A stretch of 64,000 bases of DNA from a virus. Position numbers and translations under genes: made by a program. The stretch spans positions 1-64,000 of IMG/VR virus record IMGVR_UViG_3300027792_000292; one strand, written 5' to 3'. Under the pieces are notes generated by a model, which saw only the letters and a program-made list of their open reading frames with translations, was not told the origin of the DNA and made no database searches. Of this stretch, positions 1 to 64,000 are shown piece after piece; within the stretch, counting starts at the first letter, position 1; each line of letters starts with the position of its first letter.

Positions 1-2
1 TA

Positions 3-2249
3 AAAATATATATGAAGGGTAGATTTCTTGATTCCTCTGACGGTTACAAAACCAAATACTATCCCGTATTTTGGGGACTAATCACAGATGTTACTGAGAA
101 CTATAGTGGTGGTAGTTTTACCTTCTCTATCACATGTTCTGATATGTTGGTATGGTGGAAATGGCAGAAAGTAACTTTGAGACCCTCTTCCTTTAATAGC
201 TTATACGGTGCTCCTTATTTAGAGAAGTTTCCTACGCTATTTAAGAATCTTAATCCATGGGAAATAATATTAGCTTTATTTAGTGGATCGTATTTTATGT
301 CTCCTATCAAGGATAGTACTGGTAAAGTTGTTAGACAAGCCACCTCTAATTTTGTATATCAGAATCTATCTAAGTTTACACAGTTACCCGATTACGGGGG
401 TATTACTCAAGATAATGCAGCCCAATTATTAGGTTCTTTTGCTTTAGATATGACACGTTATTGGGAGCAAAGATTTGGATTTAATTTGGATTTGGGAGAC
501 AAAAGTTCACAGCAGGGAGAAAGAATTCCATTAGAAATGTATGGTCTGACTAAGCCTATAGAGTGGGAGAGTCTTGTACCTAGCGTAAGAGATGCTCAGC
601 AAACTTCAGAATATGATTTCTCTGCGAGAGTTAAGGCTAAATTGACCTTAGACTTCAACATGATAGCCAGATGTATGCCTTTTGCCTCATTTGAAAATTG
701 GGGTGATGGGTCAGAATCTTTGGAGATGACTAAGCTTGAAATAGCTAATGAGGTATGTGAGCAAGCACAAATGGAATTTTTTACGGATACTAATGGTAGC
801 TTTATATTTAAGCCGCCTTTCTATAATATGGATGTAGTAAATACTAATCTCCCAACATATGTTATAGACTCTAATGAAGTCATAAATATGAGTACCTCAG
901 TAGATTCTAATAGTATAGTTACGTATCTTGAAGCAACTAGCCCCATGAGACCTACTAATCCAGAAATGGAGATAATCGGATTCCATATAGATTATGATCT
1001 TATGAAGAGATTCGGACTGAGGTACCAGACTACTGCATTTAGATATGGAAATAGTGCTAAAACCTTGAGATTGTTAGCTGCTGCTGAAATGGCTAAGATA
1101 AACGGAAGGGCTTTCACAGGTAGTGTATCTATACCATTAAGACCTGAAATGAGATTAGGGTATCCGGTGTACATAAGGCATATAGATGCTTATTATTATG
1201 TTTCAGGGATAACACATAATATTACATTCGGGACTTCCGCCACTACAGATTTATCTCTTGAATTTAGAAGAGACCGGGTATTTGACCCTGATGGAACAGT
1301 CGCTGTTGAAGGGGCTGTAAAACAGTCATTTCCTGGAAATATAGTAAAAGGGTATGTATACCGATTTGATGTGAATACTAATATAAGATCTTTGGACAAC
1401 ATTCCGAAAGATCCTGTTATTGAAGCAGCATCACAATTAAATATTCAGCAACAAAATCAGAATGTGACTAATGGGGACATCTCAGCCATACAGGATGCTA
1501 ATTTGGACACTCAAAGGATTAATAATGATATCTTAAAAGATAACCTGCTGAGAGTATCAGATTTAGTAAGTGGTCCTAAAACTACAGGATTCTATAAGGT
1601 TTCTAAAGCCAAAATAACTGTTATTCCAGGGCAGAACCCCACAAACGGGTATTTGAATTATGGAACTCCAGACGCAGTGGTGTCCAATGAGTTACTTATG
1701 ATGACTGATGATACTATTCCGTATACAGATATAAATGGGTACAGGCACATAGGGGCATTCCCATATGGTGCTAATCTTAAGATGTATAAAAGAGGATTAA
1801 TAGATACTTTGGACCCTATACAAAAGACTGATGCAGAAGTAGATACCTTAATGAGCGCCAGACCTACAAAAGTCTCAACGGAAAACTATTATAGAAATTC
1901 AGACGGTGAGACTATATATCAATTTGGATACACTGATGAAACGGTACCGGATAATACTCCTATAGAGAAAGCCGTAGATCTTCAAGATACGTTAACTACA
2001 AAAAAACGTGTAAATACTCCAGGCCCAGATAATACAAAGACTACTCCTGATACAAATAATCCATTATTAAATAATAGTAGGGTACCGATAAAGCAAATTA
2101 ATGATAGTTTAATAAAACAAATGACTACTGCTGCACCAGCGGATCATACTAATGTAAATATTTCTGATATACAAAATAATACTTTTAATGGTATAAAAGT
2201 TATTCAGGGAGCAAAGTTAAAGCCAGCACCAGAATTAAGAGTGAGATAA
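3..2249 (+). CDS. Baseplate hub / tail protein (gp27- or late-control-D-like), 5'-truncated
   Basis: The frame is open upstream of the ATG at 12 (K-I-Y-M-K-G-R-F), so the gene probably starts before the window. Hub-like motifs: 'VFWGLITDV...FSITCSD', 'EFFTDTNGSFIFKPPFYN', 'GSVSIPLRPEMRLGYPV', 'YYVSGITHNI'. It lies directly before a spike-like gene. Confidence 0.7.
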   Translation, partial: KIYMKGRFLDSSDGYKTKYYPVFWGLITDVTENYSGGSFTFSITCSDMLVWWKWQKVTLRPSSFNSLYGAPYLEKFPTLFKNLNPWEIILALFSGSYFMSPIKDSTGKVVRQATSNFVYQNLSKFTQLPDYGGITQDNAAQLLGSFALDMTRYWEQRFGFNLDLGDKSSQQGERIPLEMYGLTKPIEWESLVPSVRDAQQTSEYDFSARVKAKLTLDFNMIARCMPFASFENWGDGSESLEMTKLEIANEVCEQAQMEFFTDTNGSFIFKPPFYNMDVVNTNLPTYVIDSNEVINMSTSVDSNSIVTYLEATSPMRPTNPEMEIIGFHIDYDLMKRFGLRYQTTAFRYGNSAKTLRLLAAAEMAKINGRAFTGSVSIPLRPEMRLGYPVYIRHIDAYYYVSGITHNITFGTSATTDLSLEFRRDRVFDPDGTVAVEGAVKQSFPGNIVKGYVYRFDVNTNIRSLDNIPKDPVIEAASQLNIQQQNQNVTNGDISAIQDANLDTQRINNDILKDNLLRVSDLVSGPKTTGFYKVSKAKITVIPGQNPTNGYLNYGTPDAVVSNELLMMTDDTIPYTDINGYRHIGAFPYGANLKMYKRGLIDTLDPIQKTDAEVDTLMSARPTKVSTENYYRNSDGETIYQFGYTDETVPDNTPIEKAVDLQDTLTTKKRVNTPGPDNTKTTPDTNNPLLNNSRVPIKQINDSLIKQMTTAAPADHTNVNISDIQNNTFNGIKVIQGAKLKPAPELRVR

Positions 2250-2262
2250 TAAAGGATGTAAT

Positions 2263-4290
2263 ATGTCTTTTCATACGGAAGCATTAAAACTAACTGGTAG
2301 AAGAGTCTCCCCTGGAGAAAAACCCTCTCTTGGTATGCGTGAGAGAGAAGATATGATTTTCCAGGTGGGTACTATTGAACAGGTTAATGTAGAGAAACAA
2401 ACCCTGATTATTAAGCTGCATGATAATAGAGGAACATCATATAATATACCTATTACACAACCATACTCAGGTGTCGGAAGTTTTATATCTTCTATGCCAG
2501 AAGAAGGATCAACAGTAATACTGGCAGTACAGCGCAATCTAGTAGCTCCTATCGCATATATACCTAGGTTTTCAGCAGGATTAGAACCCTCCTATATAAA
2601 GAGATGGCCCGACAATATAGATTACTCAGGTAAGAATGATTTCTTCTATAGGCTCAAACCGCTGAGACCTGGAGAAGTCAGTTTAGGCTCATCTGGGGGG
2701 ACAGAGTTTTTCCTGGGAGATGATGCATATTTAGAAGATGGATTAGGAGATAAGATTTTCATGAGGTCCTCTGACCAATCTATTATATCGACCTCACTTA
2801 ATAATTATATTTTTTCAAGCGGAGTATGGATAAATGCCGGAACTATACAGAGGAACTCTTTAGGAATATCAAATTTAGGTGAGGGGCACTATGGTAACAA
2901 AGAGACCCTAAAAGATGGAAGAGTGGTTTTTAATTTGAGACCCGGAGAAGTAGGATTCTCAGACGACCACTATACCGAGTACACAATTGAAGTAGAAGAT
3001 CAAGCTAGTGGTGAGATTTCTTTCAATGACGTGAATAATGTTAAAAACACATCAAATAGAAATCCCGTTGCCATTTTCAGTTTGGGAAACTTTGCAGGAA
3101 ATAATCCTAACAAAAGAAATACATATGGAAAACTTTTAGGAGTAAGTCTATTCAAAGATGGATTCGCCAAAGATGGTAATTTTGATTTAGTTTCTCTCAC
3201 AGGCGGGAACCCAGAAAAGTATGGAATGGCGATTACTCTTTATAAGCCTCAAACAAGAAACTATGAGAATGGGGCTTTCTTTGGTATAGATAAAGAAGGG
3301 CACTTTTATCAATACATTCCAGCAGCATCCGGTGGAGGGTTGGGCGGGGGACGCTCCATGTCAATTCTTGCAAAAGGAAATAAGAAAGAGATATGGGGAA
3401 AAGAAGATAATAAGGGAAACTCTTGGGATTTGGTTACTGAAGGCGGAGTGAAGTGGGTATTAGGAAAGCATACGGATAAAGACCGTGACATTCGTGGTAG
3501 AAGCTTAGATATAAGGTCTGATGGTATGGCTTATTACAGATACGGTCAAATAGATGATATGCTAAGGGATTTCAAGGATAGTAAGAAAAAAATTGTAGAC
3601 CTTAACCCATATAAAAAGATAGAAAAAGTTGGAGGTAGCTTAAGAGAGGAAATTACTGGTAGCAGAGAAACTATCATACAGGCTGCTGATAGACTGAAGA
3701 TAAATGGTATGAAAGAGGTTCAGGTTACAGGGGCCTATGCTTTGAATATTGGTACTAATATGAATGTATCAGTAAGTGACTCTTATTCTTTGAAAGTAGT
3801 TAAGCAAGGGCAGGAAGCTTTTGGTAGTAGGATAACAACTATAACAAATGGCAGCAGTGAACTTATTATAGATCCTAAACCAAACCCAGCTAAAGGTGAT
3901 ATAAAAGAAATTATAAAGAGTATAAGTGGTAATAGAAGTTTAACTATACAGAAGAGTGGAAATATAACTGAAGAGATCAAAATACGTGGTAATAGAAGTT
4001 TTAAGACTACTACTGGTAATTTTTCAGCTGAAATAAAGACTAAAGGAAATGTATCTCTTAAAACTAAAGCTGGAAAGATTATATTTCAAACTGTAGCAGG
4101 AGAAGGACAATTCAAAGCCTCTACAAAGATGCTTCTTCAGGCAAGAGCAGGAGTAATAGTTGAGGGGGCTACTATTAGTTTAAAAGGAGCTGGTGGGTTA
4201 TCTAGTGGTGTTATTACCAGGAATTCACATAGGGATTATATAACTGGTGCCCCTTTAATAGCTTCAAATACTGTTAAAGCTACTATTTAA
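2263..4290 (+). CDS. Baseplate central spike (gp5/VgrG/gpV-like)
   Basis: N-terminal OB-fold-like 'GTIEQVNVEKQTLII...SSMPEEGSTVILA'. The C-terminal half is short beta-helix-like repeats (GNRSLTI, GNITEEI, GNRSFKT, GNVSLKT). Ends with a tip-like 'SHRDYITGAPL'. SD AAGGA upstream. Confidence 0.7.
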   Translation: MSFHTEALKLTGRRVSPGEKPSLGMREREDMIFQVGTIEQVNVEKQTLIIKLHDNRGTSYNIPITQPYSGVGSFISSMPEEGSTVILAVQRNLVAPIAYIPRFSAGLEPSYIKRWPDNIDYSGKNDFFYRLKPLRPGEVSLGSSGGTEFFLGDDAYLEDGLGDKIFMRSSDQSIISTSLNNYIFSSGVWINAGTIQRNSLGISNLGEGHYGNKETLKDGRVVFNLRPGEVGFSDDHYTEYTIEVEDQASGEISFNDVNNVKNTSNRNPVAIFSLGNFAGNNPNKRNTYGKLLGVSLFKDGFAKDGNFDLVSLTGGNPEKYGMAITLYKPQTRNYENGAFFGIDKEGHFYQYIPAASGGGLGGGRSMSILAKGNKKEIWGKEDNKGNSWDLVTEGGVKWVLGKHTDKDRDIRGRSLDIRSDGMAYYRYGQIDDMLRDFKDSKKKIVDLNPYKKIEKVGGSLREEITGSRETIIQAADRLKINGMKEVQVTGAYALNIGTNMNVSVSDSYSLKVVKQGQEAFGSRITTITNGSSELIIDPKPNPAKGDIKEIIKSISGNRSLTIQKSGNITEEIKIRGNRSFKTTTGNFSAEIKTKGNVSLKTKAGKIIFQTVAGEGQFKASTKMLLQARAGVIVEGATISLKGAGGLSSGVITRNSHRDYITGAPLIASNTVKATI

Positions 4291-4314
4291 AAAGGATAAG
4301 GAATATAGTATATT

Positions 4315-4932
4315 ATGCCAGTACAGTCTAACCTTATTTCCTCAGCTATAATGGCACAGTTTGCCATCAATAGATTTACGGGGAAAAATAATAAAGATAT
4401 AGCTAATGCAATAGGTGGAGCAGTAGCTAAGTATCTTGTTATACCAAATTTAGTTACTTGTACACTAAACGGGTTAATGGGACCTATTGGTCAGATTTCT
4501 AGTATAGCAGTAGCAGGCATAGTACCACAGCTTATGGGGTCCTTAATGATCAACAAAGCAACTTCTTTAAGATTCACGGGTACTAAGATGAGGCCCTTCT
4601 TTAACTCCATAGCGTTGGGAGTGAGTCAAGCACTTTTAGGTATGATACTCAGTGGTAATGCTGTAGGAATAGCTACAGGGGCTGGTATTGGTAAATTTAC
4701 AGCAATAAGTGACCAAGTACTATCAAAGCTGATATTAGCAGAGATGGTATCAAGAAGAATGACTGGAAAGAATAACAAAGATTTGGCAAATATATTAGCT
4801 TTTGGTATAGCAACTCATTTAAAGTCATCCGCAACTTTTACTGTTATGACAGCTGGGGTAGTAGCTCCGGTACCTCCAGCAGGACCAGTTGCCGTTATAG
4901 GTATACCTTCGATGTACACAAAAATTAGTTAG
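4315..4932 (+). CDS. Hypothetical hydrophobic Gly/Ala-rich virion protein with three internal repeats
   Basis: 205-aa ORF. Repeats RFTGKNNKDIANAI / RFTGTKMRPFFNSI / RMTGKNNKDLANIL. Adjacent to the spike gene. Confidence 0.7.
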   Translation: MPVQSNLISSAIMAQFAINRFTGKNNKDIANAIGGAVAKYLVIPNLVTCTLNGLMGPIGQISSIAVAGIVPQLMGSLMINKATSLRFTGTKMRPFFNSIALGVSQALLGMILSGNAVGIATGAGIGKFTAISDQVLSKLILAEMVSRRMTGKNNKDLANILAFGIATHLKSSATFTVMTAGVVAPVPPAGPVAVIGIPSMYTKIS

Positions 4933-4942
4933 AGAGGATTAA

Positions 4943-7900
4943 ATGGCTGCAGAAGTTTTTAAACTGAACACATTAGATGTGTCTGAGACAGAAGTAAGAG
5001 GTACTCGTGTTGGGCTAAAAAATATGCCCTCTACTTTTACATTTGACACAAACGCTACCTATGACGCACATCTTACAGGGGCTAATTATCTTATTCAGGC
5101 ATCTATAGGAGCCAACAATCTTAAAGGATATGCTGACTTCATAAAGAATAGCAAAGTAGTGCAGAATGTCACGGGTATCAACCCATCCCAGGTGGTTTAT
5201 GGTGATGTCATTCGCAATGACGAAACAATGGACTTTTATACTGTCACAGGTATGGAAGGTACCGATATCCTTTTGACTCAAAGTTACGCGGGGGCTACTA
5301 CAGGGGCATCATGTACTCTTAGGAAAAAGAAATTAGGAAGTGTACAGTTTGAACAGGTAAAGAGCTTCAATGATGAAGGGAAGTTCTACTACAATAAAAA
5401 CGATCAGGTCTGGGCAATTACGGGAATACAACCTGAAGGACCTTACACAGCTTTTTATACAGGAATGCAGACATTCCCCGGAGATCAGCTTGTTTTTACT
5501 CCGCTACCTTCTGCTACTCCTTCGGCCTCTGATATCTCTTCAGTTGAGAGTATTTATAAGCCTCTTGTGGAGAACGCAGAGAACTCTGTAACTGACCTTT
5601 CTCTTAGTCCTATACCTTTCCCACACTCAAGTTTGAAGGTCTTTATAGGGCATACAGGAAGTACGATAAAGAAGGTAGAAGGAGAAGACTACGTAGTCAA
5701 CTATGGTCAACAGCCTGAATATAAGTTCCCGTTCCCACCTTTTCAGGACAGAAAAGTTGCGTATCTAAAGTTCTTGGACAAACTTGATAAGGAAGTACAG
5801 GTAAAAGGGATAGACTCCACATTTACGGGATTCTTCAATGTAGTTAAAAGAAAAGTAATACCACAGTCCCAAGATTTTCTAACACCTATTCAGAATATTA
5901 TACCTAATTCAGAAACCATACAAGTAAATAAAGAGGATAAGAATAGAAATTATAACTATACGATAGACTACCCAAGTGGGTTATGTGCTTTCATAAATCA
6001 CAATAATTCAGAAGTCCTTATAGATAGTGTAACTTATCAAAAAAATATTATATGGGATGGGGTAAGCATATTAAAAGGGGTTGGAGAGAAAAATGTACAA
6101 AATATGAGTAAACTTGTTATACCACCTGTTTCAGGGTTAGAAGGTATAACTGGTTTAATGTACTTCGAGGATACAGATGATAATGCTCTAACAAGAGGGT
6201 CAGACTACATACTTGAATACAGTTCTGGAGCAATAAGTATAGAAACAGAAATGAAAGAGAATGAAGCAGTTCTTGTTTCTTATTTCGTTGAGGGATTGGA
6301 TGAAGAATCTGAGGATCTTCCTATTGTTGATATAAAGACTAAAAAATTCCCTGTAATGCCTAATACCATTACTTTAACAAAAAGATGGAGAAATGCTATT
6401 ACCGGAGAAGCAGGCTCCACAGTAATGACTGAAGGTACAGATTATGAAGTATTCTACCTAACAGGAAAAATAAGTATTCTTACTTTTGTTCCTAATGAAG
6501 AGATCCTGACTCTTTCAATTACATACACACCTCTGTCTCAAATTAACTGCATACTACAGCCCATTCCTGGAAGTAATACTTCCTATAAGATGACCTTAAT
6601 AGATGATTCCATGAAAACAATGGACGCTCTTAATATGGTATATCAGATACAGAACCCGATGATTTCTGTGCCTGTAGTAGACCCTTTCAAAGCCTCTGAT
6701 GACCCTACGAGGACAACATACCAATCAGACCCTGAGACATTTTTATCAGTGAAAATACTCGGGCAGCCTGGATTTGGATTTAAGAACTATACAGACGAAC
6801 AACTTTATGCCTTAGGGATAGATAATTTAATAGCATTAGGATTATCAGAAGCTATAGGAATATCAGAAGACCAGGTACGATCTTTAGGGATAACAGGAGT
6901 TGTAAATCTTGGGTTTGATAATAGTACTGTTGGTTTAGATATAACAAAGTACAAGTATGATTCTAAGACAAAGCTATTGACTATCAAACCAGAGTACAAT
7001 ATAAATAGCGTCCCAGACGCTAATGATACTATTGTTTCGTCCTATAGTTTTGAAGGGGATAGTTTACCGTATGCCCCTGTAGAGTATTCTTTCCCGGTAT
7101 TCTCAGCAGGGACCAACTATTTTGTTATAGAAGGATTTGATAGGACTGATGTTTTATATCCAGAGATGGTAGTAAGGATAGATAACTTTGATCCTGAGAA
7201 TACATATTTCTTCAAGATAAAGTCAGTCTCTTTTGATGGGGATAATACACATATAGAATTGTATGCTGACTTCCCTGATGATATCAGGAATCCCTCTTTC
7301 AGTTTGTTTGATGATTTTATGAACTGGGAAGATATGCCCGAAGGCACTACAATAGATAAGACGACAATGCCTAAGTCATCCTCAATACGTTTAAAGGGAA
7401 ATACTTTAGCTCTTCTTACCTCGCTTAGACCAGATAGCTTACTTTTATTGGATAACAAATATGTCTACACAGTACTTTCTGCTTCAGCTAATGAAGTAGA
7501 TAAAACAGTCGCAGTAAATATTTTTCCAGCGCTACAAACTACGCCTCATGGTGTCGTACAGATATCAAGGACCCCCGTATATGAAGAATCTGAGGTAAAC
7601 ATTGTTTCCAAATTCCCTATCCTAACTGATCCAGCAGAGCCTGCTTTCCAGATATCCTATGCAGCTCCTATGAATCATGAGGGAACAGGGTCTATAATAA
7701 TTGACAAACAAAGCATAATCATAACAGAGAATGTAGATGGTAAGTTAAATCCTAATGCTTATGTATATAAGTTTTCAGACTATACAACAATTAAGGATAT
7801 TATTACAGCAATACGAAGTACAGACTCAACATTCCATACCTTAGATAGTACTATACCAACGTACAGACCTTTCACTATTTCTTCTGCCCTAAATACCGAA

Positions 7901-10900
7901 GACTACTATCTTTCTTTAGGTGACTATAGTGCAGATCTTATTATACCATTTGATGAAGGAATAATAGTTGACCTTCCTTATACCGTGACTATTATACCTG
8001 AGCTTTATAAGTGGAGTCTATTAGAAGTTTTTAAGAATAGTCCTTCTTTTACTATTAAGGCTACAGATAAGACTTCTATGTTCACTAATGGCAATCTTAT
8101 GGCTTTCCAGAATAGAGTATCTGGTACAACTTCTTATTATGAAGTTAGTGGGAGTACTGGGATATCAGGAACCACAGCAACAGATACCCAGGTAACTCTG
8201 AAAGATACAATAAGAGAGAACATAGTTAATCCTAACGCTTATAAGTTTGATAATGCAGTTTGGGTAACAGCGCCAGTCGCAATATCTTTAATCAACTATG
8301 ATACTTCTGAGATAACTTTTGTAGGAGACGTAGTAAAGTACTTTAGACCGGGAACTATGGTAAAATTTGATAGTAGGTATATATATGCTGTTGTTAGCGT
8401 AGAGTTTAATATTAATACTACAGTGGTCTTAGAAGCAACACTTAATAAGAATGTGAAGATACAGAACTCATCTAATTATGTACAGGTTACAGCATACAAT
8501 ATTTTACTTGGTCAAAAACCTACGGAACCTTTCTTTTCTATAACTTATACTGCTCCTCCAGGACGCACGGGAGAAGGGCATATAAAGATAGATGAAGATA
8601 AAGTTACTCTTATAGAGATACTGGACGGAGGAACAAGGAAAGAAGTAGAGTTTAAGTTCAGTGATTTTACAGATATCTATGATTTGACACTGAATATGGA
8701 TACCTATGAGGATTTCAATGTATCAGGATTTACTCCTTTCACAGCGGATGCCTCAGCATATCAGGAAGAACTGGAACAAGGTAAGTTTGTTAAGTATGCT
8801 CTTCCTAAGACAGGCGGAGAGGTTACTATACCATATACGATACTTGTTGCTGAGAAAACCTTTGATATTGGCTACACAAGACCAGTAGGACATAATTCTT
8901 CTGCTTCAATAAAGTTCTTCTCTGATAGATTAGAAATTACTGAAACAGATCCCACTCCTATACCAGCAGTTAAGACGACTACAATTAATTATGTTAATAA
9001 ATCGGTATATGACATCACAGATGAAATAGAAAACATAGACTCTGTAGTTACAGGAAATAAGCCTTTTGCAGTAGTTTTAGGGACAACAGGTGAGCAGCTT
9101 GGATTAGGATTGTTTGGATATTTTGCTATAGCAGGAAATGTAGATGGGCCTATTGGAGATTTCTACTCAGTTAAAACTACTGGGGCTATTATAGGATGGA
9201 ACCTTCTGGGACCTTTGAATATACGCAGATTAGTCCCGGAGATAGATTACATCATAGAGGGTGGTTCAATTACACTTACCGATTCAGTTCTTAGGGGAGA
9301 TAGGCTCAAGTTAAGTTATATGGGTTTAGACGCTCTTCCTGATGTAGCTGGAAAAGATGTAACCTGCAGCTGTAGATTTATTTCTTCATTGCCAAAAGGT
9401 TACAGTGTATTCGTTTACATGGACTACATTAATCAGGATCAGTTTTATCTTCAGACGCTTACACAAAGAGACTTCTTGGAGATAGTCACAGTCCCACAAG
9501 TTCAGCAGATTATGGGAAATAAGGCTACTGGAGGAGGTCAAGGTTCTGATACAGCTGGGGACGATAATGTAAGGGTATATGAGGGTGGAACTATAAATCT
9601 TAAGTACCTCTTAAGGGACGAAGAGATTAAGAAAGACTTATATATTAAACTATGGGACTGGTATAAGCATAGACTTAGAAACTTCACATCTGAAGAGCAA
9701 GTTATTCTTGGGTTCAAATTTGGGCATAGTACCGCAGTAGGTAAATCTGGTAGTACATTTAGTCTTACGGATGATAGTGTTGAAAAATTAACCGTGGCTC
9801 CTGATGTTGTAGTGGATAACCCCGATTATACCCTTACAAGATTAGAAGACTTTAATCAGATAAAAAGGCAGTTTAGTAAGTATTTTCCAATGGATTATGA
9901 TGATTCTGCCCCTCTATTTTATGATAGATTTGGTACTGAGTATCAGTCCTATAATGAGTGCTACATCTATAACATCAAATATACATTTGAGGATGGGAGA
10001 CCAGCTATTATAGAGGGTAGAGTAAAGTCTGTTAATCCCTATTGGACTAAGGGGTTAGATTATACGATTTTAAGTCAGGAGAGTGAAACTCCAGTATCAG
10101 GATATACTAAAGCTATAAGCAGTGATGATAAGGTTTTTAAACCATCAGGGTTGTATGATTTCCTAAAGAGGATAGATGTAGGAGATCAGGTAAAACCTGA
10201 TGAGTCAGAGGATTATTATGACATAGGGAGAATACTTACCGGAACAGATACTTCTACAACTGAAGGTGGGACATATGAGGTACTAGTTTTAAAAGACGGT
10301 CAGTATTTTAAAGAAGAAGGAATAAAGACAGTTACTATGAAGGTATTATCTGGAGGGGATTATAAGAATCCTGCGGATGTGAAGTGGGAAAAGAAGATAA
10401 AAAGGCTTTCCGCAGATAAGACCCAAACAAAAACTTTCACCGAATATGAAGCAGCATTATCGGGTGAAGGATACAACATAAATGTAAATAGAAAAACAGT
10501 ACCATTTTTTCCATGCTATGATGACAACTTTAGTCTTGGTGCAAAAATTGTAGGTGGGAAGATAACTGGGCAGAGGACAGACACAGACAGAATTAAAAAG
10601 TTCAGTTTATATGACCTGCTGAAGATATTATTTTTACCCTACCCAGTGCCAACACCAGCAGAAAATATAAGAATGACTTACGGTACATATAACGAGGATA
10701 CGTTAAAGTATGATCCGATAGAAACGATACCTATAAATATTGCTGATTTAAGTTTCTTTGATCAAAGAAAAGTATCCTCTATAAGAGACGGTATATATAA
10801 TAATACAGATGATGCAAGAAAAGATACAGATGAGATAGTAGGACTAAAGAAGTATTTCTATATATCATTTGAAAAGATTTATACTCCAAATACTAAGAAA

Positions 10901-13900
10901 GGGTACATAGAAGGATTTGTTCTTAGGGCAAAAGACAGAAATCTTTGGTTTCAGTTCTCAGTAGATGATGGAGAAGATGTCGCAGAAGATTATGGATTTA
11001 CTGGTACTCCTATATTTCAGAACTTCTATATGCCAGACAATATGTACAGATATCTTCTTAGAGAGAAACAAGGTTGGGAGATAGAAGAGGACATAATTAG
11101 GGATGAATTTGATATCCAGGACAAAATAGCCAGGGCTTATCAAGATGGTATACTTAATGGTCCGTATAGCACTTTCAAAGAAAAGTCATCTGGAGCAAAT
11201 GATGGATTCCTACCATCTGTTTCAAATTTGCTGTCTGGGCGTATACCTACGTATGCTCCACATTTGGATTTCCTTATAAGTGATGAGGGTCCTTTAGCAA
11301 AAACTATATCTGAGGGTCCGAACGCCTCAGAAGCTATAGGTAAATCCTATTATGAGGCTGTTACAGCAAAGAGTAAATATACGAACTTTAGAAATGAGCA
11401 GGATTTAGCTATCACTACAAATGCAAATAATTTATCTACATGGACTAATGACTATGTAAGATGGGTACTTAGTTTAAAAGAGGGCACTCAATTTCAGAAG
11501 GATGCGAGAGATAGTATAAGAGAAAATTCTGGAGTATTGACCATAGGTTTCAAGGAACTTCCTGGAATTAGCCTTAAATTTAATTCTAATCATCCTACCT
11601 ATACGGTGACTAATCCTTTGTACGGGGTATACTTTGTAGCTGCAGTGAGTGACCACGCATTAGTTATTAATGCTATATTCAAATCTAAGGCTAATCCTAA
11701 TGTAAATAGTCCTAAGAGTGGAACCAAAGTATTTAAGTTGTCTGAATATACTACTCTTCAAACGCTTTCTGATGCTGTTAATCAATTCTATTTGGATGAT
11801 GGCCAGGACCTTATAAGCTGTACCACTGTGTTTGAGTTCCATCCTTACGGCAGCTACCCCACTGTAATTTTTTCTGATAAGGAATCAAAAATAGTAATTG
11901 GAAAGAGGCTATTGGATACTGCGGGACCCGTCAATGACGTGCCGACAGTCGCAATACCAGATACTGGAGCTACTCTATTAGTGTGTAATGTAGATGACCA
12001 TAGAGGTGTTGATCCAAGAGTATTATTTTTGGATAAAAAAGTGGACGACTATTTAAGATTAGATGTTACAGGAGGAATTAATGTAAAGGTATTCCCAAGA
12101 TATGTAAGTAATAATAACGAAAACAAAAAAATCCTGGATGAGTTAGAATTACCTGTATCAGGACATTGGGCGGTATCTCCTACAGATTTTCCCTCAAACT
12201 ATTTTCAAGTTCTGACTGTAGGGCCTGCTAAGGCTACCTGGTCTATGTCCTATAAATTTGTAGATACAGATGTTAATGGACAAGTTAGAGATTATAGTAC
12301 ACCACAGAGTGAGATAGATTTATATAGAAGCACACCAATGTCTCAAGAAAAATATAATGAGATGATTAATAGGGGATTAGATAGCCCTAAAGTATTTATA
12401 CTAAAAGAATTGGTGCTTACTAAGATAGGTTCTACTACAATTTCTTTTCATTATAATCTAAGACAGTATGATACTATCTATTCATTAGCCACAGCGATAG
12501 ACTCTACCAGACAAATTACTGAGGAATTTAATATAAGAGATAGTAGTACATATACTATTAAAACTAAAAATGAAAATATTAGTAAAAGCTATGGAACAGA
12601 GATACAGGTTGTAGCAAAAGTTACTAATATAAGTAAAGAACAAGACTATGATATTAGCACATATACTATATCAGCTGATGGTAAGGAAATAATGTTGGAT
12701 GCCACAAATTCTACTAATAGTTCAATAGGAATGAGTGACTCAGATATTATTAAAGTTCAGTATGCATACTTATCTCTTTCAAGGAGTGCTGGTGGAGATA
12801 AGATTTTTAAGGTAACTAACCCAGATTTGAGTTCTTCTATAACAGATCAGGGCCAGATGAAAAGCTATGAGATTAAATCAGAGTATAAGGCACAAGCACT
12901 ACCTTATGAGGCAGAGATATTGGTTCCTACTTATGACCCGATAACAGGATTACAAGACGGAACTACGACAGAATACAAAGGAAATATTACTATAGGATGG
13001 ACGTTACAAAGTGAAGATTTAAAGCCGGGTCAATCAGCCACATTTGAGATGGCTGAGAAAAGATATAGCGAATTAACAACATATAGATTCATCCCAAATA
13101 GTCCTGCGGATTCAAGAGCTGATTTACTCTCAAATCGAAGAGTTGATACCTTGGCTTTTGATTTGTACTCTTGGGATAATAACGCCTATTATCAAGTAGT
13201 ATACAGAGTGCGTGAAGGTAAAATAGTAGAGAATAACATTATACTAACGAGTGATTATGTTAATTGTACTATTCCTTTGATAGAAGGAGAACTTCTATAT
13301 GATACATCAGGTAGGGGTAATGGATTAATAAATAGGATTAATAGTAATCCTGCATGCAATAAATACTTTTTTGCCCATTTAAAATTTAACAGGAGTAACG
13401 ATGGATTATTTGAGTACACTTATCTTCCAGAGACAGCAATAACCAGAGTGGTAAAAGCAAATTTGGATACTTTATACTTAGGGATAGATGATGTAATCAC
13501 TATAGATTCTTTAGGTAAAAACTTCACTTATCAGGTAGTACCTATAGCGACACCGCCTTTAGATACGTCTATAGTGAATGAAGCAAGTACCCTTCTTCTG
13601 GATGCTGATGTAAAAACTCTAAGATTGGGTGTTAGTAGCTCTTATAATAGCGTTACCTCGGAAACCTATAATTTGGATAGCACAGGTTCTTTATTAACTT
13701 TATCTGCGAACTATAGCTATAATTATAACTTTACTCAGACTTTTGTACTTTCATCATATACCCTTGATACTTTAACAAGTACCTTGAATGCCTTAGACAT
13801 TCCTCACTATCTTGGTAATCCAGTATTTAGTGCTGTAAAGAATCCTGCAGTTTCGGGTGCTCTATCAGCTGCAGTATTAAACTCCGCAGTAGGAAATATT

Positions 13901-15130
13901 CTCAGAAGGGAAGCATTTCCTAATGACTGTATCTCAATAACTCCAGGACCCTCAGGAACAGGATTCTTTATATCTAATGGTAGTTATTCGATACAAGGTG
14001 GAGTTTTAACTGTACAAATTACTATTACATATACAGGAACTTATACACCACCCTCATTTGACCTTACGGACTCTTTGTATGATACGGTGCAAGAGCTAAG
14101 CGATGCTATTGTTCTTTTAAAGCCTTTTGTGGACTTCCCTGCATTATTCATATCACAGGTACTTAATAGCGGCTCTACAGCATCTGCTGAATTATTAGAT
14201 TCTGAGGGGACTCAAAGTATAGGGACTGACAGTAATCTGTACACGCATAAAACCATAAGCTATGGGTTGAACGGGTCTTTCTCTAATTTGATGACTAATA
14301 TAAATAGTGATACAGACACTACAGGGTTTTCAGCCACGGCTGTGGAGGGGTATAAGAGATATCCTTGTAAGTATCTGGTACCTGGAGAGGCTATCATAGT
14401 TCCAGGACAGACTATTATGTTACAGGGTGACTTTAGAGTATACCCAGCAATATATTTACTTAATATGGATACCCCAGGAACTATAAGTATCTCGGGGTCT
14501 GGGTTACCAAAAGTTATTACGGCTACAAAGCTTAATAAAACGTATACAGATAGTCTTAGTACAAGGAACTTAGTAGATTTAGTAGCTACTATCAAAGGAG
14601 ACATAAATACGCATCTTCTTGGAGTAACAGTGTTACCTATAGGTGTAGAAGGAACAACATATGGGCTACTAAATAATATAGCTATAAATATGAGTCTTAA
14701 CTCCCCGGAATCAACTGTTTCAACTACAAACAGAAGCGGGGCACATATTTATTTCGGATTTTTGGGAGATATTAGGTTCTATCAAATATCAGATTATAAT
14801 TTGAATTCACAGTTACAGTACATCAAGCGCAGATTGGCTAAGCCTTGGACAGATGAGAATGGAGTTGTAATTCCAGATTTCTACAATCGAGATGACTTCT
14901 CAGAATTTGAGTTTGGTATTAGTACCGACCAATTCCTTAATTACTTAAAAATTGGTAGGTTTCAGCAGATTGGAAATAGCATACAGAATGAAGCTATAAT
15001 AAACAATAAATATCTTTGGATATTTTTAAAGTTCCATAAGGAGTTCGGATGCGACCAGCTAGTAGAGGTGTACCAGAAACAGATAAAATCGAACAGTCGG
15101 GATGCAAACTTACTGGGAGCAGTGGGGTAA
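4943..15130 (+). CDS. Giant (3395 aa) virion structural protein, probably baseplate- or tail-associated
   Basis: Uninterrupted 10.2-kb ORF with SD GAGG. Rich in beta-strand residues. Repeated 'EGxDYxxxYxxGxI' and 'FxxSxYxTxxxLxxAI' motifs. Lies within the baseplate cluster. Confidence 0.75.
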   Translation: MAAEVFKLNTLDVSETEVRGTRVGLKNMPSTFTFDTNATYDAHLTGANYLIQASIGANNLKGYADFIKNSKVVQNVTGINPSQVVYGDVIRNDETMDFYTVTGMEGTDILLTQSYAGATTGASCTLRKKKLGSVQFEQVKSFNDEGKFYYNKNDQVWAITGIQPEGPYTAFYTGMQTFPGDQLVFTPLPSATPSASDISSVESIYKPLVENAENSVTDLSLSPIPFPHSSLKVFIGHTGSTIKKVEGEDYVVNYGQQPEYKFPFPPFQDRKVAYLKFLDKLDKEVQVKGIDSTFTGFFNVVKRKVIPQSQDFLTPIQNIIPNSETIQVNKEDKNRNYNYTIDYPSGLCAFINHNNSEVLIDSVTYQKNIIWDGVSILKGVGEKNVQNMSKLVIPPVSGLEGITGLMYFEDTDDNALTRGSDYILEYSSGAISIETEMKENEAVLVSYFVEGLDEESEDLPIVDIKTKKFPVMPNTITLTKRWRNAITGEAGSTVMTEGTDYEVFYLTGKISILTFVPNEEILTLSITYTPLSQINCILQPIPGSNTSYKMTLIDDSMKTMDALNMVYQIQNPMISVPVVDPFKASDDPTRTTYQSDPETFLSVKILGQPGFGFKNYTDEQLYALGIDNLIALGLSEAIGISEDQVRSLGITGVVNLGFDNSTVGLDITKYKYDSKTKLLTIKPEYNINSVPDANDTIVSSYSFEGDSLPYAPVEYSFPVFSAGTNYFVIEGFDRTDVLYPEMVVRIDNFDPENTYFFKIKSVSFDGDNTHIELYADFPDDIRNPSFSLFDDFMNWEDMPEGTTIDKTTMPKSSSIRLKGNTLALLTSLRPDSLLLLDNKYVYTVLSASANEVDKTVAVNIFPALQTTPHGVVQISRTPVYEESEVNIVSKFPILTDPAEPAFQISYAAPMNHEGTGSIIIDKQSIIITENVDGKLNPNAYVYKFSDYTTIKDIITAIRSTDSTFHTLDSTIPTYRPFTISSALNTEDYYLSLGDYSADLIIPFDEGIIVDLPYTVTIIPELYKWSLLEVFKNSPSFTIKATDKTSMFTNGNLMAFQNRVSGTTSYYEVSGSTGISGTTATDTQVTLKDTIRENIVNPNAYKFDNAVWVTAPVAISLINYDTSEITFVGDVVKYFRPGTMVKFDSRYIYAVVSVEFNINTTVVLEATLNKNVKIQNSSNYVQVTAYNILLGQKPTEPFFSITYTAPPGRTGEGHIKIDEDKVTLIEILDGGTRKEVEFKFSDFTDIYDLTLNMDTYEDFNVSGFTPFTADASAYQEELEQGKFVKYALPKTGGEVTIPYTILVAEKTFDIGYTRPVGHNSSASIKFFSDRLEITETDPTPIPAVKTTTINYVNKSVYDITDEIENIDSVVTGNKPFAVVLGTTGEQLGLGLFGYFAIAGNVDGPIGDFYSVKTTGAIIGWNLLGPLNIRRLVPEIDYIIEGGSITLTDSVLRGDRLKLSYMGLDALPDVAGKDVTCSCRFISSLPKGYSVFVYMDYINQDQFYLQTLTQRDFLEIVTVPQVQQIMGNKATGGGQGSDTAGDDNVRVYEGGTINLKYLLRDEEIKKDLYIKLWDWYKHRLRNFTSEEQVILGFKFGHSTAVGKSGSTFSLTDDSVEKLTVAPDVVVDNPDYTLTRLEDFNQIKRQFSKYFPMDYDDSAPLFYDRFGTEYQSYNECYIYNIKYTFEDGRPAIIEGRVKSVNPYWTKGLDYTILSQESETPVSGYTKAISSDDKVFKPSGLYDFLKRIDVGDQVKPDESEDYYDIGRILTGTDTSTTEGGTYEVLVLKDGQYFKEEGIKTVTMKVLSGGDYKNPADVKWEKKIKRLSADKTQTKTFTEYEAALSGEGYNINVNRKTVPFFPCYDDNFSLGAKIVGGKITGQRTDTDRIKKFSLYDLLKILFLPYPVPTPAENIRMTYGTYNEDTLKYDPIETIPINIADLSFFDQRKVSSIRDGIYNNTDDARKDTDEIVGLKKYFYISFEKIYTPNTKKGYIEGFVLRAKDRNLWFQFSVDDGEDVAEDYGFTGTPIFQNFYMPDNMYRYLLREKQGWEIEEDIIRDEFDIQDKIARAYQDGILNGPYSTFKEKSSGANDGFLPSVSNLLSGRIPTYAPHLDFLISDEGPLAKTISEGPNASEAIGKSYYEAVTAKSKYTNFRNEQDLAITTNANNLSTWTNDYVRWVLSLKEGTQFQKDARDSIRENSGVLTIGFKELPGISLKFNSNHPTYTVTNPLYGVYFVAAVSDHALVINAIFKSKANPNVNSPKSGTKVFKLSEYTTLQTLSDAVNQFYLDDGQDLISCTTVFEFHPYGSYPTVIFSDKESKIVIGKRLLDTAGPVNDVPTVAIPDTGATLLVCNVDDHRGVDPRVLFLDKKVDDYLRLDVTGGINVKVFPRYVSNNNENKKILDELELPVSGHWAVSPTDFPSNYFQVLTVGPAKATWSMSYKFVDTDVNGQVRDYSTPQSEIDLYRSTPMSQEKYNEMINRGLDSPKVFILKELVLTKIGSTTISFHYNLRQYDTIYSLATAIDSTRQITEEFNIRDSSTYTIKTKNENISKSYGTEIQVVAKVTNISKEQDYDISTYTISADGKEIMLDATNSTNSSIGMSDSDIIKVQYAYLSLSRSAGGDKIFKVTNPDLSSSITDQGQMKSYEIKSEYKAQALPYEAEILVPTYDPITGLQDGTTTEYKGNITIGWTLQSEDLKPGQSATFEMAEKRYSELTTYRFIPNSPADSRADLLSNRRVDTLAFDLYSWDNNAYYQVVYRVREGKIVENNIILTSDYVNCTIPLIEGELLYDTSGRGNGLINRINSNPACNKYFFAHLKFNRSNDGLFEYTYLPETAITRVVKANLDTLYLGIDDVITIDSLGKNFTYQVVPIATPPLDTSIVNEASTLLLDADVKTLRLGVSSSYNSVTSETYNLDSTGSLLTLSANYSYNYNFTQTFVLSSYTLDTLTSTLNALDIPHYLGNPVFSAVKNPAVSGALSAAVLNSAVGNILRREAFPNDCISITPGPSGTGFFISNGSYSIQGGVLTVQITITYTGTYTPPSFDLTDSLYDTVQELSDAIVLLKPFVDFPALFISQVLNSGSTASAELLDSEGTQSIGTDSNLYTHKTISYGLNGSFSNLMTNINSDTDTTGFSATAVEGYKRYPCKYLVPGEAIIVPGQTIMLQGDFRVYPAIYLLNMDTPGTISISGSGLPKVITATKLNKTYTDSLSTRNLVDLVATIKGDINTHLLGVTVLPIGVEGTTYGLLNNIAINMSLNSPESTVSTTNRSGAHIYFGFLGDIRFYQISDYNLNSQLQYIKRRLAKPWTDENGVVIPDFYNRDDFSEFEFGISTDQFLNYLKIGRFQQIGNSIQNEAIINNKYLWIFLKFHKEFGCDQLVEVYQKQIKSNSRDANLLGAVG

Positions 15131-15144
15131 AAGCTCAATGGAAA

Positions 15145-15267
15145 ATGATTGAGCCTACAAAGCGTGATGCTCCTATATTGAAAGAGCTATTTGAGCCTGT
15201 TATGGTAGCACTAGGTAAAGTAATAGAGGAAGAGAAAAAGAAGTATAAAGAATATTTAAAGAGGTAG
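15145..15267 (+). CDS. Small hypothetical protein (start uncertain; alternative ATG at 15049)
   Basis: Fills the gap between two large genes. Helical, charged sequence MIEPTKRDAPILKELF...KEYLKR. Its stop lies 2 nt before the next ATG. Confidence 0.4.
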   Translation: MIEPTKRDAPILKELFEPVMVALGKVIEEEKKKYKEYLKR

Positions 15268-15269
15268 AT

Positions 15270-16925
15270 ATGTCTGTTAGATTTGTACCAAGTAGAAAAT
15301 CATTATATGTAGTACCTAAGATAGATAAGTCTATTGGTAGTCCGACTACTGTAGATATTAATGATATTAATATTCCAGATTCATTAAATGATTCTAATAA
15401 TATATTGAATAAATCTGGCGGAAGATACGATTGGAAAGATTTCACTTTAGGTATAGATGTATCTAAGTATAAGGATTTTGTAGATGGTGCTAATAAATTT
15501 TTGACTTTTATGGACAATGTTGTTACAAAGCCACTTACTATAGCAGTAAGGCTTTTAAGATTAGTATCAAGTGACATAAAATCAGTTAATAGATTATTAG
15601 GGGTAGTTATAAGAGTTCTAGTTAAGAAGATACAACAGTTCATAGAATCATTAGCTTCCTTCCCTATTGCAGCTACAGTAATAATACCAGACGTAGATAA
15701 AAGGGTATATAACTTTGAGAACCCACTTAATTATGGTTTTGATGAGCTAAAAGCGAGAGTGACTTCAGCATGCTTAGATATAAATGATCCTTATGCTCCT
15801 AAGTTTGGTCCAGAGTCAAAAGTAGGAGGGCTTGTTATAGCTGGGATGGCGGGTCAGAATGATCCTGATAATTTTTCTAATATGCTTGAGAATTTTGAAA
15901 TATTAGCTAGTCTTTTTGGTATAAGTAATCCCATGCCCTCTCGTCCTACTAATGTTATGGCAACTCCAAGTTTAAGTAAGAAGAAAGAATGGCTGGAGGA
16001 TCATCCTCCAATAATTACTATATCTTGGAACCACCCTGGGACTAATGGTATCCATGGATTTTGGGTATATAGATGCAAAATATACGATGGAGTAAATAAA
16101 TCTATTACTGTTAATGGGGCGGACCAAAATATATTGATTTATGAAGATTCAGATTTTGAGCCTGTGTATATAAAGTCTTTAATAGGAAGACCTAAATATA
16201 GTTTGGAGGATAAAAACGTAATAGAAGGAACAAAATACTTTTACATAGTTTATAGCGTACCTAGTAAAAACTGGTTTACAAAGAAGCCTATATATGAGGA
16301 TATAAGGAGTCCTATAGCATCTAATAGAGTAACAGCTACGCCAGTTAAGTGCATTCCTATCTCTGAGCTTCAGAAGTATATGATTTTGGATCAGGATGGT
16401 AATACAGTAGATCCAGAGAGCATAAAAACTCAATGGCTATCACTAAGTATTAGATCCCTGTTAGGGCCATCTTTTGGTTTTATTTTTGATCGGATGAATT
16501 CTTTTTCAGAGTCTCTTATTGGGTTTACGACAACCAGCAGTGACGCTGCTACAAATTTTGTGGATTTTTATGCCAATAAGATACAAGGGTATCTTTCAAT
16601 AGTAACATCTATAAAGAACATTATTAATATACTACTTTCTTATAGATTAAAGGGTACTATCATGTACCTGACCTTGGACTTCGAGCAGGGCGGAACTGAA
16701 GGATTTGTTAAGAGGTTCAACGAAGCTACCATGGACCCCGAGGCAGTAGATGTGAGGGGGGTATATTTTGGAATTGTGATAGTAGCTGGTTTTCCAGTTA
16801 TAAATAAAGACACGGCAAAACTATATTTTCCAAAAAATGAGGCTGATGAGTATGAAAGGGAGCTTAAGAACTCAATGAGTGCTTGGAACTTTTTCCAAGA
16901 GACTTTAATAGGTGGGGGCAAATAA
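15270..16925 (+). CDS. Hypothetical structural protein with central fibronectin-III-like domain
   Basis: FN3-like signature 'PSRPTNVMATP...ITISWNHP...GFWVYR...LEDKNVIEGTKYFYIVYS' flanked by helical segments. Confidence 0.6.
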   Translation: MSVRFVPSRKSLYVVPKIDKSIGSPTTVDINDINIPDSLNDSNNILNKSGGRYDWKDFTLGIDVSKYKDFVDGANKFLTFMDNVVTKPLTIAVRLLRLVSSDIKSVNRLLGVVIRVLVKKIQQFIESLASFPIAATVIIPDVDKRVYNFENPLNYGFDELKARVTSACLDINDPYAPKFGPESKVGGLVIAGMAGQNDPDNFSNMLENFEILASLFGISNPMPSRPTNVMATPSLSKKKEWLEDHPPIITISWNHPGTNGIHGFWVYRCKIYDGVNKSITVNGADQNILIYEDSDFEPVYIKSLIGRPKYSLEDKNVIEGTKYFYIVYSVPSKNWFTKKPIYEDIRSPIASNRVTATPVKCIPISELQKYMILDQDGNTVDPESIKTQWLSLSIRSLLGPSFGFIFDRMNSFSESLIGFTTTSSDAATNFVDFYANKIQGYLSIVTSIKNIINILLSYRLKGTIMYLTLDFEQGGTEGFVKRFNEATMDPEAVDVRGVYFGIVIVAGFPVINKDTAKLYFPKNEADEYERELKNSMSAWNFFQETLIGGGK

Positions 16926-18376
16926 TGTTTAGGCCAGATGACTCTGACGTAAGAGTAACCGATAGAAAAGATGACGTTGTTACTTTTTATGATCTTTTGG
17001 AACTTAGTGCTACTTCAGGTGATGCTTGTAATAAGATAAAAAACTCACTTAAGATAAAACAGAAACAATTGCAATCTCAGATTACTAAGCTATTGCAACA
17101 AAGAGCAAGATTCATATTAGGTAAGGATATACTAACTAAAACTGGTAATCCTGAAGATACGGCACCCGTTGATCAAAGAAATGAATTTTCAGATAAGGAC
17201 CCTGAGTCTCAACAGACACGCCAGGATAATATAAAGTCATATGGTGTAAATCCCACTGACCAACAAAAGGCCAAAGCTGAAAATGAGATACGAGAAGTCA
17301 TCCCTTTTGAAAAAACTTTGAGAGACTATGACTATCTTATAGCAAGACTGAAGTTAGAGGAACAGAGGCTATCCACACTGGTAAGAAAGTATGAGGTTCA
17401 GTATAAGAACTGGTCAAATAACGTTATACAAAAAAATTCAGAGTATAACCAATACCAATTGATATTGGATGAGTATAATACACTTATTGATGCCTTAATA
17501 GATCTTATAGATATAGTACATGATATACCTAATGACCTTAGTACTACAGATGCTATGACAGACTTTATAAAAAAGTTGAATCAAAGAACTTTTAGATATA
17601 ATACAAAGAGAAAAGCTGTAATAGAGATAGCTACAGATACCTTAGATGTACCTAATTTTCCAGGAGTAAATACAGTTACTGACTTAATAGCCTACTTACA
17701 ATTCAAAGTAGGGGAAAATTTAATACAGCTATTTGTTAAAGTAGAGAATAAAAAAATAGTTTTAGATACTTTAGGAAAGTATAAGGATACGCTTATAGAA
17801 GAAAAACTGTCTATTATAGATAGACAGTCTAAAGCATTATCTGGTGGTGAGGCTATAGATAATGAGAAAGTTAAAAGACTTAAGAATAAGATAAGTAATC
17901 ATATATCTTCAGAGGCTTTGAATAATATTATTGCTAAAGATTATACCCCTGTCTTTCTTAGTGACAAGATAAAGAAGCTAAGAGAAGTTAGAAATGCTAA
18001 GTTGAAACAGTTTGCGGAAGCTTTAAAGATTGCAGACGGAGACTGGACTAAGTTGGCTGCAAATATACAAAAGGATTTTAGTTTCCTCATTAAGAAGATG
18101 GTTACTTTGGATAAGAATTTTGTTAATGCCCAGAATATACTATATGGGGCTGCTAATAAGTCTTTAGAGCAATTTTGGAGAGACAAAATACGTAAAAAGT
18201 ATGGAGGAAGCATTCCTTTCTGTGATGAGACTGCGGTAGCATCAGGTACTACGACTACCTTCATAAAGAAGGCTGATGTTGTCTATGTTAATGGGGTAGC
18301 TATGGATAAAAGAGTTATTCAGGCACAAAAAGCTAGGGACCAACTACTTATAGATGACCCAGAGCTTAGAGTCTAA
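16925..18376 (+). CDS. Coiled-coil hypothetical protein
   Basis: Start moved to the ATG at 16925 (TAATG overlap with the upstream stop; SD GGTGGGG). Long heptad-rich K/Q/L/E segments. Confidence 0.65.
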   Translation: MFRPDDSDVRVTDRKDDVVTFYDLLELSATSGDACNKIKNSLKIKQKQLQSQITKLLQQRARFILGKDILTKTGNPEDTAPVDQRNEFSDKDPESQQTRQDNIKSYGVNPTDQQKAKAENEIREVIPFEKTLRDYDYLIARLKLEEQRLSTLVRKYEVQYKNWSNNVIQKNSEYNQYQLILDEYNTLIDALIDLIDIVHDIPNDLSTTDAMTDFIKKLNQRTFRYNTKRKAVIEIATDTLDVPNFPGVNTVTDLIAYLQFKVGENLIQLFVKVENKKIVLDTLGKYKDTLIEEKLSIIDRQSKALSGGEAIDNEKVKRLKNKISNHISSEALNNIIAKDYTPVFLSDKIKKLREVRNAKLKQFAEALKIADGDWTKLAANIQKDFSFLIKKMVTLDKNFVNAQNILYGAANKSLEQFWRDKIRKKYGGSIPFCDETAVASGTTTTFIKKADVVYVNGVAMDKRVIQAQKARDQLLIDDPELRV

Positions 18377-18388
18377 TAATCTCCTAAT
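18374..18388 (+). promoter_or_regulatory. Putative late-promoter motif TAATAATCTnnTAAT
   Basis: TAATAATCT-CC-TAAT, 14 nt before the ATG at 18403. The same motif recurs at 40473 and 46182, and as a variant at 28802. Confidence 0.55.
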
Positions 18389-18402
18389 TATTGAGGCTTT
18401 AT

Positions 18403-19149
18403 ATGTCTATCGATTTAAAAATACAGAATAAGTGTGACCATAAGATAAACTGGGATACAGGTGTCTTAAGCTTGGATGCTAAGAGAATAGACGTTACATA
18501 TCCAATAGCTTCTAAAGCATCCGTAGCTCTTAAGGTTAATTTTATATTAGTAGATAAGAGTGCCTATAGTGTACAGGAAGATACAACAGACCTTACACTA
18601 CAAAAAATGTCATATTTATCCTTGAGGCAGAAGATAAAAATTTTTAATCCTATTATAGAGGTAAGCTATACAACTTTTACTAATTCTTGCCCAAAGTGTG
18701 AAGGAGCCCGATACTTGGATGATCTTACATATACTTCTGGAGGAGACTTACTAACTACGCGAGATGAGTTTCTTCTTATACAAAACGTTGAAAAGTATAT
18801 AGTTACAAGGTTAGGGAGTAATAAGTATCAGACATGGATGGGTACTGGACTACAAGATATGATAGGTATGAAGATTTTAGACGGTCAATTACTTACTACT
18901 AAGATAACTGAAGAAATAAATACGACAATAGATAAACTGAAGGACATGCAGAAGCAGCTGGTGGCTACTGGTCGTCCAGTTTCATCGGGAGAATTATTTG
19001 GACAGCTTCTTTCCGTTGATGTTCAACAGGATCAAACAGACCCTACTACTTTGCAGGTTGTAGTTAGTTTTACAGCTCAAAGTGGAAAAAAGTTAGAATA
19101 TACTCAACTTCTTGAGTTGAGTCAACTTAGACAAAGGATAGCTAGTTAA
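18403..19149 (+). CDS. Baseplate wedge protein, gp25/GPW-like C-terminal domain with CxxC motif
   Basis: ATG at 18403 after SD GAGG. Has 'CDH' and 'CPKCEG'. The C-terminal 'LIQNVEKYIVTRLGSNKYQTWMGTGL...VDVQQDQTDPTTLQVVVSF' resembles gp25. Precedes baseplate J. Confidence 0.7.
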   Translation: MSIDLKIQNKCDHKINWDTGVLSLDAKRIDVTYPIASKASVALKVNFILVDKSAYSVQEDTTDLTLQKMSYLSLRQKIKIFNPIIEVSYTTFTNSCPKCEGARYLDDLTYTSGGDLLTTRDEFLLIQNVEKYIVTRLGSNKYQTWMGTGLQDMIGMKILDGQLLTTKITEEINTTIDKLKDMQKQLVATGRPVSSGELFGQLLSVDVQQDQTDPTTLQVVVSFTAQSGKKLEYTQLLELSQLRQRIAS

Positions 19150-22100
19150 TGACAGTAGCATCCCCTATAATACTGTATCCTATAACTTCTTGGACATCTC
19201 CAGGTACGAGTAGTATATACTATACCTCTAATCTTGTACAGGATATTTCAGGGACTATTCCTTTTGACCCCGAGGCATTAGAAGACAATGCTTTTTTTAC
19301 CGTAGAGTTTAGGTACCTGCTTACAAGAGACGGAGTTACAGACCCCTATTCTAATTGGACTACAACAGGTATTACAGTAGGAACAACATATATTAATGTA
19401 ACTGAGATTCCGTGGTATCTAAGTACAGACGGAATAGTTGAGTTTTTAAATGGGGATAGTATACTTTTTGAGTTTAAAACAGTAAAGAGAATAAGTGTTA
19501 ATCAGGGCCCAGGATATTTTATAGAGGAAAGTACTACTTCCTCTGTTACTGCAAGTTTAGTTAGGGATACCTCCATAACTTCAAGTATAGGTATACCTAC
19601 TGGGGTAAAGATAAAAAGAGCTAAGGATACTATAAAAGTAATGGTTCCAGTTGATGCCATTACTCCTAATTCAAACAGTGATATAGTAGGTGTGAACTTC
19701 TATGTAAGTCTTACCCCTGGTGGTGGGTCTAACGGTTATGTCCAAATGAATGAAACCTACGTTACTGAGATAGATGATATTGAAACAGAAACAGTAGCTA
19801 TAGCAGATACCTCGATTACGGATACCACAGGGGATATTACAGTTCAGACTATAAAAACAAGGCAGGTAGATAACGAATATCTCACTTTTTCCCTTACCTC
19901 AGTGGTACTTACAAGACTGGTAACAGAGGGAAAGATATCTAATGTATTTCTTTCTGATGGCGCGACTCTTAATCAAGATATCATTTATTATTTTGCAGCT
20001 ACAGCAGTAGCTTTTGATAGGTCTTTGAATCAAGTGATTGAGAGTAGCTTCTCTGTTGAGTTAGAGGGTGGATTTTTAAATCTGACTTCTCAATTTAGAG
20101 ACTTACCTGGAAGGTCTCGTTCTGATGTTCTTTTTTCCATATCAAAGACATTAATGAGCGATAATAATGTAATTAATGTTATAGGTGGATCTGTAGTAAG
20201 GGATACTATAGATCCTGTATCTAATGAGTTTGAAAGATATTACGTAATTCAAGATTTTGCGTTTAAGATACTATCTTTAGATGCTTTACTAACTTTTGAT
20301 GACAGTGACGGAGATGGGGTCAGTGACCCTATGAGTTATAATATAGGTAAGAAGAGATTAGCGGACGCTTTAAATATAAAGGATGGAGCCACTCTTCAGG
20401 TATTAATAGATGATCAGTTTGATAAGAAGGCATCTGATTATAATATAATAAGAAATGAAGCAACTAAATCTCGTGGAAAAGTCACATTTTATGTTAATAG
20501 CGCTCCTACTACCAGTATCATAATATCGAGTGGGACAATAGTTACTTATCCAGGAGATTCTTCCCAAGGAATAAATTCTGTAAATTTCTCAGTCATAGGC
20601 ACCAGAATAATCGATGCTTCAAACCCTGAGTACTATTTCAATACTATAAAAAATAGGTATGAAATAGTAGCAGATATAGAGGCTCCCTTAGCAGGATTTG
20701 GCGGAAATGTTCCAGCTAATTCAATAACTGTAGTTACTGGCCTACCATCTACAGTTCAGGTAGTAAATGAAGATCCTACCGATTTTGGAGAGAATAGAGA
20801 AAACAATACCAAATTAGTAGAGAGATGCAAACTTGGTATAGCATCTGTAGATAGAGGGACTGAGGCAGGGTATGCAAGAGTCGCTATGGACATACCAGGA
20901 GTAGAACAGGTAAGGACTGAAGTAGCGGGCGACGGTCTCATGGTAAGAGATTTTGATGCTGATTCCAATAAACATATTGGTGGTAAAGTAGACCTATATA
21001 TAAAAGGAAGTCGTGTATTACAGTATGCAGACCAGGTGGCTTTCAAGTTTGAGCATCCAACTGATGTCTATGGGAAACAGACGGGAGAGCAGTTCTTTGT
21101 AACTAGCGCCTCTGATTTTAGAGTAATAACAAAAAATCCAAAAGTAACATCTACAACACCGATTGTTATTGTTAATAGGGTAAGAAATATAACAAGAGGA
21201 AAAGATTACAGCCTTACTAATTATAGTATCATAGGAGATGGTGATACTATACTGTTATCCCCTAATCAGACAAATTTAGTGATAGGTATGGCTACATTGG
21301 ATGTTATAGAGGTAGACTATACTTATATAAGTTCTAATGTTCTTGTTTTGCAACATCAGCCTGTATTAGATATCGTTTCTGTCTATAGGTCAGATGGGTC
21401 ACAGGTTCCACAGGACCAATACAGGCTTGTAGAGTTAGAAGATCCTCTTTTAACAGGGGAGTCGTCATTGTCAAGTTATGGGATAGAATTCTTATTTCAA
21501 GATAATGAAAGAGTTTTTGGACAGACTGATATTGAATTTAGGACGGTAACTGGGGAACTCCATGATATGATACTTAATCTTCCCGCTCAACTGAATCTAA
21601 AGGGAGTGGACCTTTCATCTATAGTAGTTAAGAATTCCGAGGATTTGACTATTATATATAAAAACAACATAGATTATACTATCACAGTAGGCAGTGAGGT
21701 GGATAGCACCTACGTTAATCTACTTCAGTTTAGTAAAATAAGATCTGGAGCCAGGGTCTCAGTAGATTATCAAGCTAATGAAAATTTCTTGGTAACTTAC
21801 ACAGCAAATAGTCTTATTTCACAGGTTCAGACTTCCGTAGATAGTATGAAGCATGCGACAGCTGATGTTCTTGTTAAGCAGGCTATAGGAAATAAAATAG
21901 ACTTAAGTATGGTCGTTGTAAAGTCAGGGAGTGTTGATCAAAGATTTATCGAATCGGATAGAACTATAATGAAGTCTCGTATCCAGACATCTATATCTAA
22001 TTATCTTGATAAACTTAAGATGGGAGAGACTTTTACTCAATCGGCTCTTGTTGATGTCGTAAGGAAAGTGCCTGGGGTAAAAAGTGTTCAACTACCTCTA

Positions 22101-22562
22101 CAGAGAATGATGAAGAGAAATGGCTCTTTCATTCCATTAGATGATCTCGGAAATCTTACTTTTGAAGTGTACCAGAGAACAAGTAGTAGTGGAGTCACAT
22201 CATACAGGACTCTTAACAGTGCTCTTACATACAGCACAACTGAAAACGGTGGGGAATCTAATCTTTTCAGAGCTATATATGAAGATAATATAACTCTTCT
22301 TCTTATGACTAACCCGAATGATGTAGCTAAAGGGCCAGGAAGAGCCTATATACAGGCTGATGGGAAGATCGTTGTAAGCACAAAAGATGGAGCCCCTCCG
22401 CAGACTAAGAATTACAAAGCAGCATACTATGTCTTATATCCAGCTGATGAGATATTGTCCCATGATATAACAACAAGTGAGATAGAGTATTTGTTAGTAG
22501 ATTCTGTAAGTTTGAAGGACATAGATATAGTAGAGGATTCAGCGGTCAAAAAAGGATTATAA
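19149..22562 (+). CDS. Baseplate J-like (gp6/gp47) wedge protein
   Basis: Baseplate-J hallmarks: 'GSVVRDTIDP', 'IIRNEATKSRGKVTFY', 'GFGGNVPANSIT', 'GENRENNTKLVER', 'GTEAGYARVAMDIPGVEQV', 'GGKVDLYI', 'LKMGETFTQSALVDVVRKVPGV'. Confidence 0.85.
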   Translation: MTVASPIILYPITSWTSPGTSSIYYTSNLVQDISGTIPFDPEALEDNAFFTVEFRYLLTRDGVTDPYSNWTTTGITVGTTYINVTEIPWYLSTDGIVEFLNGDSILFEFKTVKRISVNQGPGYFIEESTTSSVTASLVRDTSITSSIGIPTGVKIKRAKDTIKVMVPVDAITPNSNSDIVGVNFYVSLTPGGGSNGYVQMNETYVTEIDDIETETVAIADTSITDTTGDITVQTIKTRQVDNEYLTFSLTSVVLTRLVTEGKISNVFLSDGATLNQDIIYYFAATAVAFDRSLNQVIESSFSVELEGGFLNLTSQFRDLPGRSRSDVLFSISKTLMSDNNVINVIGGSVVRDTIDPVSNEFERYYVIQDFAFKILSLDALLTFDDSDGDGVSDPMSYNIGKKRLADALNIKDGATLQVLIDDQFDKKASDYNIIRNEATKSRGKVTFYVNSAPTTSIIISSGTIVTYPGDSSQGINSVNFSVIGTRIIDASNPEYYFNTIKNRYEIVADIEAPLAGFGGNVPANSITVVTGLPSTVQVVNEDPTDFGENRENNTKLVERCKLGIASVDRGTEAGYARVAMDIPGVEQVRTEVAGDGLMVRDFDADSNKHIGGKVDLYIKGSRVLQYADQVAFKFEHPTDVYGKQTGEQFFVTSASDFRVITKNPKVTSTTPIVIVNRVRNITRGKDYSLTNYSIIGDGDTILLSPNQTNLVIGMATLDVIEVDYTYISSNVLVLQHQPVLDIVSVYRSDGSQVPQDQYRLVELEDPLLTGESSLSSYGIEFLFQDNERVFGQTDIEFRTVTGELHDMILNLPAQLNLKGVDLSSIVVKNSEDLTIIYKNNIDYTITVGSEVDSTYVNLLQFSKIRSGARVSVDYQANENFLVTYTANSLISQVQTSVDSMKHATADVLVKQAIGNKIDLSMVVVKSGSVDQRFIESDRTIMKSRIQTSISNYLDKLKMGETFTQSALVDVVRKVPGVKSVQLPLQRMMKRNGSFIPLDDLGNLTFEVYQRTSSSGVTSYRTLNSALTYSTTENGGESNLFRAIYEDNITLLLMTNPNDVAKGPGRAYIQADGKIVVSTKDGAPPQTKNYKAAYYVLYPADEILSHDITTSEIEYLLVDSVSLKDIDIVEDSAVKKGL

Positions 22563-22564
22563 AG

Positions 22565-25500
22565 ATGGCTAAGAATTTAGGAAATGAAGTATTTAGTGTA
22601 TATGATGGCCTTGGTTATGCCTATGATAAAGTATTTTTTCAGAAGGGTAAACCCCCTCTTTCCTCCGAACTGAATGAAGCACAGCAGCAATTGGAGCTTC
22701 TTACTCAGAAGAGTACGGCACATATGCCCTCTGGGTGGCTTAGTTACAGGCCCTTCTTCACTGATAAATCTTTAGAGAACTACTTCTATACTCAGGACCC
22801 TGAGGGTTCCAAACCTGAGGTAGCTTTGGTAAATGGATGGCCTATCTATGTAACCAATACAGGAACATCTTTGCCACACGTTAATGCTATTAATCTATCT
22901 GATTTTGAGCTTCGCTCTGGAAGTAGAGTAGATGGAGTTTTCTTAGAAGTTTGGAGATCTTTGCTTTCTCCGGGAACAAGTGAATCCAAACCTCAGAATC
23001 TTCGTAAAGTTAGTAACCTTAATACAGTTTATATGTTTAATGACCAGATTGGTTGGGCGCTTGGGGATAACGGTGTTATACTTAAAACTATAGATGGTGG
23101 TAATAATTGGGTATCAAAAGAAACTCCTGTTGCAGTAACTTTCAATAAAGTTAAATTCCATGATGCTTACTTAGGATATGCTGTTGGTAACAACGGGTAT
23201 ATAATTAAGACGGTCAATGGTGGAGAAAGTTGGACAGTGATTACTACTAACATAACTAATGTTCTTAATGACTTATATATCATAGATGATACAACAGTAT
23301 GTGTTGTAGGTGATAGCGGTACAGTTCTGCTTACTATTGATGGTACAAATTTTGAACTTATTGAGCAGACTAGTGGTATTTCTACAAACTTCAATGGTGT
23401 CTTTTTCTTTGATACAGCAGTAGGGTGGGTAGTAGGAGATACTGGCACTTTACTTATTACAAATGATGGTGGAAATTCTTGGACATCTCAAACTATAATC
23501 GATGCATCGAATAGCCTGCAGGTAATAGAGGATTTAACCTCTGTAGCATTTTTTAATCTGAATGACGGTTTAGTCATTGGTAGAAATGGCATTATATTAA
23601 AGACTACAGATGGGGGAAGATCTTGGTCAAATATGACCAATAATATATGGACGGGTACTGAGTATGCATCTCTTACGACTTTATATCCAACAAAAGAAAA
23701 TACATTATATAGTATTTTTATTCAAAAAGAATTTCCTCTTGATTTCTCTGTAACAATATATCCTAATTCAAGGAGTTTCTTCTCTTCAGCCTCCTATAAA
23801 ATATCACCAACTAACTACCCTAACGCTTTAGTCCTTGAGTGGGTAGGAGTTCAAGATAGAAGGAGCTATATAGAAGTCCTTAATTTGGATAACTATGCTA
23901 ATGCAGAAGAGCTTAGAGATGCTATCAACGCTGTTACTAGCCCTTATCTTGCCTCAGATGCTGCGCTGCCTGATGCATCGAGGCAGAAAATTAGAGTTTT
24001 CCAATCTGTTGTTGATTTTGCCCCTATCAATAAGCCTTCTGAGCTTAGACCTTCTTCTGGTGTTATTCCTAATCGAACAACTACAGATATTAGTTTTTCT
24101 ATTCAAGATAGAGCATGGGTTTGTGGGTCTAATGGATTACTTATCACTACAGAAAATAGCGGTGCTAAATGGAGAGTACTTAGCGCGGGTACGGGAGTAG
24201 ACCTATACGATTTGTTTTTTGTTAATGAGGCTTTAGGATGGGTAGTAGGATATGAGGGAACAATCATAAAATATGATCCTAATAATATAGATAATCAATA
24301 CGAAGAACAGGATTCAGATTTAGAAGTAAGGACTAAAGGAAGAATTTATCCTGAAGGTAATATACAGTCTGAAGCTACAGACTATTTAGAAGATAATATG
24401 ATAGACCCTAATGTAGGAGTAGAGACAACAAAAAGGGTTCAAATACAGTATAGAATACGAGTAGTAGATGGTATTGATCCTTTCAATTTCCCAGAAGCAG
24501 GATTAGGGGCGCAGTACGTTTATAGTATGGGTCCTAATACTGGAATAACTGATGCTGGAAGTTACACTTTCGAAAATATGGGGAGTAGTAATGGAGACTA
24601 CGGATTGTGGAGATCTCGTTGCAGAAATACTCATGATGGGTACAGCTGGGCTATTCCTATGTTCTTTGTATCAAGAAGGAATTCTTCACCATTCAATATT
24701 GAGTCTAACATAAATGGTTCTACATATTATGAATTAAATGCTATTAGACCTGACGGGCTAACATATACTGAAATTGTTAGTGATGATATAGTAGATATAC
24801 GTAGAAAGATTGTAGTAAATACTATGAGTGGTATTCTTGAGAAGAATTTAGATCTTCTTCTTCAGAATCAGCTTAAAACAAAGATAGATAATAAAGATAA
24901 CAGGGGAACTCAATTTAGTACTTCTATCCTCTCAGTAGATACTTATACTGGTATCGGAGATATAACTAATCTGGCTACTGGTGCTGTATCTTCTACGGCA
25001 GTGATACGAGATGATATCAAAACTGTGAATTCTAATATCACCCCTGTTGAGACTGAGCTAACATTTGGCCCTAGAGAAAAAGCATTGTATATCAATGAGA
25101 CGGCACTATATAGCGCCTTTATTATAAGAGACTCTGCGGTAACAAGTGAACGTGTTCAAGGAACCTGGGAAGGATTGGGAACAGATTCTGTCGTCTTTAC
25201 TCTTACTGGAAATAATCCAACAGGAGATAATATACAGTATCAGATAACTGCAACCTACCTTGATTTTTCAGGGGTTGGATTATCCAGAATACCTGTTCAG
25301 CCTTTGGGGATGAAATATATCCCAGACGACACAAATAGCTCATTGTTCTACAGAGGAATAAATGTATTTAATAACGACGAGGTTATAGAATATCTTGATG
25401 AGAGAGTATCTGGGTATAAGGACTACACTATTCTTTATTCAGCAAAGACTATACAGAATACTGTTGATATGCAGAATCTATATAAGGATATAGGAAATCT

Positions 25501-26995
25501 ACCTGAGAATGATATAGAGTTTAAGAGGTCGTTAAGGAAATTTCATGGTCAACAATTCAGAGGCTCCCTTGTTGAATACCATTACTTCTTCCAGGCAATT
25601 GAACCGACAAGTGTTATTAGAGTGCCGAAGAATCTTAGCGGATATGGGGTTTTTTCAGTCAAAAGTGTTTCAAGTATAAACGGTTCTGTATATAAGATTT
25701 CTAAAGATTTCAGGACTTGGAGTTCTTTAAGAGATAGGGAACTTACTGATTCTGGGGTCGATAAGACCTACATATTGATTTATCTCGATGAAGCTTTTGT
25801 GGTGCCCTCAAATACTATTGTGGAAGTAGTTATGGAAGTTACAACAACTTCTGACGCTACCACCGCTAATGATTTGGGTCTTCCTTTAAATCATAAGGGA
25901 GAGAACCAGCAGGCATTGAGAGCGCCTTATATGGTCAATTTTAATGTTAGCTCAAAGGGTATAGAAGGTTTTTACAAGTCTGTTCTGTTCCCTGTATTGT
26001 TGACTACTGACGATCAGAGGGAGTTTACTATTGATCTAAGGAATGCTAGCTCCGCTTTCCCGGAACTACTGAATGGTCTTATTCTTGGTATAAGCTCTTT
26101 TTCAACAAGTGAGAAGCAGTATGAGATGTTTGCTTGGTATCCTGAAATTTCTATAATACCGGATGAGACAGTATATACAGTACTTCCTATCCTTTCAATA
26201 AGTCCTACGGATGATGAACCTGATATAACAGGTATGGGAACGGTGGCGGCTAAGTTTAGAATAGATCCTAGAGTGACAACCCATTCTGGGACTATCTATG
26301 TACCATTATTAGTCAAACAGATAACTTTTGAGAATTTGACTCAAACAACTACAACTAATATCTTATATAGATATCGCCCATATCAGACTCTCAATTCATT
26401 GCCAGACAGTTTGGATGTTGAAATTATGAAATGTTCTGAGTTTTTATATATCTCTAACCTTGGAACCGGAGCAACACCGGATATTAAAGGTGAGCCATAT
26501 GAAAGTCCTATAGATAACATTCCGGTTAATGATCCAGATTTCTTGAGTGAAAATATGTTTACCAACGTGGATGATTTAGATTTTAGCAACTTCAGTATAG
26601 ATTCAGGGTTTGTAAAACTACCTGCAATAATAGGTAGAACAGTAGGGTCCTCCCTTACATTATCTCAACCTAACAATGTTGGAGATAAACTTGGGAGGGC
26701 CTACTATGCAGCTTGTAGCGAAGAGTTCAGAATACAAGCTGAGCATATGTCTGTTGCTAATCCAAGAAAAGTTTTCATTCCTATGCTTGCCAGAATAAGG
26801 TCTGATATAATTTCTCCTTTTGTAAGAGGGGAGTTAGTTCTCCTTATATTCTCAAAGGTATACAGAGCAAGAACTGAAAATCAGGTTGGATTCTTCGAGG
26901 ATGATGATATAGAGTATCAACCTGGGTATACAGAAACAGCTGAGACATCTGTAGGTATTTATAGATTACAGAATAAGCCTATAGTTAGGATGTAA
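22565..26995 (+). CDS. Tail/baseplate structural protein with inserted YCF48/BNR (Asp-box) beta-propeller
   Basis: Repeats GWxxGxxGxIxxTxDGGxxW (e.g. GWALGDNGVILKTIDGGNNW). The N-terminal and central blocks are shared with 47834..51139 (PSGWL, VNGWP, VFLEVW, ETTKRVQIQYRIR). Confidence 0.75.
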   Translation: MAKNLGNEVFSVYDGLGYAYDKVFFQKGKPPLSSELNEAQQQLELLTQKSTAHMPSGWLSYRPFFTDKSLENYFYTQDPEGSKPEVALVNGWPIYVTNTGTSLPHVNAINLSDFELRSGSRVDGVFLEVWRSLLSPGTSESKPQNLRKVSNLNTVYMFNDQIGWALGDNGVILKTIDGGNNWVSKETPVAVTFNKVKFHDAYLGYAVGNNGYIIKTVNGGESWTVITTNITNVLNDLYIIDDTTVCVVGDSGTVLLTIDGTNFELIEQTSGISTNFNGVFFFDTAVGWVVGDTGTLLITNDGGNSWTSQTIIDASNSLQVIEDLTSVAFFNLNDGLVIGRNGIILKTTDGGRSWSNMTNNIWTGTEYASLTTLYPTKENTLYSIFIQKEFPLDFSVTIYPNSRSFFSSASYKISPTNYPNALVLEWVGVQDRRSYIEVLNLDNYANAEELRDAINAVTSPYLASDAALPDASRQKIRVFQSVVDFAPINKPSELRPSSGVIPNRTTTDISFSIQDRAWVCGSNGLLITTENSGAKWRVLSAGTGVDLYDLFFVNEALGWVVGYEGTIIKYDPNNIDNQYEEQDSDLEVRTKGRIYPEGNIQSEATDYLEDNMIDPNVGVETTKRVQIQYRIRVVDGIDPFNFPEAGLGAQYVYSMGPNTGITDAGSYTFENMGSSNGDYGLWRSRCRNTHDGYSWAIPMFFVSRRNSSPFNIESNINGSTYYELNAIRPDGLTYTEIVSDDIVDIRRKIVVNTMSGILEKNLDLLLQNQLKTKIDNKDNRGTQFSTSILSVDTYTGIGDITNLATGAVSSTAVIRDDIKTVNSNITPVETELTFGPREKALYINETALYSAFIIRDSAVTSERVQGTWEGLGTDSVVFTLTGNNPTGDNIQYQITATYLDFSGVGLSRIPVQPLGMKYIPDDTNSSLFYRGINVFNNDEVIEYLDERVSGYKDYTILYSAKTIQNTVDMQNLYKDIGNLPENDIEFKRSLRKFHGQQFRGSLVEYHYFFQAIEPTSVIRVPKNLSGYGVFSVKSVSSINGSVYKISKDFRTWSSLRDRELTDSGVDKTYILIYLDEAFVVPSNTIVEVVMEVTTTSDATTANDLGLPLNHKGENQQALRAPYMVNFNVSSKGIEGFYKSVLFPVLLTTDDQREFTIDLRNASSAFPELLNGLILGISSFSTSEKQYEMFAWYPEISIIPDETVYTVLPILSISPTDDEPDITGMGTVAAKFRIDPRVTTHSGTIYVPLLVKQITFENLTQTTTTNILYRYRPYQTLNSLPDSLDVEIMKCSEFLYISNLGTGATPDIKGEPYESPIDNIPVNDPDFLSENMFTNVDDLDFSNFSIDSGFVKLPAIIGRTVGSSLTLSQPNNVGDKLGRAYYAACSEEFRIQAEHMSVANPRKVFIPMLARIRSDIISPFVRGELVLLIFSKVYRARTENQVGFFEDDDIEYQPGYTETAETSVGIYRLQNKPIVRM

Positions 26996-27000
26996 TTTAG

Positions 27001-28059
27001 ATGGAACTAAAGACAAATAAATCAAATACTATATCTATAGTAAAAGGTATAGATGGTACTACAAATTATGTAGTTAATCTTGGCACCGTACTTTATAATA
27101 ATACTTTTGTATCATTAAATAATCTTATCATTCCTATAAGCTCACAACAGTTTTTTGATTTGCCTAAAGATGCTAATAAATATGCTGTAGTGAATGTATA
27201 TTATAAGATAGAAACAGGTAAGTTTATTTTTGATAATGTAGGAATATTTAGCACATCTGTTACTTCTATATCACATAAGGTAATACAAAACCACATCCCG
27301 ATAGCTCAGTTTATTCTTTATAATAGGAATAGGGCTACCGAAGTAATATCTTTGAACGAATACTCACAGATGGCTACTTTTACGATTAGTGATGAACTGA
27401 TAAAAGGAACAACGGGTGCTAAAGGAGATTTAGGTAGTACTGGAGTATTAGGTAATACAGGAATATTAGGTAATACAGGACACGTAGGATATACTGGTCA
27501 GAATGGGTTACAGGGAGATACAGGTTTAGGATTAACAGGTTTCTACGGTATACAGGGTTCAACTGGATGGTACCCAGATAAAGATTTACAGTTATACCTT
27601 AAGTTTAAAAATGATGATGAAACTTTAGTAGACTATTCTATATATGAAAGAGACCTACAGTGGGATATAGGTATTACTGGGGCTTCTTTTTATACTTTAG
27701 AATCAGGTATCGTCGATGGCTGTTTTTCTGTACAATACCAAGGAGCGCCATCAAGATTTAAGAGAAATACGTATCTAGGGCTTACAGGTACAGGGATAGT
27801 AGCAGCATGGATAAAAATAAGTGTTAAACCAATATCAAATTTTACGTATACTATAAATAGTACAAATCCTTTGAAGGTTAGGTTTCTGGATAGTAGCACG
27901 TACTACCCAGAGGAGTGGATGTGGGATTTTGGAGATACTTACAAAAGTGCTACAAGAAATACAGAGCATACTTTCAGTAGCTCCGGGACATATAGAGTAA
28001 GTTTAACAACAACGAATTCAGTCGGTTCAGATACTTTTTCACAATACATAACAGTTTAA
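27001..28059 (+). CDS. Collagen-like fibre protein with N-half of a LamG-like domain and a C-terminal PKD domain
   Basis: G-X-Y run (GTTGAKGDLGSTGVLGNTGILGNTG...). LamG-like start 'LQLYLKF...DYSIY...IVAAWIK'. PKD 'WMWDFGD...HTFSSSGTYRVSLT'. Confidence 0.75.
   Translation: MELKTNKSNTISIVKGIDGTTNYVVNLGTVLYNNTFVSLNNLIIPISSQQFFDLPKDANKYAVVNVYYKIETGKFIFDNVGIFSTSVTSISHKVIQNHIPIAQFILYNRNRATEVISLNEYSQMATFTISDELIKGTTGAKGDLGSTGVLGNTGILGNTGHVGYTGQNGLQGDTGLGLTGFYGIQGSTGWYPDKDLQLYLKFKNDDETLVDYSIYERDLQWDIGITGASFYTLESGIVDGCFSVQYQGAPSRFKRNTYLGLTGTGIVAAWIKISVKPISNFTYTINSTNPLKVRFLDSSTYYPEEWMWDFGDTYKSATRNTEHTFSSSGTYRVSLTTTNSVGSDTFSQYITV
27446..27480 (+). repeat. 18-nt tandem duplication in collagen-like coding region
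   Basis: TATTAGGTAATACAGGAA followed by TATTAGGTAATACAGGA (encodes LGNTG twice). Confidence 0.8.
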
Positions 28060-28063
28060 TATT

Positions 28064-28732
28064 ATGACTATTACAGCAAATCTAACAGCGGACATAACAT
28101 TAGGTAGAGCACCTTTGGTGGTTACTTTTACAAATACCTCTGTAGGAGCCATCACTAGTACAGTTTATGATTTTGGGGATGGTGCTTCTACTGATTATGA
28201 GACGACATCAGCAGTGCATGTATATACGGAACCAGGAATATATACTGTTAAATTAATAGTAAAAAATGACATAGAAGAAGACGTAAAAATACTAGATAGT
28301 TATATAGTAGTTGAAGAAAAAGTAGAAGAGCCAGATTTTGTTATATTACTATCAGAAAATTCGGATACTAATGAGTACTGGAAATTTTATGTAGATTTAG
28401 ATAAACATTTAATATTTGAGACGCATGAATATGTATGGAGGTCTGTAGACCCAATCATATATATTCATAGATGGACATTTGTTATGTTTAATAAATCCGA
28501 AGAAAAGATGTATATTAGCTCTGCCCGTAGCAAATTAAAGATAGTACCCTCTACTAAAAGCGTAAATACAACTCCAATTATTCCATCCTCAAAAAAAATC
28601 TATGTAGTCCCAAACAGCACTATGAAGATCGATGAATTGCAGGTTTGGAGCAAGGACGTAGATTTTTCTAACTATACTCAATCGCTTAGAGGCATAGCAG
28701 GAAGATTAGATGACTTAGACTCCATAGCTTGA
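28064..28732 (+). CDS. PKD-domain protein with C-half of a LamG-like domain
   Basis: PKD 'APLVVTFTNTS...YDFGDG...HVYTEPGIYTVKL', followed by a LamG-like end 'RWTFVMF...MYI...MKIDELQVWSK'. Confidence 0.75.
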   Translation: MTITANLTADITLGRAPLVVTFTNTSVGAITSTVYDFGDGASTDYETTSAVHVYTEPGIYTVKLIVKNDIEEDVKILDSYIVVEEKVEEPDFVILLSENSDTNEYWKFYVDLDKHLIFETHEYVWRSVDPIIYIHRWTFVMFNKSEEKMYISSARSKLKIVPSTKSVNTTPIIPSSKKIYVVPNSTMKIDELQVWSKDVDFSNYTQSLRGIAGRLDDLDSIA

Positions 28733-28801
28733 GTTAATATCGTTATATAGCTACGCAGTGGAATGGTGGTCACTATGAACCTAAGAATCCACGGAATAAG
28801 T

Positions 28802-28816
28802 TTATTATCTATTAAT
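28802..28816 (+). promoter_or_regulatory. Variant late-promoter motif (TTATTATCT-AT-TAAT)
   Basis: Two mismatches to TAATAATCTnnTAAT. Lies in the intergenic gap before the PKD gene cluster. Confidence 0.35.
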
Positions 28817-28865
28817 ATTTTCCCCTTATCGATAGGACCTATTTTTATCTCTCAAAGGCTTTTGC

Positions 28866-29330
28866 ATGGCTCTTGATGCTTCTTTAACTATTGATAAGTA
28901 TATTGGTAGCCTACCGTTAACTGTACAATTTACGGGTATTGCTTTATTGGGGACACCTACCTCTTGGGCATGGGATTTCGGGGATGGGATAACAAGTTCA
29001 GAACAAAGTCCATCTCATACCTATACAAGTGTTGGGTCACATACATTAAAGCTTAATGTAACAGATGGAACAGACACAGTTAACCTGATATATGAGAGAG
29101 TTATTACGGTTATGAAGATTGATTTTGATGCTTATCCAAAAAAGGGTAGAGTACCGTTAAATGTTAAGTTCACAGATAAAAGTATAATCTCTACACCTTA
29201 TGAACTTGTAAGTAGAGAGTGGAACTTTGGAGATGGTACTGCTTTTTCTGTTTTGGGATCTCCTGTACATACATATGTTGATCCAGGGGCATACTCTGTA
29301 TATTTTACAGCTAGGGTAAGAAGGACTTAA
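28866..29330 (+). CDS. Tandem PKD-domain protein (2 domains)
   Basis: 'PTSWAWDFGDG...PSHTY' and 'REWNFGDG...PVHTYVDPGAYSV'. Confidence 0.85.
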   Translation: MALDASLTIDKYIGSLPLTVQFTGIALLGTPTSWAWDFGDGITSSEQSPSHTYTSVGSHTLKLNVTDGTDTVNLIYERVITVMKIDFDAYPKKGRVPLNVKFTDKSIISTPYELVSREWNFGDGTAFSVLGSPVHTYVDPGAYSVYFTARVRRT

Positions 29331-29332
29331 AG

Positions 29333-32300
29333 ATGGCAATTATATATGTAAGTAATCTGGCTACAGGTGCAAATAATGGTACATCTTGGGTTAATGCCTA
29401 TAGTAGCCTTAGTAGCGCTCTTAGTGCCGCATTTTCTAATGATGAGATTTGGTTAAAGGATAATGGTGATGCTCATCCTTATACAGGTACTTATGTAGTA
29501 AATGAAAGTAATCTGAAAATATATGGTGGATTTGCAGGCACCGAAACTGCTTTAACTCAGCGTGATGTTCTTACCCATCCTGCTCGTTTTATACAAAATT
29601 ATTCTGGAATTTTTCAGTTCTCCGCATCGGGGACAACATATGATGGTCTTCTTTTTGACCTATATGGCTCAATATCTTCCTACGTATCTAGTGGTGGAGC
29701 GATAACAGGTGGAACTGTAACTATTAGAAACTGTATTTTCTTAAACTGCGTAGCAGCTGATGCAGGTGGAGCTTTAGTTATTGGTTCAGGTAGTACAGTA
29801 GAGAACTGCTACTTTAATAGTTGTTCTATATCCCCCGCTTGGGGGGGACCTGGAGGAGCTATATACGCTACTAGTGCAAGCCCCTTAGTTAGAACGACTA
29901 TAAGAAACTGCGCTTTCTTTAGTAACAGTAGTACAACTTTAGGCGGTGCTGTATACTGCGAGGATAATACTCTTGTAAAAAACTGTTTATTTGTAGGAAA
30001 CTTCTCTAGTACTACATCAGGATCGGGTGGTGGGCTATTTTATAGTATAAAAGTTCCAGGGGCGGGTTATGGCGAGTCCATAGTAAATAATACTTTTTAT
30101 GCTAACGCCGCAGCCTATGGAGGTGGATTATTTATAGATGGTATAAGTGGTAACTCTATAGATTTAGTTAACAATATATTATGGAATAATAATACCCCTC
30201 CTGCTGGTTCATGGCATGAAGCTGTAATACTAATACCTGTTAATTTGCTATATAATGACATAAGGAGTAGGTTAGATTCCTTATATTTTTATGCTCCTAC
30301 AGTAACTACAGAGACTAGTACCTTATACGCTGACCCTTTATTTTTAGATGCTGCTGAAGGAAGATTTGAACTTACTATACCATCTCCTTGTAGAGGCACA
30401 GGAAAAGGTTTACTCGATAGGGGAGCTATTAGTAATGTTATGGATTTTTCTGGTAGCCCTACATCAGGTAATGTTCCTCTTTCAGTAGCTTTTAGCGACC
30501 TAAGTTATTCTCAGGGGATACTAAGAAATACGTCAGAGTGGAGTTTTGGGGATTCAACAACTCTTCTAAATACAGCCAATCCTACGCATGAGTATAGTTC
30601 CGCAGGAACGTATAGTGTAGGATTTTGCGGGACCTTTGTTGGATTTTGTGGAGTTAATTATGGCCCTATATATAATATTGCTGCCCCTACGTATGATGTA
30701 CTTAATGTTAAGACTAACTATATAACTGCAATAGCAGTAATACCACCTGTAGCTGCTATATCTCCTTCTTCAGTACCTACAGGCAATATGCCTTATACTA
30801 TGACTTTTAATGATGTATCAACAGGAATTATTACTTCCCGTAGTTGGAGCGATGGAAGAGGGAATACTGGGACAGGATCTTCTTTTACAGTTACTTCCAC
30901 GGAAAATGTAAGTTTTCCAGTTACTCTGACAGTCAGTAACTCAGGAGGAAGCTCAAGCGCTACAGTACAAGTTAATATAAGACCTGTTGCTTCTTTTTCT
31001 AAATCAGCAACTACTATTATTGAAGGTGAGTCCGTAACATTTGATGCTAGTAGCTCATATACTAATATATCAAGTTACATATGGGATTTTGGGGATGGTA
31101 GTCCAGTACAATCTGTATCAAATCCTACTATATCACACCAGTATGTATTGCCTGGGTATTGGTATGTAACACTAACTGTACGTTTTAATGGTATAGATAG
31201 TCATACAGTAGGATCATATGTAGATGTATCGTATTCCCCACCTCCACCAGGAGTCCCAGTTGTAAGTATAAGTTTTAACCCTACAACAGGTTACCCTAAT
31301 ACAACTAGCTTTAACCTATCTGGTAGTGCAACTTATGCAGGGCCTATAAATAGTTGGGAGTGGGATTTTGGAGATGGTACCCCACATGACTTAACGCAAA
31401 ATACTACTCATACTTTTTCTAATAATAGAAATTATAATGTAGTTCTTTATGCGACTCATCTATGTGGGGATGTAGAAAGGACGGGAAGCTTAACAAAGAT
31501 CCTTCCTGTAAAGCCTAAAGCATATTTTACCCCAGTCTCTACAACAACTATAACAGCAGGAGATTCAGTAACTTTTAATGGTACCGGGTCTGGGGTTACC
31601 GTAACTAACTGGACATGGAATTTTAATGATGGGCCGACACAAACGGGCTCGATTGTTTCACATACATTCAGTTCCGCAGGAACGTATAGTGTTACCCTTG
31701 TTGCTACGGGAATAGATGGATTAACAGATTCACTCACTCGCACAAATCTAATTGTTGTTAATCCAGCTCCTCCTCCTCCTCCTGATGCTCCTGTAGCGGA
31801 TTTTACATATAATCCATCAAGTGGAACAGTTCCTCTTACAGTTAGCTTTACTGATAACTCTTCAGGGGGGACTATATCTTCACGAGATTGGGATTTTGGA
31901 GATGGCTCCTCACATTCTCCTGCTACAAACCCTACGCATGTATATACACTTAATAAGCAACATACTGTACGATATACCGTAACAGGGCCTGGAGGTAGTA
32001 GCTATAAAGAAAGAGTAGTATCTGTAAGACCTTTAGCTTCTTTTTATGCTAGTTCTACATCTGCACTAACAGGAGAACTTATATCTTTTAATGGGCTAGG
32101 TTCTACAGTAACGATAACTAATTGGGATTGGACTTTTGGAGATAGTACTTTTGGTACTGGTTCTACTATAGCAAAGTCATATGCAACAGCAGGAACATAT
32201 AGCGTTACATTAAGAGTAACAGGTACAGATGGCTTAATAGATAGTCAGCAACAAATAAATTTAATTACTGTATATAATAATGTAACAGCAAATTTTACGT

Positions 32301-34198
32301 TTACGCCACCAACTGGAAAGAATCCATTAGACGTAACCTTCACGGATACCTCTACAGGGAGTCCTACTTCTTGGGCGTGGGATTTTGGTAATGGGGACAC
32401 GGCTTCGACACAGGGGCCTCATACTATTACATATTTAACTAATAACGTATATACTATTACTCTTACTGTTACAGGTCCTGGGCCTAGTAATACTAGTACT
32501 AAAACAGCTACGATATCGATAAAACCAAAAGCTAACTTTATATTTACCCCCACGTCTGGGCCGTTACCTTTGGCTGTGGCTTTTACTGATGCTTCGTCTA
32601 CTAATATCTCGACGTGGGATTGGGATTTTGGGGATAGCTTAGGTACCAGTAATCTGCAGAATCCAACCTATCAGTATACTGAAGTAGGGGAAAGGAATAT
32701 TAGGCTTACAGTTACAGGGCCTGGAGGTAGTGATACCATAACTCTTGGTCCCATAATAATAGAATTTCCAGGAGATGCTTATTATGTTGATTTGAATATA
32801 AATACCTCTGGAGGAATAGGTACCGCAAGTGACCCGCTTAATTATACAGAGTTTGTTAGTGCTACAGATGACACTTTACCTTATAAAATAAGAGGGGCAA
32901 GGCTTCTTACTGAAACCGACCCCTACTATGTAGATAAGATAGGATTTACTTTAGATGCCTGGGATTATAGTTTATACGGTCCCTGGAGAATAAAGGCATC
33001 TGATCCTTCTCAGTCTACATTTGTTCTTAATATAAGTGATTGTTCAAATTTGATTCTTGAGACAGAGTTTGTAAATGAAGATGGTACAGCAGGGTTAGAG
33101 TTAGGTGTTCATGGGGTAGTCAAAACTACTAGCATAAGAGTAAAGGATAAATGTATTCTCACAATGATTGGGGATGCTACTTTTAATGGATCAAATATAA
33201 TTGCAGGCCCGAGTAACTTAATATTAAATTATGATATTGGGTATAAATCAGAATTTAATAATTGTTTCATGGATGTAAAAGATATAGGAGTAACAGGTTC
33301 ATTAAGTGAATCTCAATTCTCTATACAGCATAGTGTCTGTAATCATGGCGGAAAGAATAGATTTGGTTCGGAAGTAGAAGGAATAGCCTCTTATACTGGA
33401 GTACAATTCGGGTATGATAACCCGGAACCATGGCCCGCTTGGGATGCTGGTGTAACAGGCGGTGGTTTAACAGGGTTTAACCCTGATCCTACAAAGTGGG
33501 CAAAGTGGTCCATTTGGGGAAAGAGAATTGTTATTGGTTCTGAAGATTTCTCTTCTATTCCATCAGGCCCTTTTAATGAAACTAGACTTGGAATAGGAGA
33601 CTTCTATTTTGATGCCCAGCCGGAAGAGACTGTTTCAATTTCTAAGGAAGCTTTTATAAATGTTCTGGATAGGGGACTCAAGACTAGTACAAAATTTGTA
33701 GGTATTGGATGGATAAAAAATCCGTTAGTAGCAGAAGGTCATGTATTGTATCCTATGGTAGTTTCTGATCCATATGGAGATGTCTTAGATACAAATGCTT
33801 CTTTCAGGTTAGAGATAAAAAAAGAAGGAACAGATTTCAGGTTACAATTCTCTGGTTCTAAATCTAAGTTAATAGCTAAGACTATAGATATAAAACTTGA
33901 TGATAAGCAGTGGCATTTTATTAGTTATATTTGTTTAGATGATGACGGGCATATGATGTATTATGTAGATGGGGAAAGATTAGAAGCGGAAGATGGGTTA
34001 GATGATGAAGGTTTAGAGTTCTCCATAGCAAGAACAAAAGCAGTAAGAATAGGCGGTGGAAATGTATATTGCCCGTATCTTTATGAAACTAATACTGGAA
34101 TTAATCTGTATAATTGGAGAGTTGGTATAGGATTTACTATTCATCAACAATGGATTAAAGATTTAATGAGTATAGACAGATCAGACTTGGAGATATAA
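29333..34198 (+). CDS. Large adhesin/fibre: N-terminal right-handed beta-helix, ~9 PKD domains, C-terminal LamG-like domain
   Basis: 'YVSNLATGANNGTSWVNAY' start, with GGAI/GGAV and FxxN Pmp- or pectin-lyase-like repeats. About 9 W(D/S/N/T)F(G/N)D-type PKD units. C-terminal 'LDDKQWHFISY...MYYVDG'. Confidence 0.8.
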   Translation: MAIIYVSNLATGANNGTSWVNAYSSLSSALSAAFSNDEIWLKDNGDAHPYTGTYVVNESNLKIYGGFAGTETALTQRDVLTHPARFIQNYSGIFQFSASGTTYDGLLFDLYGSISSYVSSGGAITGGTVTIRNCIFLNCVAADAGGALVIGSGSTVENCYFNSCSISPAWGGPGGAIYATSASPLVRTTIRNCAFFSNSSTTLGGAVYCEDNTLVKNCLFVGNFSSTTSGSGGGLFYSIKVPGAGYGESIVNNTFYANAAAYGGGLFIDGISGNSIDLVNNILWNNNTPPAGSWHEAVILIPVNLLYNDIRSRLDSLYFYAPTVTTETSTLYADPLFLDAAEGRFELTIPSPCRGTGKGLLDRGAISNVMDFSGSPTSGNVPLSVAFSDLSYSQGILRNTSEWSFGDSTTLLNTANPTHEYSSAGTYSVGFCGTFVGFCGVNYGPIYNIAAPTYDVLNVKTNYITAIAVIPPVAAISPSSVPTGNMPYTMTFNDVSTGIITSRSWSDGRGNTGTGSSFTVTSTENVSFPVTLTVSNSGGSSSATVQVNIRPVASFSKSATTIIEGESVTFDASSSYTNISSYIWDFGDGSPVQSVSNPTISHQYVLPGYWYVTLTVRFNGIDSHTVGSYVDVSYSPPPPGVPVVSISFNPTTGYPNTTSFNLSGSATYAGPINSWEWDFGDGTPHDLTQNTTHTFSNNRNYNVVLYATHLCGDVERTGSLTKILPVKPKAYFTPVSTTTITAGDSVTFNGTGSGVTVTNWTWNFNDGPTQTGSIVSHTFSSAGTYSVTLVATGIDGLTDSLTRTNLIVVNPAPPPPPDAPVADFTYNPSSGTVPLTVSFTDNSSGGTISSRDWDFGDGSSHSPATNPTHVYTLNKQHTVRYTVTGPGGSSYKERVVSVRPLASFYASSTSALTGELISFNGLGSTVTITNWDWTFGDSTFGTGSTIAKSYATAGTYSVTLRVTGTDGLIDSQQQINLITVYNNVTANFTFTPPTGKNPLDVTFTDTSTGSPTSWAWDFGNGDTASTQGPHTITYLTNNVYTITLTVTGPGPSNTSTKTATISIKPKANFIFTPTSGPLPLAVAFTDASSTNISTWDWDFGDSLGTSNLQNPTYQYTEVGERNIRLTVTGPGGSDTITLGPIIIEFPGDAYYVDLNINTSGGIGTASDPLNYTEFVSATDDTLPYKIRGARLLTETDPYYVDKIGFTLDAWDYSLYGPWRIKASDPSQSTFVLNISDCSNLILETEFVNEDGTAGLELGVHGVVKTTSIRVKDKCILTMIGDATFNGSNIIAGPSNLILNYDIGYKSEFNNCFMDVKDIGVTGSLSESQFSIQHSVCNHGGKNRFGSEVEGIASYTGVQFGYDNPEPWPAWDAGVTGGGLTGFNPDPTKWAKWSIWGKRIVIGSEDFSSIPSGPFNETRLGIGDFYFDAQPEETVSISKEAFINVLDRGLKTSTKFVGIGWIKNPLVAEGHVLYPMVVSDPYGDVLDTNASFRLEIKKEGTDFRLQFSGSKSKLIAKTIDIKLDDKQWHFISYICLDDDGHMMYYVDGERLEAEDGLDDEGLEFSIARTKAVRIGGGNVYCPYLYETNTGINLYNWRVGIGFTIHQQWIKDLMSIDRSDLEI
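30596..31692 (+). repeat. 23-nt identical direct repeat between two PKD domains
   Basis: AGTTCCGCAGGAACGTATAGTGT at 30596-30618 and 31670-31692. Confidence 0.8.
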
Positions 34199-34199
34199 A

Positions 34200-37100
34200 A
34201 TGGCTATATATGTTGATATAAATTCTACCTATACAGGTTCTAATCATTCAGGATCTACATCTGACCCATGGTCTTGGACACAGTGGCTATCAGCTACTAA
34301 AAATACTATTTATTATTTTAGGGGCATGAGAAGTACAAGTTCATCTATATCTTATGGTACTAGCTCATATACTATAGATGCTTGGGATTTGAAGTTATAT
34401 GGGCCGTGGAAATTAACTGTTAATGATGCAAATTCAATAAATGCTAAATACATTAATGGGTACCTATCAGTCTCTAGTACTACTGATTTTAAGTTTTCTG
34501 AACTAACAAATTCTTTTATTGTTGTTCCTACCGCTGCCTTAGTAAATATAGCAGGTAGCGGGACTATAGCAAAATCTACTTTTAAGTGTGGTACTATTAC
34601 CTGTTTAGGTACTACATCAATTACTGACTCTATAATTAATGCCTCAATAACGTTACCCTCTGGAAATGTATTAAACGTATCTGATACAGTGACCGATAAG
34701 TCAGGACCCTCAACTTTTGTAATAGGTTCAGGAACTATAACTCTTACTGACATTATATATAATTGGTCCCCACCAGCGTATCCTACGTACTCTGACCCTG
34801 AGTTATCTAATTTTAATCTTTATGACGGCTATGGCGTAGGGTACCCATTAATATGGACGTATATATTACCTTATAAAAAATATGTATTTTTGAGTTCTAC
34901 GTACACTTCAGCAGGGCATGCAGGGACAATCTCAGATCCCTGGTCTTTTGTAGATTTTAGTTCGGGTATAAGAGATAATGGGGTGTACTATCTTAAGGGT
35001 CAGTATACCATAACATCTAATTTTACGAGTACAAAAACATTTAGTATGCGAGCTTGGGATGTAGGTCAGTACGGACCCTGGAGGATAAGAGGTTCCGCAA
35101 ACTCTTTCTCTGCTATAAATGTATCTTTATACGATGGTTACCTTGAGGGGACAAATGTTAGTTACTTAAATGCTACACGAATGTATATTTACACATCATC
35201 TGGTGTAGGAACTAATACAATTAGTAGCTCAGGTACCGTATCTCAGACAACATTAGTACATAAACAGGACCTGACTATTTCTATTGGCACTGTTACTATG
35301 AGTAATGTTGTTTTTTGGGGAATAGATACTGGCGATAATATCTCTGTATCACTAGGGGCCACTTTAAATATAGATACTTGTTATACAAATAAAACAAATA
35401 GAACAAGTTTATTTACTATATCAGGTACCGTTAATGATACAAATATAACATATAGTCAAGTCTTTTCTTCACTGCCTTTATGGACATCTACAGACCTAAG
35501 AGACTTTAATTTGAATAGCTTAGGTTCGGGGGTAGCATCAGAAAATAACTGGGCAAGCGGAAATAATTTTTACATTAGTTTAGAGGAGACCTCCACCGGA
35601 AATTCTGGAACTTACGGGGATCAGCGTATTGGATGGACTGAGCTACTAACTAAGCTTGGTACTACTCTGACAGCCGGAACAATATTTTACTGTAGAGGCA
35701 GTAGGACGCTATCAGCTAACCTTAGTTATACTGCGAGTGCTATATCTTTTAAGGCTTGGGATAAATCATCTTATGGTCCATGGAGAATAAAGACTAGTAC
35801 CTATACTTTGAATATCCCTTATATAAGTCTTTATGGCGGCCTCATAGATACAACAAGCAGTAGTAGTGCTACTATGTCTTCTCTTAGTGGGTGCTATATA
35901 ATAGGAGGAGCTGGAGATATACCTATACTAAAAGGTTATGCTGCTACTTCTATAACTCTGATTGATAGGACAACATTTGTTTTAACAGGAAAGCTACAAA
36001 TAGACCAACCTCCTTTGGTAGCTAGAACATACACCTTTACTAAATGTATAATGTATACTTCTGGAGGTGCGACATTCCTTGACTCAGACTCTGGGAATAC
36101 GGTAAATATCACAGATTGTATTACTAATAAATCGAACTTAGCTAATTTCACTAATTATACTCCAGCTGTTAATGCTACTAATCTGACCTATGGGTGGACT
36201 CCTCCTGTATCGTTACCTGCATGGAATGCCACTGATTTGTACTCCTATAAACTTGTAGGGACTTCTGATGCATCCGATTATGGATGTCAAGAATTTCCTA
36301 CTATATTATATGCGGATATTGCAGTAACAAATGATTTATCAGAATATAATGGTGAAGACTTTAATAATCCCGCATCTTTTCGTACAGTATACAGCCTACT
36401 ATCAACAATAGCACGGTCTTATATTTATTTAAAAGGAGCTAGAGATATAACTAGCGAGGTAGATTATGATGTCAATAATTTATCTTATCCTAATGCTAGT
36501 ACCACAGTATTAGCATGGGATAAAAGTTTATATGGCCCGTGGCAAATAAGGTCAGAAAGTATATCTAATAAAGGAATAAATTTAGTAGATGGTATAATGT
36601 ACTCTATAAATAATATATCTATATATGGGGTACATGAACAGTCTACTGATAGTATAAGTTATAAAGGTACGTTTTTTAATGCGGGATCGGCAGTTATAGT
36701 AGGTTCCGGGAGAAAAAATATAAAAGGCTGTAGTCTTATATCAAGTACAGTATCTACATCTTTTATAGAGGATGTACCAGATGATGTTCCCTATAATACA
36801 TACATAAATGATAACTTTAATGACGGGGCCGCTAATAGTTGGTGGGATTCCGAATTTAGAACAGGTCCCGATGCTTTTGAGATAGAGCAGTTTCCTCCGG
36901 GATCAGGTAACTACGTAGCAGTACAAAATAGTGATGACGACATAAGGCTCACCCCTGATGGAGTAAGCCTTACTGGTGACTTTGAATTAGAGATGGAAAT
37001 AATTTTTGGAGCTACCCAAACAGGTAATGTGTCAGAGCATCTGATGATTTTTAATGCCGGAACAAATGCTGAAATATTAGATTATTATTGGTCTGGCGGT

Positions 37101-39815
37101 TATCTACATTTTCACGGAAGTTCTGTATACCTACCAGCATCTCCCTACGGTAGCATCTTTATAAAATTGGTAAGAATAGGCTCAAGCATCTATGCTTATT
37201 ATTCTGATATTAATAGTACAAATAGCTGGACACTACACCCTGGAAGCGCCATAACTTATAGCGGCTCTTACTATGTTGGGATAAATGGAGCTGATAATAA
37301 CGGTATAGGAGAGTTTAACTTTTCAACAGAGGGTAGTGTACCTGGGGATACGCATAGTTTTCCATACGGCAGTGTAGATGGTGACTCTTATTTAGAAAAC
37401 ACAGTAATTGATACCTCCGCTGTAAGTATAGGGTCTTGGGAGTATGCTACTATAGATATTACCTCTTCTCTGTTCTCAACTTCTCAGTGGGTTGGGACAG
37501 GGATAACATATAGTGGAACTAATCAATATTCCTGGACAAAAGCAACATCTTGGCCTCTATGGGATGAGGAAGAAGTAAATAATAGAGATATATATGGTTA
37601 TGGGCAGTGGAGCAGCAATATAACTATTTCAGGTGATTCCTCATTATGGGTTTCTTATTCTGAGGGCTTATGGGGGGAACCTCGTTTGGGAGTAGGGGCT
37701 TTTTATTTTAGCTCTTTATTAGATTTCTCAGGTGACCCCTTATTAGGGTACTTCTCTCCAGGAGGTGCTGATAGGGTGCAGTTTACTATAATAGATGATG
37801 CAGGAGCTACTAGCTGGAGATGGGATTTTGGAGATGGGACAAGTATCTTAATAACAGACCCTTTACTAAAAAATGTAGCACATGATTACACTGCTGAGGG
37901 AGTCTATACTGTATCTCTAACGCTTAATGAAAATGCCTCATTAAGGGTAACTAAATATGGGTATATAGTATGTCTTAGAATTCTTGACCTTTCTGTAATA
38001 AGTAATCCTTTATTCTACTATGGTAATGTACCAGGAACTGGAGTAACTTTCCAATTTGGAGTGACTAATCCTACAAGGACATTAGATAATACTGTAGTTG
38101 CAGGGTATAACGGATTTCATTGGGACTTTGGAGATAGCTCTACACAGGAAGGTGTTACAGGACCTTTTCATAATTACAATACTTATAATACTTTTCAAGT
38201 TGCTCTTACTCTAAGAGATATAGGTATTTCTGGTATAGATTCTACTAAGCAGACAACTACATTTTTAAGAAATGTATCTATATTTAATTTATTGATACAA
38301 GTAACTCCTAATCTTGGTTTATTACCTCTTCCAGTTACTTTCACGGTAACTTCTGCTCCTGGATCATATGAGCCTGTAACCTGGAGATGGTTATTTAGAG
38401 ATTCTTCTGAGTCTAATACTAAGAATACATCACACACCTATACTACCGCAGGAGTATATGATGTGGTTTTGATAACTGATGAAGGGTTACCTACTCAGCA
38501 GATATTTAGTTCTGATCCTTTATATCCTGGAGTAACTCAAGTAGTATCTAATATGCGGGTAGTAGCATCTGGACTAAACGCTGATTTTGAAGTAATACCA
38601 TCACATGGCTATATTCCATTTACAGGGTCATTTAATGGCTCTCTATCACAAGGATCTATTACGGGATGGGAATGGATATTTGATGATGGGTCTTCACATT
38701 TATTTGGAGTAACGGCTCCAGTCCATGTTTATGGTACAGCGGACACTTATAGCCCTAGTTTAACTGTTTATGATATTTATGGTCTTATAAGTACTAAAAC
38801 AAAAACTTTAGATATTTTACCTAGTCTAGATATAAATATCTCTTTTGATACTACTTATGTCCCCAATAATGTTACATTTACACCCGTCAATGATGACTAT
38901 GCTGAGACGTGGGACTGGGAGCTGATACACACAGATAGCATATTAGGGGAATTAATAATAGATAGGAAGAATGCTGTTACTTCCTTGGATAAAGTCTTTG
39001 TGACAGGCTTAGCGGCTCCAACAAGCTACAAAATAAGACTTACTATAACTGATGATCTTAGTAATGTATACATAGTAAATAAAACATTTAGTGTTCCAGA
39101 GCACATAGCTATAGTAACAACTCCTACCCCTGCAACAGGTAAGAATCCACTTACTGTAGACTTCTCAACTACAGGAGCTGTATATAGTACGGTGACTACC
39201 TGGGAGTGGGATTTTACTGGAGATGGTATTTATGAAGCGACTACTGAAACAGCAAGTTATACCTATCTTATAGATGCTGTTTACTTAGCTTTTCTGCATC
39301 TTACCTGGAGACTTCAGGATATAGATGTGCCAGGAAAATCAGCGACAGTATCTTTGGATAAATATGTAGGAGTTCATGTTGTTCCAAATCTTTTATCAGT
39401 AAGTATAGAAGCTACCCCAGTTATAGGACAGAAAGACTTAGATGTGAACTTTGTCGGAATAGCTAATAATCCTATAGTCTCCTGGAATTGGGAATTAGAG
39501 GGGGTTGGGAATATAGGCTCAACTCAAGAGGTAAATTATACGTTTACAGAAATAGGGAGTTACATTGTAACCCTTACAGTTTCTGATTCTTTCGGGAATG
39601 GGCCTTTATCTACAAATGTCACAATAACAGTTTTATCAGGGGTTTCTACCCCAGATATAGCTCCTGGAGATGATACTTTTTTATCTCTGGGTGGTTCAGG
39701 GAATATTGTAACTCATGAAGGTAAGGGAGTAACATTAAGGATACCTATATATGAAACCAATCCAACACCTTTCGGGTTTACAAGAAGTTACGGGCCAACC
39801 ATAATATTTGATTAG
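34200..39815 (+). CDS. Large fibre/adhesin with four 'AWDxxxYGPW' modules, a lectin-like insert and ~7 PKD domains
   Basis: AWDLKLYGPW, AWDVGQYGPW, AWDKSSYGPW and AWDKSLYGPW. ConA-like 'LTGDFELEM...KLVRIGSSIYAYYS'. PKD units WDFGDG, WDFGDS, WLFRDS, WIFDDG, WDFTGDG and others. Confidence 0.8.
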   Translation: MAIYVDINSTYTGSNHSGSTSDPWSWTQWLSATKNTIYYFRGMRSTSSSISYGTSSYTIDAWDLKLYGPWKLTVNDANSINAKYINGYLSVSSTTDFKFSELTNSFIVVPTAALVNIAGSGTIAKSTFKCGTITCLGTTSITDSIINASITLPSGNVLNVSDTVTDKSGPSTFVIGSGTITLTDIIYNWSPPAYPTYSDPELSNFNLYDGYGVGYPLIWTYILPYKKYVFLSSTYTSAGHAGTISDPWSFVDFSSGIRDNGVYYLKGQYTITSNFTSTKTFSMRAWDVGQYGPWRIRGSANSFSAINVSLYDGYLEGTNVSYLNATRMYIYTSSGVGTNTISSSGTVSQTTLVHKQDLTISIGTVTMSNVVFWGIDTGDNISVSLGATLNIDTCYTNKTNRTSLFTISGTVNDTNITYSQVFSSLPLWTSTDLRDFNLNSLGSGVASENNWASGNNFYISLEETSTGNSGTYGDQRIGWTELLTKLGTTLTAGTIFYCRGSRTLSANLSYTASAISFKAWDKSSYGPWRIKTSTYTLNIPYISLYGGLIDTTSSSSATMSSLSGCYIIGGAGDIPILKGYAATSITLIDRTTFVLTGKLQIDQPPLVARTYTFTKCIMYTSGGATFLDSDSGNTVNITDCITNKSNLANFTNYTPAVNATNLTYGWTPPVSLPAWNATDLYSYKLVGTSDASDYGCQEFPTILYADIAVTNDLSEYNGEDFNNPASFRTVYSLLSTIARSYIYLKGARDITSEVDYDVNNLSYPNASTTVLAWDKSLYGPWQIRSESISNKGINLVDGIMYSINNISIYGVHEQSTDSISYKGTFFNAGSAVIVGSGRKNIKGCSLISSTVSTSFIEDVPDDVPYNTYINDNFNDGAANSWWDSEFRTGPDAFEIEQFPPGSGNYVAVQNSDDDIRLTPDGVSLTGDFELEMEIIFGATQTGNVSEHLMIFNAGTNAEILDYYWSGGYLHFHGSSVYLPASPYGSIFIKLVRIGSSIYAYYSDINSTNSWTLHPGSAITYSGSYYVGINGADNNGIGEFNFSTEGSVPGDTHSFPYGSVDGDSYLENTVIDTSAVSIGSWEYATIDITSSLFSTSQWVGTGITYSGTNQYSWTKATSWPLWDEEEVNNRDIYGYGQWSSNITISGDSSLWVSYSEGLWGEPRLGVGAFYFSSLLDFSGDPLLGYFSPGGADRVQFTIIDDAGATSWRWDFGDGTSILITDPLLKNVAHDYTAEGVYTVSLTLNENASLRVTKYGYIVCLRILDLSVISNPLFYYGNVPGTGVTFQFGVTNPTRTLDNTVVAGYNGFHWDFGDSSTQEGVTGPFHNYNTYNTFQVALTLRDIGISGIDSTKQTTTFLRNVSIFNLLIQVTPNLGLLPLPVTFTVTSAPGSYEPVTWRWLFRDSSESNTKNTSHTYTTAGVYDVVLITDEGLPTQQIFSSDPLYPGVTQVVSNMRVVASGLNADFEVIPSHGYIPFTGSFNGSLSQGSITGWEWIFDDGSSHLFGVTAPVHVYGTADTYSPSLTVYDIYGLISTKTKTLDILPSLDINISFDTTYVPNNVTFTPVNDDYAETWDWELIHTDSILGELIIDRKNAVTSLDKVFVTGLAAPTSYKIRLTITDDLSNVYIVNKTFSVPEHIAIVTTPTPATGKNPLTVDFSTTGAVYSTVTTWEWDFTGDGIYEATTETASYTYLIDAVYLAFLHLTWRLQDIDVPGKSATVSLDKYVGVHVVPNLLSVSIEATPVIGQKDLDVNFVGIANNPIVSWNWELEGVGNIGSTQEVNYTFTEIGSYIVTLTVSDSFGNGPLSTNVTITVLSGVSTPDIAPGDDTFLSLGGSGNIVTHEGKGVTLRIPIYETNPTPFGFTRSYGPTIIFD

Positions 39816-39823
39816 GATTAAGT

Positions 39824-40471
39824 ATGATAAGACCAAAAATAACAGTAATAGATGCTAAATCTACCCCATTAATTGCTGATAGTACAGTAAGAATAAGGGC
39901 TGCATCATTTGTCTATGAAAATAATTGGGTAAATTTTGAGGGCACCTTATTCAATGTTACTGACTATATATCAAGTGTAGTAGTATCCCCAAGGACTAGG
40001 TTCTTCATTAATAGGAATTATGCAGTTTATCTTGTCGTAGGTTTAACTAAAGATGGAGAAATTACAGTATTAGAGGGGCCTCAAGTAGATATTACAAAAC
40101 AAACTGTGATACCTGCTCCAGATACGTTCAATATTATCCCTTTGGTAGGCATCACCCTGATACAGGATGGAACGACCGATATGATTAACGGGTTTAAACC
40201 GTTAAAAGATACCAACGTAACTTTCTTCTCTGGGACTGGAAATGTAATTGATAAAAATAAACTTGGAGACCCTGGAATTGATAGCAATGATTTCGGGCAC
40301 ACAGGAGTTCAGGGGTTGACTGGAAGTGAAGGTACTAACGGCATTACGGGGTATGCAGGAGTAACGGGGCATAAAGGAAGAATGATTCCTGGAGATGTAG
40401 GTGACACAGGACTAAATGGTATGACAGGTATAAATTGGGCTATACATATCCCATTTAAGCTATTCTTTTAA
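39824..40471 (+). CDS. Short collagen-like fibre protein
   Basis: G-X-T triplets (GHTGVQGLTGSEGTNGITGYAGVTG). The N-terminal domain is paralogous to those of 40503 and 27001. Confidence 0.75.
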   Translation: MIRPKITVIDAKSTPLIADSTVRIRAASFVYENNWVNFEGTLFNVTDYISSVVVSPRTRFFINRNYAVYLVVGLTKDGEITVLEGPQVDITKQTVIPAPDTFNIIPLVGITLIQDGTTDMINGFKPLKDTNVTFFSGTGNVIDKNKLGDPGIDSNDFGHTGVQGLTGSEGTNGITGYAGVTGHKGRMIPGDVGDTGLNGMTGINWAIHIPFKLFF

Positions 40472-40472
40472 C

Positions 40473-40487
40473 TAATAATCTAATAAT
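40473..40487 (+). promoter_or_regulatory. Putative late-promoter motif TAATAATCTnnTAAT
   Basis: TAATAATCT-AA-TAAT, 15 nt before the ATG at 40503. Confidence 0.55.
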
Positions 40488-40502
40488 AAAACAAGGCATA
40501 TT

Positions 40503-41405
40503 ATGGGTTTAAGTACAAGAAAAGAAGGGGACTTTACTACAATTACTAAAGACGCGACTGTTTATGGGGATAATATAGTCTTCATAAGAGGCGGCTCCGT
40601 AATAATTAATGATACATGGGTTCACTTTAATGACATTACTATTGATATAAAAAAAGCTATAGATGACTATATAAAAAGTAGTCCGAGACTATTTAATGCC
40701 AGAAAAGGTATCATATATATACTTATATGCATGACAGAATCAAGTTCTATAGTATTAGTTCCAAGTATTTCTTTTTTACAGACTACCTCAGGAGAGATAA
40801 GGTCTTTTCCAGATCTTTCAGGAAAACTTCCTCTTCTTATGGTAAAATTGATTCAGGATGGGTCTTTCGGTTTAACCGGGTACAATCCCATTACAAAAAA
40901 TGATATACAGATATATGATGGTTATGGTAATTTTACGTTAAAAGGAGATCTTGGGGATACTGGTGCTAAAGGAGATACTGGAGCTTTAGGGATAACAGGG
41001 GTACAGGGGCTAACAGGTCATGGGGGTATAACAGGAAATCCTGGGATAACAGGGATAGATGGTATCTCAGTTAAAGGTGTAACAGGGCATGTTGGTAATG
41101 CTGGAGATCGCATCCCGTGGTTTACTCCTGATCGTGTAGCCTTACCGATAGTAGACTTTATAGGTGCTCCTACTGGTGGAAATATAACATATACAGTTGC
41201 ATTTACTGATTTGTCTACTGGGAATCCTACAGAGTGGTTTTGGGATTTTGGAGATGGAGAATCGTCAACTGAACAAAATCCTGTTCACGAATACTATTTT
41301 CCAGATGTTTTAGATAATCCTATATTACATGATGTATATCTTAGAGTAGAGAATGAAGCTGGTTACGGAGAAGAGTTAAAGTTTGATTACATAGTTATAG
41401 CTTAA
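40503..41405 (+). CDS. Collagen-like fibre protein with C-terminal PKD domain
   Basis: GDTGAKGDTGALGITGVQGLTG... triplets, then PKD 'FTDLSTGNPTEWFWDFGDG...NPVHEY'. Confidence 0.8.
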   Translation: MGLSTRKEGDFTTITKDATVYGDNIVFIRGGSVIINDTWVHFNDITIDIKKAIDDYIKSSPRLFNARKGIIYILICMTESSSIVLVPSISFLQTTSGEIRSFPDLSGKLPLLMVKLIQDGSFGLTGYNPITKNDIQIYDGYGNFTLKGDLGDTGAKGDTGALGITGVQGLTGHGGITGNPGITGIDGISVKGVTGHVGNAGDRIPWFTPDRVALPIVDFIGAPTGGNITYTVAFTDLSTGNPTEWFWDFGDGESSTEQNPVHEYYFPDVLDNPILHDVYLRVENEAGYGEELKFDYIVIA

Positions 41406-41419
41406 AATAAACAGGTATT

Positions 41420-44400
41420 ATGAAAACTATATCTAATCTGAGCGAAACTGAAAAGCTAGGTAAGAGACGCTTTAAAAGTGGTATCGAGTTTGAGAAGCAG
41501 GTAAGAGACCTTACTGCTACTATACAAACTCGACTATTAAGTGTTTTGCCCAGTAATTATCCTAAGAATAATAGTACAAATTTAGGATTGATGTATAAGG
41601 CTATTGCTCATGAATTGGCGCTGCTTCAAACGTCTTTGTCTGATATAATTGAAGACCAATATCATACTACAACCAGAATAGAATACATATATCAAATCCT
41701 TGGGGATCTTCTTTTTCTTGGTTCGAAGTCCATCAACGAAAATCTTGCAGACACAGAATATAGAGACTTCTTAATAAAGGTAAGAAATGCCTATTTTGTA
41801 GGAAGCTCAAAAGATAACATAGAATCTTCTGTTTCGGACATACTTGGATTACCTGTTACCCTAAAAGAGTTATATCTTGAGTTAAGAAATCCAGAGACTT
41901 CCTATACATTAAAAGATACTAACAAGATGTTTTTTGACATCTTGATGGACTCGGTAACAGCCTCATCTAACATTGGTAATATGCTGGAAGATATAAGATT
42001 TTTTATCAATCTTATAAAGCCTGCTCATACCCTATATGATACAAGACTAATCTATACAGAATCTTTCGAAAATAATGATGGGGCCTGTGAACCAGTGTAT
42101 GATGATATTGAGATAACGGAAGATATATATGATACGGATAGAATGTATGTTATCACCTATCTTACTACAAAAATATCTCAACTGGAGATTGCCAGTGCTT
42201 TGCCCACTGGAGGAGTTATAGCAGAAATTGATACATTAAATAGGGTTATTATTTTTACAGATAACAGGATTTTAGTCTATAGGGTAAGCACAACAATAAT
42301 TCATAGGGATTTGTCAGATGTTGAAACAACAATTTCGGCAGATGACCTTGATGTAGGAGATTATTTAGAATTTGTAGGTACAGTAGATAGTAGCACAACA
42401 TCCTCCATCATAGATACGGATTGGCTATATACAGGGATTATTTCAGATATTAATGCAACTACTGAACTTGTAACTTTAGAAGATGGAAGTATTATTACAT
42501 ATAATGATGATACTTTAGCATATACAAGAGATGGAGCCGGGGAGCATAGAATAGAAGTAACTGACGTAGAAATAGGTCAGACTATCATATTCAGAGCAAA
42601 AAAGTACACAGATGAATTTCAGTTCTATAACGTCCCCACACAGGTTCAAAGTAACTACTATAAGCAATTTGATAGGGCTGTGGTAGAAAGACCTTTTTTC
42701 CAGGAGAATGTAAAAAAGGTCTTTGAAACGAGAGATGATATTGAAGAAGGATACCATGTTATTGTTGAAGACGGTATTGCTAAAGTAGTATTGGTTGATG
42801 GGAGATTTTACAAACAGTTAAACAAGAAAACTTATAAAAACGTAAAGATAACAAGGTACAGTTTATTTATAGACAATACCTATCAGGCTACTTTAAGTTA
42901 TGAAGAGCCGAATAATATTCAGGGCTTAGATGAAATAAAGAATACCTTCGCTGAAGACTATGGTTTTACAGGATTAAATGTTCCAAGTACTGACTACCAG
43001 ATAAAGATATATCATACAGGAGAACTAAAAGAATCATCTACTGACAGCGTGCTACAAACAAGCTATGATGATACAACCCATCTTTGCGACAGGCGTGCTG
43101 GGTGCTCTTTGCTCCCAATGTATGAAGATACCAGAAAGTACTGGACATGGCCTGACCTACAGCTTGTATCTGGATTCTTCAATAGCGTAGACCTTATTTA
43201 TGTATCTCCAGACATTTCAGGTCATAGTGTCCCAGGTTATTTTAGAATCTCAGATGATCCTAATAGCTATAGTGCCCCTATCCTGCCTATGTTTGGACCT
43301 TCAGGAGAATTAGCCACAGCAGCAGATTTGATTGTTTATCTCAATGGCTTAAAGGTAGAGGATGCCATAGATTCGGTTGATCCGTGGACAGGAATCATAT
43401 TCCTTAACTTCCTCCCACCATCAAACTCTAAAATCAGAGTGGATTATTACTACTCAAAGAGATATCCAGACCCAGTAAATTATACTGTATATGACCAGAA
43501 TAATTTAAAGTCTTATTATATAGATGAAACCGGAAATAAAGTATATAGAACTAAAAATTTGATACACCAAGATATAGGAGCCTCTTTTTCAATTATGCAG
43601 GGTCTTACTGGACCCTCTCCGAGACTTAGATGGCCTTTCCCAGTAAATGATCCGATGCTATTAGGGGATGATACTGATTATCAAATGAATCTTTTCCCTA
43701 TATTGAACAGGACAGGTCAACTTGCTTTTCCTGATGATATCTCTGTCTCTATCGGTTCAGTAGTAACTTCAAAACAAGTAAGCACCGCTATAGGATTAGA
43801 TGTAGTAGGAATGCCTAATATCCCAACAGGAATCACAGGTGGCGATACCATAGTAATAGATGCCACTAATTATTTGGATAATACACTTATATATAGTATT
43901 GTTGGACTTACAGGTATTGTTGGTATTACGGGCACTGAAGGGATAACCGGGGATATAGGAGTGGTTATCAATTCTCCTTTTCCTGTAGCATCCCAAACAC
44001 TATTTGAAAGCACTATAATAAGATACACTGGTGTTACAGGAGCCGTAGAAAGTGTAAGACCTCTACTTGGTCATGTAAAGATTAACTTTTTACCCCCATC
44101 AGGTTCAGTCCTGAAGTTTGAGTACTACTATACGCATTTTGAAAGAAAATATAGATTTCAGACAGATTACACAAATGATTATTCAAAAACATTAGACCCA
44201 GGGTGGCATTACCAAGACTCGGGGTCTTTACCAGATATTTCCTATGGTCCAAGGTTTGGGTATAGCTTAGTTTTGGATTATGGTGTCACAGGGATGAGAG
44301 ACCCTGTTATTGATTTTGAGATGTTGAAGAAAATAGGGTACCGCTATCGTGCTTTCAATCTGTCACACAGTGCTGTTCTTAATTCATCGGATACGCTTGA

Positions 44401-46102
44401 GAATGATACCTATGACAAGTCTGGATTAAGAGCCTCTCTTGGAACAGGATCAAACACGTTAGACCGTTATGATTTGACTTTCAGCCCAGAATATTTGACT
44501 GATACCGACCCGAATGTAGTGCTTAATGATAACTACCTAAAGAAAGATATTCCGGCAGCTACTCAGTTGTATCCTGGAACTCCTCCTTTCGTGAAGACTT
44601 TTACGGATGACGGTCATGCTAAACTATTTATACTTCCTGAAGGTGAAGATACCTATGTAGAAGCAGACCTTGTTCAGCATGATTTGAAAGCAGGATTTAC
44701 TATTATTGATTCAGACGAGTCTGGTCTAATAGACCATAATAAAGTATGTGCTTATCCGATAAATCAAAAGATTAACCTGTACTCAGATCTGAAGATAGAA
44801 GAGTTTAGTAATGGTGGTTTTGATGCCCCGATCTCAACAATAACCGAGGGAAGTAGAACCATACCTTTTAAAATGCTGATGATTGATCAGTACTATCCCA
44901 ATAGAGAAATGAGAGTAAATGACTATTTGGATTACATAAATAGAGTTCCTTTTGATATCCAGGAAGGACGAGCCAAAACATTAAATGGATCAAAGACTAT
45001 AAAGAGTATTGATAAAAACTGGCTTGTACTACATATAGGAGATCAAATAACTCTAAAGAATATACCTAAAAGGATTTGGAATACAACACTTAGAGAATAT
45101 GAAACGATTATAGAAGATGTTATTTATACGATAGTAGAGGTCATAGATAGTGCTACTATAAGACTGCATACTTCATTTAAAGAGGTAAGTGGTACATATG
45201 ACTATTCTATAACAAGACATGTAGTATTCAATGTAGATACGTATTTGAATAAAGTAACTAGGAACATAGTTTTTAAGGCAGGTAATCCTTTTACCTATGG
45301 ATTTACACAGTCCTACTTGGAGCATTTTCCTGGGTACAGTACAGGTGACACAGGTTTTGGTTTCCAGATGACTTTCACTGATTCTGACCCTGATCCGTAT
45401 CCGATGAATCCAAATAACCCCAATATAAATGGTTTTCCTGCGGGATCTCAACTTTTATCGTCTGAAATAATAAAAGAAAACGGCAAATCAGTATATTACC
45501 ATATTACAGGACATGCAGGTTTTACAGGGCCTAGCGGAGCGGTTGACTTAGGTATTACAGGACCCACCAATGAAACCAACCCTACAATAGTTGATGGGGA
45601 TGATAAGTACTTCATTCCTGGTGGAGAAACAGGATACTTTTTATCCTATAGTGAGGCTGAATACAGAGTACAATGGAGGAACTGGGATCAAGACATAATG
45701 ATAGTGAGTTTTGGTGGTTTAACAGGCCCTAATGCGGGAGTTATCATAGAAGATCCAATAAACATGTTGGATGATTACGCAGAAGGTTTAAGAAGAAGTT
45801 ATTGGAGTAATAGTTTGGGTTTTACGGGATTAGTTCATAACTTCTATTTTGGATCGGTTATAGAAACATCTAAGAACGAAAGTACGATTGTAAATACAGT
45901 AGATTACCCGGAGGGGTTGATTGTTCTTACTGATTCGGAAGCGGTAGAGATAGAAGACTTACTTAATCTATCTATAGATCCAACAGATGTTGTGTTAAAT
46001 CTTAATAACACCCAATATGCTTTGCGTACAAGGATAGTTAGGGAATTACTATTTGATAATACAGTAAGAGTAACTGAAATAAGAGAATTTGAGAGACCCT
46101 AA
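41420..46102 (+). CDS. Baseplate wedge protein (tail protein I/gp7-like N-terminus) with large C-terminal extension
   Basis: The N-terminal 'LLSVLPSNYP...DTEYRDFLIK...AYFVGSSKDNIE...INLIKPAHT' matches the gpI/gp7-like pattern. Duplicated 'xVxPxxGxxxxNFLPPSxSxxxxxYYY' motif. Many GxTG motifs. Confidence 0.65.
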   Translation: MKTISNLSETEKLGKRRFKSGIEFEKQVRDLTATIQTRLLSVLPSNYPKNNSTNLGLMYKAIAHELALLQTSLSDIIEDQYHTTTRIEYIYQILGDLLFLGSKSINENLADTEYRDFLIKVRNAYFVGSSKDNIESSVSDILGLPVTLKELYLELRNPETSYTLKDTNKMFFDILMDSVTASSNIGNMLEDIRFFINLIKPAHTLYDTRLIYTESFENNDGACEPVYDDIEITEDIYDTDRMYVITYLTTKISQLEIASALPTGGVIAEIDTLNRVIIFTDNRILVYRVSTTIIHRDLSDVETTISADDLDVGDYLEFVGTVDSSTTSSIIDTDWLYTGIISDINATTELVTLEDGSIITYNDDTLAYTRDGAGEHRIEVTDVEIGQTIIFRAKKYTDEFQFYNVPTQVQSNYYKQFDRAVVERPFFQENVKKVFETRDDIEEGYHVIVEDGIAKVVLVDGRFYKQLNKKTYKNVKITRYSLFIDNTYQATLSYEEPNNIQGLDEIKNTFAEDYGFTGLNVPSTDYQIKIYHTGELKESSTDSVLQTSYDDTTHLCDRRAGCSLLPMYEDTRKYWTWPDLQLVSGFFNSVDLIYVSPDISGHSVPGYFRISDDPNSYSAPILPMFGPSGELATAADLIVYLNGLKVEDAIDSVDPWTGIIFLNFLPPSNSKIRVDYYYSKRYPDPVNYTVYDQNNLKSYYIDETGNKVYRTKNLIHQDIGASFSIMQGLTGPSPRLRWPFPVNDPMLLGDDTDYQMNLFPILNRTGQLAFPDDISVSIGSVVTSKQVSTAIGLDVVGMPNIPTGITGGDTIVIDATNYLDNTLIYSIVGLTGIVGITGTEGITGDIGVVINSPFPVASQTLFESTIIRYTGVTGAVESVRPLLGHVKINFLPPSGSVLKFEYYYTHFERKYRFQTDYTNDYSKTLDPGWHYQDSGSLPDISYGPRFGYSLVLDYGVTGMRDPVIDFEMLKKIGYRYRAFNLSHSAVLNSSDTLENDTYDKSGLRASLGTGSNTLDRYDLTFSPEYLTDTDPNVVLNDNYLKKDIPAATQLYPGTPPFVKTFTDDGHAKLFILPEGEDTYVEADLVQHDLKAGFTIIDSDESGLIDHNKVCAYPINQKINLYSDLKIEEFSNGGFDAPISTITEGSRTIPFKMLMIDQYYPNREMRVNDYLDYINRVPFDIQEGRAKTLNGSKTIKSIDKNWLVLHIGDQITLKNIPKRIWNTTLREYETIIEDVIYTIVEVIDSATIRLHTSFKEVSGTYDYSITRHVVFNVDTYLNKVTRNIVFKAGNPFTYGFTQSYLEHFPGYSTGDTGFGFQMTFTDSDPDPYPMNPNNPNINGFPAGSQLLSSEIIKENGKSVYYHITGHAGFTGPSGAVDLGITGPTNETNPTIVDGDDKYFIPGGETGYFLSYSEAEYRVQWRNWDQDIMIVSFGGLTGPNAGVIIEDPINMLDDYAEGLRRSYWSNSLGFTGLVHNFYFGSVIETSKNESTIVNTVDYPEGLIVLTDSEAVEIEDLLNLSIDPTDVVLNLNNTQYALRTRIVRELLFDNTVRVTEIREFERP

Positions 46103-46181
46103 GTATGAGTAGAAAAGTTTCATAAGTTATTTTAGAGGAATTTAAGAAGCTTAACATTCCTATTTAAAGTCTCACGTTCCC

Positions 46182-46196
46182 TAATAATCTACTAAT
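46182..46196 (+). promoter_or_regulatory. Putative late-promoter motif TAATAATCTnnTAAT
   Basis: TAATAATCT-AC-TAAT in the intergenic gap before 46261. Confidence 0.55.
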
Positions 46197-46260
46197 GAAA
46201 AGTACTATTTATAGGTATAGGTTATTTTTGGTCATTTTTATAGAATAAAAAGGAAAAATT

Positions 46261-46842
46261 ATGAGTCTCTTAAAAGAAACCATAAAAGGGCTTAATAAGA
46301 TAGTTATGTCTATAGGATCAGCTATAAGGTATAAGGAACAAACCCCGCGATTAAAAGGGGAATTGTTTATTAAAGCCTATGAAAAAGGGGTATTAGTATA
46401 TGATTATAGGAAGCATAATATAATAGTAAATACTGCCTCCATTCTAATTGCGCGTCTGTTAAAAGACAATACTGAACCTACTAAAGGGATTTCATACCTA
46501 GCAGTCGGTAGCGGTGCTTCTGGTTGGAATCCGTTTGATCCTCCTGCTCCTACGACTTCCCAGACTCTTCTTGAGAGCGAATTTGAAAGAAAAGCAATAG
46601 GGTTATCGACCTTTGTGAACCCTGAAACTGGGGAACCTACGACAAGTGATACTAACATCGTAGATTATTCAGTAACTTTCGGAGAAGCAGAGGCGATAGG
46701 ACCGATCATGGAAATGTCTTTATTCGGAGGGGATGCTACTTCTGAACGTAATACAGGCGGGATGGTAAATTGGAGAACTTTTCCAGTTTTAAATAAGACT
46801 AATAGTATGACCCTAACAATTATTTTTAGAATAACATCATAA
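46261..46842 (+). CDS. Tail-collar/fibre-attachment-like protein
   Basis: 'HNIIVNTASILIARLL...YLAVGSG...PTTSQTLLESEFERK...FGEAEAIGPIMEMSLFGGD...RTFPVLNKT...LTIIFRIT' is typical of phage tail-collar-type domains. Confidence 0.65.
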   Translation: MSLLKETIKGLNKIVMSIGSAIRYKEQTPRLKGELFIKAYEKGVLVYDYRKHNIIVNTASILIARLLKDNTEPTKGISYLAVGSGASGWNPFDPPAPTTSQTLLESEFERKAIGLSTFVNPETGEPTTSDTNIVDYSVTFGEAEAIGPIMEMSLFGGDATSERNTGGMVNWRTFPVLNKTNSMTLTIIFRITS

Positions 46843-46843
46843 T

Positions 46844-47827
46844 ATGAAGCATTTGATTAAGAAATATTCCCTAAGCAGGTCCAACGTTATAGGACATGTC
46901 AGAGTTAATGACTCAGGTATCTGTATTATTGCTAAGGATAATGTCATTAGGACTATTGTTAATGGGTGTGATATATTTAATATACCAATGGATAAGAATG
47001 CTATAGATGTAGTAGCACATGTACTAGCTAATATAGTATTTCTACTTAATAAGGCTGAGGATAAGCCTAAGATAGTTATAATAACAGATGATTGGAATAC
47101 AGATGGTGAATACCCTTCTACAGAATTGTTAGATAAAACTATAAAGTATGTTAAACCGCAAGTACAAGAAAATAACTTAGTAATTAAGAAAAAGGAACAA
47201 GGAGAAAGAAATATAAGTCAATTTCTTTCTCCTAATTTTTCATCTGGAACACCTATATCCACAGATATCCTTAAAAGGAATTTAGAAGTTTTGAGTGGTA
47301 AGCTTAGAGGTGTTACCGCAGTACTTCAAGAGGGTACTGACTATGGGATGATGCTAACAAGAAGAAAACTAATAAATTCTATGTGGGGAGCTAAGCCCAC
47401 ACAATTGTTTTTAGAAAGTGCTCGATTGAAACTATCTGAAAACTCTGAAAGTACAGTAAAGCTGGATTTTTTTTGTGACCTGATTGATAAAGGTTTAAAT
47501 CAATTAGTTAGTAAAACAAGAGAACTGAGTAATGGTGAAAATATCAAATATATCTGTAACATATTGATTCCAGATATAATTAGTAATTATGAGGCTATTA
47601 AGAATATAATAATAAAAGGTGTAATAGCCCTGACTCCATTAATTTATTTAGATGAGATTTTTCAAAAAAATACTAGTTTTCCATCGAGTTGGTTTGTATC
47701 GGATGAGTTAATGGGTGACATAGTAAATTCATACGATAACCTAATTGCTTTTTTAGCAACGATACCAAAGATAGAATCAAGGGTAATATTTCCATTAGAT
47801 TTCTATAAGCACCAGATATCTCAGTAA
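46844..47827 (+). CDS. Hypothetical protein
   Basis: 327-aa ORF tightly packed between its neighbours. No recognisable motif. Confidence 0.65.
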   Translation: MKHLIKKYSLSRSNVIGHVRVNDSGICIIAKDNVIRTIVNGCDIFNIPMDKNAIDVVAHVLANIVFLLNKAEDKPKIVIITDDWNTDGEYPSTELLDKTIKYVKPQVQENNLVIKKKEQGERNISQFLSPNFSSGTPISTDILKRNLEVLSGKLRGVTAVLQEGTDYGMMLTRRKLINSMWGAKPTQLFLESARLKLSENSESTVKLDFFCDLIDKGLNQLVSKTRELSNGENIKYICNILIPDIISNYEAIKNIIIKGVIALTPLIYLDEIFQKNTSFPSSWFVSDELMGDIVNSYDNLIAFLATIPKIESRVIFPLDFYKHQISQ

Positions 47828-47833
47828 TAGGAA

Positions 47834-50800
47834 ATGAAAATGAGTGATAACTTTGGAAATTTACAGAGCCGCGTTCTTGATGTAGACGGACGTAACCTGG
47901 ATAATGTTGTATTCCAGGAAACACGTCAGTGTCTTACATCTGAACTTAATCTAATAAATCAGATAGCCTCTCTTAAGCAGCAACAAGGACTTAAGGCTAT
48001 TATGCCTTCAGGCTGGTTAAAAGTTGATACAGTAGAAGATACCAATGCTTTAAATGCTATAGATTATACAACTGAGCAAAATTCTGAAGATAGAGCACGT
48101 AGTGGTCAAACTCTAACATCAAAAACATACGCAGCTAATAGCTTTAAACTTATATCTCGTAGCGATAGTAACGTGGCAGTTGTTAATGGGTGGCCTCTTG
48201 TAATTTCTGGTTCTAACTCTTCCGATGAGAATAATATTATCACTCTTCCACCACCTTCTGGTAGTAGCTATAGGTATGATTTGGTTTTCTTAGAAGTATG
48301 GAAAAAGCTTATAGGGGAAAATGATAACATATATCCTTATGGTAATACTCAGGCTATACCATTGACGGATAATGAGATAGTTTGGGATAGGCTTGGGTAT
48401 GAAACTACAAAAAGAGTACAGATACAGTATAGAATAAGAACTTACATAAGTTCTTACTATATAAATCCTGTAGATTTTGATGCATACCCTGAAGGACTTG
48501 GCTCTAGTATGGTTAAAGCTGTAGGAGGCAATAGCTCAGGAAGCTACACATCGTTAGCATTCTCCAATTTTGGCTCTGAAGATCCAGGTTTATATATTGC
48601 TGGTACAGGTTCTGATGATGATAAAGAAACATTGAATACTGTTGATGGATATGTTTACGCCATTCCTATGTACATTGTATATCGCAGAGCAGAATCCGAT
48701 TTTGGTTCCACGCAAACACATGGTGCCGGAATAAATCAATCAGAACTGATTACAGGTTTTAGGTCAGACAGACCAGATGCTCTATATCTAAATATAGTGA
48801 ATAACACGGATATTATTGATATAAGGCATCAGATAGTTACCTCAGGGCAACATTTAGATCTTATAGCAAGAAGAACATTTAGAAAGCTCGTAGCTGGAGA
48901 ACTCACCACTACAAAGAGTAAGGGTTTTGGAGTAAGCGGTGTCAGGGTTGTAAATTCTGGCGGCTCAAAACTTTTGAAACTTGAACAGGTTAACGGTAAT
49001 ACTATAGATGCTCCGAACATTGGAAGCGGGGTATCTGGTTCTGCTTTCAAGAAAAGAGTATATGCAAACTGTGCTATTACAAAAGATAACAATATTATTG
49101 CTGTTCCTGCAAATGGGCCCTCTGGAAGCTCTTGGATTGCAGAGCCTATTGCAGTATCTTCTTTTATTGATACTACAAATGGTACTGTTTCATCTTCTAA
49201 TAATTCTTTCTATGCCCCTGACCTTGGTGCTCCTGTTACTGGAATCACTTGTAACGGTACTACCGTAACTATTGATGCAGGTTCCAATATGATAGGGCAA
49301 TCAAGCACTGTAGTTCTTTATATGCAGTTTACCTATGAGTACAATGCCGGAAATAATGGATTAAAAGATGTTCCTAAAGAATTTTATGAGATATCAAAAG
49401 ATGTAAGAGTTCCTATAGCTACCCGAGATAATGATGTTTTATTGAGGTCTGATAATAGTTTGAACCCTTTACAGTTTGATACGAACGGTATTTGTATTTC
49501 AGACGCAGTGACTAATGAACAGGATTATGTTCATTATTGTGGCGGTCAATACACAGAAAACTATAATTTTGGGCATGACTTAGTTGTATTTAGAACATTA
49601 AATTCTGGAACCAGTATAAGTATAACATGTGACAATAAAAAACTAAATGGATATATTATACTTGGAGTGAAAAGTATTCAAGCTGAAGGAACCACAGGAT
49701 TTGGAGATTATAGGAATAATCTTGAGTTCACAATACAGAGAAGCACTACAGGCACCACAGTAGTCTATTCTATTGAAATAATCTCTACACTTCCAGCTAC
49801 TCCATGTAAGTTAAAGATAGCTTTGTATACTGGTTCAGGTGCATCTATAGCGGATTCAATAAAATTTTTTGAGATGTCAAAACAGGGTAGAGGAATCACT
49901 GACATTTATGAGATGATTGAAGTAACAGCAACAGCAGACGGAACTGGAAACTTTTGGATAGACACAGGTGACAAACCTATTATTGCGATAGCTTCCAGGA
50001 CATTAACACAAAGTGGATTTACGATTGGTAAGGCTTATGGATATTATACTGTAGGATCTTCGGAGACATTTACTGATTTATCTCGTTACACAACACTTAC
50101 TTTAGATGTTAATGAGAATCTTCCTGTATTAGAGACTCCTGAAGATGGTACGGATATTACATGGTTACCTACAAGAATTAAGCTTCATGCTGAAGATATT
50201 AATGCAGAGGGGGCTACAATAAAAGTTCCTGTATTAGTGCATAGCTATATATCCTCAGGTGAAAGTGCCTATAATATTTTTTATAAGCTAAATCCTTATC
50301 AGGGTATTTTGAATTCTGTGAAGTATGGTAGAATTGAAGCTGAAGCCCCAGCAATAATCACTTCAGAAGGTTCTGGTGCTATTACAGACTATACATATAC
50401 TACGGGTACCTGTGCTTTCTTAAAAGGTAGCAGAGACGTTGTTGGTACAAATACTTATTGGTCAAATAAGGTAAAAAATGGAGATTATATAAGAGTTACA
50501 TTAGGATCTTATTATTATCGTATACTTAGCGTAGATAGTGATACGCAGATTACTTTGGCTGAAACTTATGTACAAGATTCAGTTAGTACTCAATATGAGA
50601 TAATTAGATTAGATACTCCTGCTAACAACATATCTAACATAATAGATAGGATGCCGACTCATACTATTGAGGATTATACGGGTAAATCTTCCCCACTAAA
50701 TATTGTAACTTTGCCAGAAGCTTCTTTTTATGAAACGAGTCCAAAAGTACGAATACAGGACCCTCTCGATACAATCACGAATGATTTCATCTTGGGAAGT

Positions 50801-51139
50801 ACGTCAAAAACTAATAGTAGAGGGAGATATAATTTCTTGCTTACTTTAGGTAAAAATGATATTTTTAGACTTGGGGTTCAGACTCCTGAGATTTTTTACG
50901 AAAATAGCACAGCATGGACATCTGCACTAGGCACGAAGAAAGTTTTTCAGGCTTATCTATTTAATGATGCGATAATTACAAGTGGGAAAGCTAATGACCT
51001 AACAGGTAAAATATATCTTCTTGTTATAGGCAGTGAGAATAGCAGTAGTGGGCCAGAGACAAAGCTTAATAATACAAGTGAAACTGATGTAGTAGAACTA
51101 TTTGAATTAGAGGGTAGACCTATTATAAAGTCTATGTAA
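47834..51139 (+). CDS. Tail/baseplate structural protein, paralogue of 22565..26995
   Basis: Shared blocks: VVFQ..SELN, MPSGWL, VNGWP, DLVFLEVW, IYPYGN, ETTKRVQIQYRIR, DGYVYAIPM, RPD..IV..DIIDIR, C-terminal 'PII'. A fibre-like 'VVGTNTYWS...GDYIR...ILSVDSDTQITL' segment lies near the end. Confidence 0.75.
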   Translation: MKMSDNFGNLQSRVLDVDGRNLDNVVFQETRQCLTSELNLINQIASLKQQQGLKAIMPSGWLKVDTVEDTNALNAIDYTTEQNSEDRARSGQTLTSKTYAANSFKLISRSDSNVAVVNGWPLVISGSNSSDENNIITLPPPSGSSYRYDLVFLEVWKKLIGENDNIYPYGNTQAIPLTDNEIVWDRLGYETTKRVQIQYRIRTYISSYYINPVDFDAYPEGLGSSMVKAVGGNSSGSYTSLAFSNFGSEDPGLYIAGTGSDDDKETLNTVDGYVYAIPMYIVYRRAESDFGSTQTHGAGINQSELITGFRSDRPDALYLNIVNNTDIIDIRHQIVTSGQHLDLIARRTFRKLVAGELTTTKSKGFGVSGVRVVNSGGSKLLKLEQVNGNTIDAPNIGSGVSGSAFKKRVYANCAITKDNNIIAVPANGPSGSSWIAEPIAVSSFIDTTNGTVSSSNNSFYAPDLGAPVTGITCNGTTVTIDAGSNMIGQSSTVVLYMQFTYEYNAGNNGLKDVPKEFYEISKDVRVPIATRDNDVLLRSDNSLNPLQFDTNGICISDAVTNEQDYVHYCGGQYTENYNFGHDLVVFRTLNSGTSISITCDNKKLNGYIILGVKSIQAEGTTGFGDYRNNLEFTIQRSTTGTTVVYSIEIISTLPATPCKLKIALYTGSGASIADSIKFFEMSKQGRGITDIYEMIEVTATADGTGNFWIDTGDKPIIAIASRTLTQSGFTIGKAYGYYTVGSSETFTDLSRYTTLTLDVNENLPVLETPEDGTDITWLPTRIKLHAEDINAEGATIKVPVLVHSYISSGESAYNIFYKLNPYQGILNSVKYGRIEAEAPAIITSEGSGAITDYTYTTGTCAFLKGSRDVVGTNTYWSNKVKNGDYIRVTLGSYYYRILSVDSDTQITLAETYVQDSVSTQYEIIRLDTPANNISNIIDRMPTHTIEDYTGKSSPLNIVTLPEASFYETSPKVRIQDPLDTITNDFILGSTSKTNSRGRYNFLLTLGKNDIFRLGVQTPEIFYENSTAWTSALGTKKVFQAYLFNDAIITSGKANDLTGKIYLLVIGSENSSSGPETKLNNTSETDVVELFELEGRPIIKSM

Positions 51140-51148
51140 GGTGGTAAT

Positions 51149-52342
51149 ATGGAAGTGTCTAAGGACCTTATTAGTAAAGTCATGAAGAATGTAATGGCGG
51201 CAGAGCCCACCGAAGAAACTAAAGGTACGCCCGCACAAATTGGTGGGGTTAAGTATTATTTCTATGATGTTGCCGTATATAAAGGAACCCCTTCTGATAT
51301 CAATTACGCTGACATCAACGAAACAATTACTAAGGCTACTGACGCAAATATTATCAAAGATTTGTTGGACCGCCTTGACAATGGCATTACCGGAAATGCT
51401 GATAACTTTGCATGGAAATACCTTGCTATTAAGAACAACAATTACAAGGGTAAGGTTGTTGTTTACTACTGTCCATTAGAATCAAGTGGCAAAAAAATGC
51501 AGAATCCAAAGCTTCTGTCAGCAGATGGTAGTATAGTGGACGCTAAAGAATTTGAAGACGCAAATAGCTTATACAAAGATATGGGAGGGGCTCAATACGC
51601 TATAGTAGATAAAGGAACTAATAGCTTCTTTGTTAAGGGGATGCCTAATGAATCAAATATCAAGCAGCTTCTAACAAGTAACTTGAAATTTCCTAATCAG
51701 ATGGGTTGGTCTGAGTTCAATAATGAGCAGGGTAACTACCGAATGTTTTTTCAGAATAGATTGGTAAAACCTGATTACAGTGAGCCCGAAGATGCTTTTA
51801 AATCCCCAGCAGACCTGAATAAGATTAAACAGATAGCAGACAAAAGAATACAGGAACTAGGGGTTAAAAAAGAACCGATACAGGTTAAAAAAGAACCAAT
51901 GACACCTTCTTTAGGAGATAAGATGAAGGAGGAAGAGTCACCAACAGGTAAAGGACCTATGACTATGGATAAGGCAAAAGAAAGATTTGCTACTAAGTTA
52001 GAGCAGGATGAAGAAGGGGTTTACTCTGGCGGCTCGGATGTAATGAAACAGTTAGTTAGTAAGATGAGGAAGACTATGAATACGTGGAATCACGGTAAGA
52101 AGGTAGCATTAAATGACGTACCTCTTTCTCAGGAGCTAGAGGAGACCGCCAAAGCACATAAGAATATTTCAAATAAATTGCGCCCTGTGGATAAACCAAA
52201 GTCCATTAGGGAAGATAACATATCAAAAGCATATCAAGATGCTGCAAATCAAGCTAAAACTATAACTGGTACAACCAAAAAATTAGCTTCGCAGAATAAA
52301 GGTCAAATAGCAAGAGTACTGAACAGTTTTTTAAAAAAGTAG
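51149..52342 (+). CDS. Hypothetical protein, Lys/Glu-rich C-terminus (possible internal virion protein)
   Basis: 397-aa ORF with SD AAGGTGG. Charged low-complexity tail. Last gene before the intergenic gap that precedes the replication genes. Confidence 0.65.
   Translation: MEVSKDLISKVMKNVMAAEPTEETKGTPAQIGGVKYYFYDVAVYKGTPSDINYADINETITKATDANIIKDLLDRLDNGITGNADNFAWKYLAIKNNNYKGKVVVYYCPLESSGKKMQNPKLLSADGSIVDAKEFEDANSLYKDMGGAQYAIVDKGTNSFFVKGMPNESNIKQLLTSNLKFPNQMGWSEFNNEQGNYRMFFQNRLVKPDYSEPEDAFKSPADLNKIKQIADKRIQELGVKKEPIQVKKEPMTPSLGDKMKEEESPTGKGPMTMDKAKERFATKLEQDEEGVYSGGSDVMKQLVSKMRKTMNTWNHGKKVALNDVPLSQELEETAKAHKNISNKLRPVDKPKSIREDNISKAYQDAANQAKTITGTTKKLASQNKGQIARVLNSFLKK
51862..51900 (+). repeat. 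21-nt tandem repeat (VKKEP twice)
   Basis: GGTTAAAAAAGAACC at 51862 and 51883. Confidence 0.75.
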
Positions 52343-52354
52343 ATAAATTATTTT

Positions 52355-52469
52355 AGAGTTTTTGGAAATTATAAAAAAGTAAGTTGTCAGGGATAATTGT
52401 TGGCTGTGTGGTATTTTCTCCTTTAAAATTGTTTTACCACAGAGTATATTATCTCAGAGTTTTTGGAAA
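52355..52469 (+). repeat. 14-nt direct repeat flanking the replication-module promoter
   Basis: AGAGTTTTTGGAAA at 52355-52368 and 52456-52469. Confidence 0.7.
52422..52453 (+). promoter_or_regulatory. Putative early/middle sigma70-like promoter TTTAAA-N17-TATATT
   Basis: -35 TTTAAA at 52422-27, 17-nt spacer, -10 TATATT at 52445-50. The same architecture (TTTAAAAT...AGTAyATTATC) occurs at 60399-60430. Confidence 0.6.
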
Positions 52470-54280
52470 AAAGAGTCCCTGCTGTTGCGGGGCGTTTTGA
52501 ACTTAAAGATCGGTTTTTAGAGATGGGATTTGCACAAAAGCCTTCCAATTTTGAACTTATTAAAGACATTCGCCAAAGGAAAGACCTCAAGCTTAAACCC
52601 TGTGATTACATCAAAGGGGGAGTTGAACTTAGGTACTATCAAGTTGTAGGATGCCTTCATTTTCTTCTTCTTAGTCGAATGATCCTTGGGGACAGCGCCG
52701 GATTAGGTAAGACCCTGCAGTCAATCTCTGGGTACTCTTTCCTGCTTCAAAAAGACCCCTCCCTTAAGCTTCTTGTTGTTACAAACAAATCTGCGGTTAC
52801 TCAATGGCGGGATGAGTTCTTGCTGTTCTCAAAAGATATAACAGTCCACGCCCTGACCAATGAGTATGGAAAAGCTACCAATCAGGACCTCTATGCTCCG
52901 GTAGCAGAGCTTAGAGCTAAGAAAATACCTTACACCACTCTAACTGGCTTTGAAGCTCGTCAAGCACAATATAAGACCGTAAAAACGCAAGTCCTTGTAA
53001 GTAGCTATTACCCTCTTGAAGTAGACTACCAGTTTCTTATTGAAAACAGGTCACCATCTTTTGTAGTTGTTTTTGATGAAGCTCAGGCATTTAAGAATGA
53101 TGAAACTCAGGCATACTTAGGTGCTCAGCTAGTATCAAAGGCGGCTCAGCGTGTATATGGATTAAGCGCCACTATCATAAAGAATAAACTTGAAGAAGCG
53201 TATAATATCTTTAATATTATTGTTCCTGGTCTTTTTGGTAGCAAAGAAAAGTTCCTGAAGCAGTATACTAATCGTCAGCAGCTGAAAATAAAAAGAGGAA
53301 CCAGAATTGTTAAGCCTAAAAAGATTGTGTCCTATAAAAATTTGGATGAATTTAGAGACATAATAGAACCCTACTTTTTAATTAGGCGTACAAGACAAGT
53401 AGAGAGTGACCTACCTTCTTTGATTTCTAAAAGAATAGAATTAGAGATGTGTGAAAAGCAATCGGCTCTATATGCTGAAGCTTTATGTGGGGATGTATAT
53501 AGAAGGATAGTACAGAAGAAATACTTTGAATACAAAGAGAAAATAGATAATCAAACCGAGATTACAGACAAAGAACAAGAAAAGCTGGATAAGTTTGAAA
53601 AACAGTATGAGGAATCTACAGAAGAAGATTGTCAGTGGAAGAATAAGGTAGCTTCCCTTTCCTATCTTCAAATGATCTCTAACGGCCCCTGTTGGCTTGA
53701 GGGGGAAGACGGAGAAAGCTCCAAAGAACTGGAATTCAAAAGGCTTTTTGAGGAAGAGCTTTCTACAGAAAAAGTTATTATATTCACCCGCTTCGAATCA
53801 GGAATCTATCGTTTAGAAAAAATTCTGGACGACCTTGGATTAAAGCATGTTAAGGTAACTGGTACCTGTAAGCAAGCTGACCGTGATAAAGCCCGTTTGG
53901 ATTTTCAAGACCTTGAAAAAAATGTTACGGCTATCATAATCACCTTTGCTGGTTCTGCTGCTCTGAATCTTCAGAAAGCCAATGTCCTTCTTTTCTTTGA
54001 TACTCCTTGGAGTTATGGGGATCTGTATCAGACTATAGGACGAGCCCAGCGTATTGGAAGCCTTCATAAGCATATATACATACTGCACCTAGTAAATCAA
54101 GGAACAATAGACAATCATGTACTAAAAGTATTAAAAGGTAAAAAGGAACTTATCGCTGACGTTATGGGGGACATAGCTGAAGGGTCTTTAGAGTTCAATA
54201 AAGATATAGTTATGTTCCAAGATGATGAGAGTACTATTAACGCGCTGTTTGACTCAGTGTTTGAAAAAGAGGCAAAATGA
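52463..54280 (+). CDS. SNF2-family (SF2) helicase/ATPase
   Basis: Q motif LRYYQ, Walker A GDSAGLGKT, Walker B VVFDEAQ, motif III GLSAT, 'LNLQKAN', motif VI QTIGRAQRIG. Start is TTG 52463 or ATG 52523. Confidence 0.9.
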   Translation: MEKRVPAVAGRFELKDRFLEMGFAQKPSNFELIKDIRQRKDLKLKPCDYIKGGVELRYYQVVGCLHFLLLSRMILGDSAGLGKTLQSISGYSFLLQKDPSLKLLVVTNKSAVTQWRDEFLLFSKDITVHALTNEYGKATNQDLYAPVAELRAKKIPYTTLTGFEARQAQYKTVKTQVLVSSYYPLEVDYQFLIENRSPSFVVVFDEAQAFKNDETQAYLGAQLVSKAAQRVYGLSATIIKNKLEEAYNIFNIIVPGLFGSKEKFLKQYTNRQQLKIKRGTRIVKPKKIVSYKNLDEFRDIIEPYFLIRRTRQVESDLPSLISKRIELEMCEKQSALYAEALCGDVYRRIVQKKYFEYKEKIDNQTEITDKEQEKLDKFEKQYEESTEEDCQWKNKVASLSYLQMISNGPCWLEGEDGESSKELEFKRLFEEELSTEKVIIFTRFESGIYRLEKILDDLGLKHVKVTGTCKQADRDKARLDFQDLEKNVTAIIITFAGSAALNLQKANVLLFFDTPWSYGDLYQTIGRAQRIGSLHKHIYILHLVNQGTIDNHVLKVLKGKKELIADVMGDIAEGSLEFNKDIVMFQDDESTINALFDSVFEKEAK

Positions 54281-54966
54281 TTTGTCCATACTGTAATGAT
54301 ACAGGTTTAGTCAGTAGAGATGCAACAATGAAGGATAGGTATGGTAACGTCATACTTAAACAAGAGTCTTTACCTTGTATTTGCGCTATAAATCCATCTA
54401 TAGACCAAAAATACAAATTACTATCCGGTCTTCCTGATGTGGTTCCTGAAGATATTAAGCGTACAGTCAAAGAGTTCACTTTTCAGAATTATAGAGTGTA
54501 CGGAGTACAAATTGAAGCATTTCTATATGCGCTAAAATGCTTTATAGCCTGTCCATTGTACTTCAACAAGACCTACTTAATAACTGACGGCTATAACATG
54601 GTTAAGAGTTTTCATACAGCAGACTCTGAGGGAAAAAGCCTGGAAAACGTACTTGATTATGACCTACTTGTTCTTGTAATCTCTAAAACTGATCCTCCTA
54701 TGGCTCCTTCGAAAGATGTAGTGTACAGAGTGATATATCGTAGAATACTTATGAAAAAGCCTGTGTGGGTTTTCAGCTCCGATGATACAACTTTTAAAAA
54801 CAGCAAAGAGTACACAGAGGCGCTTGATGAATTGTTAACTAAAGCTAATTTTTTAACAAAAACGATGGATGGGATAAAGTTCAAGAATATTATTTCTACG
54901 GCTGACATCAAGACATTAAGTATTCAAAACAGAGTAAAAGCTAATTCAGATCTAGGAAACATATGA
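54277..54966 (+). CDS. DnaC/IstB-like helicase-loader homologue with N-terminal Zn finger, degenerate P-loop
   Basis: CPYC...CIC Zn knuckle. 'DYDLLVL' and 'VIYRRILMKKPVWVFSS' resemble the DnaC core. No GxxGxGKT. Sits immediately upstream of DnaB. Confidence 0.55.
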   Translation: MICPYCNDTGLVSRDATMKDRYGNVILKQESLPCICAINPSIDQKYKLLSGLPDVVPEDIKRTVKEFTFQNYRVYGVQIEAFLYALKCFIACPLYFNKTYLITDGYNMVKSFHTADSEGKSLENVLDYDLLVLVISKTDPPMAPSKDVVYRVIYRRILMKKPVWVFSSDDTTFKNSKEYTEALDELLTKANFLTKTMDGIKFKNIISTADIKTLSIQNRVKANSDLGNI

Positions 54967-56501
54967 TTACGTTAGATACAATATTCCGTTCTATAGTAAA
55001 TTGTAGGAATGCCCAAGGTAAGCCCACACTTACTCAGGATGATATGGTAAAGAATTTCCGTTCTTTACAGCAGATTATACCTAAACCTCCCGAGGACCCT
55101 GCTTACAAAATTCTCTATCATTTTCTTTTCAACTATTTAAAGAAGTGCGATGGTGGCGGATCTTTAGAGCTACCATCATATGAATACCTTAAAAAGTATT
55201 TTGAAGAGAAGGAGGGTAATGAAGCTGTGCTGGCAGCCCTGGAAAGAATCATCCAGGAAAGACCATGTGAGGGAGAAGAATTTAGAGCTATACTCAGGGA
55301 GTACCGTGATGACCAAAATCTGGATGACTTTGAAAAGATACTTACTGATGTAAATAAAATAGCTCGATTGGGGTTGGAGATTAATAATGGCAAGAAAAAG
55401 AGTAAGCTTCAAGGTATAGAATCTGCGATTGGTTTTTTTGCTCAGAAATCCAGGGATCTTAGAAAGACCTTGACCAAAATTACAACTGAGTCTCAAATTG
55501 TTAGTAGAAACGCTATTAATGAGGCAAAAGAGAAATATAAACAAAAAGAAACAACGCCAGATGGTGTGCTTGGTATACAGACAGGTATTTATGGAATAGA
55601 TAGATACAGTTATGGACTAGGTAGAGGTCAATTTATGATTGTTGGTGCTTTCACGGAGCATGGTAAAACAACTTTCTGCCTTAACATGGCCTATCAAGCT
55701 ATCATTTGTGGTTGGAATACTGCATTCATATCTCTTGAAATGTCCCATGATGAAATTAAAGAAAAGATATACACCCTTCATACATGTAACCCTAAGTTTA
55801 GAGATAAATACCCACATCTAAAACATGTCAGTGGTAAAGTTGATATTAATAACGTAGCTAATGGATTATTAAGCCCTGATGAAAAGGAATTGTATTTCAA
55901 AGCATTGGATGACTTGGGGGAGGGTGAAAATGAAGCATACGGAAACTTCTATCTGTGGCAACCGGAAAGTACAATAACCACAATAAGTGATATTGAATTT
56001 AAGCTTTTGGATATACAACAGCAATTCAAAGCTAATGATAGGGACCTTGATTTTGTAGTTATTGATTATTTAAGTCTTCTTGGAATAGATAGAACCGATA
56101 AGACTAACGATCATAACCAAGATTTGAACAACACTATTAAAGCTACCAAACGTTTATGTCTTACGTTCAATAATGGTAAGGGCGTAGCTCTTTTATCCCC
56201 ATTTCAGATTAGTCGTGGGGCGTTTAAAGAAGCTTCAAAAAATGAAGGTAAATACGATTCTACTGCACTTTCAAATGCTCACGAGGCTGAGCGCTCAGCG
56301 GATATCGTATTAACTTTATGGGTAGATGAAGAAATGCGTAATAGTGGAGTTACAAGGATACAGAACTTGAAAAATAGACGTAACAGACACTTTCCAGCTA
56401 CCACTGCTAATGTAAATAAGATGTCTGGATTCATAACCGATCATATCAATATAAGTGAGACAGATCCAGTCAAAGTTGTTGGGGAAATGTATGGTATATG
56501 A
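54963..56501 (+). CDS. dnaB: Replicative DnaB-like (SF4) helicase
   Basis: Walker A GAFTEHGKTT, 'FISLEMS', 'VVIDYLSLL', 'SPFQISR', 'AERSADIVLTL', 'LKNR'. Confidence 0.9.
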   Translation: MITLDTIFRSIVNCRNAQGKPTLTQDDMVKNFRSLQQIIPKPPEDPAYKILYHFLFNYLKKCDGGGSLELPSYEYLKKYFEEKEGNEAVLAALERIIQERPCEGEEFRAILREYRDDQNLDDFEKILTDVNKIARLGLEINNGKKKSKLQGIESAIGFFAQKSRDLRKTLTKITTESQIVSRNAINEAKEKYKQKETTPDGVLGIQTGIYGIDRYSYGLGRGQFMIVGAFTEHGKTTFCLNMAYQAIICGWNTAFISLEMSHDEIKEKIYTLHTCNPKFRDKYPHLKHVSGKVDINNVANGLLSPDEKELYFKALDDLGEGENEAYGNFYLWQPESTITTISDIEFKLLDIQQQFKANDRDLDFVVIDYLSLLGIDRTDKTNDHNQDLNNTIKATKRLCLTFNNGKGVALLSPFQISRGAFKEASKNEGKYDSTALSNAHEAERSADIVLTLWVDEEMRNSGVTRIQNLKNRRNRHFPATTANVNKMSGFITDHINISETDPVKVVGEMYGI

Positions 56502-57055
56502 AAAGTATAGATGATGTAAAAGCAGAGATTAATAAGTACGTAAGACTTGGAAATATACTTAGAGAGACTGGGTATTTACGAACAGACATGGAAGAGGAAC
56601 AGTTTTCATGCCCGTTTCATGGAAAAGATTCAAAGCCCAGCGCCCGATATTATAGGGTCACTGATTCCTGTTATTGCTTTACATGTCATCAGGCGTGGGA
56701 TTTGTACTCATACCTGATGCAGCGGGATACCGCCACTTTTAAAGAAGTGATAAATACGCTTATTAAGCATTACAAGATTGATTTGTCAAGACTACCTGAG
56801 GCTATAGTTTCTGCTGGTAGTAAGTCATTCACAGGGAAAAGAGATACAGGAGTAAATGAGGAAAAGCTTTTTATTATCAAAGCTGGAACGATGATTTCAG
56901 GGATGAGAGGTAAGGTAGAAATAGAGAAGTATAGAAGGATAGTATTTGCTTATATGCTTCTAAAATATTCGACATCAGATGATATGTTTAGAGAAAAGGC
57001 ACTGAAACTCAAAGAAGTTTTGGTACGACTTTATAGGGAGATATTAAATGGCTAG
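56498..57055 (+). CDS. CHC2 zinc-finger protein (primase zinc-binding domain without TOPRIM)
   Basis: 'CPFHGKDSKPS...CYCFTC' and 'F..VINTL' match the DnaG zinc-binding domain. Only 185 aa, with no DxD TOPRIM domain. Confidence 0.85.
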   Translation: MKSIDDVKAEINKYVRLGNILRETGYLRTDMEEEQFSCPFHGKDSKPSARYYRVTDSCYCFTCHQAWDLYSYLMQRDTATFKEVINTLIKHYKIDLSRLPEAIVSAGSKSFTGKRDTGVNEEKLFIIKAGTMISGMRGKVEIEKYRRIVFAYMLLKYSTSDDMFREKALKLKEVLVRLYREILNG

Positions 57056-59579
57056 GACAGAACAAAAAGACAGTTTGCTGACCAAAGAATTAGACCTATT
57101 TGTAGAACATAATGTAAAGGATATACTAGACCTTCATCCGTGGATGTCCGATAAAACATTTAGACTCCTTACAAAACAAAAAGAAATAGAAGAATATATA
57201 GAAAGATGCATACAGAGCGGGATATGTGCTTTAGACTTAGAGACTACAGGTTTAAATACTAGGATAATAAATGGTAAACCTGTTATTAATTTAGTAGGTA
57301 TTTGTTTAGCATGCTCTGACAAAGAGGGTATTTATATCCCAGTAGGACATACAGGATACACTGATAATGTACCTCTGGACATCGCAGTGTATATGTTAAA
57401 GATTTTATGCAACTCAGAGTGTATTCTAATTTTTCACAACTTTAAGTATGATGGTGAGGTACTTAGGGGTTTGGGGATTATTATAGAGGATGAGAATAAG
57501 ATAGAAGATACCCTTCTTCTTGCCGCAGTTGATGATGCTTCTAGAAAACAAAAAGGTCTTAAATATCTTTCTGAGAATCTTGTCGGTCGCCCCATGCTTG
57601 AGATTAACAATCTTGGTGTAGAATCCTCAAAGAAAAAGGTAGCTGCTTTCTCTGAGGTATCCCCGAAGAAAGCAGTCATATATGGAGGTAGTGATGCCAT
57701 GAACACGTATGCTCTTTTCTTTAACTTAAAGAAGAGCCTGGATCAGCAAGACCCTACAGGCTCAGAAGGCCCTTGGAGAGTTTATAAGAGGATTGAGAAG
57801 CCAGCATTATTTGTTGTTATGGATATGGAAAGAAATTTAGTTAGAATAAATGTTGAGAAACTAAATAAAATAAAAGAAGAGATTATAGATAGGATGAAGG
57901 AATGTGCCTCTAATATTTTGAAGTTAGCAGGTAGAGAGTTTGATATAAATAGTCCTAAGCAACTTGGGGAAATACTTTTCAATGAAATGAAGATTAAATA
58001 TCCATTAAAGGAAAAGAATGCCAATGGTACCTATTCAACTGATGTTGAGACTCTTGAATTGGTACAGAAGGCTAATCCCATTATTTCTTATATATTGAAC
58101 TACCGCTCTTACCAAAAGACCTTATCTACTTATGTAGAGAACTTCCTTAATAATGTAGATAGAAATGGGGAGGTAAAATTCCAACTAAATCAGGTACAAG
58201 CAGAGACGGGGCGTTTCTCTGCCTCGGGTGGTAGTGGGTATGGAATTGATGGGTACTGTGGGGTAAACTGTCAGAACATAAGTACCTATGACCCGGATGA
58301 TCCCACATCATTTGATTTAAGAGATGCAGTAGAAGCTCATGATGGGTTTGTAATAGTAGCAGTAGACTATAGCGGGGAAGAATTACGCATTGCAGCTAAC
58401 CTATCTAAAGAACCAAACTGGATAAAAGAATTTTTACAGGGTACTGGTGATATTCATACGATAACCGCACGAGCGGCTTTAGGTAAACAAGACCTTACCA
58501 AGAAGGAGAGAGGGATTGGTAAGACGTTAAACTTCCAAACTTTGTATGGTGGAGGCCCAGGAAGTTTTGCTGCTAAAGCTGGAATCACTATAGAATCAGC
58601 TAAGAAATTACAAGCTAACTTTTTCAAAGCTAACCCTACTTTGAGAAGGTGGATGGATGATGAGACAAAGATTACAAAGAGGCGTATGTTCAGTAGAACT
58701 GCTTTAGGCAGAAGACGTAATCTAAAGCATTTCTATATGGCTGATGATAGTTATACCCAATCTAAAGGGGATCGTTGTGCTATAAATAGTGCCATACAAG
58801 GATGTGGAGCAGATATTATTAAGCTTGCTCTATACAGAGTATGGAAATGGATAAATAAGAACGGGTACCAGAATGATATCAAGATTCTTCTTCCGGTACA
58901 TGATGAAATAGTTTATGAGATGAGGGAAGATAAATTAGATTTTTTGATCCCAGAGATTGTAAACATTATGCAACTGAGGGATGTAACTGACCGTCTAGGG
59001 TGGGAAGTCCCACTAGTTGTAGATGCTGAATACGGGAAGACTTGGAAAGTTGAACATGACTTTTTCAAAGAAAAGGCAAAACAGGAAAAAACAAAGGAGG
59101 CGACACCACAGCAACCAAAACAGGATAATGATAGTCAACCTGAGAAGGTAGTAACTACATATGAACCAGCTCAGCCTCAGGTTTCAGGTAGTAATGAAGG
59201 GACTGTAATATCAGCCCAGAACGAAGTTACTTATAATTTTAGTATCTCAATCAGGGATGAACTACTAAAAGCTGCCCCAAAAGTTACAGAATTAAAAGAA
59301 GAGAATGATCCAGTAGAAAGTGCCACGTTTGAAGGAAAAAGTTTAAAGGAATGCGTGGACAAAGAAGATTTCTTTGTCTATACTATTTTTAAAGTCGATT
59401 TTGTCGTATCAGAACAGTTTACTACAGTTATGAAACTATTGGTTTACGGAGATAGTTCTTTTATAGGGCATAAGAAAAGGATAAAGGTAAAGGATCAAGA
59501 TGGAAAGATCATCTATACGAGTAGCACGCCTGTATCCATAGATGCCTTTGTAGCGCTCTGTACGTGGCTTAATCTGTAG
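57048..59579 (+). CDS. polA: Family A DNA polymerase (3'-5' exonuclease + polymerase; no 5'-3' exonuclease)
   Basis: ExoI ALDLETTG, ExoII FHNFKYD, ExoIII YGGSDA, 'ETGRFS', motif A DYSGEELR, motif B GKTLNFQTLYG, motif C VHDE. Confidence 0.95.
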   Translation: MARTEQKDSLLTKELDLFVEHNVKDILDLHPWMSDKTFRLLTKQKEIEEYIERCIQSGICALDLETTGLNTRIINGKPVINLVGICLACSDKEGIYIPVGHTGYTDNVPLDIAVYMLKILCNSECILIFHNFKYDGEVLRGLGIIIEDENKIEDTLLLAAVDDASRKQKGLKYLSENLVGRPMLEINNLGVESSKKKVAAFSEVSPKKAVIYGGSDAMNTYALFFNLKKSLDQQDPTGSEGPWRVYKRIEKPALFVVMDMERNLVRINVEKLNKIKEEIIDRMKECASNILKLAGREFDINSPKQLGEILFNEMKIKYPLKEKNANGTYSTDVETLELVQKANPIISYILNYRSYQKTLSTYVENFLNNVDRNGEVKFQLNQVQAETGRFSASGGSGYGIDGYCGVNCQNISTYDPDDPTSFDLRDAVEAHDGFVIVAVDYSGEELRIAANLSKEPNWIKEFLQGTGDIHTITARAALGKQDLTKKERGIGKTLNFQTLYGGGPGSFAAKAGITIESAKKLQANFFKANPTLRRWMDDETKITKRRMFSRTALGRRRNLKHFYMADDSYTQSKGDRCAINSAIQGCGADIIKLALYRVWKWINKNGYQNDIKILLPVHDEIVYEMREDKLDFLIPEIVNIMQLRDVTDRLGWEVPLVVDAEYGKTWKVEHDFFKEKAKQEKTKEATPQQPKQDNDSQPEKVVTTYEPAQPQVSGSNEGTVISAQNEVTYNFSISIRDELLKAAPKVTELKEENDPVESATFEGKSLKECVDKEDFFVYTIFKVDFVVSEQFTTVMKLLVYGDSSFIGHKKRIKVKDQDGKIIYTSSTPVSIDAFVALCTWLNL

Positions 59580-59608
59580 AAGATGTTCGCAAATTTTTGG
59601 AGTAAACA

Positions 59609-60226
59609 ATGCAAGTAGTTAATACGGTGGAAGATTTTAAGAGGTATAATGAGAATGATTTACGATCATTTATGGCGTACAAGACTGGTATCTATAACAG
59701 GGACCTTCATGATGAGGCTATTCAGGAGTTCTATGTAAAGCTGATCGAGACAAGAGCCTTGGAAACTTTTGATCCCAACTATGAAAATAAACCTAGGAGA
59801 TTTGACTCTTACATACTTACGCTTTTTTGTTATTTAATGCCAGAGTTAAAGAAAAATAACCATAGGGCACGTTACTCTATGGTTACAAAAGTGAATGTTG
59901 GGCACCATTCTCCCAAAATGGTGGATATCTGGGAGTTTGTAAGTAAGGAAGATTTGAATTCAGAGTTTGCGGTGAGTCATACATATTCTGCATCTGCATT
60001 AGAAATGCGACAGGATGATGAAATTAATCTCTACACTCAAGACTTTATAGAGTACCTAAGAAGGACCGAGCCTAAAAAAAAGGCTGATAGGATGATAGAG
60101 TACCTCACACGAAAATTACAAGGTTGTAATGGTACTGATATAGCACATATGTTAGGTTTATCTAATAACATGGTCAAGTTTATCAAAAGAGATTTGTACG
60201 AGGCTTTTAATGACTGGAATAAATAA
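59609..60226 (+). CDS. Sigma-70/ECF-like RNA polymerase sigma factor
   Basis: Region-2-like 'DEAIQEFYVKL...FDP...FDSYI' and region-4 HTH 'GCNGTDIAHMLGLSNNMVKFIKR'. SD GGAG. Confidence 0.65.
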   Translation: MQVVNTVEDFKRYNENDLRSFMAYKTGIYNRDLHDEAIQEFYVKLIETRALETFDPNYENKPRRFDSYILTLFCYLMPELKKNNHRARYSMVTKVNVGHHSPKMVDIWEFVSKEDLNSEFAVSHTYSASALEMRQDDEINLYTQDFIEYLRRTEPKKKADRMIEYLTRKLQGCNGTDIAHMLGLSNNMVKFIKRDLYEAFNDWNK

Positions 60227-60417
60227 TGATAGACCATAAGAAATATAAGTCCTTGAGTTATGAAGAGACAATAATTATGATTGAAGAACTGAAGAAAAAT
60301 TTAGAGAAATATAACTCTGGGAGGATAGATCTGCCTGAAGATTTTTCCTATCGAGATGCAATAGTCACTTTGGGCTATTTAAGAAATCGAGCACGTAGTT
60401 TAAAATCAAAGCGCTAA
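60226..60417 (+). CDS. Small hypothetical protein
   Basis: 63 aa. TAATG overlap with the upstream stop. Confidence 0.6.
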   Translation: MIDHKKYKSLSYEETIIMIEELKKNLEKYNSGRIDLPEDFSYRDAIVTLGYLRNRARSLKSKR

Positions 60418-60430
60418 ATAGTACATTATC
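60399..60430 (+). promoter_or_regulatory. Putative early/middle promoter TTTAAA-N17-TACATT
   Basis: -35 TTTAAA at 60399-404, 17-nt spacer, -10 TACATT at 60422-27. Matches the 52422 element, including flanking AT, AG and ATC. Confidence 0.6.
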
Positions 60431-60489
60431 GTGGTGCGTAATGCATATCACTACGAAGGGGTTGGTAAAGGGACTACCAATAACCTTCG
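60429..60489 (+). promoter_or_regulatory. Structured 5' leader (two overlapping hairpins) before the MBL hydrolase RBS
   Basis: One stem is TCGTGGTG/CACTACGA (60429-36/60449-56). The other is CGAAGG..TTGGTA/TACCAA..CCTTCG (60454-67/60475-89). SD AAAGGAG follows at 60491. Confidence 0.45.
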
Positions 60490-60502
60490 CAAAGGAGTTT
60501 AT

Positions 60503-61270
60503 ATGAAGATCACATTTTTGGGTAGTGGATCAGCCTCTGGAACAGAAAACTTTCATAGCAATATTCTTATTGAGACTGAGAAGGTCAGGCTCCTATTTGA
60601 TTGTGGAGATGACTGCAGATGGGCGCTTAAAGAGAAAAAAATGTCTGTGATGGACATTGATGCTATCTATATATCCCATCTTCATGGGGATCACACTCAT
60701 GGCCTGGAAAATGTAGCTTTCTGTACCTATTTTGGAAGAGTAGTGCATGGTGGTAGGAAGGTAAAGCTTATAGCACAGGACCAACTTATGAAGGACTTAT
60801 GGGAGCATACCTTGAGTGGTGGGCTCAGGTCAATTCAGATGATAGACTGTACTCTTGATACTTTCTTTGAGCCTATGCCGATACCAAGTAATGGCTCTTT
60901 CATCTTAGACGAAAAGGGATACAAGTTTGATCTTATTCAAACTATCCATGTGATCTCTGACCGGAGTTTTGTAAAGTCTTTTGGATTGAAGTTTCGTACA
61001 GACAAGAACATGGTTTTCATTACTTCTGATACTCAGTGGGCACCACACCAACTGAGAGACTTTATGATTACTTCTGATGTTGTTTTTCAGGACTGTGAAA
61101 CATCAAAATATCCATCTGGGGTGCATGCTCACTATGAAGATCTTGTGGCATTGCCTGATGAACTCAAATCTAAAATGTGGTTATACCACTACAATGATGG
61201 TCCTCTTCCTGATGCTAAAGCAGCAGGATTCCTAGGATTTGTTACTAAAGGGCAACAGTTCGATTTATAA
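60503..61270 (+). CDS. MBL-fold metallo-hydrolase, resembling anti-Pycsar Apyc1 / RNase Z-like phosphodiesterases
   Basis: ATG at 60503 after SD AAGGAG. Motifs 'FLGSGSA', 'LLFDCG', HxHxDH (SHLHGDH), 'GGRKVKL', 'LWEHTLSGGL', 'TSDT', 'GVHA', 'HY'. Confidence 0.85.
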   Translation: MKITFLGSGSASGTENFHSNILIETEKVRLLFDCGDDCRWALKEKKMSVMDIDAIYISHLHGDHTHGLENVAFCTYFGRVVHGGRKVKLIAQDQLMKDLWEHTLSGGLRSIQMIDCTLDTFFEPMPIPSNGSFILDEKGYKFDLIQTIHVISDRSFVKSFGLKFRTDKNMVFITSDTQWAPHQLRDFMITSDVVFQDCETSKYPSGVHAHYEDLVALPDELKSKMWLYHYNDGPLPDAKAAGFLGFVTKGQQFDL

Positions 61271-61295
61271 ATAACATATTGGATAAGGAGTAGAG

Positions 61296-63143
61296 ATGAA
61301 AATTCTAAAGAATGCAGGTACTTTTGAAGTACTAACTAAGCCTGAGAATGTTATAGGTGACATAGCAGCAGCAGCCCGTACCTGTTATCAGTCTCAAGAT
61401 AAAGCAAGTCCTGAGAACGATATTAAGCTAGTTAAGAATCTTATCACTCGGGGTCATACGCCCATGTTGGAATTTTCGGACATCACGGTAAGATTTAATG
61501 GGGTATCTAGGGGTTTCTGCTATGATGATGCTACGGAGGTTTTGACAGATGGGGGGTGGAAATATTTTAAAGATACGACTAATAAAGATAATTTTGCTAC
61601 AATAAATATGAGAACTTTTAAAGTGGAGTATCAAAAGAGAATAGATTATGTAGAAGAGGAATGGAATGCTCCGTTAATTTATGGTAAGTCTACACAAGTT
61701 GATTTTGCTGTTACACCTAACCATAGAATGCTCTATTTTCATTATGATTCTAGGATTGATAGAAAATGGAAAATAGATAGCGCCGATAGTATTTATAATA
61801 AGAGAGTAAAGTTTAAGCGAGCTTTTCCATCGTGGGAGGGTAAGAAGATACTTTTATCTTTGGAAAGGTTTGATATTAACTCTGTTTGGTTTGCTAAATT
61901 TATAGGGTTATATGTAACAGATGGATCTTCTTGTAAGAGCAAAGATTCTGGCGGGAGAGTAACCATAAGTCAAACAAAAGAGTCAGGAAAAAAATATATT
62001 GAGGAGGTACTAAACAACTTAGCTGTTGAGATAAAATATGATGATCATGAGTATAGAATAAATAACACAAAGCTATATCATTTTCTAAAGAAACATTTCG
62101 TTTCTGAGTCCACTAAATCTTATAATGGTAAATTCCCTAAGTGGTTGTTAGAAGCTCCTGTTAAATATCTAAGAGCTTTTATAGAAGCAGCTATAGTAGG
62201 CGATGGGAATATACATAGGGTTAATGGGCACAGGGTGATATATTCATCTAATAAGGATTATGCTGATGGGTTTCAAGAAATTTTATCTAAAATTGGTATA
62301 TCCTCTAGTATTAGAGTTGATAATAGAGTAGGGGATAAACGTTTTCTAAATGGTACTATTATAGAAAATAAAGTAGTTGGTTATATAGTCTCCATAAATG
62401 ATAAGACTGATGAGCACTTATTTAATAAGAAGCTGTGGAGTAGAAAATTATATAAAGGCAAAGTTTATTGTGTGACAGTACCTAATGGAACTCTGTATGT
62501 AAGAAGAAATGGCAAACCTATGTGGTCTGGCAACACACATGAGATGGTCCGACATCGACTAGCAAGTTATGCTCAGGAGTCTACTCGTTATGTGGATGAG
62601 AAGGACTTTGAGTTTATAGTCCCGCCACATAGAGATGAAAATGAATGTATTATTAGCCTTGATGACATAGCTAAACTTCCGTATATTCACGGGAACACAC
62701 CAAATAATAACTTTAGTTTTTATACTTGTCTTGATATCATAGGTAAGATGTATAGGAAGTTTAGAGACATAGGATGGAAGCCAGAAGACGTTAGACAGAT
62801 ACTCCCTACAGCTATTCAGGCTCAGATAGTTGTTAAAGCTAACATTGCCGAATGGCGACATATCTTTTTTCGTAGGTGTGATAAGTTTGCACATTGGGAG
62901 ATACGTGTGGTGATGATTGAACTTCTGAAGTGGTGTCAAAATAATATCCCTGTAGTGTTTGATGATTTTAAATTTTTTAAAACTAATGAAGGCTTGGAGT
63001 ACGCAACAATGGTATTGTCTTCAACACAATTAGCTGAAAAAATCATTTATTACACAGACATTTTTGATTTTAAAGATGTTGTATGTAAATTGGATGAGGC
63101 TACAAGAAATGAATTATTAAAGGCATTGAATAGCCCTGAATAG
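61296..63143 (+). CDS. thyX: Flavin-dependent thymidylate synthase ThyX (intein-containing)
   Basis: N-extein 'AARTCYQS...GHTPMLEF...GVSRGF'. C-extein 'THEMVRHRLASYAQESTRYV' (RHRx7S motif), 'RQILP', 'AHWEIR'. Confidence 0.95.
   Translation: MKILKNAGTFEVLTKPENVIGDIAAAARTCYQSQDKASPENDIKLVKNLITRGHTPMLEFSDITVRFNGVSRGFCYDDATEVLTDGGWKYFKDTTNKDNFATINMRTFKVEYQKRIDYVEEEWNAPLIYGKSTQVDFAVTPNHRMLYFHYDSRIDRKWKIDSADSIYNKRVKFKRAFPSWEGKKILLSLERFDINSVWFAKFIGLYVTDGSSCKSKDSGGRVTISQTKESGKKYIEEVLNNLAVEIKYDDHEYRINNTKLYHFLKKHFVSESTKSYNGKFPKWLLEAPVKYLRAFIEAAIVGDGNIHRVNGHRVIYSSNKDYADGFQEILSKIGISSSIRVDNRVGDKRFLNGTIIENKVVGYIVSINDKTDEHLFNKKLWSRKLYKGKVYCVTVPNGTLYVRRNGKPMWSGNTHEMVRHRLASYAQESTRYVDEKDFEFIVPPHRDENECIISLDDIAKLPYIHGNTPNNNFSFYTCLDIIGKMYRKFRDIGWKPEDVRQILPTAIQAQIVVKANIAEWRHIFFRRCDKFAHWEIRVVMIELLKWCQNNIPVVFDDFKFFKTNEGLEYATMVLSSTQLAEKIIYYTDIFDFKDVVCKLDEATRNELLKALNSPE
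61518..62534 (+). mobile_element. Intein with LAGLIDADG homing endonuclease in thyX (339 aa)
   Basis: Block A CYDDATEVLT, block B VTPNHRML, LAGLIDADG-like FIGLYVTDGS and FIEAAIVGDGN, block F VYCVTVPNG. Ends 'WSGN' followed by the +1 Thr. Removing it restores 'VSRGF-THEMVRHR'. Confidence 0.93.
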
Positions 63144-63148
63144 TCACT

Positions 63149-63250
63149 AAATGAGACGGCTGGGGATGAAACATCAGCGTAGTTGTGCAGTACCCCACCG
63201 TAAAAAAGGTACAGAGGTAGGCGCACCTCTTTCCCCAGCTAGTCTCATTT
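63149..63250 (+). ncRNA. Candidate structured non-coding RNA (unclassified; strand uncertain)
   Basis: 18-bp terminal helix: AAATGAGAC/GTCTCATTT, one bulged A, then GGCTGGGGA/TCCCCAGCT. It encloses hairpins GTACC/GGTAC and AGAGGT/ACCTCT. Markedly more GC-rich than its flanks. Confidence 0.55.
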
Positions 63251-63269
63251 CTTACACATAGGAGATAAC

Positions 63270-64000
63270 ATGCTAACTGATTTAGATGAGATATTGATGG
63301 ATGAATCCGTCGTTGAGAAAAAACAAGAAGAAGAACCAATTACACCAGTTACTCCCTCAGGCACAATAGAGCCCGATGATGAGGCTATTAAATTAGCTGT
63401 AAGATTGGAAGGTTGGAATAAATCATGTAGAGACTTATTCCTTGATCTTAGAGCTATTAATTTTGAAGCTACAGATGAGGATATGAAGCTGGAGTTTAAA
63501 GACAAAAATTTTTATGATAAGCCTATATATTTTAAAATGGACCCAGATGATAACAAATCAGATAAGATTACACTCTCAAGAAAACAGCTATGCAAATTAA
63601 TTGGCATCCCTTATAACTTCTTCATGAGTAATAGACCTACCATGAGGGTTGATATATTTAAGGCATGGCAAGCTAGCTTAGGGGCAGAGGATAACAAAGG
63701 TAAATGCTTATCTAGAATTAGAGAATCAAAAGAGTGCTGTATAATACGTGCTCTAGTTCCTGATACGTACTCCCCTATTCAGAATCATGAGATAATCAAG
63801 TTGGTGAATGAGACTATAAATGTTCCATATAAACTAGAAATGGTATCAGGGGATGAACGAGATGACCTTGTTATGCACGCACGATTTATATTTGGAGATA
63901 CCTTTGAGGTTATCGGTCAAAAGGTATGCCTGGGCTTTGCTATTACTGCCTCAGAGTTTGGGGAGAGTCCTTTAATTGTAGATTCTTTTCTATATCATAT
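63270..64000 (+). CDS. DUF932-like hypothetical protein, 3'-truncated by window end
   Basis: Not in the ORF track. SD AGGAG, ATG at 63270, open to the window end (MLTDLDEILM...QLCKLIGIPYNFF...IRALVPDTYSPIQNHEII...ASEFGESPLIV). The motifs resemble DUF932 phage proteins. Confidence 0.7.
   Translation, partial: MLTDLDEILMDESVVEKKQEEEPITPVTPSGTIEPDDEAIKLAVRLEGWNKSCRDLFLDLRAINFEATDEDMKLEFKDKNFYDKPIYFKMDPDDNKSDKITLSRKQLCKLIGIPYNFFMSNRPTMRVDIFKAWQASLGAEDNKGKCLSRIRESKECCIIRALVPDTYSPIQNHEIIKLVNETINVPYKLEMVSGDERDDLVMHARFIFGDTFEVIGQKVCLGFAITASEFGESPLIVDSFLYH

Follow-up and report, generated by a model that had tools for sequence, protein, structure and literature searches.

The 126-nt gap between thyX and a DUF932-like gene of an IMG/VR virus record carries what is very probably a real, selected and structured nucleic-acid element, folded as a four-way junction. 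Its function is read here, tentatively, as that of a cis-acting processing, stability or leader module on a transcript running from thyX into the DUF932-like gene. The stretch analysed (the window) is the first 64 kb (64,000 nt) of the 131,126-base record IMGVR_UViG_3300027792_000292, which is rated 24% complete, has a G+C content of 36.5% and, by inference, belongs to a very large uncultivated phage. Of the 113 ORFs called crudely in the record, 106 are on the + strand. Both genes flanking the gap, which separates the thyX stop (63141-63143) from the next ATG (63270), are on that strand as well (Table 1). An Apyc1-like counter-defence gene lies 1.9 kb upstream of the element.

The original prediction, made from the letters of the sequence, had placed the element between thyX and a DUF932-like gene, and both names held up: the upstream product matched Pfam Thy1 (Table 1), and the downstream product matched DUF932-annotated phage proteins by fold. 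The 375-aa downstream protein gave zero matches in Pfam, NCBIfam and PHROG, and none of the 19 members of its family matched Pfam DUF932 (PF06067) at E ≤ 1. Its AlphaFold (AF2) model (pLDDT 83.1) had 33 matches in BFVD at E ≤ 0.001; the best DUF932-named one scored E 4.0e-14 (TM 0.68/0.74), and further DUF932-named entries followed at 6.6e-14 and 3.6e-12. Searches of this protein against the PDB (Foldseek) and with VIA-align wide gave nothing convincing (best Z 6.6), and the weak OB-fold rows (Z ~5-6) fall short of the noise guide given for the tool. The label "DUF932-like" is right by predicted fold, not by HMM.

Table 1. Coordinates of the element, its parts and the flanking features (window numbering; changes are relative to the related locus L009).
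Feature	Positions	Strand	Evidence and remarks
thyX with LAGLIDADG intein, 615 aa	61296-63143	+	Pfam Thy1 3.6e-37 in two stretches; LAGLIDADG_3 9.3e-12
Conserved core: four-way junction closed by a 16-bp bulged helix	63151-63248	+	92.9% identity over 98 nt to L009/L010
P1a, 5' strand ATGAGAC, pairs with 63242-63248	63151-63157	+	Fold; G63155-C63244 becomes A-U in L009, compensatory
P1b, 5' strand GGCTGGGGA, pairs with 63232-63240	63158-63166	+	Fold; G63158-U63240 becomes G-C in L009
Junction strand, site of the weak GATG/CATC	63167-63176	+	2 of 10 positions differ in L009 (63168, 63172)
H2, 4-bp hairpin GCGT/GTGC, loop AGTT	63177-63188	+	U63180-G63185 becomes C-G in L009
H3, 5-bp hairpin GTACC/GGTAC, A-rich 13-nt loop CCACCGTAAAAAA	63190-63212	+	One loop change in L009 (63195)
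H4, 6-bp hairpin AGAGGT/ACCTCT, loop AGGCGC	63213-63230	+	Invariant between window and L009
Bulged A between P1b and P1a	63241	+	Identical in both phages
44-nt stretch without difference from L009	63196-63239	+	Longest identical run in ~3.2 kb aligned; next longest 33 nt
36-codon ORF P0019 plus stop TAG overlapping the next SD	63151-63261	+	L009 version 38 aa, 81% identical
Poorly conserved spacer with SD AGGAG (63260-63264) of the DUF932-like gene	63251-63269	+	6 of 19 positions changed relative to L009, one by a 1-nt indel
DUF932-like gene, 375 aa	63270-64000 in the window, to 64397 of the record	+	Predicted fold, BFVD matches

All pairings listed in the original prediction are present in the sequence. 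Positions 63149-63157 (AAATGAGAC) pair with 63242-63250 (GTCTCATTT), A63241 is bulged, and 63158-63166 (GGCTGGGGA) pairs with 63232-63240 (TCCCCAGCT) with one G-U pair (G63158-T63240). Inside this stem, GTACC (63190-63194) pairs with GGTAC (63208-63212), and AGAGGT (63213-63218) with ACCTCT (63225-63230). Two weaker hairpins had also been proposed: GCGT/GTGC stood and is kept in L009, whereas GATG/CATC overlaps the closing stem, with which it competes, and does not persist in L009, where the changes at 63168 and 63172 break its inner pair and the junction strand is unpaired in the minimum free energy (MFE) structure. The two outermost pairs (63149-63150 with 63249-63250) are window-specific and not conserved, so that the conserved core is 63151-63248. 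Of the 18 pairs that P1 has in the window, 16 are conserved, and a single bulged A breaks the helix. In the fold of the whole 126-nt gap, the Shine-Dalgarno sequence (SD) of the DUF932-like gene is not sequestered by structure.

Folding energies were compared with shuffled controls. The 102-nt element (63149-63250) reached an MFE of -41.0 kcal/mol (z -4.27); its shuffles as RNA averaged -24.6 (sd 3.8) and none of 200 was as good. The 126-nt gap as RNA gave -42.2 (z -3.93, 1 of 200 shuffles as good), the minus strand of the element -43.3 (z -5.26), and the element as ssDNA -22.2 (z -5.20). Across the 131-kb record, -41 was reached in just 4 of 7,708 overlapping 102-nt windows, all four covering one hairpin at 78014-78065, which leaves the element as the second most stable 102-nt locus. 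After regression on G+C, 13 of the 7,708 windows had a residual as low. Among the 39 gaps of at least 60 nt, this gap has the highest G+C (0.48) and ranks fifth by folding z. A hairpin with a similar z (-4.54) lies at 26641-26705, inside a 1476-codon ORF; since comparable values occur in coding sequence, folding energy alone is no proof of an RNA element.

The case for selection comes from relatives. Using 18 homologs of the downstream protein, we collected 32 loci anchored on the DUF932-like gene (7 from IMG/VR and 25 from JGI metagenomes) and searched them with a covariance model, R1, built from the element. L009 and L010 alone carry it. Where these two loci overlap (5.6 kb), they are 99.8% identical to each other; the DUF932-like protein that they encode has 90% identity to that of the window. 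Together with the window they amount to two distinct sequences of the element, one of the window and one of a single relative lineage. R1 and a DNA search found a single copy in the 131-kb record, the element itself. R1 gave no match on five whole related viral records (0 of 5), nothing below E 0.4 on nine loci anchored on the window-type thyX, and nothing below E 0.3 on the two loci searched of three anchored on the MBL gene. A blastn search of 62900-63600 against 50,697 phage records returned no match, exact or IUPAC pattern scans of viral contigs and genome contigs gave 0 matches, and no relative of the DUF932-like family was found in genome contigs. Contigs from four of six sequencing runs were identical to the window, except one that differed in the downstream gene. 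Runs X2 and X3 yielded no DNA contig over the element and that of X5 spans 63188-63338 alone, so no population variants were gained.

The record and L009 are 80.2% identical from 63151 to 65343. Within the DUF932-like gene, differences fall on 32, 19 and 153 of the 375 first, second and third codon positions, respectively, so that near-neutral sites have diverged by ~41% between the two. The element differs from L009 at 8 of 99 positions (2, 1 and 5 of 33 by phase of the overlapping ORF). Its third-phase count of 5/33 against 153/375 in the DUF932-like gene gives P 0.0015 by binomial test and 0.0045 by Fisher's test. The over-conserved third-phase positions, together with the 44-nt identical run (Table 1), place the constraint on the nucleotides themselves, whether or not they are translated.

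The original prediction had called for conservation in relatives, and the fold is kept in L009, with 8 of 99 positions differing, although in two distinct sequences only. L009 alone folds to the same four-way junction, with a 16-bp P1 with bulged A, H2, H3 and H4, at -43.1 kcal/mol (z -5.89), and 30% of the ensemble is in the MFE structure. In the window as in L009, each of the 31 core pairs is a standard one, and the changes at paired positions in L009 comprise one compensatory change and two G-U/G-C exchanges. When partners were slid by 1-3 columns, pairing fell to 37-52%. In simulations with eight random substitutions (75% transitions), zero pairs were broken in 3.0% of trials; with at least four substitutions in paired positions, zero core pairs were broken in 1.5%. 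Covariation is weak, there being no more than two distinct sequences, and a shuffle control (258/500) is uninformative for the same reason. The window's three G-U pairs can form on the + strand only and become A-C mismatches on the minus strand, and the extra pairs of the minus-strand fold are absent from L009; these observations weakly favor the + strand for a structured RNA.

The same comparison bears on whether the structure arose by chance and is without function, its low divergence reflecting a recent recombination tract. The structure is carried by two lineages only, a recombination junction abuts the element, and a similar z occurs in coding DNA, all of which such an account would accommodate. 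We nevertheless regard it as highly improbable, given that the element has diverged by 8% vs. ~41% at near-neutral sites, that, on its 3' side, the conserved tract stops where the stem does, and that the substitutions in paired positions all keep pairing.

The recombination junction itself was mapped from the gene neighborhood. The gene order p205, p63, MBL, variable slot and DUF932-like gene recurs in several relatives, and what the slot holds, from the MBL gene to the DUF932-like gene, differs from one relative to another. In L009 the slot holds a thyX whose protein is ~34% identical to that of the window, without nucleotide homology to the window thyX. Nucleotide homology between window and L009 runs out with the MBL gene, at 61269, and is back exactly at 63151. 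The thyX gene has been swapped for a distant allele between the two lineages, with the junction exactly at the 5' edge of the element, and part of the element's low divergence could reflect this exchange instead of selection. The 99-nt gap after the MBL gene in another relative, L002, does not fold (z +1.48).

The position of the element exactly at the junction of the thyX exchange, the varying slot to its left and the low ssDNA folding energy (z -5.20) would also suit an element that acts at the DNA level. It would then be a site bound by protein or used in recombination, or a hairpin signal in single-stranded DNA, placed where a variable gene slot ends on the right. Some motifs near DNA-handling genes of mobile elements have been discussed as possible ssDNA structures, STAXI among them, in the part of the source drawn on here (Weinberg et al. 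2010, PMC2864571). For the present element we consider a DNA-level role very unlikely. It is single-copy in 131 kb, its stems hold no promoter hexamers, and the G-U to G-C changes fit + strand RNA pairing better than DNA pairing. Nor would extensive ssDNA generally be expected at such a site in the genome of a large dsDNA phage. A single-strand promoter of the Frpo type was considered separately and rejected, as the stems contain neither -35 nor -10 hexamers.

An ATG-initiated ORF, overlooked in the original prediction, fills the gap in both phages, with its start codon kept. On this alternative the gap would hold a 36-38-codon small protein gene (63151-63261) translationally coupled to thyX and the DUF932-like gene, and the fold would be incidental or would only tune the coupling. 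In the window the ORF opens 7 nt downstream of the thyX stop, and its own stop overlaps the next SD; in L009 just 1 nt separates it from the stop before it and 1 nt from the ATG that follows. An ATG ORF of at least 36 codons occurred in just 4.4% of gap shuffles, and homology with L009 begins exactly at the ORF ATG. Third positions take 5 of the 8 substitutions, and 4 of the 8 are synonymous, but with binomial P values on the L009 substitution counts of ~0.09 for the third-position excess and ~0.25 for the synonymous share. With a codon-usage log-odds score of -5.63, the ORF ranks at the 1.1 percentile among 36-codon segments that are truly in frame (likelihood ratio 0.055); such a score is typical of open off-frames, 42.7% of which score as high. 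The third positions (5/33 vs. 153/375) are far too conserved for coding constraint alone. Owing to a 1-nt indel the last codons are in different frames in the two phages, and conservation stops at the stem end, not at the stop codon. In the window no SD precedes the ORF ATG, which is buried in P1a. No homolog of the small protein was found among 1.84 billion representatives, the two matches being long repetitive proteins. We concluded that translation of the gap ORF is unlikely, and the nucleotide-level constraint would remain if it were translated. An ORF on the minus strand starting at 63226 was rejected as a gene: all four substitutions in its element-encoded part change the residue.

Known RNA families were then compared with the element. 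The original prediction had offered a tRNA mimic as one possibility, which the searches did not support: ARAGORN found 0 tRNA genes in the window and no tmRNA at the element, and the Rfam tRNA model RF00005 gave no match at E ≤ 10 in 62900-63500. In the whole record ARAGORN reported two tRNAs, both at 77350-77880, and RF00005 three, at ~77.3-77.9 kb, which are the only matches at gathering score in the rest of the record. The prediction that the element is novel fared better, with 0 Rfam matches in the window at gathering score. At E ≤ 10 no tRNA, Y-RNA, riboswitch, ribozyme or radC/STAXI/traJ-II match fell on the element; the 12 weak matches in 62900-63500 do not meaningfully overlap the core. 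One of these, to snoZ185 (63230-63320, minus strand, 15.3 bits vs. a gathering score of 50), touches the 3' end of the element.

A Y-RNA or YrlA-like RNA had been the other known class proposed. YrlA RNAs carry a GNCGAAN0-1G motif near the 5' end and conserved T-like and D-like stem-loops, as described in the portion of the source consulted (Chen et al. 2014, PMC4201824). The string CGAA is absent from 63149-63250, and none of the three loops (AGTT, CCACCGTAAAAAA and AGGCGC) is of the T or D type. No adjacent Ro60 gene was found, nor Pfam TROVE (PF05731) anywhere in the record, itself 24% complete. None of this supports the proposal. The record carries an array of scaffolded tRNA-like (Y-RNA-like) RNAs at ~77.2-78.7 kb, ~14 kb from the element; the 532-aa ORF that follows it has no Pfam match. 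The array motif GATGCRTACATT has seven two-mismatch matches in the window, at chance level (9.6 expected), and none in the element; R1 matches none of the array units.

A stand-alone or processed trans-acting small RNA, either a protein decoy or a motif-divergent Y-RNA/Ro-like client cut from the operon transcript, was weighed against these results. The paired ends in a long bulged helix round a compact multi-hairpin domain suit a stable RNA, and the 44-nt invariant half suggests sequence-specific recognition. The array in the same record and the Apyc1-like gene nearby are in keeping with such a role. Promoter-like matches upstream of the element, 87 nt away in the window (63064) and 52 nt away in L009 (2242), are loose ones, the L009 pattern having been loosened after its sequence was seen, and they sit in the non-homologous thyX tails. 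No promoter was found at the 5' end of the stem and no + strand terminator. The element lacks the YrlA motif, T and D loops and the array motif, and it is complementary to the rest of the record's + strand no more than chance predicts (9 ten-mers vs. 11.6 expected). The candidate Ro60-like gene is ~16 kb away, and Pfam did not confirm Ro60/TROVE. On balance a trans-acting RNA appears unlikely. The more specific version, a tRNA-shaped, codon-blind stable RNA of ~100 nt that is cut from the transcript and uses its invariant 44-nt half to bind and tie up a protein of host or phage, we hold to be quite unlikely. Such an RNA could be a decoy of the Apyc1-like counter-defence neighborhood or an extra Ro/Y-RNA-like client.

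Transcription signals were sought around the element. No sigma-70-like promoter of its own was found on the + strand, and no + strand intrinsic terminator in or after it. On the minus strand, H4 followed by GTACCTTTTT has a marginal terminator-like score in both phages, and no minus-strand gene ends there. With no + strand promoter or terminator bracketing the element, the simplest reading is a cis element on an operon transcript. One 151-nt contig from an RNA library (63051-63201) joins the thyX stop to the first 51 nt of the element, although DNA is possible in such libraries.

We return to the cis-acting module, our preferred reading, which we put forward with reserve. The structured RNA domain 63151-63248 would be carried on a + strand message from thyX into the DUF932-like gene. 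Its long closing helix could serve as the entry site for an RNase III-type, double-strand-specific endonuclease, or it could hold back exonucleases; in both cases the thyX message upstream and the DUF932-like message downstream would be separated and stabilized. Set between the DUF932-like gene and a cassette that is often exchanged, the helix would have a processing or protective role. The sequence-invariant 3' half (the H3 loop, H4 and the 3' strand of P1b) may engage a sequence-specific partner. Operon transcription, the strand, cleavage or stabilization and any partner are inferred in this scheme. An RNase III gene (PF14622) was not found in the 131-kb fragment, which says little because the record is 24% complete. 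Counted against the cis module are the ORF that fills the gap in both phages, the SD left free by the fold, and the comparable fold at 26641-26705.

The DUF932-like gene does not need the element, as the preceding open frame (at least 50 codons) ends within 34 nt of its start in 26 of the 29 related loci with an intact start. The remaining gaps are those of L009 and L010, 119 nt each and made up by the element, and one of 191 nt in L028. No paper listed for DUF932 in phages deals with an RNA upstream of the gene. As judged from sequence comparison, the element would represent a small, new family, with two sequences to date, within a kind already known.

Very large phages are emerging as carriers of their own small-RNA biology. 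A second RNA domain under strong selection, unrelated to the Y-RNA-like array of the same record, would offer a further handle on how long phage messages are organized or protected, usable only once a host or an expression system exists; for now the element is a well-supported candidate from a single lineage, not a mechanism. Its practical value is that of a defined ~100-nt test object that can be offered to RNase III, probed for structure and used to pull down proteins.

Among known systems, the early and late mRNAs of phage T7 carry intercistronic RNase III processing hairpins. Each of these consists of one hairpin, ~50-60 nt long, that contains an internal loop, and an RNase III site comprises about two turns of near-continuous double-stranded RNA. 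Like them, the element lies between genes on a presumed polycistronic phage message and has no promoter or terminator of its own; by analogy, its long, imperfect, bulged helix could be cut to leave protective hairpin ends. Unlike them, it is a four-way junction with sequence-invariant inner hairpins and loops, and it occurs once rather than between many genes.

With tRNAs the element shares the four-way junction and a 5-bp stem in the position of the anticodon arm. As noted in the original prediction, its last hairpin (H4) adjoins the closing stem P1 as a T-arm does. In contrast to a tRNA, the closing helix is 16 bp long, the loops are of 4, 13 and 6 nt, and there is no T-loop, D-loop or CCA. 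The YrlA-type Y RNAs, as far as they are described in the part of the source used here (PMC4201824), resemble it in having their ends paired in a long helix that closes a multi-hairpin domain, with a cloverleaf branch topology; by the same partial description they are set apart by the GNCGAAN0-1G motif, the T and D loops and an adjacent Ro60 gene, and the element has no Rfam match at E ≤ 10. The radC (RF01754), STAXI (RF01728) and traJ-II (RF01760) motifs, in the sections of PMC2864571 consulted, are likewise structures of ~100 nt directly upstream of a gene of the phage or conjugative-element type. Compared with what those sections describe, the element has no covariance-model match, no tandem pseudoknot repeats and a ribosome-binding site that is not hidden. 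By analogy with these systems, the element would work most like phage intercistronic processing or stability hairpins and the structured leaders that precede mobile-element genes.

The thyX gene of the window is interrupted by an intein of the LAGLIDADG type. In the Pfam search, the match of its product to Thy1 was split into two stretches, and residues 291-351 matched LAGLIDADG_3. The same slot in L009 and L010, metagenome contigs of the closest relative lineage, is occupied by a different, intein-less thyX-like gene, and recombination junctions between the window and this lineage flank the slot at 61269/61270 and 63150/63151. The thyX-like gene of L009 (1695-2292) appears as two overlapping ORFs of 81 and 140 aa; that of L010 (42-713) is a single open frame of 224 codons. 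The gapless alignment of the two contigs begins only at L009 position 1930.

Features of the window and of the rest of the record
Feature	Position	Basis or context
thyX with LAGLIDADG-type intein	window 61296-63143	Pfam
MBL-fold gene	window 60431-61270, probable start 60503	Pfam Anti-Pycsar_Apyc1
Very stable hairpin	window 26641-26705	within 1476-codon ORF 22565-26995
RNA array: promoter-driven structured RNAs carrying tRNA-like inserts	record 77.2-78.8 kb (L035, a stretch beyond the window, 13250-14700)	
End region (last 5 kb)	record 125785-131126 (L038), outside the window	

The promoter-like site TTGATC-N17-GGTATATTA is repeated in the RNA array at 77256, 77471 and 77923, and a further copy is located at 71356 of the record. 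Two tRNAs were detected in the array region by ARAGORN and three tRNA matches by Rfam; the hairpin at 78014-78140, also in this region, is more stable than any other in the record. Pfam searches of the record, and of the 532-aa ORF located after the array, found no TROVE domain.

In the end region, ORFs of at least 60 codons are absent from long runs, the longest of 981 nt. These runs have a G+C content of 40-45%. Strong folding windows occur in the region (e.g., 125825-125934, z -6.4), and Rfam gave no match there at the gathering score. Around the hairpin inside the long ORF, the 131-nt stretch 26620-26750 folds with an MFE of -45.4 (z -4.54).

The MBL-fold gene is the third in the gene order p205, p63, MBL upstream of the thyX slot, and this order recurs, with relatives of the MBL gene, in several related phage contigs. 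Its match to Anti-Pycsar_Apyc1 (4.4e-24) scored 85.7 bits, well above the cut-off, which is 50.
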